A DNA stretch of 41,665 bases from a virus (Duplodnaviria > Caudoviricetes): positions 1-41,665 of the IMG/VR virus record IMGVR_UViG_3300033076_000311. One strand, given 5' to 3'. Under the pieces are notes generated by a model, which made no database searches, had not been told where the DNA came from, and saw nothing but the letters and a program-made list of their open reading frames with translations. Below, piece after piece: positions 1 to 41,665 of this stretch. How positions within the stretch are numbered: the stretch's first letter is position 1; the number at the start of each line of letters is the position of its first letter. A program made the position numbers and the translations under genes.

Positions 1-149
1 CTTGTTCGCTCACCATTGCTTTTCTCCTTCTCTAACTTTTCAATACGTTGTTCAAGGGCTTTTACTTTTTCTTCCAACACCTTGATCGGCTCTCTGTAGC
101 CAACTTCTCGGTACGGTACTGTCAAGCCGATGGGTTTGCGTTCACTCAT
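1..149 (-). CDS. small hypothetical protein, runs off window edge (MSERKPIGLTVPYREVGYREPIKVLEEKVKALEQRIEKLEKE...)
   Basis: Translated by hand; GGAGG SD before ATG at 149; coiled-coil-like C-half; not in ORF track. Confidence 0.6.
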   Translation of the reverse strand, partial: MSERKPIGLTVPYREVGYREPIKVLEEKVKALEQRIEKLEKEKSNGERT

Positions 150-181
150 CTGCCGCCTCCACGTTTACGCCAGCCACTCAT
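146..181 (-). CDS. 11-aa micro-ORF MSGWRKRGGGR
   Basis: ATGA overlaps with both the upstream stop (178-180) and the downstream start (149). Confidence 0.4.
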   Translation of the reverse strand: MSGWRKRGGGR

Positions 182-396
182 GTGTTTTTTTCCTTAAGTT
201 TGGCTTCAACGTATTTGTAAAAGCGGCGCACTTGTTTCAACTCCATGTATTTCCCGTTGTCGCCAACAAGTGCTGGCAGCTCCTCATCCGTCAGCCCAAC
301 CCATGTGCGCTGTGGTGCTTGATACTGTTGGTTAACTGTTGAGCCTGTAACAAAATCAGAAGCAACAGCAGATGCAATTTGATCAAAAATACTCAT
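178..396 (-). CDS. phage hypothetical protein (PQRTWVGLTDEE motif)
   Basis: ORF track; AAGGAG SD; motif resembles the C-terminus of 476-1129. Confidence 0.75.
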   Translation of the reverse strand: MSIFDQIASAVASDFVTGSTVNQQYQAPQRTWVGLTDEELPALVGDNGKYMELKQVRRFYKYVEAKLKEKNT

Positions 397-472
397 TCAA
401 AATCTCCTTAATCTTGCTGTAAATCCAAGCGCTAAAAAATACACAAAAAACAATATGAAGAATTGCTGTCAT
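383..472 (-). CDS. 29-aa single-TM peptide (MTAILHIVFCVFFSAWIYSKIKEILNEYF)
   Basis: Hand translation; AAGGAG SD; fills the gap between neighbours. Confidence 0.5.
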   Translation of the reverse strand: MTAILHIVFCVFFSAWIYSKIKEILNEYF

Positions 473-475
473 GTC

Positions 476-1129
476 TTACTCCTTAATGCCGTGGGCGGCT
501 TCTATGGCTCTGGCAAATGAATAAATACACAATTTTGAATTGGCAATATTTTCAATCTGCTCATCCGTCAGCGGCTTGCGCTGTGGTGGGGTGGTGTAGA
601 CAGGTGTTGCGCCTTCAAACGGCTTTTCTGTGTGCGCTTGCAAGCCATACCCAAGCCAATATGAAGGCTCATGCTCTGGCTGTGCCTTGCACTTGTCGCA
701 GTCGTGATTCACGCAGCCTATCTTTGGAATGTCCTTCTCTGGTTGTGTTGTGGGTACGGGTGGATGTGTGTAGAGAGGCGTCAAGTCGTAAACGTCCCTG
801 TTATATTTGGCTGCTTTGTCTTTGTCTGTAATAAGCACACGGTCAGAATCCAAACACCAGTTCGCTAAGTTTCCCCACGCCACAGGCTCCTGCTCTGGCT
901 GTGCCGCTTTAGGCCAACCTTTTGGACATTCATCACGACCGCAAGCAGTATCAATACAAGCCTCGCAACCAACGCATCGTTCTTTCTCTTGATCTTGCTG
1001 TGCCAAGGCTTCTTTGACGGCAGCGGTGGCTTGGCAAATCAGGCAATTACAGCCCAAGTCACCTTCTGGCTCTGTCAAATATCCAGCGTAATCCAACGCC
1101 TCAAGCGCCAGCTTCAATGCTTCTCTCAT
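476..1129 (-). CDS. modular phage hypothetical protein with Cys clusters and QPExEP linkers
   Basis: Start reassigned to MREALKLALEAL (ATGA overlap, GAGGA SD). Confidence 0.75.
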   Translation of the reverse strand: MREALKLALEALDYAGYLTEPEGDLGCNCLICQATAAVKEALAQQDQEKERCVGCEACIDTACGRDECPKGWPKAAQPEQEPVAWGNLANWCLDSDRVLITDKDKAAKYNRDVYDLTPLYTHPPVPTTQPEKDIPKIGCVNHDCDKCKAQPEHEPSYWLGYGLQAHTEKPFEGATPVYTTPPQRKPLTDEQIENIANSKLCIYSFARAIEAAHGIKE

Positions 1130-1245
1130 AGCGGTGCGTCCTCTGTTTGTTGACGTTGTTGTTGCGCGTATTCTTTGATTTGTTTGGCAGTCCAAGGAAC
1201 GGGTGGATAACTTGGGAAGGGCCATGTGTTTTCTTTGCTTTGCAT
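1126..1245 (-). CDS. 39-aa hypothetical protein (MQSKENTWPFPSYPPVPWTAKQIKEYAQQQRQQTEDAPL)
   Basis: Hand translation; GAGG SD; stop overlaps the next ATG. Confidence 0.6.
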   Translation of the reverse strand: MQSKENTWPFPSYPPVPWTAKQIKEYAQQQRQQTEDAPL

Positions 1246-1255
1246 TTCTATCCTC

Positions 1256-1534
1256 TCAAAGGTATTTATCTACAAGAACTTGAATTCCTTTATTCAAGTC
1301 ACCACTACCTAACTCCAATAAACTCTTCTCTTGAATAGAGTTTAGTACAAGATTGAAGGGTTTTTCTTCTTTCTTTACTGCTGGTCTACCTGCTCCTGGT
1401 CTTCTACCACCATGTTTACCTATAGGTCTGCCAAGGCGTTTTGATCTTTTATTTCTTTGTTTTTGTCTTTCTATCTCTGCCAGCCACTCAGGTGTTCTTT
1501 CTGGGTACTGGAATGGGTCTTCAAAGGTGCTCAT
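1256..1534 (-). CDS. small basic putative DNA-binding protein
   Basis: HGGRRPGAGRP basic motif followed by a short beta-alpha-alpha-like segment. Confidence 0.6.
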   Translation of the reverse strand: MSTFEDPFQYPERTPEWLAEIERQKQRNKRSKRLGRPIGKHGGRRPGAGRPAVKKEEKPFNLVLNSIQEKSLLELGSGDLNKGIQVLVDKYL

Positions 1535-1728
1535 GCTTCACCTCTTTCACGAATATGGTCTGCACAGTTGATGCAAGCAGAGTCCCAATCTCCTTCGGAT
1601 AGGTCGGTTGCATTGTCTTCACACACCTTTGCACACGCCTCACGCTCTTGCCTCATTGCCCATCGAATAGCATCTCTTGTGCTTGCATGGCCTTGAATAG
1701 CCATCTCAATGATTTCATCTTGCGTCAT
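1531..1728 (-). CDS. hypothetical protein, MTQDEIIEMA/EREACAKV family copy 1
   Basis: ORF track; ATGA coupling; paralogous to 1725-1970. Confidence 0.8.
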   Translation of the reverse strand: MTQDEIIEMAIQGHASTRDAIRWAMRQEREACAKVCEDNATDLSEGDWDSACINCADHIRERGEA

Positions 1729-1970
1729 GCTTCACCTCTTGCTCGGATTGCTTTGGCGACAACAAAGCGAGTAAACCACAGTTCTTCTTCTACCACCTTC
1801 GCACACGCCTCACGCTCTTTAGCTGCTGTCCGTTCCTCTACCAGTTTGGCAAAGGCTTCAAACATTGCGTCTGCGTCAATTTCGCCTTCATCATCACCTT
1901 GCAACAATCCGTATTTGTTGAATGGGAAACCAGCCTGTCTAGCCATCTCAATGATTTCATCTTGCGTCAT
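1698..1970. repeat. 31-nt exact direct repeat TAGCCATCTCAATGATTTCATCTTGCGTCAT (1698-1728, 1940-1970)
   Basis: Read directly; encodes the shared N-termini. Confidence 0.95.
1725..1970 (-). CDS. hypothetical protein, MTQDEIIEMA/EREACAKV family copy 2
   Basis: ORF track; ATGA coupling. Confidence 0.8.
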   Translation of the reverse strand: MTQDEIIEMARQAGFPFNKYGLLQGDDEGEIDADAMFEAFAKLVEERTAAKEREACAKVVEEELWFTRFVVAKAIRARGEA

Positions 1971-2425
1971 AACTGCTCTCTCCTCAAGTACTCTGCCAAC
2001 AACAATGCCTCAGCGCGGTTGTTGTCTTTCTTTCTGCTTAAGGGCGCATTAGGCCATAAACTTCTAGCCAGCTCCAATGAATTGTTCTTATCGGAGTCAA
2101 GTTTTAATAGTTTTTTCCATTTCTGTGGCGTGACGTAGTGCACTGGCGATCTAAAAGCCTCACAGACGGCATCTATGGCCCCTACAGCGCGTCCAAACTT
2201 GAAGGTGCTACTTACCCCCTGTCCACTGAATGCATGCACGGATTCGAGGCAAAATTCAACGTCTTGTCGGTCAATCGCTTGGGTTAGTTCTGCTTTGAAG
2301 TCCAAGGTGTTGATCTTGCCATCGGTGTTTGAGATGTCACCACATGACCAGTACTTGCCATTGTGGTCAATGACTCCCCATGCTCCAGAAACAGCGCCTG
2401 GGTCGATGCCGCAGTACAACATCAT
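1967..2425 (-). CDS. ruvC: RuvC-like Holliday junction resolvase
   Basis: GIDPG, LESVH, STFKFG, VTPQKWKK and RAEALLLA motifs; start moved to MMLYCGIDPG. Confidence 0.88.
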   Translation of the reverse strand: MMLYCGIDPGAVSGAWGVIDHNGKYWSCGDISNTDGKINTLDFKAELTQAIDRQDVEFCLESVHAFSGQGVSSTFKFGRAVGAIDAVCEAFRSPVHYVTPQKWKKLLKLDSDKNNSLELARSLWPNAPLSRKKDNNRAEALLLAEYLRREQL

Positions 2426-2628
2426 TCTTGGCTCCGAATCCAAATGGCAATCGAAGTGGCTGTGTCGTTCAGTGGACCTTTCTCCAATTCTGTTGCCAGC
2501 TCTTCTGCTTTTGCTTTAGCGACAAGTTTGGCAAAGGCTTCAAGCTCAGGGCTTGTAAAGTAAAACACTTGGTGTTTCTCAAAACATCCAGCCTGTTTAG
2601 CCATATCAAGAATTTGTTGCGTCTGCAT
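2422..2628 (-). CDS. hypothetical protein (MQTQQILDMAKQAG...LEAFAKLV), related to 1725-1970
   Basis: GGAG SD before ATG 2628; shares a 19-nt identity with 1843-1861. Confidence 0.7.
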   Translation of the reverse strand: MQTQQILDMAKQAGCFEKHQVFYFTSPELEAFAKLVAKAKAEELATELEKGPLNDTATSIAIWIRSQE

Positions 2629-3106
2629 GTTCTTTCTCCAATGATTGAATAACACGTACTTTCTTTGCTCTGATGCGTGATGCCACGTACTCGATAGCCT
2701 CTTCGATCTCGCGCACCGAAGTCTCTTCGAGCTGTTGGTCATGGACTGAAAGCGCCAGCTTTACTGCCTGTATCTCAGGTCCTGTAAAGATGAATCCCTT
2801 ACCTGCTACACCTCGCTTGCCCATGTTGTAGATCGCGTCCTGGGCTTCTCCAATCTCTGGTAGCCAATCAGCTCCCTTCTCAGGGAATAGGGTGGCTATA
2901 GCCTCGGCTTGATTGAAGGCATGAATGAGGATGTCAGTGTGGTCACGGTCACCTCTGCCAAACATGATCTCGTCAAGGGCTGAATGGTTCTTTGCGATCA
3001 GTGTGACACCGGCTTCAGGCACTTTGGCTACCTTCATGAATCCTGACTTGATGTAGGCCATAGCATCCAAACGAACACCTTTAGGCTTGTACTTCTTTCT
3101 TGCCAT
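2606..3106 (-). CDS. hypothetical protein
   Basis: ORF track; GAGG SD; operon context. Confidence 0.75.
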   Translation of the reverse strand: MARKKYKPKGVRLDAMAYIKSGFMKVAKVPEAGVTLIAKNHSALDEIMFGRGDRDHTDILIHAFNQAEAIATLFPEKGADWLPEIGEAQDAIYNMGKRGVAGKGFIFTGPEIQAVKLALSVHDQQLEETSVREIEEAIEYVASRIRAKKVRVIQSLEKEHADATNS

Positions 3107-3275
3107 TTTTTTCCTCTATCCTTTGCTTAATCAATTCGGGCAGGTCTTTGAACAGTTCGGATGGGTCATCACGAAGCTTGCGCACCATCCATCTGGCGTG
3201 TTCGACAGTAGACGGATTCATCGCCATATCCGCATAGTGTTCGGTCAGTTGCTCTAAGAGTTCTTGATAGATCAC
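3081..3275 (-). CDS. hypothetical protein
   Basis: ORF track; GGAGG before GTG start. Confidence 0.6.
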   Translation of the reverse strand: MIYQELLEQLTEHYADMAMNPSTVEHARWMVRKLRDDPSELFKDLPELIKQRIEEKNGKKEVQA

Positions 3276-3369
3276 CAGTGGCCTCCAATGCGTCTAGGAT
3301 GTCTTTGATCGGGGTTAGTCTGTCAAACTTGGCTCTGTCTAGCAGTTGATGTGCTTGTTCTTTAGTCAT
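3169..3369 (-). CDS. hypothetical protein (ALEATGDL motif)
   Basis: Coupled to the replication gene; long 3-prime overlap with the next ORF. Confidence 0.55.
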   Translation of the reverse strand: MTKEQAHQLLDRAKFDRLTPIKDILDALEATGDLSRTLRATDRTLCGYGDESVYCRTRQMDGAQAS

Positions 3370-4141
3370 GCTTCACCTTCAACTTTGCTACAAGTTCACG
3401 AACGCTGTCTGGCATAGGTGCAGCCTTCTTGCTGTCTTCCTCAATCTTGCGTAGGGCAGCGTCTTGGTTTGGCGGGGTAGGTGTGGTCACATGAGCAATG
3501 TCGAATTTGTTGACCAAGGAAGTTTGTCGTGGTTGTACCCAATCGGCTTTGAACGACTGCCAGTTGCGAACAATCGTTTCTTTCAACGCATCTTCCAAAG
3601 TCCATCCCGCCAGGTCTGCTTGAGTCTTCAGGTTTTCCAAGACAAGCTCAGTCACTTTAGCCTTCTTTGATTTGCGATGAGCTACGAACTCTTTCCAAAC
3701 TAAATCAGATACGCCGCCAGGCGGTGCAACGACAGTTGCTTTATCTATTGGTTTATGGTTATTGGTTATTGGTTTATGGTTATTGGTTGCTATTGGGGTA
3801 GCATTAGGGGGGCTATTAGCCTCCCTATGGGCATCCTTTGCCCACCTTTTAGCCGCCCCACGTTTACCAGCTTCAATAAACTCACGATATTGGTTTATTT
3901 CTTTGTCTGCTCTAGGGTGAACAAAGCCATTCTCTGTTGACACAAAGAACTCATTCAGCACCGTCAAAACATCTTGTTCGTTGTCGCGCATTCCAATCTG
4001 ACGAGCTATGTCGCGCTGCTTGATTGGCTGCTCATGTAGGTAATAAAAGTCGAGCAAACGACGAAATGCCAAATCTTCAATCAATGAAAGATGGCGCGTG
4101 TGACTTGCATAGTCACCAATGTGAAAATTGTAGTAGTGCAT
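3362..4141 (-). CDS. DUF1376/YdaU-family replication initiator (lambda O analogue)
   Basis: N-terminal MHYYNFHIGDY..T.HLS..ED.A.RRLLD.YY signature; internal repeat linker; C-terminal helical domain. Confidence 0.85.
   Translation of the reverse strand: MHYYNFHIGDYASHTRHLSLIEDLAFRRLLDFYYLHEQPIKQRDIARQIGMRDNEQDVLTVLNEFFVSTENGFVHPRADKEINQYREFIEAGKRGAAKRWAKDAHREANSPPNATPIATNNHKPITNNHKPIDKATVVAPPGGVSDLVWKEFVAHRKSKKAKVTELVLENLKTQADLAGWTLEDALKETIVRNWQSFKADWVQPRQTSLVNKFDIAHVTTPTPPNQDAALRKIEEDSKKAAPMPDSVRELVAKLKVKHD
3746..3787. repeat. iteron-like repeat, 2 x TATTGGTTTATGGTTATTGGT; probable replication origin
   Basis: Six heptads TATTGGT/TTATGGT inside the initiator gene, as in lambdoid origins. Confidence 0.7.
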
Positions 4142-4247
4142 TTAGCATCTCCGCGAACTCCCAAAATGGAAACCTCGGCAGGGGGGGAGTTCCCTTTTCA
4201 GACAAGTAGCTACTCTTGTCCTAGCCGTGTTTCGCAAATCATATCAC
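4142..4247 (-). promoter_or_regulatory. structured 5-prime leader of the replication gene with extended -10-like TGATATGAT
   Basis: Stems GAAAC-ACGGC/GCCG-AG-GTTTC, GACAAG/CTTGTC and GAACTCCC/GGGAGTTC. Confidence 0.55.
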
Positions 4248-4534
4248 TTTTTTTCTGATTCCCAACGCATTTTTGTGTACTCAGCATCAAAACATGCGTC
4301 AATGTACTTGCGATGCAATGTCTTGTACTTAACAATATCAATGCATTCTTGCGGCTCTTCAATAGCCCTGCGAAGGTAAACAGCCATGTCTAGGGCCTCT
4401 TCGTAGGCATGTTGCAGCCAATCACGCAAAGGCAAGGGATTGCCTTCTACAGTGGTTCCATACTTTGCCAATCCAAGATCTTGTCGCTTGGCTATGTCTT
4501 CACAGACCTTTGCTTCTATTCCAGTAACCATCAC
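4244..4534 (-). CDS. MazG-like all-alpha nucleotide pyrophosphatase-like protein
   Basis: R..G..KYG and WLQHAYEEALDMAVYL (EExxD) motifs. Confidence 0.6.
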   Translation of the reverse strand: MMVTGIEAKVCEDIAKRQDLGLAKYGTTVEGNPLPLRDWLQHAYEEALDMAVYLRRAIEEPQECIDIVKYKTLHRKYIDACFDAEYTKMRWESEKK

Positions 4535-4836
4535 TGCTCCTTGACGAAGATACCTTCAGCATTCATGTAGCCACGGCGATCTTTGATCTGGCTATAAGCA
4601 GCTTCAAGACAGTCAACCAGGTTAACGTCCAGCAAAGCGCATACGTTGATCAAACAAACCACTGTGTCACCAATGGCATCAATGGCCTCTTCACGGTTGT
4701 TAGAACGTAAGGCATCCACCAGCTCATTGATCTCTTCTACAGCCTTCATAGACTGTGCAAAGGGTGTGCTGTTTGGAATGATTCGTCTTTGCTCTGACCA
4801 ACGAATGACATCTAATTCGACTTCTGCGTAACTCAT
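4531..4836 (-). CDS. MazG-like NTP pyrophosphohydrolase
   Basis: KAVEEINEL...DAIGD...CLEAAYSQIKDRRG...GIFVKE signature. Confidence 0.85.
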   Translation of the reverse strand: MSYAEVELDVIRWSEQRRIIPNSTPFAQSMKAVEEINELVDALRSNNREEAIDAIGDTVVCLINVCALLDVNLVDCLEAAYSQIKDRRGYMNAEGIFVKEQ

Positions 4837-5021
4837 TTCTTTTCCTCTTTTTCGCCTTTAATCATTGCTAAGTCAACTCCAACTTGATAGTCTTTCATCT
4901 TGTCGTTCCAAACATGATCTTCTAAAGTCTTTGGATCTTTTTTGATCCCAAAGATGGCATCCCAGTTGTCGCGGAACTTGTCTGGATTAGGGATAGGACG
5001 AGGCGCTGAACCTTTACCCAT
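4833..5021 (-). CDS. hypothetical protein (MGKGSAPRP...NWDAIFG)
   Basis: GAGGAG SD before ATG 5021. Confidence 0.7.
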   Translation of the reverse strand: MGKGSAPRPIPNPDKFRDNWDAIFGIKKDPKTLEDHVWNDKMKDYQVGVDLAMIKGEKEEKK

Positions 5022-5193
5022 TTGTCTTCTCCTCAAACCACTCTGGCTTTTTCTCTTTCAACTCATACAGACGAAGCATAGGCACTTCACCCATAGCCTT
5101 CCATTTGTAGCAAGCAGGTGCTGTGATACCCAAGATACGGGCGATCTCAGACAGGTTGCATTTACTACGCTCTAGCAATTCTTCAACTTTCAT
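5014..5193 (-). CDS. Cro-like HTH regulator, 59 aa (MKVEELLERSKCNLSEIARILGITAPACYKWKAMGEVPMLRLYELKEKKPEWFEEKTNG)
   Basis: Hand translation; HTH pattern IA..LGIT..A...W...G.VP..R; AAGGAG SD; below the ORF-track cutoff. Confidence 0.85.
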   Translation of the reverse strand: MKVEELLERSKCNLSEIARILGITAPACYKWKAMGEVPMLRLYELKEKKPEWFEEKTNG

Positions 5194-5693
5194 ACGTTCT
5201 CCTTGGTTGATTTCTCTACATATTCTGTAGTTGGGGTATATGGGAATGTAATTGGCACTGAACTATCTTTACTTGTGTAATGACTCTTGAACTTTCTTGT
5301 TCCTGGGTATCCAACATCATCTTCGTCTAGTTCTCGTTCGTGCCACTCATAAAACACAATGCCATTGATGTCATAAGCTTGACCATTAAATCTATCTGCT
5401 TGTTTGAAAACATGACTGCAACGCTTGTTTTGAAAAACACCAGGTGTAGGCTCGTGCCACTCCCAATCTTCTCCAGTTAAGGGAACAATAGGTTCAAACA
5501 ACGCAAGCTTCTTGAACAAATTAACAGCATAAGGCGCTGAAGATCCTGAATGGCCCTCATCGCTAAAGACTGTTAAAAGTTGCAATACATGCTCACAGAT
5601 TGCAGCTTGCATTTCATCTTTATATGCGCCCGTTTCATCCGTCCATCCAGCAGCACGAAACTCCATAACTGCATGCTTGTTCAAATTAGACAT
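5190..5693 (-). CDS. hypothetical protein
   Basis: ORF track; AAGGA SD; first gene of the leftward operon. Confidence 0.8.
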   Translation of the reverse strand: MSNLNKHAVMEFRAAGWTDETGAYKDEMQAAICEHVLQLLTVFSDEGHSGSSAPYAVNLFKKLALFEPIVPLTGEDWEWHEPTPGVFQNKRCSHVFKQADRFNGQAYDINGIVFYEWHERELDEDDVGYPGTRKFKSHYTSKDSSVPITFPYTPTTEYVEKSTKENV

Positions 5694-5699
5694 TTCATT

Positions 5700-5856
5700 T
5701 CCTTTGCTATTTATGACGGCGGGAGTATACCTGCGTACAATACTATGGTTGATTGTTTTTTTCTATCAGACTACAAATGTCCATTAAAAGATATTTGTTG
5801 CAATTGGAGGAAAGTACATTACCATACTCATACGTTCACTAAACAGGAGGATACTT
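5700..5856. promoter_or_regulatory. divergent promoter region
   Basis: AT-rich gap between divergent operons; candidate -10 boxes TAGTAT (minus, 5740-5745) and CATACT (plus, 5823-5828). Confidence 0.5.
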
Positions 5857-6060
5857 ATGGGACGCGATTTACGTAGTTTAATTAGCGACGACTTCGTTAT
5901 TAAACTTTACTCAACATTCTGCAAAGAGCAGCCAATGGTTGAGATCAAAGGTTGTGCTTTCCTAAATACGGGAAGACTTTGCGACATTATTAAGTTCTTT
6001 GAACAGCAGCTCGGACAAGATTTTGTTGTCAAGATTGAGCTTGAAGCGGAGCTGTACTAA
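5857..6060 (+). CDS. hypothetical protein
   Basis: Strong AGGAGG SD. Confidence 0.75.
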   Translation: MGRDLRSLISDDFVIKLYSTFCKEQPMVEIKGCAFLNTGRLCDIIKFFEQQLGQDFVVKIELEAELY

Positions 6061-6218
6061 TGGAACGCAAGATAGACGTAGTCGAAGCCTTTCAACAAGG
6101 CTATCAAGAAGGTCAGTTGGCTGCTCTCAAGTTGATCAACCAGTTTTGCGGATTTGATGCAAAAAACATCCAAGAACTGATCCACATGGTTAATGTTAAA
6201 AAAAATGCAAATGTTTAA
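6060..6218 (+). CDS. 52-aa hypothetical protein (MERKIDVVEAFQQGYQEGQLAALK...)
   Basis: Hand translation; TAATG overlap; GGAG SD. Confidence 0.65.
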   Translation: MERKIDVVEAFQQGYQEGQLAALKLINQFCGFDAKNIQELIHMVNVKKNANV

Positions 6219-6423
6219 CATGAACATCTTTTCTGGCAACACATACACAGACATGGATAACGTCAAGATTCGTCAAGACGGTGAAGTGTTTAACAAGTGT
6301 GGCGACATGTGGGTTGGTCAACATGGACAGCTTATCCGTGATGACGGCAATGTACAAATGAATCTCAAGAATGGGATCATGTCAACTTTCGGTGACCCGT
6401 TTGGAGACAATGATGCTTTATGA
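6205..6423 (+). CDS. hypothetical beta-rich protein (start uncertain)
   Basis: ORF track; operon tiling. Confidence 0.6.
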   Translation: MQMFNMNIFSGNTYTDMDNVKIRQDGEVFNKCGDMWVGQHGQLIRDDGNVQMNLKNGIMSTFGDPFGDNDAL

Positions 6424-6604
6424 CTTTAACCCCACAGTTCGGATGTACCCACGTTCAATGAACGAAGCATTCCAAAACACTGTAGAAAACGCTCAATGGA
6501 TGGAACATTACAAAGCCCCAGCGACGATCAAGGATGTGGCGTTGTACATCATCCTAGTACTCGTAGCAGCAGCACTAGCAATGGTGATGATATGGAAACC
6601 GTAA
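6410..6604 (+). CDS. membrane protein with a C-terminal TM helix
   Basis: GGAG SD; YPRSMNEAF motif; hydrophobic C-terminus. Confidence 0.7.
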   Translation: MMLYDFNPTVRMYPRSMNEAFQNTVENAQWMEHYKAPATIKDVALYIILVLVAAALAMVMIWKP

Positions 6605-6813
6605 AGTGGACAGAAAACCTGTCAACCTACGACATCAAAAACAAACAGTTCATCAAGCACATTAAGTTTGACAAGTACATGTTTATCGTCAGGTATCACA
6701 GACTAGACGAAGACGACTTTGTAGTTGACCAGGTAATGACACTTGACGAACAAGACATCACAGATCTTCTGAGCTGTAGAACCCTAGATAGGATAGAAAG
6801 GAAGTTGAAATGA
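6592..6813 (+). CDS. hypothetical protein (METVKW...)
   Basis: Start reassigned; ATGA coupling to the next gene. Confidence 0.6.
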   Translation: METVKWTENLSTYDIKNKQFIKHIKFDKYMFIVRYHRLDEDDFVVDQVMTLDEQDITDLLSCRTLDRIERKLK

Positions 6814-7019
6814 AAGTTAAATCCCTGTTCCAACAATACATGGAAGAGTTCAAGGCATCTAGCCAAGAGTACTGCTGCTATTGCCTAGAACCACGTGGTG
6901 GCATTGGCTGCTGTCAAGAGAACCACTTCGTAGAGTTCAAAGACTTGTACGAAGAAGACCAGATCGCAATCATTGAGAACGAGCTGCAAATGGCATTTGA
7001 TTTAGGAGAAGCAAAGTGA
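6810..7019 (+). CDS. small Cys-rich, possibly zinc-binding protein
   Basis: YCCYC...CCQENHF motif. Confidence 0.7.
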   Translation: MKVKSLFQQYMEEFKASSQEYCCYCLEPRGGIGCCQENHFVEFKDLYEEDQIAIIENELQMAFDLGEAK

Positions 7020-7642
7020 GTGTAGAAGCATTACTCAAACTCAATGTAAACGAGCACATTGAGAAAAAGAACGGCCTGTCATACCTGTCATGGGCATGGG
7101 CATGGGCAGAGGCTTTAAAGGCCGATCCTAACGCTATCTACAAGATAGAAATGTATGACGAGTACGGCGAGAACGGTCGTCGTCGCACAGTGCCATTCAT
7201 GAACATCAACGGCACTTGCATGGTGCTGGTGACAGTCACTATGTTTGGCAAACCAATGACCTGCCAACTGCCCGTCCTTGATTACAAGAACAAAGCAATC
7301 CAAGACCCAGATGCCTTCCAAGTCAACACCGCCATCATGCGCTGCATGACCAAGGCTTTGGCACTTCATGGTTTGGGCCTGTACATCTATGCCGGTGAAG
7401 ACCTCCCCGAAGGTCCAAAAGTAACCCCCCGTGCAAATGCTGGCGCACTTGTACCTGACGACGAAAAAGAATTCCTACAAGAAATGGCACAGCAGATCAC
7501 CTCACTGGTGGCAGACGGTGACTCAGTAGGTGCATTGAATATGGTTCGTGCTGCTGGCTTAGAAGCTGAACAGCACACATATCTGTGGGATCAATTGGAT
7601 TCCAAAGTAAGAAGCGCAATCAAGAAAGCAAAGGAGCTATAA
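7016..7642 (+). CDS. sak: Sak-type single-strand annealing protein (DUF1071, Rad52-like)
   Basis: EKKNGLSYLSWAWAW...LPVLDYKNK...RCMTKALALHGLGLYIYAGEDLP signature. Confidence 0.9.
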   Translation: MSVEALLKLNVNEHIEKKNGLSYLSWAWAWAEALKADPNAIYKIEMYDEYGENGRRRTVPFMNINGTCMVLVTVTMFGKPMTCQLPVLDYKNKAIQDPDAFQVNTAIMRCMTKALALHGLGLYIYAGEDLPEGPKVTPRANAGALVPDDEKEFLQEMAQQITSLVADGDSVGALNMVRAAGLEAEQHTYLWDQLDSKVRSAIKKAKEL

Positions 7643-7957
7643 ATGAAGATTGATTTGCAAGTAGAAGTTGAACACAAAGATGGCAAGTACCCATCGTTTA
7701 ACCTCATCCTCCGTACCGGCCCTGGTAAGGACCCTTTCATGATCGTGCGCGGGTGTCGCATTGTCAGCGGTGCTAATGGTGACTTCATCAGTTACCCCAG
7801 CCGCAAACAAGATGATGGCAAGTACTGGAACCATGTCTACGGCTCACGCGAGTTCAACGACATTGTTATGAGTGCTGCTAATCAAACTGCTGCCAAACCA
7901 AAAGCAGCAGCCCCTAGCAAGTCCGTGCAAGACATGTCGGACGATATTCCCTGGTAA
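7643..7957 (+). CDS. SpoVG-like nucleic-acid-binding protein, probable SSB
   Basis: IVRGCRIVSGANGDFISYPSRK..DGKY resembles SpoVG; SSB-type acidic tail SDDIPW. Confidence 0.7.
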   Translation: MKIDLQVEVEHKDGKYPSFNLILRTGPGKDPFMIVRGCRIVSGANGDFISYPSRKQDDGKYWNHVYGSREFNDIVMSAANQTAAKPKAAAPSKSVQDMSDDIPW

Positions 7958-7973
7958 TCAAAGGAGCATTGAA

Positions 7974-8102
7974 ATGAAAAAAGTAATCGCAATCGCATTG
8001 TTAGTCGCCTCTGGTATCGCAGCGGCATCTTGCCCAACCTACGCCCCATATCGCTGTGTCGTTCAAATGAACGGTAAGCAGCTTTGTGGTTGTGGAATGT
8101 AA
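7974..8102 (+). CDS. 42-aa exported Cys-rich peptide
   Basis: AAGGAG SD; signal peptide MKKVIAIALLVASGIAAA; four Cys in the mature part. Confidence 0.7.
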   Translation: MKKVIAIALLVASGIAAASCPTYAPYRCVVQMNGKQLCGCGM

Positions 8103-8118
8103 CTAATGGTCTAAACCA

Positions 8119-8370
8119 ATGCACTACCCTATTTGTTTTCCAAGCCAAAAACTCTACAGAGAGTGGTTGTACTACGCTAGGGTGGTGCGTGAACCTTCAA
8201 CGATTTGCGAAGATTGTTCGAAGGAGTATCAAGAAAAAATGGAACAGCAAGGACGTTGTTTCAAAGAAGCTGAACAGCTTAAAGTATTCGCTAGAGTTCA
8301 AGTAAAGCAAAGGATAACTAATGAACAACTCGATCTTCTCGAAGTTCTTTTCTCGGGCGAGAACCCTTGA
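8119..8370 (+). CDS. hypothetical protein with a CxxC motif
   Basis: ORF track; CF...CEDC...GRC. Confidence 0.65.
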   Translation: MHYPICFPSQKLYREWLYYARVVREPSTICEDCSKEYQEKMEQQGRCFKEAEQLKVFARVQVKQRITNEQLDLLEVLFSGENP

Positions 8371-8623
8371 CCCGACAACCAGCCATGAAGCGGCTGAACA
8401 AGTAAAAGAACACACCGTACAAAAACACTTCGCACTGATCCACTCGGTCTTAGAAGAACACGGCCCCCTTGGAAAAGACAAGATAGCCATGTATTCAGGA
8501 CTAGACCCAAATCAAGTGGCTCGTCGTTTGCCAGAGATGATGAAAGTCAATGCTGTTGAGCTGACAGGAAACACCGTCGAATCTTTTAGTGGTCGTAAAG
8601 AACGTGAATGGAGAGCACTATGA
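8321..8623 (+). CDS. putative winged-helix DNA-binding protein
   Basis: ARTLDPTTSHEAA motif followed by HTH-like QVARRLPEM. Confidence 0.7.
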   Translation: MNNSIFSKFFSRARTLDPTTSHEAAEQVKEHTVQKHFALIHSVLEEHGPLGKDKIAMYSGLDPNQVARRLPEMMKVNAVELTGNTVESFSGRKEREWRAL

Positions 8624-8832
8624 ATACAGGTGGACCAGCGTTTCCACAAAAAAGTTTGCCATATAGCACAGAAGATAAAAAAGGCATGACTTTGCGTGAT
8701 TACTTTGCTGCTAAAGCGATGCAAGCAATATTTAGCAATCCAGACATAACAGACACAGAAAAAGTTAAAAATTGGATTGCAATATCTTCTTATTCAATGG
8801 CAGACGCAATGTTGGAGGCGCGTAAAAAATGA
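8620..8832 (+). CDS. phage hypothetical protein (GGPAFP...GMTLRDYFAAKAMQ family)
   Basis: Recognisable widespread phage motif; GGAG SD. Confidence 0.8.
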   Translation: MNTGGPAFPQKSLPYSTEDKKGMTLRDYFAAKAMQAIFSNPDITDTEKVKNWIAISSYSMADAMLEARKK

Positions 8833-9029
8833 TGTACATGAAAGCAATCGCATTAACTTGCATCCCCTTCATCATCACGCTGTTTGTGTCCTACCTGGTA
8901 GGCAGCTTCATCAGCGTATCACTTAACCCTGAGAACTGGACAATGGACTTACGCACACTCATGCCTTGGTTTGGCATGTTGTTTGGCCTTGCTCTGTACA
9001 TGAAACTAAATCACGAAAGACTCGTATGA
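8829..9029 (+). CDS. two-TM membrane protein
   Basis: Two hydrophobic segments; GGAGG SD. Confidence 0.7.
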   Translation: MMYMKAIALTCIPFIITLFVSYLVGSFISVSLNPENWTMDLRTLMPWFGMLFGLALYMKLNHERLV

Positions 9030-9268
9030 CTATCAATGCATTCCATCCGAAGTTTGTAGAAACGCACATGCCTGAGTTCTTGACGAAGATTCGTATTGAA
9101 TCAACTCAGTACTCCAATGGCGTGATCAATGGTGGCAAGTCGCGCGCCTCACGCGAGTCAAAGCAAGGGCAGACAGTGAACACAATCAATGTCTTCCCAA
9201 AGACTCAGAAACGTGTGTCAACAGACGTGACGAACTTCCACATCTACAGCAGAGCAGGTGTCAAATGA
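9026..9268 (+). CDS. hypothetical protein (MTINAFHP...)
   Basis: Start reassigned by ATGA overlap. Confidence 0.65.
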   Translation: MTINAFHPKFVETHMPEFLTKIRIESTQYSNGVINGGKSRASRESKQGQTVNTINVFPKTQKRVSTDVTNFHIYSRAGVK

Positions 9269-9378
9269 GCGATGAACTATTCAACATCATTGCACTGTCA
9301 ACAATCCTTATCTTAGGGGCAGGATTGTTCTCAGCGGTAGTTATCTTTATTGCCAGCTTGATGGCATTTAGAAACTAG
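9265..9378 (+). CDS. 37-aa single-TM peptide (MSDELFNIIALSTILILGAGLFSAVVIFIASLMAFRN)
   Basis: Hand translation; ATGA overlap; converges on the endolysin gene. Confidence 0.55.
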   Translation: MSDELFNIIALSTILILGAGLFSAVVIFIASLMAFRN

Positions 9379-10042
9379 CCAGACAGTCGTTGTAGCGCTT
9401 CTTTCGGTTCTCAATACCGATCAATCCACCGTTGATCTTCTTGGTCATGCCTTCAATGTCTTCTTTGTCTGCAAAGAGATCGAGCTTGTTGGCTGACCAG
9501 AACCACCCAGCACTCAGGGCAGCGTACTGTGGCTCCAATAGAAGATCAGGATTGTTGACAAAGTCAGCGCCAATACCTGTGCCACACCTAGTGTAGTTAT
9601 CTTTGCCAGTAAGCTGTTTTAGCCCCCTGCCACGATATTTCCATCCCTCCCCTGATTCAGCAGGACCGTTGCCCATACGTGAGCTGTAACACATGTTGGC
9701 GATCAACTCAGGCTTACCGGCTATGCTGTTAGCCACTGCTGTAGGAATGTTCTTTCCTTTTTCATCTTTCTTTGGCCTAGTCTTACCTGGTTTATTAGGA
9801 TCAGGCTCTTGAACGGCAAACCTCGGAGGCCAGCAAGCAGCCAAGGTAGCTGCCTTGTAGTTCAGGTTCTCTTCAAGCATTGTGAAGCCACCAGACTCGT
9901 GAGCGCACTGAGCCAAGAAAGCAGCAATACGTTGCTTGGTGTTGATCTGATACTTCTCGCAAGTGACTTGAATGGCAGCCAGCCACTTAGCCGCTACCTC
10001 TGGCTTAACACCAGCAGAGATGATGTTGTCCAGAGTAACCAT
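9368..10042 (-). CDS. endolysin, glycoside hydrolase family 19
   Basis: AAFLAQCAHESGGF, EENLNY, YRGRGLKQLTGKDNY, SAGWFW and TKKINGG motifs. Confidence 0.93.
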   Translation of the reverse strand: MVTLDNIISAGVKPEVAAKWLAAIQVTCEKYQINTKQRIAAFLAQCAHESGGFTMLEENLNYKAATLAACWPPRFAVQEPDPNKPGKTRPKKDEKGKNIPTAVANSIAGKPELIANMCYSSRMGNGPAESGEGWKYRGRGLKQLTGKDNYTRCGTGIGADFVNNPDLLLEPQYAALSAGWFWSANKLDLFADKEDIEGMTKKINGGLIGIENRKKRYNDCLASF

Positions 10043-10521
10043 CAGATTTGCTCCTTCTGCTTCTGATCAACAGCCTCTTGAGACTTGTTAGAAGAGCCGT
10101 AGAAGAAGCGGATCAACGAGTTAACAGCAGTACCAATCAAGAAGCCCAAGATGATGTTGATGAAGTCGCGGTTGCGGTTCTCAACAGGGGCAAATGACAC
10201 GATGAAGAAGTAGGCAAACGACACCACCGTGATGAACCAAGCATAGTGCTGGCTAAACCGGCGTGTGGACTCATCAGCCATGTACATGTCAGTAGCACGT
10301 TGAGTAGATTTCTCATCTAACTCAGCCATGAACTCTGAATGACGGTTGGCCTCTTCTTGCAGCTTTGCGTTGTACTCAGGGGTGGCTTCACCCTCTGGCT
10401 TCAATTCCATACCAAGCTTTTGTTGGACAGCGTCTACGCCTTTCTCAACAACTTCATCAGCCACTTTGTGCATCCCGTTATTGATTAGGTTGGCTACGAT
10501 CCCCGCTACTATTGGAAGCAT
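10042..10521 (-). CDS. putative holin-like membrane protein
   Basis: Two C-terminal TM helices ending FFYGSS; adjacent to the endolysin. Confidence 0.6.
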   Translation of the reverse strand: MLPIVAGIVANLINNGMHKVADEVVEKGVDAVQQKLGMELKPEGEATPEYNAKLQEEANRHSEFMAELDEKSTQRATDMYMADESTRRFSQHYAWFITVVSFAYFFIVSFAPVENRNRDFINIILGFLIGTAVNSLIRFFYGSSNKSQEAVDQKQKEQI

Positions 10522-10741
10522 TGTTTACCTTTCTAATGTCTTTCAAGACAGTTTCAACTTCATTACGTAACTTTTCATTACGCTTGCGATCAACTTTTGC
10601 TTGCTCATGGTTCATCATTGCATCAAGCACAACAACATACATCAAGTACAGGACAAGTGCCAATACAGCGAGAACTAGCATGTGAGCTAAGAAGACCCCG
10701 TCTGGCCTACCTGATTTCTGAGTGCCCACCATAACCACCAT
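10478..10741 (-). CDS. membrane protein with TM plus coiled coil (alternative start 10681)
   Basis: ORF track; lysis-cluster position. Confidence 0.55.
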   Translation of the reverse strand: MVVMVGTQKSGRPDGVFLAHMLVLAVLALVLYLMYVVVLDAMMNHEQAKVDRKRNEKLRNEVETVLKDIRKVNNASNSSGDRSQPNQ

Positions 10742-11364
10742 AGATAAAACAGACCAAAAAACGTGACACCAGCCTCCCAGGCTTTCTCTTTAGCATCACG
10801 CACCATCTTGTCTTTGCTTGCTCTATTAGCAGCGTCTTCGCGGTCCTGCTTCTCCCTTGCTATTCTTTGTTCTTCTTCGATTTGATTTCTCATCGCCTCG
10901 AATTCACTCCACAAAGCACCAAGCTCTGGTGGAGAGTGGTAAACCATTTGCTCACGAATCTCTACGTGCATGGCTTGAAGTTTTTGTCTAACCAAAATCC
11001 TCTTCAATGCCATTCGCTTCAAAGATACATCAGCAGCTTGAAGCTTCTTAGATTCTCTTTCTTGCTCCCAAAACAAAGCCTCAACTCTGTCAAAGGCATC
11101 AAACATGTTTCCTAGTTCGTCACCAATTTTAAAGATGACATCAGTAGGATCAGCTTTGGCTATTTCTTGAACACGCGCCTTCTCAGCCTCAATCTTCTTA
11201 GCTTGCTCCTTAGAAACCGTCTTGCCAGAGAACTGAGAATTGATGTCATCAATGATCCCTTTGACGTTTCCAGCTACACCCTTTATTTCTTTGTAAAGAG
11301 CGCAGCCTTCCTTAACTAGCTTAAAAGCAGTTGTTGCGGCAAGTAACGCAGTTCCGATTGGCAC
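10687..11364 (-). CDS. coiled-coil protein with a C-terminal TM segment
   Basis: ORF track; lysis-cluster position. Confidence 0.75.
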   Translation of the reverse strand: MPIGTALLAATTAFKLVKEGCALYKEIKGVAGNVKGIIDDINSQFSGKTVSKEQAKKIEAEKARVQEIAKADPTDVIFKIGDELGNMFDAFDRVEALFWEQERESKKLQAADVSLKRMALKRILVRQKLQAMHVEIREQMVYHSPPELGALWSEFEAMRNQIEEEQRIAREKQDREDAANRASKDKMVRDAKEKAWEAGVTFFGLFYLWWLWWALRNQVGQTGSS

Positions 11365-11365
11365 A

Positions 11366-11548
11366 TCATTTCACGTGTGGAACAACAGAAACCCATATAA
11401 CACCTGCCATCCCGACAGTCAGGATGCCAAATGCTTTGATAATGATGCCCTCAAGGCGTTTAAGACGAGCATTGATTTGCTCGTAGCGGAAAGCACATAC
11501 TTGCTCGTGTGTGTCTAGACGTGCTTCTGTTGCGTCAATCGTTGTCAT
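11366..11548 (-). CDS. small coiled-coil plus TM protein (XhlA/holin-like)
   Basis: ARLDTHEQVCAFRYEQINARLKRLE then TM; start reassigned to MTTID. Confidence 0.7.
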   Translation of the reverse strand: MTTIDATEARLDTHEQVCAFRYEQINARLKRLEGIIIKAFGILTVGMAGVIWVSVVPHVK

Positions 11549-11552
11549 TTTC

Positions 11553-12929
11553 TTATCGTTTAGGAGGTGGAACAGAACGGTATGGGCTACCGAGTTTCTT
11601 GGCTTCTTCAAAAGCTTTCAGTTGTTTGGCAGTCAATGTGCCTGGTTGCAATTCACTAGGAGTTGCACCTAATGGCAAGATGGCTTCGCCCAAAGCATTT
11701 GCAGCTTCTTTAGCATTGGCAGACTGAGCCATTGTCATCAATGTTCCAGCAACACCAGCCAACGTTGCACCGCGACCAAGGACCTTCCCATATGTTCCAA
11801 GCTTTGACTCAACGCCTTGTGCTTTACGAGCATCACGAGAAAGAATAGTTTCTGGCACTTGTTGTTGAAGAGCTTTGAAATATTCGTTTGTGATCCGAGA
11901 AACGTCTTTGTTAACGTCTGTGGAATGACCAAACATCTTTCCTTCATTGATCAACTCTTTGGCATACAGACGATGTTCTGGGCCAAGAGCGTTTGCCAAT
12001 GAGCGATCAAGATTTCCAACATCAGGACGGAAAATCATTCCTTCAGGAATTTCTGCTGCTGATTTAAATGTTGATTTCTGTTTAGGTTTGGCAGGTGTAG
12101 CAGGTTCTGCAACAGGAGCTACTGCGGCAGGTGTTGCATTTTCAACTGCAGCTACAGTAGCAGGTGCAACAGCGCCTTCTACTTGTGTACGAGCATTTGA
12201 AGCTTGTTGAAGTTTTTGATCAGCAATAACAGCTTTGCTAATCTTGGCAGTCTCTGAAGCAGCAAGCATTTTTGCTTCTGTTTCTGTCAAAGTACCGCCA
12301 GCAACTTGTTTAGCCTGTGCAGCTTGTTTAGCTTGCTTGGCCTCGTACTCAGCCTTGGCACGTTCAGCCTTTTCTTTGTCGTGCTGGATAGCCAACTCAA
12401 GACGTTGGTTCTTGAGCTGCTTCAAACGCAAATCTTCTTGTTCCAATGGAGACAAAGGCTTTGGTTCAACGGGCTGAGTAGGTGCAACAGGACCTGGAGC
12501 AAACTGTGGTTCTGCTGATAATGTTGGCTCAATACGACCTTTTTGACTTACGTCCATCAGAGGATCGCGGCGTTCACCTGCTTTAGCATCGCCAGTGGTA
12601 TCAGCCTTACCGCCCAACAACAGATGAGCTAGGCCAGCAAGAATGCCAGCGCCAACCGCAGGTACTGCTACATTTTTAAGCATTCCTGGGATTGCCTCGC
12701 CAACACTTTCATTCATTTGCTGAGTGTTTGGTTGAGCAGCAGAAGGTTGTGTTTCTCCACCAGGTACAGCAACTTGTGTTGATGGAATGAATGCACGAGA
12801 AGCTATGCCTGTTTGTTGAGCAGGTGCAGCTTGTTGAGCAGGTTGCGTTGTTTGACCAGCAGCTTCAGCCATTCTTTGCTGACGCAGTTGCATCAACTCA
12901 AGTTCGCGCTCGGAAAAGTTTGTATCCAT
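11553..12929 (-). CDS. putative internal virion/ejection protein
   Basis: Ala/Gln/Pro-rich helical protein after the tail genes. Confidence 0.55.
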   Translation of the reverse strand: MDTNFSERELELMQLRQQRMAEAAGQTTQPAQQAAPAQQTGIASRAFIPSTQVAVPGGETQPSAAQPNTQQMNESVGEAIPGMLKNVAVPAVGAGILAGLAHLLLGGKADTTGDAKAGERRDPLMDVSQKGRIEPTLSAEPQFAPGPVAPTQPVEPKPLSPLEQEDLRLKQLKNQRLELAIQHDKEKAERAKAEYEAKQAKQAAQAKQVAGGTLTETEAKMLAASETAKISKAVIADQKLQQASNARTQVEGAVAPATVAAVENATPAAVAPVAEPATPAKPKQKSTFKSAAEIPEGMIFRPDVGNLDRSLANALGPEHRLYAKELINEGKMFGHSTDVNKDVSRITNEYFKALQQQVPETILSRDARKAQGVESKLGTYGKVLGRGATLAGVAGTLMTMAQSANAKEAANALGEAILPLGATPSELQPGTLTAKQLKAFEEAKKLGSPYRSVPPPKR

Positions 12930-12938
12930 GTCTGATCC

Positions 12939-14351
12939 TTACTCAACTCGTTTAACTCGACCAGTAGTCTTGTCCAAAATTAAATCGCCTTTCTTGATTG
13001 GATTTTCACCAGTGAGAATACCAATCTTTTGTTTGACGTAGTTTTCAACGCCCTTGTAGTAATCAGACTTCATTAGTCGATCTTGAACTTCAAGAGGATC
13101 AGAAACTTTACCTTCACGAATAGCATCACGTTGTGACTTGTACAACTCTTTGTTGTACTCAGCAATCAAAGCATTGTTGCCTTGTTGTACATAACGATTC
13201 TTTAACAATGAATCCAAACCGCCTGTGAACAAATCTACAGCAGAAGGATCGCGGAAACCTTGTGGCTTTGCTTCGTTAGGAACATCGGAGATTGCCTTAT
13301 TGTTGATGTCATTCAACGACACCAAGCGCATGAAATCATTGAATTCACGGGAATCTTTGATAGCACCTTGCAGTTGCTGCATGATGGCAGTCTGCAGAGT
13401 TTGCTGTTCTTGGATTTGATTAGAACGATTGATTGCCTCAGCATTTGCTTGTGAAGCATTGACGTTGCCAGATGCACCACCACTGAATCCAAGACCACCA
13501 CCACCAACGCCAAATTGGCCTTGAGTAGATACGCCTGTCGAACCTTTTTTCTGTTCTTCTTTGTTGATAGAAGCAGAGTTACTCAAGTAACGGTTGGCAT
13601 AACCAAGCAATACTTGACGTTGTTTTGGATCAAGCTTACCGATGTAATCAAGTACATGACGGTTCTTGATAGCCAAATCAACTTCTTCGTCGATGTTACG
13701 GTTTGTAGCGCTACCCATGTTGGCAGCAGCTTGAGCCGTAGTACGAGTCGCATTCAGTTGAGAGATGGAATTGTTGGCTGCTTGCTTAGATGCTTCTTGA
13801 GCATTCATCCAATTAGCAGTCTTCATCGCATTTAAGTAAGACTCTGTAATCACACCTCCACGGGTTTGATTTACAGCAGATACTTCATTGCTTGTAAGAG
13901 GACGATTGCTTCCCTCTTCGTACATGCGACCATTAAAACCACGCTGGTTCTTGCCTACCAAATAAACATTACCAAGAGCGTCAGTTCCGAGTTCAGTTTT
14001 CTTGCGACCACCGTTGTAGGCGGTATACATGTCATCAATACGACCACGCAAGAACGCAACTAGGAAATCACCTGGTTGAAATTGTTCGTTTGGATGTTCA
14101 AATTGAGCATCTTTGGCGCGTTGGGAAAAAATGTCTGCAGTCTTTTTACGACCTTCTGGCGAATTGTCAGAAAGACTTTGAACTGCTTTTTTGAAGTCTG
14201 GATCGTAATCAAGATTGACATTGGTAACACCACTTTCCTGACCAGCGGCAGGAGGAGTTACGCCTGTAACAATAGCTTGTGGAGCATTAGCAGGAGGCTC
14301 TGCTGCTTGCATACTGAGCTTAGGGTCGTAGATAGCGAAATCTTGTGCCAT
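12939..14351 (-). CDS. putative internal virion/ejection protein
   Basis: Helical Gln/Asn-rich protein; podovirus ejectosome position. Confidence 0.55.
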   Translation of the reverse strand: MAQDFAIYDPKLSMQAAEPPANAPQAIVTGVTPPAAGQESGVTNVNLDYDPDFKKAVQSLSDNSPEGRKKTADIFSQRAKDAQFEHPNEQFQPGDFLVAFLRGRIDDMYTAYNGGRKKTELGTDALGNVYLVGKNQRGFNGRMYEEGSNRPLTSNEVSAVNQTRGGVITESYLNAMKTANWMNAQEASKQAANNSISQLNATRTTAQAAANMGSATNRNIDEEVDLAIKNRHVLDYIGKLDPKQRQVLLGYANRYLSNSASINKEEQKKGSTGVSTQGQFGVGGGGLGFSGGASGNVNASQANAEAINRSNQIQEQQTLQTAIMQQLQGAIKDSREFNDFMRLVSLNDINNKAISDVPNEAKPQGFRDPSAVDLFTGGLDSLLKNRYVQQGNNALIAEYNKELYKSQRDAIREGKVSDPLEVQDRLMKSDYYKGVENYVKQKIGILTGENPIKKGDLILDKTTGRVKRVE

Positions 14352-14359
14352 GTTTGTCC

Positions 14360-14719
14360 TTAATCAATATCGTGACCAAGTTGCCAATGAGTCGTTGGAG
14401 CAACTGTCTGAGTAGCCTGTTGAGCAGGATACATTCCACGAGCAGTGTTCATCCCTTTAACAAAATTACCTTGACCAAATTGATCCATAGCGCCAGCAAA
14501 GTTAGCGCCTTGTTGTTTCAATGAGTCAATCTTTTGGTTAAAAGGATCTATAGCTTTTTGCTGCACAAATTCTGAAAAGTTTTCAGGAGGAGCAACACCC
14601 TCTTTTTGGCCCAAATCATATGGCGTAGGTGTTCCAGTTTTACGATCTAAACCCGCATAACGAGCAAAGTCTGAAAAGTTATCAGGATTGCCAAACCCAA
14701 ATTGGAAAGCTTCTGCCAT
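14360..14719 (-). CDS. hypothetical virion-associated protein
   Basis: ORF track; AAGGA SD. Confidence 0.6.
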   Translation of the reverse strand: MAEAFQFGFGNPDNFSDFARYAGLDRKTGTPTPYDLGQKEGVAPPENFSEFVQQKAIDPFNQKIDSLKQQGANFAGAMDQFGQGNFVKGMNTARGMYPAQQATQTVAPTTHWQLGHDID

Positions 14720-14728
14720 ATTGGATCC

Positions 14729-15439
14729 TTACTTAAATTGGAAGCCCTTGCCAGAGCTAGATGTTGTTTGACCTTGAGTTCCAGCATAATTGCCACCACC
14801 AGAACCAGGTGTGCCGTACACAATAGATGCGTACTTGCTGTACAGGTCCATAGGAGCATTAGCCATGTTCAATTGTTGACCAGCCGCCCCAAGACCAGTT
14901 TGCAACAAGCTTCCACCGCCAGCCATGAGAGATTGAGCAGCAGCAGCTTTGTTAGCTTGAACTTGAGCTTGAGCGCCAGCAGCCGCAGTGGCTTGACGTT
15001 GTTCATTCAAGCTTTGCAGGTTGCGATCAGCCAATGCTTGACGAGCAGAACCCAACCCACCAGCAGCTCCATACATGGCATTCTGACCAGCTTGAGATTC
15101 ACGAGCAGATTCACGACCAGCTTGCAAAGCAGCTTGGACTTGGCCTTTTTCATAGTTAGGATCAAACAAGGCAGACAAGCCTGTAGCCCCCTGACCAATC
15201 ATTCCTGTGCCAGCAGCAGTTGCGCCTTGAGCAACATCTCCCGTAAGGTTGTAACCAGCTTTAGCAGCTTTGTTGACATAGGGAGAAAGGTCTTCTAAGT
15301 TACCTTTAGCGCCAGCAATAGTCTGTTGATACGCAGGAATTAACGTGTCTGTCAGAAGACCCGTCTGTGCGCGTAACTGCGCTTTTTGTTCTTCGGTTAC
15401 TACTGGAGCCGAACTTCCAGATGATTTACCGCCGCCCAT
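14729..15439 (-). CDS. putative pilot/DNA-ejection protein
   Basis: MGGGKSSGSS N-terminus; Gly/Ala/Gln-rich, typical of podovirus ejection proteins. Confidence 0.6.
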   Translation of the reverse strand: MGGGKSSGSSAPVVTEEQKAQLRAQTGLLTDTLIPAYQQTIAGAKGNLEDLSPYVNKAAKAGYNLTGDVAQGATAAGTGMIGQGATGLSALFDPNYEKGQVQAALQAGRESARESQAGQNAMYGAAGGLGSARQALADRNLQSLNEQRQATAAAGAQAQVQANKAAAAQSLMAGGGSLLQTGLGAAGQQLNMANAPMDLYSKYASIVYGTPGSGGGNYAGTQGQTTSSSGKGFQFK

Positions 15440-15440
15440 A

Positions 15441-15659
15441 TTAAGCTCCTTTACCTTTGCCCTGCATGGGCGTTATCTGTTTCTGATTATCCCCTAAACC
15501 AACAGTGCTTGCGTACTGGTTTGGAGCGCCAATGCTTGGCTGTTCAGAGGTTGCTGAGTTGGTGATTGCACCTTGATTGCCAAACTTCCCGCCGCCAGAA
15601 TCTTTTCCTGGCCCTGGTGGCTGTTGCATTTGATCTAGTTGATTAACTCCGAGTCCCAT
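15441..15659 (-). CDS. small Gly/Gln-rich hypothetical protein
   Basis: ORF track; tiles exactly between neighbours. Confidence 0.65.
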   Translation of the reverse strand: MGLGVNQLDQMQQPPGPGKDSGGGKFGNQGAITNSATSEQPSIGAPNQYASTVGLGDNQKQITPMQGKGKGA

Positions 15660-17834
15660 TTACTTCCCCAATTGAGCCTTCAAAGCTTCTACTTCGGCAG
15701 ACAGCTCTTGAATGGCTTTGGTTAAAACAGCAATGTATGAAGGATAGTGAATCGTCTTAAATCCAATCTCATCCCCTACTTTCCAATCAGGTTCTTCATA
15801 AACTAATGATGAGCCATAGACACCTAGTTGCTCAACCTCGTCAGCAATAAACCCATAGCCTTTTTGATGCTTTGGATCAGCCTTCAATTTATATGAGACA
15901 GGTCGAAGTTGTTTGACAAATGCCAAGCCAACATCAGCGTCTTGGATTTCTTCTTTTAAACGAACGTCAGATGGGCTGGTTGTCTGAACTCCAAACGTAA
16001 CTGTATTGCCAGAGGCAGTTGTTCCAACATAAGCTCCAGCAATCCCAGTAGAAGTAGAGCCAAGCAAGTTTATGTTGTTACCACTTGCTGTAGCAGAACC
16101 ACTGTTTGCAGTTGCGGTGGTCATCACATTGTTTAATGTTGTCCAACCCGATCCGCTTAAATAATAAGCACTTCCTGGGGCTGTACCCGTCATGTCAGAC
16201 GTTGCCAACGTTACAGCGCCTGTTCTAGTATTGAAACTAGATACACCAGCAGTGATACTGCTTGTTAATTGCCAAGTTCCATCACCACGAAGGTAATAAT
16301 TTGTAGGAGATGAAACAGGAGGAGGATCAATTGTTGTCGCTCCGTATTTCATCTTGCCACCAGCAATCTCTAAAGATATGCCAGTTGAACTTGGGTTATA
16401 TGTTGTTAGACCAACGCCAGTACTAAATGTTGTAGAGAAGTAACCACCATAAGAGCTACCTTCGCCAACAACACCAATTCCTCCTCCAGATCCTCCACCA
16501 TTCCATCCAAATCCAGTTACACCTACGTTGAATTGACCAGCAGATGTTCCAGATGCAGCGCTTGCTCCATAAATGCCTGTGCGTGATGAACCAGTTGCAG
16601 GATTAGATGAGCCATCAGCAAAAATAGATGGAACTAATGAATAAATAGTTCCAGCCACACGAACAGCATAAGTTCCACTGTTTTGACCTGCAAACTTTCC
16701 TTGGCCTGACGTATCAATGTTGGCACGGAAAATTCCGTTATTGAAGAACACGTCACCAGTGCTTTGCTGAATGTAATACCCAGCCGTACCGTATGTTGCA
16801 GGTGTTCCATACGTTGGAGGCGTACTGCCGTTCCAGTTGTCAGAACGAATGTCTTGAAAGATGGACGCAGCAACAGGGCCTGTCCACGCCGTGGTGTTAG
16901 GAGCAACTCCATTGATTGTTGAAGACGAGCTGTTGTACTGGCCTTGCAAATACCAAAGGACTTGACCAACAGACACCGTTGGAGCTGTCAATGTCCAACC
17001 ACTTGGAGCTGTAGCACCTGTAGTTGGCGTTGTAAATGTTGGTGTACTTGCTGACTGTGACTGAACTTTGTATGCCGTCAAAGCAGACAAGCCATTAGCA
17101 CCAGCAGTACCTGAAGATCCATTCTTTGAGAAAGAATAGATTGGATACGATGTGTTTGTCCAATCAAGCGTTGATGTCGCCACATTGGCATTGACAGTCA
17201 AATGGATAGTAATCGCCCACAGATAATCACCAGCAGTTGTGTTGCTTGGAATTGTTGTAGACCATCCAGATGGAGCTGTATATACACCTGTATTCCAATA
17301 GTACGTTGTTGTCGTAGTTGGTCTAGCAGGAGGTGTCGAACTTGATGTCCATTGATAGATTGTTGGATCTGCGTTTTGATAGATAGTTACCGTAGTAACA
17401 ACATCCAAATCAATAGCGCCAGTACCTGTTTGTACATACGTCGAATCAGGAGCTGACGTTGCAATTACAAAGTAGATCTGACGACCACCAGCCACTTGGT
17501 AGTACAAAAACTTGGTAGTACCAAAGCCGCCACCAGCTACCTTGTACCAAATGTAGTCAGCAGGATTTGTTGATTCAACGCTAGAGTTGCTGTTGTTTAC
17601 GCCGTAGTAAGCTTTGTTTGTTGGGCTATCGCTAAACCCTGACGAACCATCAAAGCTGTCTGCATACTTGATAGCCAAGTACTTGTACAAGTAAGCAACA
17701 ATAACGCCACTAGGTCCACTAATCTGACCTGTGTTTGGATCGGCAGCAAGGTTAGCTCCAAAGTTAGCCAACAAATAGTTGACTGCTTCGGAAATCTCAC
17801 TTAGCTCTGGCGATGAATCAAGCGCAAATGGCAT
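15660..17834 (-). CDS. tail fibre/spike with C-terminal intramolecular chaperone (peptidase S74)
   Basis: SDVRLKEEI...LRPVSY...GFIADEVE plus terminal coiled coil; Ser/Thr/Gly-rich body. Confidence 0.85.
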   Translation of the reverse strand: MPFALDSSPELSEISEAVNYLLANFGANLAADPNTGQISGPSGVIVAYLYKYLAIKYADSFDGSSGFSDSPTNKAYYGVNNSNSSVESTNPADYIWYKVAGGGFGTTKFLYYQVAGGRQIYFVIATSAPDSTYVQTGTGAIDLDVVTTVTIYQNADPTIYQWTSSSTPPARPTTTTTYYWNTGVYTAPSGWSTTIPSNTTAGDYLWAITIHLTVNANVATSTLDWTNTSYPIYSFSKNGSSGTAGANGLSALTAYKVQSQSASTPTFTTPTTGATAPSGWTLTAPTVSVGQVLWYLQGQYNSSSSTINGVAPNTTAWTGPVAASIFQDIRSDNWNGSTPPTYGTPATYGTAGYYIQQSTGDVFFNNGIFRANIDTSGQGKFAGQNSGTYAVRVAGTIYSLVPSIFADGSSNPATGSSRTGIYGASAASGTSAGQFNVGVTGFGWNGGGSGGGIGVVGEGSSYGGYFSTTFSTGVGLTTYNPSSTGISLEIAGGKMKYGATTIDPPPVSSPTNYYLRGDGTWQLTSSITAGVSSFNTRTGAVTLATSDMTGTAPGSAYYLSGSGWTTLNNVMTTATANSGSATASGNNINLLGSTSTGIAGAYVGTTASGNTVTFGVQTTSPSDVRLKEEIQDADVGLAFVKQLRPVSYKLKADPKHQKGYGFIADEVEQLGVYGSSLVYEEPDWKVGDEIGFKTIHYPSYIAVLTKAIQELSAEVEALKAQLGK

Positions 17835-19447
17835 TAGAACGCATCCTCAGTAACTGTCGATTGAAGGTTCATAGCCGTCACATTCCATGTGTCTGTAGCA
17901 TCGTTAGTGCCAAACTTGATGGAAATAGAACGGCTGGACTGCTGTTCGGTAGTCATCCAAGGGTAATCAGTGTCAATATCCATTACGCCTTGCTGACCAT
18001 ACGTTGGATTTCTGCCAACAGCGTTTGATCCACCAATAGTCAGATTCAGTTTGCCAGTGCCAGACACTTCAGGCAAAGTCCTGTGAACATACACCAACGA
18101 GCTGTACGGAACGCCTGAGCCATCAGCCATGACCAATGGCATGTTGTTACGCTCAAACTCAGCGTCAATAGCCGAGCCTACAAAAGAATTGCCAACACCT
18201 GTCTGAATCAGCTTGGAGTTAGCAACTTCGCCTTTTGCATAGACAACAGTACGTGAAGCAAGCTTGAAAGCGCCACCGACAACCTTTGGACCTTCTGTTG
18301 CCATACAAGCATTCTGAATGTCTTTAGGTGCATTCCAGATGTCCAAATCGTAACGATATGACAGCATCTTGTTACACCAGCCTGTTGATGTCAGGTCAGG
18401 GTAATAGATTTCGATCTGATACTTCTGAGTGTTGTTCACCATGAACACACGGTCATAGTACGTCGAATTCAGGTTTTTAAAGAAGTAATCTTTGACTCGT
18501 TGGTTACCAATCGAGTTGAAGTTAGAACCGTCAAACACCCAGATGTCACGCGCATCCAAACCATAGACCATTGCATCAGTGTTGGTCCAACAGTTGTTGT
18601 TCAACAAACCACGGCCTTGGTTAAACAGACGGACACCAAAGATTGGAGCTGTCGTGCTTTGGTAGGCAATCGGAGAGAAAACAACTGTATCCCAGTACGA
18701 GCAAACGTAGAAGTTAGCGCCAAGGAAAAAGCCGTCAATCAATGGACCACGAACAGGAACTTCTTGCTCGTTAGCCACGTTAGACAAAGTAGGTTCCCAA
18801 GTGCCAGGAATGCCGGTATTGGCAAACGCCTGTGACCAACGAACTGTGGTGGGATAGTTGTATTCAGTACCGCTGATAACCTTAGTCAAGTTACCGGCGA
18901 TCAAGATGTTGCCTACGTTTGGAGAGCAGTAGTTGCGTACAAACCCAGCACGGGTACTAGTTACGCCTACGTCATAGTTCCATTCAGCATCAGAAGTGAT
19001 CGTGATTTCGTTGCTTGTAGGCAAGAAATGCATAGGATTGTTGATCGTGTCATTGATGAAAAACACGTTACCAACCCACGAAGTTGTGATGTTCAGGTTT
19101 GCTGTGTAGCCAGCCAAATAAGCATTTGGGTCAGAACCAACACCAGGTGTGATGTTAGACACCCCCGCTGTAGTAACCATGTACCACTTCCCGTGGCTGC
19201 TAGAGTCACGGGTAGCTACGATGTAAACCCAGCTAGTTTCACTGCGAAAGCCACCTTCCATAAAGATAGCGCCAGCAGGAACAGCCGTCAAAATCTCTTC
19301 TTCGCCAAAGATTTTCTTGATGCCACGGACATCAGCTTCGACGTTTTTACCTGAGTTATATTCCATCGGGCCAAGGGCGTTGCTAGGAACGTCTGGCGTG
19401 AAGGACATCTTTGAAAAGGGGGAGCGCAGCCGCTGATAATCAGCCAT
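17834..19447 (-). CDS. tail nozzle/stabilisation protein (P22 gp10 / T7 gp12-like)
   Basis: Beta-rich, TVRWS and FDGS.F.SIGNQRVKDYFF motifs; position before the fibre and ejection genes. Confidence 0.65.
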   Translation of the reverse strand: MADYQRLRSPFSKMSFTPDVPSNALGPMEYNSGKNVEADVRGIKKIFGEEEILTAVPAGAIFMEGGFRSETSWVYIVATRDSSSHGKWYMVTTAGVSNITPGVGSDPNAYLAGYTANLNITTSWVGNVFFINDTINNPMHFLPTSNEITITSDAEWNYDVGVTSTRAGFVRNYCSPNVGNILIAGNLTKVISGTEYNYPTTVRWSQAFANTGIPGTWEPTLSNVANEQEVPVRGPLIDGFFLGANFYVCSYWDTVVFSPIAYQSTTAPIFGVRLFNQGRGLLNNNCWTNTDAMVYGLDARDIWVFDGSNFNSIGNQRVKDYFFKNLNSTYYDRVFMVNNTQKYQIEIYYPDLTSTGWCNKMLSYRYDLDIWNAPKDIQNACMATEGPKVVGGAFKLASRTVVYAKGEVANSKLIQTGVGNSFVGSAIDAEFERNNMPLVMADGSGVPYSSLVYVHRTLPEVSGTGKLNLTIGGSNAVGRNPTYGQQGVMDIDTDYPWMTTEQQSSRSISIKFGTNDATDTWNVTAMNLQSTVTEDAF

Positions 19448-20993
19448 CTTCATCCTCTGTCATTTTGACCAGATTGGACATCAATCGTGCGTCTTTAGGA
19501 TTAAATTCTAGTGCTTTTTCACAAAGCGTGATTGCCTCTTTTTTGCGGCCCAAATGCCATGCAGCAATGCTTGCCAAGTCGTAAGGCTTCTCAGTCCACA
19601 CGGATGGGTCCATCGTATAGACCAAGGCTTTATCCTTGATTCCCAATGACTTCTGAGCAGCAAAATAGCACTGATTCCAATCAGACAGCATGTAGCTAAA
19701 CATAGCCAAATCAACCCAAGGCTCACGTGTGCCTGGCGCTTCAGCGCAAGCCGCCATGTACCACTTTAGAGCTTCGCTATGATTTCTCAAATGTTCATAG
19801 CTTTTGCCTAAAAGACGCATGGCATAGCAACGCTCGTTAATCCATGTTGCCCCATCCATTTCAAGGTACTTGTGCAAGTAGGTAACAGCCTCATGCCAAC
19901 GACCATAGAACGTCAGTTCACGAGCATGGTAAAAAGCATTACGTGGGCAGGTTGGATCTTCTTTGATTGCCAGCTCAAGGAGAGGCATGTATTGACCACG
20001 GCTCTTTGTTGGATCGGGGTGGTGGCTGACCAGTAGCATGTCCGTGTGAGCATATATCTCGTTAGTCCTGCCGTCAGGACGTGGATATTCGTGGACAGGG
20101 TGATGCCAGTGGTAGCCGTGACGGTGGTGGATTTTTTCGTAGAAGAACGAAATGCCACAACCCCAATCAAACTTATAGCGCAAACGGGTTGTATTGCTTT
20201 TCCACACGCGCTCAATTTCTTCACGCCAGCCAGGCTCAAGCACTTCGTCAAGGTCTAACGAGATGCAGATGTCGTAGTCACGGGGAATTAAAGAGAGAGC
20301 CGCATCCCGCGCTTTGTCAAACCGCCAAGGGCTGATGCAAATTTCGGGTACTACGGCTCCGTAAGATTTTGCAAAGGAAACTGTCTGGTCTGTCGAACCA
20401 GTATCAGCGATGAGAATCATATCTGCATCTTTGGCAGAAGTGCAGAATCTTTCTACAAATTGCTCCTCGTTTTTACTGATTGCATATACGGCAATTTTTA
20501 GCTTGCGGTACACATAAACACCGATCTCGTTATCAATCTTGTACTCAGATGGAGCGCCAAACAGCTCAACAACTTGCTCATGTGAATAGTCATCAACCAC
20601 ATGCTTTTCGTAAGGGTTACCTTCGTATTCGTCTTGAGGGTAGTAGCCTAGCGGGATACTGACAATGACTGTTTTGCAAGTAGCACGAAGCTTGTCAAGC
20701 AGACGTTTTGCGTCTTCAGATGACATGTGTTCTAGAACATCGCCAACAAACGCGATGTCAAACTCTGTGTAGTCAATCAGTCTGGCATCTTCACAAATCA
20801 CTTTGTCATAAAGTGATTCCAAGTTGTATTGGTCAATGTACTTTTGCCAGACCTCAACGGCAGTCCAATGTCCTTGTAGATTAGGAAGTAGCTTCCTGTA
20901 AGTTCCGCTGCCAGCACCAATGTCTACAATTTTCTTTCCTGTCAAATTCAAAGATTTGACGTACTCTTTACCTGATTCAGAACTGAATGGCAT
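19440..20993 (-). CDS. class I SAM methyltransferase - GT2 glycosyltransferase - TPR fusion
   Basis: VDIGAGSG and GDVLEHM; ISKNEE, DTGSTD, RFDKARD and DLDE (DxD); C-terminal TPR-like helices. Confidence 0.88.
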   Translation of the reverse strand: MPFSSESGKEYVKSLNLTGKKIVDIGAGSGTYRKLLPNLQGHWTAVEVWQKYIDQYNLESLYDKVICEDARLIDYTEFDIAFVGDVLEHMSSEDAKRLLDKLRATCKTVIVSIPLGYYPQDEYEGNPYEKHVVDDYSHEQVVELFGAPSEYKIDNEIGVYVYRKLKIAVYAISKNEEQFVERFCTSAKDADMILIADTGSTDQTVSFAKSYGAVVPEICISPWRFDKARDAALSLIPRDYDICISLDLDEVLEPGWREEIERVWKSNTTRLRYKFDWGCGISFFYEKIHHRHGYHWHHPVHEYPRPDGRTNEIYAHTDMLLVSHHPDPTKSRGQYMPLLELAIKEDPTCPRNAFYHARELTFYGRWHEAVTYLHKYLEMDGATWINERCYAMRLLGKSYEHLRNHSEALKWYMAACAEAPGTREPWVDLAMFSYMLSDWNQCYFAAQKSLGIKDKALVYTMDPSVWTEKPYDLASIAAWHLGRKKEAITLCEKALEFNPKDARLMSNLVKMTEDEDG

Positions 20994-21022
20994 TTCTTTT
21001 CCTTTACTTTGCTTTTACGATG

Positions 21023-22354
21023 TTAAATTGGTGTTGATGTTTTAGTCAATGAAGTCGTTGTAGAAATAGTACCAAATGTTGTTTGAGTTGTTGTACCTGG
21101 ATAAGAATTGCTAGGCAATATAGTTCCAGATGAATATGTTGATGTGGCAATTGACAAACTTGCATCTGAGCAAGTAAATGTATATCCACCAGCAGTAAAT
21201 GTGCCTGTAATGCCATTACTAATTGGCAACACAATTTGAACTATTTGTGTTGATGCAGTGCTAATTTGTGCATGAATTACAAAATTTGAAGAATTTATAG
21301 ATAGATTTCTGCCGTTTAATGCAACAGATGTGCTTATCATTTTTTGCCAAATAATTGTTCCAGATGTATCTAATTTAATAATCAAAATATTATTTTTACT
21401 GCTTACGTTTACATAGCCAACAAGATAAACATACCCGCCGCTATAAATGCACCTGCTTATAAATACACTGGTTGTTGTATAAATCCTTTTTTGAAATTGC
21501 AAAGTTCCACTTGTATCATATTTGCAAAATAAACATTCATAAATACTTCCATTGTATGTATAACCAGAAACATAAAAATAAACTGAATCTGTTGAAATTG
21601 AAGTAAATTGGTAATTTTGTGCAACGCTATCATATATTCCTCTTACCCAAGTATAAGAAGAACCAGTAGTTGGATATTTATATATTGCACATTTTGTTGG
21701 CTGTCCTGCTACGTTATTGCCAAAAAAACCAACTCCATAAGTATTTCCAGAACTATCAACATAACAAGCATTTATGCCGTTATTCAATCCAGTAACAGCA
21801 TAACCATTTGCGACAGTCCATAGAAGTAAACCACTTGAATTAAATTTTTGTATCAATGCGTATCTGTATGGAGTATCAATTACACCAACAACATAAATAT
21901 TTCCAGAAGAATCAACGCCACAATCAGCGTAATTAATGAAGTTTGTATAATTTTGCCCAATTCTCCAAGATAAATTTCCGTTTGAATCAAATTTGTAAAT
22001 ATTCGCTGGACCATAACCGCTAGAAAGTTGCCCCATATCAGAGCCAAGTGCAAATAAATTGCTTGATGAATCCAAATAAGAACCAGAACCAGAAGTTGTA
22101 TAAGCGGCTGAAATCTTCTTTTGAAAACGGATTGTTCCATCTGATTGAGAACTAAACAAATCCCAATAGGGATAACTATTAGTACCGTTAAAAAAAGTAT
22201 TAACAGAACTGTTTAGGTTAATGCCGGAAAAACCACCAGATGTAAGTGAACCATCTGAACTGCTATAAAAAATAACCAACCCGCCAATGTCACTTTTGGT
22301 CAAAAAGCCATAACTTCTAGCAGCGGCTGTGCCAATTGTGTTGGTCAAAGGCAT
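21023..22354 (-). CDS. beta-propeller repeat protein, putative receptor-binding/fibre tip
   Basis: Repeated DSSGNxYxxG and K[FYL][DN]xxGxxxW blades; AT-rich. Confidence 0.7.
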   Translation of the reverse strand: MPLTNTIGTAAARSYGFLTKSDIGGLVIFYSSSDGSLTSGGFSGINLNSSVNTFFNGTNSYPYWDLFSSQSDGTIRFQKKISAAYTTSGSGSYLDSSSNLFALGSDMGQLSSGYGPANIYKFDSNGNLSWRIGQNYTNFINYADCGVDSSGNIYVVGVIDTPYRYALIQKFNSSGLLLWTVANGYAVTGLNNGINACYVDSSGNTYGVGFFGNNVAGQPTKCAIYKYPTTGSSYTWVRGIYDSVAQNYQFTSISTDSVYFYVSGYTYNGSIYECLFCKYDTSGTLQFQKRIYTTTSVFISRCIYSGGYVYLVGYVNVSSKNNILIIKLDTSGTIIWQKMISTSVALNGRNLSINSSNFVIHAQISTASTQIVQIVLPISNGITGTFTAGGYTFTCSDASLSIATSTYSSGTILPSNSYPGTTTQTTFGTISTTTSLTKTSTPI

Positions 22355-22363
22355 GATGATTCC

Positions 22364-22810
22364 TTACGCAAATTTGGTTTGTGATGCAAGAACAGTATAA
22401 GTTGCAGATGCTGTTTTGATGATCGAATACGAATACACATCGGTTGCACTTGTATTGCCGGATGTAGGCGCTGTACCACCTTGCCATTTTGGTGTAACGC
22501 TTGTGCCATCAATAGTCAAAGCAGATGCGTAGTAAGCAGTAGCGCCTTGAGCAGCCATAAACACCAAAGTCAAACTTTCGCCTGTGTTCATGATTGAGTT
22601 CAAAGTCGTAGTGCTATCACCACGGATGTTTAATGTCCAGTTGCCGGTGGCAGACGTTGTGTAATACAACACGGATTGCGTCTTTACATCGTAGTTGATT
22701 GTGCCTGTAGCAGCAGTAGCAGATACGGTTGCAACCTCATTGGCTCCAACCAATGCGCCACCTGCGCTTAAATTGTCAGCAAATGTTGAGAGATTTCTTG
22801 CCAATGTCAT
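22364..22810 (-). CDS. virion structural/fibre connector protein
   Basis: Thr-rich beta protein; KWQGGTAP motif common in fibre proteins. Confidence 0.6.
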   Translation of the reverse strand: MTLARNLSTFADNLSAGGALVGANEVATVSATAATGTINYDVKTQSVLYYTTSATGNWTLNIRGDSTTTLNSIMNTGESLTLVFMAAQGATAYYASALTIDGTSVTPKWQGGTAPTSGNTSATDVYSYSIIKTASATYTVLASQTKFA

Positions 22811-22822
22811 AAGAGTTTCCTT

Positions 22823-23665
22823 TTACCAAGACCAAATAAATACTGCGCCATCGCCACCGCGACCGCCGTTTCCACCAACAGTTGTTCCCCTACCGCCACC
22901 ACCACCGCCACAGCCAATGCCGCCATTTCCTCCGTTGCCGCCAGAAGTACTTGTTCCACCTCCACCGCCAGAACCACCAACTCCGACCATAATTGGTTGA
23001 ATAAAAAGATAGCCATCACCACCATTACCACCAGCCGTTCCAGTTGTACCACCTGAAAGAGTTGGATATCCATAGTTTGCACCTAGAGAAAATCCAGCAA
23101 TTGTTGTAAGGTTAGCTCCACCAGAACCAGCAGAAAGAAAAGTTGTAACTGATGCTGGCATAGCAGTTGCTCTAACACTATTTTGTCCAGCAACAGACTT
23201 AAAAATACCAGAAGCACCAAAAAAATTATTTGAAGATGCAGCACCACCGGCAGTAGTACCAGAACCAGTAACGCCACCAGCCCCACCATTGGCAATTAAA
23301 AGCGTATATCCTGTACTATTTTTTGATTGATAAATTACAGATGATGCAGTACCAGCGGTTCCTGCCGTAGCTGTTGTAGTTGTTGAGCCAGCACTTCCAT
23401 TGCCTCCTAATCCAATAGAGATAAGCAATTGATCTGGGATAAAGATGGCAGGCCCAATCCATGAAGTATTAGCAGCACCGCCACCGCCGTTAGTTCCGTT
23501 ACCTCCACCAACGCAACCGCCAGAGCCTCCACCACCTGCCCCAATTAAAAGCATACGCACCATAGATGCGCCACGGGGTTTAATCCAATCACGGGTAGTT
23601 CCACCACCATAGAACTCTTGGTAGTTTGCGCCTTGCGGTGTTGGTGTATTGAAAATATCTAGCAT
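22823..23665 (-). CDS. glycine-rich domain fibre protein, paralogue C
   Basis: WIKPRGASMVRMLLIGAGGGG...GGDGAVFIWSW. Confidence 0.75.
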   Translation of the reverse strand: MLDIFNTPTPQGANYQEFYGGGTTRDWIKPRGASMVRMLLIGAGGGGSGGCVGGGNGTNGGGGAANTSWIGPAIFIPDQLLISIGLGGNGSAGSTTTTATAGTAGTASSVIYQSKNSTGYTLLIANGGAGGVTGSGTTAGGAASSNNFFGASGIFKSVAGQNSVRATAMPASVTTFLSAGSGGANLTTIAGFSLGANYGYPTLSGGTTGTAGGNGGDGYLFIQPIMVGVGGSGGGGGTSTSGGNGGNGGIGCGGGGGGRGTTVGGNGGRGGDGAVFIWSW

Positions 23666-23669
23666 CTTG

Positions 23670-24452
23670 TCACCATGTAATGATTACTATGAGGCCGTCA
23701 CCGCCATCGCCACCAACGTAAGTAGCAGCATTTGAATAACCGCCGCCGCCGCCGCTTCCAAATCCTGCTTTTTGGCCTTTAGGGTCTGGCGAGCCAATAG
23801 TTCCTCCAGCACCACCACAACTTACAATAATTGGTTGTAATTGAGAAGGAGCGCCGCTTCCAGTTGAAGCAACGTTAGATACTGAATATCCATAATTTGC
23901 TGTTGCTGTCGCATAGTTTCCAGCACTACCACCACCCAAAAAAGTTGTTGCAGATGCTGTTTGTGCAGTTGCAGAAGTTCCATTTTGTCCTGCAATAGAT
24001 TGAAAAAAACCAATACAAGAAAAATAATTTGATGAATCAGCAGCACCGCCTGTTCCAGCAACTCCAGAAGAACCAGTACCACGAACGCCACCATTAGCGT
24101 TTAATAATGTGTATCCACTATTATCTTTTTGTTGATAAACAACAGTACTTGCACTTCCAGAAAATCCGTTTCCTCCACCAAGAGCGCCACCTTTTCCTCC
24201 AAGGCCAACGTTAACTTGAAGTACATCTGGAATTAAAAAAGCAGGAACCATACAATTAGTAACGGCTCCAGAACCTGCGCCCGCACCAGCAGAAGTTCCA
24301 TCGGCCCCGCCTCCACCGCCACCAGCACCAATCAAAGTAAACCAGACGAACGAAGCGCCTTGTGGCTTAACCCAATCCGAAGTTGTGCCACCTTCTCTGA
24401 AGATTTGAACGTTTGCGCCTTGAGGCGTTGGGTAATTTATAGGATATGACAT
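23670..24452 (-). CDS. glycine-rich domain fibre protein, paralogue B
   Basis: WVKPQGASFVWFTLIGAGGGG...GGDGLIVIITW. Confidence 0.75.
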   Translation of the reverse strand: MSYPINYPTPQGANVQIFREGGTTSDWVKPQGASFVWFTLIGAGGGGGGADGTSAGAGAGSGAVTNCMVPAFLIPDVLQVNVGLGGKGGALGGGNGFSGSASTVVYQQKDNSGYTLLNANGGVRGTGSSGVAGTGGAADSSNYFSCIGFFQSIAGQNGTSATAQTASATTFLGGGSAGNYATATANYGYSVSNVASTGSGAPSQLQPIIVSCGGAGGTIGSPDPKGQKAGFGSGGGGGYSNAATYVGGDGGDGLIVIITW

Positions 24453-25124
24453 TTACCAGCTCGCTATTAAAACCATGCCGGGGCCGCCAACGCCATTCGT
24501 GAAACCACCGCCGCAGCCTATTCCACCCGGATAGCTCAACGATCCGCCAACTCCAACAATGATTGGTTGAGTTTGGAAGAATCCAGCATTGGTTGCGCCA
24601 CCAGCACTTGTACAGGTGTACCCGTAGTTTGAAGTAGCTGCACCATTTCCGCCGCCATTTAGAAAAGTTGTAGAAGACGCAGTTGATCCGCTACTGGCCC
24701 CAGCCTGCCCAGCAACAGATTGAAAAAATCCAGAAGCGGAAAATTGGTTAGCTGTCATTGCCGTTCCACCAACTGTAGAAACTCCAGCATTTGCTGTCAA
24801 AAGTGCAGTAGGGATTGCACCAGAATTTGAAACTCTTGCAGAAACAGTAGTGTTATTACCATTTCCACGGCCCGGTGCTACAACCAAAGAATCAGGCACG
24901 TGTTGCGCAGCTCCGTACCATACGGTTACAGCGCCAGAACCTCCCCCAGCGTTTGTGTTATCACCGTTGCCACCACCACCAATAAGCATCATATAGACAT
25001 GGCTTACACCTCTTGGCTTTATCCAAGTTTTTTGGTTTTGACCGCCAGATGTTGTTCCTCCGTCCCCATAAAAAGTCTGGATGTCACAGCCCTGCGGCTT
25101 GGCGATGTTGAACAGGTCGAGCAT
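24453..25124 (-). CDS. glycine-rich domain fibre protein, paralogue A
   Basis: WIKPRGVSHVYMMLIGGGG...GGPGMVLIASW. Confidence 0.75.
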   Translation of the reverse strand: MLDLFNIAKPQGCDIQTFYGDGGTTSGGQNQKTWIKPRGVSHVYMMLIGGGGNGDNTNAGGGSGAVTVWYGAAQHVPDSLVVAPGRGNGNNTTVSARVSNSGAIPTALLTANAGVSTVGGTAMTANQFSASGFFQSVAGQAGASSGSTASSTTFLNGGGNGAATSNYGYTCTSAGGATNAGFFQTQPIIVGVGGSLSYPGGIGCGGGFTNGVGGPGMVLIASW

Positions 25125-25126
25125 AG

Positions 25127-25318
25127 TTACTCAGTAGGTGTAGGCGCTATATACCATTCAGGCTGTGCAGCATCCATGCTTGTGCAGGTGTACTCCACTT
25201 TTTCCTCTGCACTCACAACATTACCGTCAGCACGATAAACGCTTTGGCAATTCCCGTCAATCAAGTGCATGAAACCAGTAGAGCCATCAACGAATTGAAT
25301 AGCAAACCATGTTTCCAT
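25127..25318 (-). CDS. small acidic protein, possible fibre assembly factor
   Basis: ORF track; GGAG SD; fibre-cluster position. Confidence 0.6.
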   Translation of the reverse strand: METWFAIQFVDGSTGFMHLIDGNCQSVYRADGNVVSAEEKVEYTCTSMDAAQPEWYIAPTPTE

Positions 25319-25319
25319 T

Positions 25320-25757
25320 TTAATAATCTCCAGCGATTGTTACGATAGAGTAACCAGTACCAGCAGAACCTGTTGATGTACCAAATGTAACGTACAACAA
25401 ATAACTTGGGTCTAAAGCAAAGTTCAATGGCAATTCAAACACGCTTGAAGCAGCAGTTTGAGAAAGCGTCACCGCTGGCAATGTGATTTCGTCATACAGC
25501 CAAGTGTTAGTTGCGCTAGTTGTAGTGCTTGAAGAAATAAAAACACGGCATACAGTCGCAGCAGGTGAGCCAACTGGTCGAAAACGAATCTTTTGAACGT
25601 AAGAACCGTTAGTACCAGCGGTGAACGCTTTGTATAAAGTACCAGAACCATCAAGCGCAGTGTTAGCAGTTGGGCCAACAACCAAGCCTGAGTTGTTTGA
25701 TGCTACTGAATCAACAGAGCCAACGATGGAATAAATGGGAGAGGTATTTGCGGGCAT
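25320..25757 (-). CDS. beta-sandwich-like virion protein
   Basis: AAGGAG SD; Ser/Thr-rich beta pattern; follows the collagen fibre. Confidence 0.65.
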   Translation of the reverse strand: MPANTSPIYSIVGSVDSVASNNSGLVVGPTANTALDGSGTLYKAFTAGTNGSYVQKIRFRPVGSPAATVCRVFISSSTTTSATNTWLYDEITLPAVTLSQTAASSVFELPLNFALDPSYLLYVTFGTSTGSAGTGYSIVTIAGDY

Positions 25758-25766
25758 GAAAACTCC

Positions 25767-28037
25767 TTAAGGCAAAATGCAATTGATTGCGATGGCCCGA
25801 ACTAGGCCGATTGATGTTGAACTACCGCTCCCGGCTGGTCCAGTAGGTCCAGTAGGTCCGACAGTACCATTAGAACCAGTAGGTCCAGTAGGTCCAGTAG
25901 GAGCCACGTTGACAGTGTAAAACGCAACAGTTTCAACAATGTCTCCAGCAGAAGCGCCAGATTCCAACACAACAGAAGTTCCGTTTGTCGCGGTGTAATC
26001 TGTTCCATTTAAGAACACACCGTTTAAATAAACTTCAACAAAGCCAACTGTGTAAGTTGCGCTAAATGTTGTCTGTCCAGCAGTTGCTGTAAAACTTGTA
26101 CGAGTGTACGTAGCGTTAAGCGCAGCACCTGTTGGACCAACAGCACCAGTAGGGCCCGTAGGACCGACAGAACCAGCACTTCCTGTTGGACCTGTAGGTC
26201 CAGTAGTGCCAGCACTTCCATCAGCGCCAGTTGGGCCTGTAGGGCCAGCCACAGTAGATGCTGCACCAGTAGGGCCAGTAGGTCCATTAGTACCTGCAGA
26301 TCCAGTTGGGCCTGTTGGTCCTGTCGTGCCACTTGTTCCACTAGCTCCCGTAGGGCCTGTAGGACCAGCAACAGTTGAATCTGCTCCTGTAGGACCAGTT
26401 GGGCCATTAGCACCTGTACTTCCTGTCGGACCTGTAGGGCCATTATCGCCAGCAGATCCAGATGCTCCTGTAGGACCTGTTGGCCCATTTGTTCCATTTG
26501 CTCCAGTAGGGCCTGTTGGACCATTTGTTCCTGCTGTGCCAGTGGGGCCAGTAGGTCCTGTTGTACCAGCAGCTCCAGTAGCACCGGTAGGGCCAGTTGG
26601 CCCAACTAAAGAACCGTTATCAATCCACGCTGTTCCGTTCCAAACATACAAATGATTGTTTGCAAGAACTGTATAGGCATCGCCAACCAAATTGCCAGAA
26701 GATGGCAAATCACCAACAGTAGCAACTGCGCCTTTGTATGTAATACCAGCGCCAGCAGCACCTGTCGGGCCAGTAGGACCTGCTTGGGTGTACATCACTT
26801 GAGACAGGTTGGCAATAACGCCAGGTGTCTCTGGTATTGAACCAGCCGCAGCAATTGTTTCAATAGTAACCAACGTACTATCTGTTTGCCAGAACAGTTC
26901 AATGTAATCATTGGCTGCAGTTGATGTGCCAATGAAGTCAACAACAGCTACAGCAAAACCATACTCTGTTGAGTTTTTACGAGCAGGTACATAGAAACGT
27001 GTGTTGCTATCAGGGTAGTTCGATCCGTTGTACTTCAACCAGATGTCTGCATAGTGAATAGTGTTATCTGTGTTTTGAAGTTGAATCGAATAGGTGAACT
27101 TGTACGTGCCTGGGTTGGCAATAACAATTTGACCAGTTCCAGACAAACTCACACCTTGTGCAGATGTTGTAGAGCCAATAGCAACTACTTGTGCAGTTGT
27201 TGAACCAGTTTGATCTGTAATGTCAAAGAACGAACCGTAGTTACCCAAAGCGCCGCCAGAACCAGTAGCTCCAGTTGCGCCAGTTGGTCCTGTAGGACCA
27301 GTACTACCATTTGATCCTGTAGGCCCTGTTGGGCCAGCTACTGTAGAGTCTGCACCAGTAGGACCAGTTGGACCTGTTGTACCCGCTGCTCCAGCAGAAC
27401 CTGTAGGTCCTGTAGCTCCATTTAAACCAGCAGCACCTGTTGGCCCCGTAGGGCCTGTTGTACCGGCAGTTCCTGTGCTACCTGTAGGGCCAGTTGGACC
27501 AGTTGTTCCAGCCGCACCAGAAGACCCTGTTGGCCCTGTAGCGCCAGTAGGACCTGCAGTCCCTGAAGTTCCTGTAGGACCGGTAGGGCCTGTGCCTCCG
27601 GATGTTCCTGTGGGTCCGGTTGGCCCTGTTGCACCAGAAGTTCCAGAAGCGCCTGTTGGACCTGTTGAGCCTAATGCGCCAGTGGGGCCGACAGAACCTG
27701 TAGCACCAGTTGGGCCGGCCACTGTAGAAGCAGCGCCTGTTGGACCTGTTGGGCCATTAGCGCCTGCCGTACCAGTAGGACCCGTGGGGCCACTAGCAGG
27801 GCCTGTAGGACCTTGAACGCCTGTAGGACCCGTAGGTCCTGAAACTGTAGATGGAGCGCCTGTAGGGCCTGTAGGGCCTGTAGCGCCAGCGCCTGTGGGG
27901 CCTGTAGCACCAGTTGGGCCGGTAGGACCCGTTACGCCAAATTTAACTGTAGCGCCGTAAAGACCGTTAGTCTCAGCGCCAGGAGTTGCCTGAACTGGCC
28001 CTGTAACGCTTGTCCCGTAAAGACCGCTAGTTGCCAT
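25767..28037 (-). CDS. collagen-like fibre protein with (Gly-X-Thr)n tracts and interspersed globular domains
   Basis: Two long GPT-dominated triple-helix tracts; internal BclA-CTD/C1q-like domain; TATAGQTTF domain. Confidence 0.9.
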
Positions 28038-28045
28038 CCCTTACC

Positions 28046-29029
28046 TCACTTAAAGTTGTAGCGATAGCCACGTGGCTGGAATTCGCTTGTCAAGTGACGA
28101 TCACCGCCACTCCATTTATCTTTCACCATTTGGTCTTCAATCAGGCCATAAGCGTCATCGAGGCGTGACAGCCATTTTTGAGCTTCGTCTGTGTTCTTGT
28201 TCTTGTCGTAGTAAGCCCACAAAGTAGCGTAGAAGTAACCTTCAGGAAAGCTTGCCAACACAGCATTGCTTTGCACCAAAGGATATGTCACATCTTCTGT
28301 TGGGCTAAACAAGAATGGGAATGTTCGGATGTAATACGCTTTGATTTCTACGTTGTTGCCAGGGTTTGGCGTGAACACGTAATTAGGACCTACTTCTGAG
28401 AAGCTGGCGCGGATCACACGTGGAACACCAAACGGACGAATGTAGAGTTGGTCAATCATCCGCAAGCGAATAATCTCGCGGTCACCAACACGGTCATACA
28501 CAATCCAAGGTCCTAAGCTCGCAGCAGGTGTGCCAGGCTGAACTTCACTGTTTGGTGTTTCTTGGAAAAAGAAAATAGGCCAGTTCATATCCGCAGGGAT
28601 AGGAGCCATGCCGTTTTCGTCAGTAGTCAATACAACAGGATTGACGGTGTCGTATGGGTTTGTACGCAAGGCTGGCAACTCCAGCTTACGCATCTTCAAT
28701 TCACCCATTTGAATTGACTGAGTGATCTCAATAGTTGACTGAGTTGGCAACATCAACAGAGTTGCTGGCAAATCGCCACTAACAATCATGCCATCAGGAT
28801 CGTTAACAGTGATTGAACTTGAGGTTACTGCGGTAACAACGCAAAAACCCTTGAGTGGACTAACACCGATAAAGTCGCCAACCATGATCAAAGCAGTGGG
28901 ATCGGTAGAAACCGTGATCACACCATCAGTAATGCTAGTTGCGGAAATGCCAGTGCTTTTTGGGATTGCTCCAACCCACTTTGCTACTCGACTCACTAGA
29001 GCATTTGCAGATTGAATAAAGTCTGACAT
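28046..29029 (-). CDS. putative head-to-tail adaptor protein
   Basis: Position after capsid genes; FTPNP...YY and PEGYFYATL...AQKW patterns. Confidence 0.55.
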   Translation of the reverse strand: MSDFIQSANALVSRVAKWVGAIPKSTGISATSITDGVITVSTDPTALIMVGDFIGVSPLKGFCVVTAVTSSSITVNDPDGMIVSGDLPATLLMLPTQSTIEITQSIQMGELKMRKLELPALRTNPYDTVNPVVLTTDENGMAPIPADMNWPIFFFQETPNSEVQPGTPAASLGPWIVYDRVGDREIIRLRMIDQLYIRPFGVPRVIRASFSEVGPNYVFTPNPGNNVEIKAYYIRTFPFLFSPTEDVTYPLVQSNAVLASFPEGYFYATLWAYYDKNKNTDEAQKWLSRLDDAYGLIEDQMVKDKWSGGDRHLTSEFQPRGYRYNFK

Positions 29030-29079
29030 TTCAATTCCTCATTTTGTCGGGATAGTTGATTGTATGGTAAAGCCGCTTT

Positions 29080-29571
29080 TTATGACGTTGGTGGCAACGG
29101 AATTCGGCCTGATGGATGACATACAAAGTCAGAGTAAAACTCGTTGACGATGCTGTAAAAACGGATCTTCTCTTTCTTGTCTTGCTTGATCAATTCCCAA
29201 GGGCGGTTGTTGAACCACTTTGAGCTGATTTCATGAGCAAAACACTTTGGAAGATTCATCATGTGAGCCGTGCCAGCAAAGAACGGATTATCAGTACCGT
29301 ACTGCTTGTAGAACTCACGTAAGTTCTTGCACTCTTCTCTAATCTGTTCGACGTTGCGTTGTTCGTACTGAACATAGCGCGTACCGTCTTGAGCGCCAAT
29401 CGTGTACTTCAGGTTGCCGGTATCGAATGTCTGCGACCAGGTTCCCGATTTAACTTCGTTATAAAGCTTGTCGTTGTTGGCAAGAACCATCTCGACACCA
29501 GCTTCATGGTTACCCTTTAGATAATAGTCTTCGTTGACCAAACCTTCTTCATTATTCGCATTCAATCCCAT
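29080..29571 (-). CDS. hypothetical head-associated protein
   Basis: ORF track; AGGAG SD. Confidence 0.7.
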   Translation of the reverse strand: MGLNANNEEGLVNEDYYLKGNHEAGVEMVLANNDKLYNEVKSGTWSQTFDTGNLKYTIGAQDGTRYVQYEQRNVEQIREECKNLREFYKQYGTDNPFFAGTAHMMNLPKCFAHEISSKWFNNRPWELIKQDKKEKIRFYSIVNEFYSDFVCHPSGRIPLPPTS

Positions 29572-29591
29572 ACTTTGCTCCTAAAAATGAC

Positions 29592-29618
29592 AAAAAGAAG
29601 ACCCCGAAGGGCCTTCTT
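29592..29618 (-). terminator. intrinsic terminator after the major capsid gene
   Basis: AGAAGGCCC-TTCG-GGGTCTTCT followed by a T tract on the minus strand. Confidence 0.85.
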
Positions 29619-29632
29619 CTTTAACTCGCTGA

Positions 29633-30790
29633 TTAGGCGAGGTAGCGCTTGACTTGTGCAGAAGCGCGTGGGCTAGTAACAATAGTAGTGCTATTGTCGA
29701 TAGCAGCCAACACAGCCACACCAGCGGGGTTACGCACGATCAATGTGCCTTCCATGATGTACTGGTCCAAAGATGCGTCAGCGTTGCTGAACACTTCGTT
29801 GTTTGGACCCAGTTCACGCAAGCTACCCCATTGGATAACGTCAGGGTTCAAGAACAGGACAGACGTAGAGTCCGAACCTGTTTGATCCATCACCCATGAA
29901 TCGTCGATCTGGTAGGTGTAGTTGAAGTCACCTTCGTAAGTGCTGATGGTGTCACCCTTGTCAGCGGGGTTAAAGCGGTTGATAGAACGGCTTTGTGGGA
30001 TGTTGGTGCTGATGGCAGTACGCATTGAAGTTGGGCAAACCATGTTTGTCAACTTAGCGTTAAAGCGTTGTTCAGCAACAGTCACCAATTGCTTGTACAG
30101 CACAGGGCTGAAAGCTTCAGTAGTCACGCCAGAGCTGAAAGTGAAGTAACCCAAACCTGCGTTAGTCAACGAACCGTTGAAAGGTGTGTTGGTAGCAACA
30201 GGAGAAGTGGTGTCATCGCTGTCAGAAGCAGCCAAGTTCAACACTGAAGTGCCGTCTGTGTCGTTGCCAGAACGTGTACCGGCAAAGGCGAACAAAGAGC
30301 CAAAGCGACGACCGTTGTTAGGCGAAGAACCTTGGGTAGCAGACTGACCGCTGTACTTGATAGAAGCACCGTCAGCGCGAACCATTTGCAGTTCAACGTC
30401 GAACATGATTTCGGTCAATTGCTTGACTTCTTGGTATGCCTGGGGATCGCCACCAGCTTGTTCAACAGCACGAGCAGTACCAGTAGCGCCGATCACAGTC
30501 GTGAAGATCTGTGTGTAGTTACCGATGTTTGCACGAGTGTTGCTGTCAGCAGAGGAAGCAGACACAGAAGCACCTTCCAACTTGGCGTTCAAGGTGGGAG
30601 TGCGATAGTAGTCAACGGGCCAAATGTGCAAGGTCGAGTTGATCTTGCGCTTTTTGCTCATTGCCATGTTTGTCAAAGGAGTGCGGTCCTTGACGTAGTT
30701 GGACACGGTCATGTCCATGTCTTTAACGACGATGTCGGTTTGGTAAGCGCCGTTGCCGTTACCGAGGTTTGCAGAGGTGATTGTTGACAT
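29633..30790 (-). CDS. major capsid protein (SU10-like/DUF5309)
   Basis: RTP...W.VD...EG...GNYTQIF...TGTA.AV pattern; follows scaffold; followed by a terminator. Confidence 0.85.
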   Translation of the reverse strand: MSTITSANLGNGNGAYQTDIVVKDMDMTVSNYVKDRTPLTNMAMSKKRKINSTLHIWPVDYYRTPTLNAKLEGASVSASSADSNTRANIGNYTQIFTTVIGATGTARAVEQAGGDPQAYQEVKQLTEIMFDVELQMVRADGASIKYSGQSATQGSSPNNGRRFGSLFAFAGTRSGNDTDGTSVLNLAASDSDDTTSPVATNTPFNGSLTNAGLGYFTFSSGVTTEAFSPVLYKQLVTVAEQRFNAKLTNMVCPTSMRTAISTNIPQSRSINRFNPADKGDTISTYEGDFNYTYQIDDSWVMDQTGSDSTSVLFLNPDVIQWGSLRELGPNNEVFSNADASLDQYIMEGTLIVRNPAGVAVLAAIDNSTTIVTSPRASAQVKRYLA

Positions 30791-30804
30791 AAAGTTCTCC
30801 TGAA

Positions 30805-31932
30805 TTAACGTCGACGTTGTTTAAACGCCATCAATTGGTTTGCCAAAAGGTCGCGTGTCGCATTCTTATCGCCTTTTGCTGCGCGTTCTTGCAGTTCTGA
30901 AGTCTCGTCCTTTGGAATGGTCTTAGCCTTTGATACAGCCTTGGTTGTAGCTGCCAGTGATCCACCAGCATTCTTGACAACCTTTGGCCCCTCGCGGAAC
31001 TTCATACCATCACGGATCAAACCAAGCAAATACTCATCGGATGACACTAAATCCACGTTTTGGACTCCTGGCACAAATGAATTACTTGCATTGCTCCAAT
31101 CCTTGGTTAACTTTTCACGAATCTCGTTAAAGTAAACCTTGTTGCTCAATTCTTTGTCCTTAAACGACTGACGGGCTTGATCCAGACGCTGCTGGACTTC
31201 CGCAGTACGTTGGGCATAGAACTGCTCAACCTTTGGACGATTCGTTTTCAAGAATTCAGCTTTCTCTTGAATCAACTGAGCGTTCTGACGGATAGCCGCC
31301 TGTGCTTCAGCCCTTTTCACTTCATCAGAAGTGCTATCAAAAATCTGCTGCCATTGTTGGTTGTAGCCTTGGAGAGTAACAAGCTCATCTGCTGCACTTT
31401 GCAACTGAGGAACAATAGTTAACTCAAGTCCAATCTGTAAACCATCAATTTCCTTACGACGATTCGCTTCATACTCCTCAAACTCAGCTTTCTCAGCTTT
31501 AAGCTTACGAGCATGTTCATGGATAGCACTGCCTTGACCAAGAATCGCAGCCGCCTTCGATACTGGCACTTCCAAGAAACCACCTTCGGCATCTTTGTTA
31601 GGAATGCGCCAAATCATGTCAGGATTCGACTTAGCAAACTCTAGGAAGTTAATCGCATCGTCACTTACACCATCGGTGGGTTCTTCTGCAACTTCCGAAT
31701 CTACTGATTCTTCAGTTTCAACACTACTATCTTCAGGTTCGGCTACCTCTTCAGGAGCCGCCTCGGGGGATTCGGTTTTCACCTCTTCTTGTCCCGCTGG
31801 TGGGGCCGTACTACCTTCGGGCTGAGAGTCGGTACGCTGTCTATTAGCGGCGATCATCTGTGCGATGGCATCGGCGGGATTGACCACACCAGTTTGCTCA
31901 GTGGCGGGTGCGTTAGCACTTACGTCTGACAT
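30805..31932 (-). CDS. capsid scaffolding protein
   Basis: Acidic disordered N-terminus, long coiled coil, basic C-terminus; immediately before the capsid gene. Confidence 0.75.
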   Translation of the reverse strand: MSDVSANAPATEQTGVVNPADAIAQMIAANRQRTDSQPEGSTAPPAGQEEVKTESPEAAPEEVAEPEDSSVETEESVDSEVAEEPTDGVSDDAINFLEFAKSNPDMIWRIPNKDAEGGFLEVPVSKAAAILGQGSAIHEHARKLKAEKAEFEEYEANRRKEIDGLQIGLELTIVPQLQSAADELVTLQGYNQQWQQIFDSTSDEVKRAEAQAAIRQNAQLIQEKAEFLKTNRPKVEQFYAQRTAEVQQRLDQARQSFKDKELSNKVYFNEIREKLTKDWSNASNSFVPGVQNVDLVSSDEYLLGLIRDGMKFREGPKVVKNAGGSLAATTKAVSKAKTIPKDETSELQERAAKGDKNATRDLLANQLMAFKQRRR

Positions 31933-31947
31933 ATCTTATCCTATTCT

Positions 31948-32277
31948 TTATTGCTCTGTTTCTTCAGAGCGTTTGTTAGCGATTTTCCCGAGATATTGCA
32001 ACTTCTCAATGTAGTTCACAAAGTCTCGGACCCCAGCAACATAATGTGCGTTGCTAATTCTTTGTTGGTCATCGCCAGAGTCTTCTAGCTGTTCCAACAT
32101 GTTGAACCTATACAGGTTAAACATCAATGCAAAATCTTGGTTTCGCAGCAGTCGTCCTGCCGATTCACCGTTCTCAATTGCTAGAGTTTTTCTTTCAAAT
32201 TTCGCCTCCTTAGAAGAGTCAGAGGCCCGACTCCTTTTGTTGAAAAAATCACGAATGTCCTTTACTAAGCTTTTCAT
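31948..32277 (-). CDS. small helical protein between portal and scaffold
   Basis: ORF track; position typical of podovirus head modules. Confidence 0.7.
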   Translation of the reverse strand: MKSLVKDIRDFFNKRSRASDSSKEAKFERKTLAIENGESAGRLLRNQDFALMFNLYRFNMLEQLEDSGDDQQRISNAHYVAGVRDFVNYIEKLQYLGKIANKRSEETEQ

Positions 32278-32291
32278 TGCAATACTATTCC

Positions 32292-34442
32292 TTAATCAAC
32301 TTGGACGGCAGAAAGTTTACCTTTCTTCATCGCTTCCATCTCAAAGAAGTTGTCCATATCAATGTCTTCTGCTTTCTTGACGTTCAACGCAGCCACAGTC
32401 TGAGATTCCTGAGTCTTGGCTTGATTAAGTTGAACTTTAGATTGCATTTCTTGCTCTGGCAACCCTGGACCAGCCGCTTGTTTAGCCTGAGCAATCTTTG
32501 CCGCCTCTTCAAAGGTTGGCAAGTAAGCGTCACAGTCCTTAACACCCAAGACGTACAAAGTGTCTTCAAACGACTTACGAAGTTTAAAGAACAATTCAGG
32601 CACTGAAGGGTCCAACTGCATCATTGCTTGAGCAAAACCTTGCTGTGTTTGCAAGATGAGCTGCTGGCGCGTCAAACGGTTTTCTTCTGACATGAAACCC
32701 AAGGCCAAATCAATGTTGATTTCCTTGCGGTCAATGAAGTCAAAGTTTTTCATCGACTCAGCGTCCATGAATGGGCCACCTTTGCCGTACACATGAGCCA
32801 ACTGCTGGATGTTGTAGTCGTCAGCGTACTGAATCATGGTGCGCCATGTGATGTAGATCAAATCACGCAGACCAATAGCGCAATTCTTGACCATTTCATC
32901 TTGGATGAGCTGGTTTGGACCCATTGCCAACTGCAATTTGTAGCCAGAGTTGCCGTCTTTCATCACTTCTGGGTTCAACATGTCGCCAGGTGATGTCATG
33001 CCGATCATGGCATTCTTGTCAGACTCAAAACGCTCCATTGCAGATTGGACATAGCCCAAGTTGCCCTGCATTGGTTGGAACTCGTACACGTGCTTGCTAG
33101 AGTCAAACTTGCGGTCCAAGATAAACATGGCAGACACGCCACGTTGGATCTCTTCAGCATCCACAAACTCTGGGTTCACACCAATACGAGCTGTAGACGA
33201 CTGCATAGCAAACGTCATCTCGGCACGGGCAATACTTGTGGCGTATTCCTGCATAGGAACCAGACGCTCTGCCAAGCTGTAGCCAAAGAAGTTGCCAACA
33301 ATTGGCTTTGGATTCATCGAAGCCAATGGAATGAATTCCACTTCCTTCACATATAGCACGTATGAGCCGGAGAAACAGCATTCAACGATCTCTTCTTCGC
33401 CATCGCCATCGATGTCTTTGCGAATCCAAGCGGTAGTCAACATAACCACACGGCTATATTGATCAGCGCCTTGAGAAGCAATCACACCTTGGCCTGGGAC
33501 GGGCGTAGAGTCACGCGCATGCAGGGCCAAATCGTTTTCCAATGCGCCAGCTTGGTAAGCGCCAGCAGGGCCGTAGGCAGCGTGTTTAGCAAACTGCTCA
33601 ACGTCAATGTAGGGATACTGTTCTTTGGCCTCATGGATAGTCATGGGGTCATAGAATCCAACAAAGTCCTGATCTTGGATGTTGTTGATCGTTGGGTTGG
33701 CAACAAAATAGTGCTGTGCAACGTGTTTGTACTTAACCTTGGTCGAGTAGCCTGTCAGCTTGTACTTGGCACGATAAACAGTGTTTTCACGGATTGCGTC
33801 CGTAATATCCTCGTCACCGGCTTGCTCTTCAGCCAAAGCTTCTTGGGCAACAGCTTCAAGATTAACGTCGATACGGCGCATCTGTTGTCTTTTTGCAACA
33901 AGACCTTTTTCAGCAGCCATGATCTCGAAAGAACGCAATTGATCGCGTGTTCCTTCGACTTCTTTGTACTGAGTAATTGGCTCACGGATGGGCATAGCCA
34001 TCACAACGCCAACTTTGTGCAACAAGCTGTCTTGCGCCCAATCACGAACGATTGCGTATGAGTCGTTCTTGTTGTTGATCATGTTCAAGACCATGTCGGT
34101 GGCTTGACGAGCGCCAACATCACCTTCATGGGACTTCACAAACTCAAAGTTGACCTTGCCGTTGGGCATCAGGCACTTTGTGACGATTGAAGTCGCGTAA
34201 TCAATGCCTGGAGCCACCACAGGGTGGATGTAGTCAACGCCACGGATTGGTTCCGTAGAGTTTGCAACAGGAATTGTCAGGTAGTGGTAATCAGAGAAAC
34301 GGTTGAGCGTATTTTTCGCCTGAGTCAAGCGAAGATAGTCAACCATCTTGATGTAGACCTCATGGGCTACTTGTTGGACAAGAGTTCTACCGCCGCCATT
34401 AGCCGCAAGGTTGTCAACGATAATATTTTGTTTGTCCAGCAT
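32292..34442 (-). CDS. portal protein
   Basis: 716 aa directly after TerL; DIDGDGEEE and FFGYSLAE...Q motifs; Gln-rich helical C-terminus. Confidence 0.85.
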   Translation of the reverse strand: MLDKQNIIVDNLAANGGGRTLVQQVAHEVYIKMVDYLRLTQAKNTLNRFSDYHYLTIPVANSTEPIRGVDYIHPVVAPGIDYATSIVTKCLMPNGKVNFEFVKSHEGDVGARQATDMVLNMINNKNDSYAIVRDWAQDSLLHKVGVVMAMPIREPITQYKEVEGTRDQLRSFEIMAAEKGLVAKRQQMRRIDVNLEAVAQEALAEEQAGDEDITDAIRENTVYRAKYKLTGYSTKVKYKHVAQHYFVANPTINNIQDQDFVGFYDPMTIHEAKEQYPYIDVEQFAKHAAYGPAGAYQAGALENDLALHARDSTPVPGQGVIASQGADQYSRVVMLTTAWIRKDIDGDGEEEIVECCFSGSYVLYVKEVEFIPLASMNPKPIVGNFFGYSLAERLVPMQEYATSIARAEMTFAMQSSTARIGVNPEFVDAEEIQRGVSAMFILDRKFDSSKHVYEFQPMQGNLGYVQSAMERFESDKNAMIGMTSPGDMLNPEVMKDGNSGYKLQLAMGPNQLIQDEMVKNCAIGLRDLIYITWRTMIQYADDYNIQQLAHVYGKGGPFMDAESMKNFDFIDRKEINIDLALGFMSEENRLTRQQLILQTQQGFAQAMMQLDPSVPELFFKLRKSFEDTLYVLGVKDCDAYLPTFEEAAKIAQAKQAAGPGLPEQEMQSKVQLNQAKTQESQTVAALNVKKAEDIDMDNFFEMEAMKKGKLSAVQVD

Positions 34443-34451
34443 AGTAGTTCC

Positions 34452-36044
34452 TTAAATGCGCTGCATTTTGCCTTCAATCGGGGCAAGTCTACGGGCTTCA
34501 AATGTATTTGCTCGGCTTACCACGGATTCTCCATGTCCCTGAATCAACGCAAGGATGCCAATACGAGCCGAGTCAATGTGATCGTCTGGATCAGAGAATT
34601 GACCTTTTTCATCAATGGCATAGTTCCTTGCTTCGTCCAAAAAAGCCTTGCAAGACTCGTGAATCTTGAAAGTTCCACGGTCCATCCCTAGTCGCATTAT
34701 ATTGATACCGTACGATTTATGATTCGTGACTTTACCTTGATCGTTTGGCGGGTTAAGAATTGCGCCTTGAATGCAATTGAGGCCGTACGTATCTTCAAAA
34801 ACTTCTCGGACGCTTTGTTCAGTAAGCGTGTACCTGCCAGCCGTTGCCGCATCATGGGGCAATGCAATGGGGACACCTTTGGACTCTCGATCCAATAGGT
34901 AATGAACATACTCGTCAGGTGTCTCCCCCGTGGGGACCGTAATTTGCCGATGTAAGAAGATGATGTCTTCATACGGATCTCGAAAAAAGAACGAGATAAC
35001 TGTCGGGTCATTTTTGATACCTAAGTCAAAGCTAATCAATCGTTCCAAATTAGGATTGTTCTTCAAGTCAAAGTCTTCAGACTTGTAGACAGGCCAATCC
35101 AGCATCGGGAACACCACGCCTTTGCCGACCAGCGGAATACCTTTCATACGGCATTCACGTTCCCAAGGCATAAAATCTCGGGAAAGCTGATCACGTTCTT
35201 CTTGAGAGAAAAACGATTCGCCCCATTCGTTCTCAAACGGGATGTCATCCCAAGTCACACGCACGTGCGAGTAGCCTTCGATCTGATCCCAAAATTTACG
35301 GACCAGACCTGACAAACCTTTCAGTGGTGTGAACGAACAGATAACTTGGCCTTGCCGTTGCGCTGTTCGAGTAACCAATTCTGAAAAAGTTTCATCTGGG
35401 GGCTGCTCATCAAGCACAACCAGGTCAAGCTCGAAGCCTTGGAGGTGACGAACTTGTTGTGTGTAGTTTGAGAAATAAAGCTTGGACTTGCCACCACTAG
35501 AGTGCCACACTTCGATTGAGAGGACGTTGGCTCCATCGGATCGGTAGGACTTGTCATCAATCAACTCCTTTGGGATAGAACCTGTTCCCAGTTTATACGT
35601 TTGCTTGATGTCATCGCATCCTAGAAGCTTGTTCTGCAAAGTCTTAGCGACCTGTTCCCAAGATTCACCAGCAGCCATAGCAACGATAGGTTTGTCCCAC
35701 CGCTTGCCTTTCCACCATGACGGATATTTGCCGGTCAAATGATAGGCAGCTTCATACGTGGAGGCAATGGTTTTACCAGCACGGTTAGCCGCAATCATTC
35801 CTCGGCGTGTAGAGATAAGTCCTGTTTCAAAGAACTTTTTTTGGTACTCAAATGGACGGAACCACTTGAGCTGGTTGTATTGCATGTCTAACGCGATTTT
35901 GTTTCGCGCAGCCATCATCTTGCGAAGTTGTTCAGGGTCTAAAGCTTTTACAGCTTTCTTACCACCAGCAAGTTTTACAAGATGTTTTAACGCCCTCTCT
36001 TTGTAGATGGGCATTACATAGTCGGTAGCCTCACTTCGTGCCAT
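34452..36044 (-). CDS. terL: terminase large subunit
   Basis: Walker A AANRAGKT, Walker B LVVLDE, SFTPLKG, nuclease acidic motifs FDLG and DDHID. Confidence 0.95.
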   Translation of the reverse strand: MARSEATDYVMPIYKERALKHLVKLAGGKKAVKALDPEQLRKMMAARNKIALDMQYNQLKWFRPFEYQKKFFETGLISTRRGMIAANRAGKTIASTYEAAYHLTGKYPSWWKGKRWDKPIVAMAAGESWEQVAKTLQNKLLGCDDIKQTYKLGTGSIPKELIDDKSYRSDGANVLSIEVWHSSGGKSKLYFSNYTQQVRHLQGFELDLVVLDEQPPDETFSELVTRTAQRQGQVICSFTPLKGLSGLVRKFWDQIEGYSHVRVTWDDIPFENEWGESFFSQEERDQLSRDFMPWERECRMKGIPLVGKGVVFPMLDWPVYKSEDFDLKNNPNLERLISFDLGIKNDPTVISFFFRDPYEDIIFLHRQITVPTGETPDEYVHYLLDRESKGVPIALPHDAATAGRYTLTEQSVREVFEDTYGLNCIQGAILNPPNDQGKVTNHKSYGINIMRLGMDRGTFKIHESCKAFLDEARNYAIDEKGQFSDPDDHIDSARIGILALIQGHGESVVSRANTFEARRLAPIEGKMQRI

Positions 36045-36219
36045 ACGAGTCCCTGATTGCCAACATGATGTCAGCAGCCTTAGACAAGTAGAAAACGTCC
36101 TGTGGTTTTAACTCTTGAGGACCTTGGAGGTCTTTTTGCAAACGCTCCAAAGTCTTTCGCGCACAGGCTTCTGCTTGGTTCGACAGTCTCTGACGAAAAA
36201 TAGCAGCAAAGTCTTCCAT
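36031..36219 (-). CDS. small helical protein coupled to TerL
   Basis: ORF track; overlaps both neighbours. Confidence 0.65.
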   Translation of the reverse strand: MEDFAAIFRQRLSNQAEACARKTLERLQKDLQGPQELKPQDVFYLSKAADIMLAIRDSYGTK

Positions 36220-36860
36220 TACGCCCAGGGATCAGCGATGTTTTTGCCGGAAGCAGAAGTCAGGTCACGGTCTACCATTTGCCAAACCGAAGCACCTTTT
36301 TCACCAGTGAGATAAGTGTAGAGACCACGACCGCGCTCAGTAAAAGTACCATCAGGATTACGGAGCACAAGCTCAGCAGTGCGAGGATCAACCAAGCGGT
36401 AACGTTCTGGAACTTCTTGTCCATACTTGTTGATACGTGTGCCTTCTTCAACATAGTGCATTGGTCCTAATACTTGGTAAGTGATGATGTTGTTGTCATA
36501 CTTACGGAACATGATCTGAACTTTGCGGTCAGACTGAGGATCCAATGGGTGAGGCATGTTTGTAGCGCCAAACTGATGAATCATGTTTGATGGATCAGGC
36601 AGGTCTTTGCTACGCTCAGGCAAAGGTGGAATCTCATCTTTGGGAATGAGATCCGATTTTTGGACATACGGGTTATCCGTTGTCACAAACTCTGAGGGAA
36701 CTTTCTTCCCTTCCAGAGCATTTTTAGCAGCTAAGTATTGCTCTTCTTTTGGTTTACCAACAAGGTCAAGCGAGATGCCTGTCTTATCGTAAACAAATTG
36801 AGATAGCTCTTTAGCGTTGGGTAAGTCAGACTTTAATGCCTCAATATCATACGTTGCCAT
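36219..36860 (-). CDS. hypothetical protein (MATYDIE...)
   Basis: AAGGA SD before ATG 36860. Confidence 0.75.
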   Translation of the reverse strand: MATYDIEALKSDLPNAKELSQFVYDKTGISLDLVGKPKEEQYLAAKNALEGKKVPSEFVTTDNPYVQKSDLIPKDEIPPLPERSKDLPDPSNMIHQFGATNMPHPLDPQSDRKVQIMFRKYDNNIITYQVLGPMHYVEEGTRINKYGQEVPERYRLVDPRTAELVLRNPDGTFTERGRGLYTYLTGEKGASVWQMVDRDLTSASGKNIADPWA

Positions 36861-36873
36861 GCTATTCCTTTCT

Positions 36874-37098
36874 TTAGACTTTGGCAGGTCGCGTACCTTT
36901 TTGGAACTTGCCACCATTGATGTTTTGTGTATGTTGGTCAGACAGTGTGTTCACTTTGTAAACGTCACGGACTGCTACAGCCACTTTCTCACGACGACCA
37001 AATTCGCTCGTACGTGTGCTCAACTTATCGTTGATACCTTTGGTGAGGCCCTTGCTCATCTTGCCGCCACCGTTAATTACTTTACCGTAACCAGACAT
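36874..37098 (-). CDS. small basic Gly/Lys-rich protein
   Basis: GAGGTG SD before MSGYGK. Confidence 0.65.
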   Translation of the reverse strand: MSGYGKVINGGGKMSKGLTKGINDKLSTRTSEFGRREKVAVAVRDVYKVNTLSDQHTQNINGGKFQKGTRPAKV

Positions 37099-37105
37099 AG
37101 TCACC

Positions 37106-37375
37106 TCACTTCAACCAAGATTTGCCGTCTTTGGCAATGTAACCATCGTTACCGCCAACAGCATAATCACACTTTGGATAAGACACGCTTACTTTCTGAC
37201 CACGACCAGAAGTAGCGCTACCAGAAGCTTTAGCAGCAGCTTGGTGACCAGAAGGATATACCGTGTTGCCTTGAGGACGAGTGACAGCAGTAACGCCGCC
37301 CGTGCCCGTAGCAGTATGCTTAGATTGATTGCCTTTGCGGTTAGGCGCTTGAGCGTACAAAAAGTTTGTAGTCAT
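37106..37375 (-). CDS. small basic low-complexity protein
   Basis: GGGGAG SD; Gly/Thr/Ala/Lys-rich. Confidence 0.65.
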   Translation of the reverse strand: MTTNFLYAQAPNRKGNQSKHTATGTGGVTAVTRPQGNTVYPSGHQAAAKASGSATSGRGQKVSVSYPKCDYAVGGNDGYIAKDGKSWLK

Positions 37376-37411
37376 TTCTTCCCCTTCGGGTTGGTTAAGT
37401 TCAGGTGCATA

Positions 37412-37900
37412 TCATACCTTTCTTAAGGATTCCATGAAATCGTCCAACGCTTCCTCAGCAGAAGTGTTTTCTTCGCTATTGACCATGTTGTTCACATGTT
37501 CGATAGAGATGATTGGCGCACGGGATGATTCAAACGCCGCCAGCTTATCAGCAATCCTGGCTTTCTCTTTAATGTCGAGTTGGTCAGAATTCATCGCCAT
37601 GATAAGGGTCTCCATAGCCGATGTCAAAGGACCATGACCTTTAGCTATCGCCTCTTCGTTCATCTTATTAAACGTAGCTCCATATTCGGTCACACGGTTA
37701 ATGATGGACTTAGGACGACCATTTGGGTTGTTCACAGTTCCAAGGGGAGGACCACCCATGCCAGCGCGAGGCATTTTTTCGCCAGAAGCAATCTTCATGG
37801 CTTTCTTCTCGGCATTACGAGCACGAGCAGCGTCACGAGCTTTCTTTTTATGTTCTTCAGTATTCTGTTTAACAGTGGGTTGTCTTATTTCGTCAAACAC
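37412..37900 (-). CDS. putative terminase small subunit
   Basis: NNPNGRPK motif, helical core; GGAGG SD before GTG 37900; upstream of TerL. Confidence 0.6.
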   Translation of the reverse strand: MFDEIRQPTVKQNTEEHKKKARDAARARNAEKKAMKIASGEKMPRAGMGGPPLGTVNNPNGRPKSIINRVTEYGATFNKMNEEAIAKGHGPLTSAMETLIMAMNSDQLDIKEKARIADKLAAFESSRAPIISIEHVNNMVNSEENTSAEEALDDFMESLRKV

Positions 37901-38445
37901 TTGATAGCCTCCTCTGTACGGATCCATGCATAAGAACCGTTTACGACAAAACCACGCTTTTTGTGGATTTTCATAAAACCATCATGGTCAGCACGGATAG
38001 AAGTAGAACACACAATCGGAATTGCGTTTTTATAGGCCCAAAGTATATGCTGATCAATCATCTCGTTAACCAGACGTATACGAGTACGTACAGGCAAGCT
38101 AAGGTCAACATGGTGGAATTTAGCATTTGAGATTTCTTCGTTTGAGTAGGTCGTATAGCCGCCACGGTCAAACCAGCAAAAGCCAAGAAGTTTGCTAACA
38201 GTGTCGTGACCAGAAAATCTATTGTTGTGGTCAAACAACGGAACAATCTCAGGTTCCCCGCGGCACACAGCAATAAACTCTTTGGACTTGTTGAACAGTT
38301 GTTCAGTAGTAGCAACAGTCAACCTATGTCGAAAGACGTTCCTATCCCGATTCAATATCCCTTCAACCTCTGATCCGTAAACAGAGTCAGCCAATTCAAT
38401 CATGTCGTCAATGTCATGAAGAGGGTGTGCCAGTGTCCATTCCAT
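37885..38445 (-). CDS. GNAT-fold acetyltransferase-like protein
   Basis: LLGFCW strand, HVD, W-A...I-V strand and terminal KKRGF pattern; acetyl-CoA loop degenerate; start MEWT. Confidence 0.55.
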   Translation of the reverse strand: MEWTLAHPLHDIDDMIELADSVYGSEVEGILNRDRNVFRHRLTVATTEQLFNKSKEFIAVCRGEPEIVPLFDHNNRFSGHDTVSKLLGFCWFDRGGYTTYSNEEISNAKFHHVDLSLPVRTRIRLVNEMIDQHILWAYKNAIPIVCSTSIRADHDGFMKIHKKRGFVVNGSYAWIRTEEAIKCLTK

Positions 38446-38482
38446 ACTATGCCTTTCCAGTGCGGAGCAAAGAAAATTTTTT

Positions 38483-38757
38483 GCTGGTGGGCCGTTTATC
38501 CCCGACATGGCTCAGACGGCTCGCTGACTTTTTGCGGGATCTTCATACACCAACACGGCTGAAGACTGACTTGCCCGTTCGAACGCTTATAAGGCACTAA
38601 GCAGAGGACAATCTTCATGCGTGTTAGCGCCGTCTCTCCGGCTGTCTCTGTGTTTGACCTTCAGCCTCCACAGTTGAGACTTCGTATCGCACGACTTTCG
38701 AGAAGGTTCCTCTACGCGGTCTGTCGTTCTGGCCGTTAACGGTTAGCTCTCACCAAC
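38483..38757 (-). ncRNA. candidate structured leader RNA/ncRNA of the late operon
   Basis: Two GUUGGUG copies with two complements, a long central stem and several hairpins; starts at the predicted TSS. Confidence 0.55.
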
Positions 38758-38763
38758 AACCAA

Positions 38764-38791
38764 ATTATAAGACCACACGCTCCTTTAGCAA
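38764..38791 (-). promoter_or_regulatory. sigma70-type promoter for the late operon
   Basis: TTGCTA-N16-TATAAT on the minus strand. Confidence 0.65.
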
Positions 38792-38799
38792 ATGTAATA

Positions 38800-39480
38800 C
38801 TTTTCCTCTTGGAACCTTTATATAACCCCGTGTTTTTCGATACTTTACCCACTTTCTAGCACTTTTCTTAAGCTATCAGTATTACTCAGCGTTGTAAAAG
38901 TAGTACCAGAAAAGTTTTAGGACAAAAATTTTTATAGGGAAACGGGCTTTTGGTATAGCTATGTGGGTAGGCGATTGGAGTGGGGTATAAGGAAGTTTTT
39001 AGAAAAATTTTGGGAATGGGGGAGTGGGCCTCCCCCTCCGCTCCTGCTTCCAGCCGTACCCCCTCTGCCTGATGGGGTGATTGGGGAATGGGGCTGCGCA
39101 GCGCAAACGCAGTGCTGGTGCGGGTTTGCGGGTGATTTAATTGGGGACAGGTCAATAATTGGGGACAGGTTGGGGGCTTGATTTATCCGCGGGAAGGGGG
39201 ACCGATCTCTTTTCGGTTTTATTGTTTGTCAGTGTTTAGGTGTTAGCTTCTCGCTTTACATGTAGTGCGACAGAGAATGGCTTGGGGGATTCCTTATTTA
39301 TCGCGGGTTTCAGGCCGATTGAAGGTTTCTGGTTTATCGCGTTTTATGCTCTCTTATGTCTCTTCTAGCTGCTAACGAATGCCGGTTTAGGGTTTCTGGT
39401 TTTTCTTTTCTTTCCCAGCTTCTCGCGTTAACTTGAATTTATCGATTTATCAAGTGTCATTAGAAAATACAATGGATAAA
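38800..39480. other. non-coding G/T-skewed region, candidate genome terminus/packaging region
   Basis: A/T tracts, many G runs, short repeats; between divergent late and early promoters. Confidence 0.45.
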
Positions 39481-39484
39481 AGTG

Positions 39485-39552
39485 TTGACAAAGTAAACCT
39501 AGCTCTAATTTAGGCGTTATAATCCATGCGCCTAGCGAATGGTTCGCTGGGC
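39485..39552 (+). promoter_or_regulatory. early promoter and 5-prime stem-loop
   Basis: TTGACA 39485-39490, TATAAT 39518-39523; hairpin GCCTAGCGAA-TGG-TTCGCTGGGC 39530-39552. Confidence 0.65.
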
Positions 39553-39570
39553 TAACAATGAAGGATATAT

Positions 39571-39861
39571 ATGTCAACCATTCAATTAACCCCAACAATC
39601 GCCGCATTCATTGACGAAGCGGGCGCACTAGATAGCGAGATCAAGCGCTTGACCAAGCAATTGGACGCTATCAAAGCCACTATAAAAGCCCACGGCGCGG
39701 GCGACTTCGGCGGGTTTGCATTCAATGCAAAGGTAATCGAATCAGAGCGCGTTACCACTGATTGGAAAGCAATAGCCGAGCATATGGGGTATTCCCGTCA
39801 GCTCTTCACTGCGCACACATCTAGCGCGCTAGTTCAATCCATCCGATTTTCTAAAGTCTAA
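39571..39861 (+). CDS. early hypothetical protein with an N-terminal coiled coil
   Basis: AAGGA SD; first gene after the promoter. Confidence 0.8.
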   Translation: MSTIQLTPTIAAFIDEAGALDSEIKRLTKQLDAIKATIKAHGAGDFGGFAFNAKVIESERVTTDWKAIAEHMGYSRQLFTAHTSSALVQSIRFSKV

Positions 39862-39871
39862 GGGGCTAAAA

Positions 39872-40195
39872 ATGGAAACGTCAAAATTAACAGGAGCCGC
39901 GCTTGATTGGGCAGTGGCGAAGTGTGAGGGAAAAATTTATGGAGTGCGCGGCACTCGGTATGAATTCCAGCCGTCTACACACTGGTCACAAGGTGGGCCG
40001 ATCATTGAGCGGGAGAGGATAGGGGTGTGGCCGTCCGCATCTATTGAAGGCGTGTGGGCGGCACGACCAGACTGCGAAGTCCACCCAAACCGACTACCAC
40101 CGACACATGGAGACACGCCACTGATCGCAGCCATGCGGTGCTATGTAGCAAGCAAACTAGGTGACACCGTGGAAATGCCAGAGGAATTGAACTAA
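39872..40195 (+). CDS. ninX: NinX-family protein (DUF2591)
   Basis: LTGAALDWAVAKCEG, PST.WSQGGPIIERE.I and G.TPLIAAMRCYVASKLG motifs. Confidence 0.85.
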   Translation: METSKLTGAALDWAVAKCEGKIYGVRGTRYEFQPSTHWSQGGPIIERERIGVWPSASIEGVWAARPDCEVHPNRLPPTHGDTPLIAAMRCYVASKLGDTVEMPEELN

Positions 40196-40205
40196 GGGGC
40201 TAACA

Positions 40206-40289
40206 ATGACTAACTTTATCGGTTTTCTCTTTTCTTTTGCCGTGGGCGTGGTTTCTCTTCTCGCTTACTTCGACGTGTTGACTAAATAA
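40206..40289 (+). CDS. 27-aa membrane peptide (MTNFIGFLFSFAVGVVSLLAYFDVLTK)
   Basis: Hand translation; flanked on both sides by the repeated linker. Confidence 0.7.
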   Translation: MTNFIGFLFSFAVGVVSLLAYFDVLTK

Positions 40290-40299
40290 GGGGCTAAAA

Positions 40300-40698
40300 A
40301 TGAAACCTATTGATTTAAAAACTCAAGCGCTAATCATTAAAAATGTACTCGCCGCATGCGGCAATATTGAAAAACTCAATAAACGCGGGTATGACTTTCT
40401 GTATCAATGTAGCGGGTTTATCGCCCATTATGACTTGGAAGGGTTCAAGGAATACTATCGGGACCATTCGCTAGTGGCTGACATAGAAGCGAATCACGCC
40501 CAGAATCAATGGCGCAATTATCGCGAAGGGGAGCGATTCGCGGACTACTACCACTCTAAGCGCGATATTTATAACGCTATCCTGGGCAACCTTCTAGCGG
40601 TTCAAGAAAGAAAAAGAGCGTTTAATTCCATGCTTGGGGACCCTGAAAAGTTTTTACGCGAGCACTTCCAAGTGATTCACATTACAAATAAGGTTTAA
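40300..40698 (+). CDS. early hypothetical protein
   Basis: ORF track; linker RBS. Confidence 0.8.
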   Translation: MKPIDLKTQALIIKNVLAACGNIEKLNKRGYDFLYQCSGFIAHYDLEGFKEYYRDHSLVADIEANHAQNQWRNYREGERFADYYHSKRDIYNAILGNLLAVQERKRAFNSMLGDPEKFLREHFQVIHITNKV

Positions 40699-40710
40699 AG
40701 GGGCTATAGC

Positions 40711-41355
40711 ATGGTAAAGATTAGCAAAACTTCGAAGCTTGACGGCATTAAATCTTGGTCGCTTCAAGCGCTTGACACATGCCCAGGCTCGCTAAACGGT
40801 GACGGCACGCTAGTGGACGCATGCAGCGGTTGTTATGCCACGACGGGAAATTATCGCTATCCAAACGTAAAAGCCCCACGCGAACACAATCGCGAAGACT
40901 GGGCGCGGCTTGAATGGGTTGACGATATGGTCAACGCGCTAAACGATTCGCGTTATTTTCGTTGGTTTGATAGCGGCGACATGTACGCGCTGGGACTCGC
41001 TGAGAAAATTCTAGAAGTTATGAAGCGAACGCCGTGGGTTTTGCATTGGTTGCCCACGCGCATGCATAAATTCCCGAAGTTTAGGCGCGTGCTTCAAGAT
41101 ATGAAGCGCTTGGAAAATGTATCGGTTCGCTTTTCTAGCGATAGCGTCACGGGCGAATTTATCTCTGGGACGCATGGAAGCGTTATCGTGCCCACGGCGC
41201 AGCATGCCACGGCGTCAATGACTTTATGCGAAGCGTATACGCGCGGCGGTACGTGTAGCGGTTGCCGTAAATGCTGGGATAAAAGCGTGGACGTTATCGC
41301 GTACCCAGCGCACGGCGTGAAAATGGCGAAAGTAATAAAAATTAAGTCAATTTAA
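40711..41355 (+). CDS. GP88-family Cys-rich protein (radical-SAM-like Fe-S motif)
   Basis: TCPG...ACSGCYA, FRWFDSGD, HWLPTR and C-terminal CSGCRKCW. Confidence 0.75.
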   Translation: MVKISKTSKLDGIKSWSLQALDTCPGSLNGDGTLVDACSGCYATTGNYRYPNVKAPREHNREDWARLEWVDDMVNALNDSRYFRWFDSGDMYALGLAEKILEVMKRTPWVLHWLPTRMHKFPKFRRVLQDMKRLENVSVRFSSDSVTGEFISGTHGSVIVPTAQHATASMTLCEAYTRGGTCSGCRKCWDKSVDVIAYPAHGVKMAKVIKIKSI

Positions 41356-41364
41356 GGGGCTAAT

Positions 41365-41520
41365 ATGTACCGCATTCAAGCATTCAATACAAAAACCCAA
41401 GCGTGGGAAATCCACTATTGCAAAACAATGGAAGAGCGCGAAGAGTACATAAAAGAGCGCGTTAATAGTGGAGAAGTCAAACCGCCTAGCATTAGCTGGG
41501 AATGGCTAGCTAGATCATAA
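41365..41520 (+). CDS. 51-aa hypothetical protein (MYRIQAFNTKTQAWEIHYCK...)
   Basis: Hand translation; linker RBS; ends at the terminator. Confidence 0.65.
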   Translation: MYRIQAFNTKTQAWEIHYCKTMEEREEYIKERVNSGEVKPPSISWEWLARS

Positions 41521-41546
41521 ATAAAGCCCCTTCGTGGGCTTTTATT
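41520..41546 (+). terminator. intrinsic terminator, possibly bidirectional
   Basis: AAAGCCC-CTTCGT-GGGCTTT followed by TATT, with an A-rich 5-prime side. Confidence 0.8.
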
Positions 41547-41665
41547 GTTAGTGCTTACGTGCTAGGGCATGCCGTGCCCTATTGCATGAGCACGCCTAAA
41601 CGATAGCGGCGGCGCTAGGGCATGCCGTGGGCGCTGGGTTTATTTCCCAGCTGGGCGATTGTGGG

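Follow-up and report, generated by a model that had tools for sequence, protein, structure and literature searches.

What is the role of a non-coding stretch of about 275 nt at the head of a phage virion operon? The stretch belongs to a complete 41.7-kb virus record (41,665 nt, hereafter the window), whose virion genes are of podovirus type and lie on the minus strand. The closest named relative is MW202484, an uncultured spring phage with a terminase identity of 84.5%. The region is placed between a promoter at 38791-38764 and the first gene of the virion operon at 38445-37885. An earlier note on this DNA had described it as one structured RNA with interchangeable helices and had proposed three readings: a cis-acting antitermination or timing switch, a processed small RNA, or a packaging RNA. 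Comparison with homologous loci divides the region and its surroundings into the following parts.

38764..38791, minus strand: sigma-70-like promoter, TTGCTA-N16-TATAAT, with a predicted start at G38757, 7 nt past the -10 box
38742..38757, minus strand: 5' mini stem B with a GNRA loop, GUUGGU-GAGA-GCUAAC, which folds alone at -4.0 kcal/mol
38625..38741, minus strand: module X, the body of predicted RNA 0, ending in GCCG-GAGAGA-CGGC (38642-38629) plus G-CUA
38609..38627, minus strand: left arm of stem A, CUA-ACACG-CA-UGAAGAUUG, from the family consensus and covariation
38569..38608, minus strand: insert 1, 40 nt, with the hairpin GCUUA/UAAGC and a self-complementary 10-mer
38550..38568, minus strand: right arm of stem A, CAGUCUUCA-GC-CGU-GUUGG, the last 5 nt being common to stem B
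38548..38554, minus strand: 5' strand of stem B, GUUGGUG, equal to tRNA positions 1-7, with a predicted RNase P cut 5' of G38554
38490..38547, minus strand: insert 2, 58 nt, an extended hairpin that recurs in other contigs
38482..38489, minus strand: 3' strand of stem B, CACCAGC, and the discriminator-like A38482, followed by an A/U-rich leader
37885..38445, minus strand: first operon gene, 186 aa, GNAT-acetyltransferase-like, the anchor for orthologous loci

Promoter slot and folding of the region

The proposed TTGCTA-N16-TATAAT promoter with a start at GUUGGUG was found at the position listed, and GUUGGUG begins at 38757. The -10 box and the region upstream of it are kept in L001 and L005. 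The earlier note saw no credible ORF over the element; an ORF from ATG 38508 overlaps insert 2, but homologues start at Met 38445. The product of the first operon gene had an Atlas feature score of 0.96 to GNAT clusters and no Pfam match, and none of its 761 homologues is named. Further into the operon, at 37627-37599 (minus strand), we observed a second strong promoter-like site, TTGACA-17-TATCAT (11/12). The terminator at 29592-29618 is present as had been described, directly after the capsid gene. Two other minus-strand genes gave clear matches: the product of 5190-5693 matched the Pfam family of Tad3, a type I Thoeris inhibitor (E 1.8e-33), and represents a protein counter-defence gene, and that of 19440-20993, within the virion gene block, matched a beta-1,4-glycosyltransferase family in PHROG (E 1e-95).

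Using the downstream gene, we retrieved 80 orthologous loci, 79 of which were usable (L050, with the gene at the contig edge, was dropped). The slot after the promoter holds a full unit of the type described below in 18 of the 79 loci, a lone stem-B unit in 9, a tRNA (tRNA-Asn/Thr) in 5 and other content in 12, plus one false call; 34 loci are empty. The 18 scaffold loci and the 5 tRNA loci were assigned by hand, and L006, a false 'empty', was left out of the 34. The slot of L005 has the same promoter and leader as the window and nothing between them, and that of L001 contains two units that differ from each other. Because L005 is empty and other relatives carry different units, tRNAs or nothing, the element is optional cargo and unlikely to be a required operon control. 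The same slot is also filled, with or without a unit, by a recurring uncatalogued module starting GUCUUGGACACGCAGAC, which was observed upstream of a unit or a gene in L015, L017, L023, L024, L026, L036 and L342.

The pairing elements named in the earlier note were all located in the sequence: GUUGGUG at 38757-51 and 38554-48, CGCUAAC at 38629-23, CACCAGC at 38489-83, the ACGCAUGAAGAUUG/CAGUCUUCAGCCGU helix, and the hairpins GCCG-GAGAGA-CGGC and GCUUA/UAAGC. The assignment of the minus strand as the transcribed one also stood. For the central hairpin, the folding energy is -27.6 kcal/mol (z -3.6) on this strand, as compared to -19.7 kcal/mol (z -1.8) on the plus strand, and G-U pairs favour the minus strand, with 399 G-U cells against 10 A-C cells in stem A of 238 homologues. 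The notion of a single structured RNA of about 275 nt did not survive, with a fold z of -1.09 and 28 of 200 shuffles folding as well. Neither did the side-by-side fold, for which the pairing 38757:38623 has a probability of about 0. In the equilibrium model, the dominant structure is the nested fold (P 0.96-0.99), with the 5' GUUGGUG paired to the terminal CACCAGC; L011 has no 3' partner and cannot adopt this fold.

A local hairpin at the 5' end, GUUGGU-GAGA-GCUAAC (38757-42), had been absent from that description. L011 contains the same module behind GUUGGU-GUGA-AUCAGC, and because it keeps this hairpin and has no distant partner, the local form is the conserved state. The 5' GUUGGUG thus most likely closes a local GNRA hairpin. 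Instead of four interchangeable helices in one RNA, we found separable modules, a 5' module and a two-insert unit, with inserts that are swapped between phages. Mutually exclusive pairing is conserved solely between the base of stem A (CUAACACG/CGUGUUGG) and stem B (GUUGGUG/CACCAGC).

Module X was identified in two other phage contigs, L011/L341 and L342, in which its order relative to the units differs. In the three sequences, 3 of 27 consensus pairs are changed on both sides. Three pattern scans for more relatives gave just two, and five of the seven matches of one scan were due to chance. The CUA that ends the module is also where stem A begins, making up its first 3 nt. Stem A is often directly preceded by a hairpin whose loop reads GAAAGA or GAGAGA, with N-CCA/CUA after it; one lies at 38642-38629, and others were seen in L139, L185, L230, L247, L250, L260, L265, L284, L285 and L342.

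A family of units with a constant scaffold and exchanged inserts

The 3' half of the region (38627-38482) is one unit of a large family that has no Rfam entry. Exact patterns of the right and left arms occur in about 920 and 780 IMG/VR stretches, respectively (tool estimates). We retrieved 120 loci per arm pattern, and a strict caller identified 238 distinct units in 409 loci; since the units were gathered by sequence pattern, the conservation of the searched arm is inflated. Each unit is laid out as CCA/CUA-ACACG-CA-UGRRGAUUG, insert 1 (20-104 nt), CAGUCYYCA-GC-CGU-GUUGGUG, insert 2 and CACCAAC-A. In this layout, a constant, covarying hairpin encloses insert 1 and overlaps with a 7-bp stem, also constant, that encloses insert 2. 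The collection of homologues with a check for covariation, suggested in the earlier note, has in this way turned up a covarying constant hairpin in a large family.

Stem A is composed of 8 bp, a 2x2 loop and 9 bp, with 19 positions, and the loop is CA/GC in 177 of 226 cases. When the search was made with the left arm only, a complementary partner at 9/9 positions was found in 115 of 122 units, as compared to 10.3 in shuffles. A G-test over 361 left-right column pairs, made with no tree correction, ranked four predicted pairs of upper stem A at the top. For stem B, a score of at least 12 was obtained in 134 of 162 units versus 50.5 in shuffles. Its pairs 6, 7 and 8 are held in 149, 144 and 76 of the 162 units, and we take the stem to be 7 bp long because pairs 6 and 7 hold widely and pair 8 in just 76.

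The units form 39 tandem junctions with each other, and in many loci they are co-oriented at a short distance before a ribosome binding site. The genes that they precede are many and unrelated, including those for terminase, helicase and methylase. Inspection by eye of the ORFs closest to the units in 80 loci revealed no evident neighbour gene in common, and a tRNA was located within 1.5 kb in 10 of 80 loci. The element matches no Rfam family in the window, and Rfam searches of 80 homologous loci gave just tRNAs, one separate Betaproteobacteria-1 RNA and sub-threshold matches. The Betaproteobacteria-1 RNA is a true one (93 bits; L297, 728-845, minus strand), a separate element about 500 nt downstream of a unit array; in the window, the corresponding model (RF02932) had no match and was rejected as a candidate. 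The sub-threshold matches included int-alpA RNA on the same strand near units (L095 518-586, L150 334-410 and L158 1033-1107), which possibly represent a further module family.

A blastn search of named phages matched MW202484 only and found no cultured carrier, and plasmids gave short chance matches and nothing more. No description of the scaffold was found in the literature searched, and four supplementary files of Fremin et al. 2023 (PMC10690425) contained no match, although single inserts or arms may be present among the unnamed candidates of that study. A search of 185,579 prokaryote genomes with the right-arm pattern returned 19 matches, 14 of which were without a left arm. The other five were full units, all on contigs shorter than 3.5 kb. 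Four of these are in Burkholderiales bins of one genus, with genomes of 1.3-3.8 Mb, and three of the four contigs have genes with phage-family matches; the fifth unit is in a Flavobacterium bin. This binning provides a hint of a Burkholderiales host and not a host assignment.

The inserts are shuffled to a high degree. Single-linkage clustering placed 406 inserts from the 238 units into 187 families, including 108 singletons and 3 that occur in both slots, and the 168 complete units represent 154 family combinations. More than one partner was observed for 36 of the 41 repeated insert-1 families, and more than one follower (the next insert 1) for all five repeated insert-2 families, showing that this junction is unlinked. 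The two inserts of the window follow the same pattern: insert 1 is present in 7 IMG/VR contigs, each with a different insert 2, and insert 2 in 5 other contigs, behind 4 other kinds of insert 1 (in the pattern scan for insert 2, 35 of 40 matches were unrelated DNA). The fold of both is kept in small alignments, and for insert 2, 3 of 21 consensus pairs are changed on both sides in 6 sequences. Across the insert families, folding is slightly better than in shuffles, with a median z of -0.55 and 14% below -2. Crossing over in the constant arms would be a simple explanation of the swapping, and we infer that the arms likely serve as crossover points at which inserts are reshuffled. The phage encodes a Sak-like annealing protein.

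A few inserts have features of their own. The self-complementary 10-mer CGUUCGAACG of insert 1 (38585-38576, minus strand) is a possible dimerisation site, and another self-complementary 10-mer is present in L139/L402 and L404. The largest family, F0 (30 members in a looser count that includes a few opposite-strand duplicates), occurs in both slots and has constant ends and a variable U/G-rich middle, for example in L097, L148, L158, L161 and L163; we consider it the best candidate for a first functional test. A common hairpin followed by CUUUAAGUG, possibly a pseudoknot, is found in two mutually unrelated insert families, one in L146 and L263 (insert 2) and the other in L150, L183 and L240 (insert 1). 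This arrangement is reminiscent of a type III antitoxin RNA. The Rfam ToxI model gave such a likeness no support, with RF02519 over the cut-off in none of five phage records and the four best weak matches outside the inserts.

tRNA register and predicted processing

Five homologues (L159, L194, L149, L114 and L177) pass the Rfam cut-off for tRNA, in a set of scanned loci that was partly chosen for T-loop motifs. In these five, the tRNA model begins at the G of GUUGGUG and ends at the A that follows the stem, and the anticodon or D arm is enlarged. T-loop motifs were found in 20 of 187 insert families, as compared to 8.6 +/- 2.3. A tRNA lies within 130 nt upstream of five units, and in four of these its CCA is identical to the first 3 nt of stem A. 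MW202484 contains one such unit, with the CCA of the upstream tRNA opening stem A. Stem B is in the register of a tRNA acceptor stem, with 7 bp and a discriminator A.

The promoters offer a second view of the same ends. In 8 of the 9 lone stem-B units (representing about two insert families), the start lies 6 nt past a -10-like box, like G38757, and two units that open a transcript (L001 and L003) have a predicted start at ACACG with the same spacing after the box. Because lone units start at GUUGG and L001 and L003 at ACACG, the 5' ends made by promoters would match the predicted cut sites.

The two alternative stems are close in energy. In the window, form A and form B have energies of -40.5 and -40.9 kcal/mol, and the median difference in 170 units is 1.0 kcal/mol. 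The equilibrium model prefers, in this phage, the nested fold that would hide stem B. The window unit gave no tRNA call with ARAGORN or Rfam, and its insert 2 lacks the D, anticodon and T arms; the T arm is missing from most inserts. An encoded CCA after the discriminator is rare, with the tail AACCA in 8 of 170 units and mostly AACCU, AACUU or AACUA, and the window unit ends in an A run, so that recognition by RNase P would lack its usual 3' contact. RNase P of E. coli is described as processing hairpin-like phage RNAs that have no T loop (PMC5499578). The near-invariant sequence of stem A exceeds the needs of RNase P, which implies a further binder or nuclease, as yet a predicted one. Three runs labelled RNA-Seq, probably of DNA, cover the region only in scraps.

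These observations are consistent with the following course of events. Transcription from the adjacent promoter would give a polycistronic precursor of the tRNA type. Stem A would fold first, while the RNA is still being made, and would hold two ends, the CCA-like 3' end of the upstream RNA and the 5' end of the downstream one, GUUGG. After synthesis of CACCAGC, branch migration would let stem B displace the base of stem A; in this phage, the two forms lie within 0.4 kcal/mol of each other. RNase P would thereby gain access to an acceptor-like stem, and the upstream 3' end would become available for trimming. The predicted products are RNA 0 (38757-38625), RNA 1 (38624-38555) and RNA 2 (38554-38482). 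For the released RNAs, the probable role is a trans-acting one, in which their structures serve as decoys for proteins of the host.

The steps of this scheme differ in strength. That the element is a processed, trans-acting RNA cassette we regard as probable. Support is lowest for the decoy role, in which tRNA mimics and other folds would keep defence nucleases or RNA-binding proteins of the host occupied, and we put it forward tentatively, at somewhat below even chances. Such a role in an arms race would fit because the inserts are diverse, freely exchanged and optional, and share their slot with tRNAs; no insert matched a known decoy family. For the scheme in full, with a likely transcribed chain of swappable non-coding modules, its likely cleavage to small stable RNAs by the tRNA-processing enzymes of the host, and a probable role of these RNAs as trans-acting decoys, we see slightly more in favour than against. 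Among the three readings given at the outset, the processed small RNA gained support from the tRNA-acceptor, tRNA CCA and promoter registers, and no support was found for the antitermination or timing switch or for the packaging RNA.

Alternative readings, known systems and implications

The strongest competitor, which we nevertheless consider unlikely, is that the RNAs, once released, regulate mRNAs of the host or of rival phages by antisense base pairing, in the manner of P4 CI and P1 C4, and that the inserts vary with their targets. CI and C4 are hairpin-like phage RNAs matured by RNase P (PMC5499578), and families F0 and F3 show variable single-stranded stretches that are U/G-rich or CU-rich. 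The search for targets spoke against this reading. In the flanking DNA of 97 loci, the mean longest match was 8.1 versus 8.0 in permuted controls for insert 1 and 8.3 versus 8.4 for insert 2, matches within the window genome were 10 nt at most, and the anti-Shine-Dalgarno motif was not enriched (12 versus 12.1). Motifs for CsrA, the hammerhead core, K-turn-like motifs and short ORFs were not enriched in the inserts either. It is improbable, to a further degree, that stem A serves a single protein as a fixed handle, be it a host double-strand RNA binder or nuclease such as RNase III or ProQ or a phage protein, on a handle-plus-effector RNA that is uncut or cut once, as in Y RNA or a guide array. 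Such a handle would explain why its 19 positions and near-fixed 2x2 loop (CA/GC in 177 of 226) are more constrained than pairing needs, and tandem arrays with 39 junctions do exist. Cleavage by RNase III follows a defined overhang rule, and the predicted ends, after CCA and before GUUGG, leave 2-nt 5' overhangs, which is the opposite geometry. The inserts, at 20-104 nt and structured, are unlike fixed-length guides, no neighbour gene was evident as common to 80 loci (nearest ORFs, by eye), and the arms do not contain the Ro60 motif GNCGAA described in PMC4201824.

A cassette that mainly cuts or caps the downstream mRNA, with the inserts as passengers, would account for units co-oriented shortly before the ribosome binding site in many loci. 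We give this reading little credence, given that the inserts keep their conservation in unrelated contexts and show compensatory changes there, that tandem units occur, and that 34 of 79 relatives do without any. Lower still is our estimate for stem A as a DNA recombination hairpin of the integron attC type, with insert 2 as the cassette. Sites of the attC type have a characteristic size range, carry RYYYAAC and GTTRRRY boxes and fold from the bottom strand. The hairpin span of 58-142 nt and the AAC...GTT ends of 131 of 238 units agree with this, but RYYYAAC is present in 4 and GTTRRRY in 15 of the 238 units, the wobbles favour the transcribed strand (399 G-U versus 10 A-C), both junctions are unlinked, no integrase was found among the 62 ORFs scanned, and the tRNA register would be left unexplained. 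The least probable reading, to which we assign hardly any weight, is a cis-acting antitermination or timing switch similar to HK022 put, or a packaging RNA. The position at the predicted start of the virion operon, the internal terminator of this operon and the fact that no Q- or N-like gene was recognised among the window ORFs scanned had made it attractive. However, L005 has the same promoter and leader and lacks the element, as do the 34 empty loci among the 79 orthologous ones, and tRNAs replace it in five. Elsewhere, the genes that follow a unit include those for terminase, helicase and methylase. It is ordinary for a capsid gene to be followed by a terminator, and the strong promoter-like site at 37627-37599 may offer a second start within the operon. 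HK022 put is a structured RNA just after a promoter, whereas the element described here is optional, variable and not tied to one operon.

The processed cassette can be compared with several known systems. Like clusters of the T4 RNA C and RNA D type, which are non-coding RNAs in tRNA-carrying phages, the units are associated with tRNAs and abut their CCA ends. T4 has two fixed RNAs, whereas the two constant stems described here frame inserts of at least 187 families, with recombination at both junctions. Late phage RNAs, including RNA C and RNA D, are listed as being of unknown function in PMC9697503. With tRNA itself (RF00005), the unit has in common an acceptor stem with a discriminator and five homologues over the cut-off, but insert 2 of the window has no cloverleaf arms, the homologues that resemble tRNA deviate by an enlarged anticodon or D arm, and CCA is rarely encoded. 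The antisense targets of CI and C4 are close by in the same phage. In our case, there are no nearby antisense targets, no Rfam match to such models, and an additional constant hairpin with an insert of its own; the likeness to P4 CI, P1/P7 C4 and phi80 M3 RNA lies in short RNAs with an acceptor-like terminal stem and no T loop that are processed by RNase P (PMC5499578), processing being predicted for the units.

The Y RNA YrlA also joins a constant helix to a tRNA-like domain and is also found in phages, as described in PMC4201824. The units differ from it in having no GNCGAA in the arms, no Ro60 match among the window ORFs scanned, and a normal acceptor-stem topology. The PeSL cassettes of T4-type phages, as presented in PMC2839356, resemble the units as repeated intergenic cassettes in which recombination shuffles modules, but they are promoter-terminator units that shuffle genes, whereas the folds shuffled here are non-coding, 20-170 nt long and inside the RNA. 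The pseudo-ToxI of PhiTE, according to PMC3475682, provides a precedent for the suppression of a defence by a non-coding phage RNA through mimicry; in contrast to the units, it is a direct repeat of one antitoxin with no scaffold. The proposed mechanism resembles the processing of tRNA clusters, and it is the two-slot, freely shuffled architecture that makes the scaffold notable.

The scaffold can also be viewed as a naturally occurring design by which a single transcript would yield several structured RNAs. Its fixed frame, predicted ends and at least 187 natural variants make processing and function testable insert by insert. If the inserts are decoys, they would represent a large catalogue of RNA-based counter-defence. 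In its broadest form, the proposal is that freshwater Burkholderiales phages run a standardised RNA cassette, in which a self-timing scaffold would make use of host tRNA maturation to set small RNAs free in pairs and would draw on a shared pool of hundreds of unrelated folded inserts, shuffled at constant arms. We regard this as conceivable and rather doubtful. If true, the cassette system would be an RNA counterpart of the hotspots of anti-defence genes, and behind each insert family one would expect an RNA-binding or defence protein of the host, many of these being unknown.
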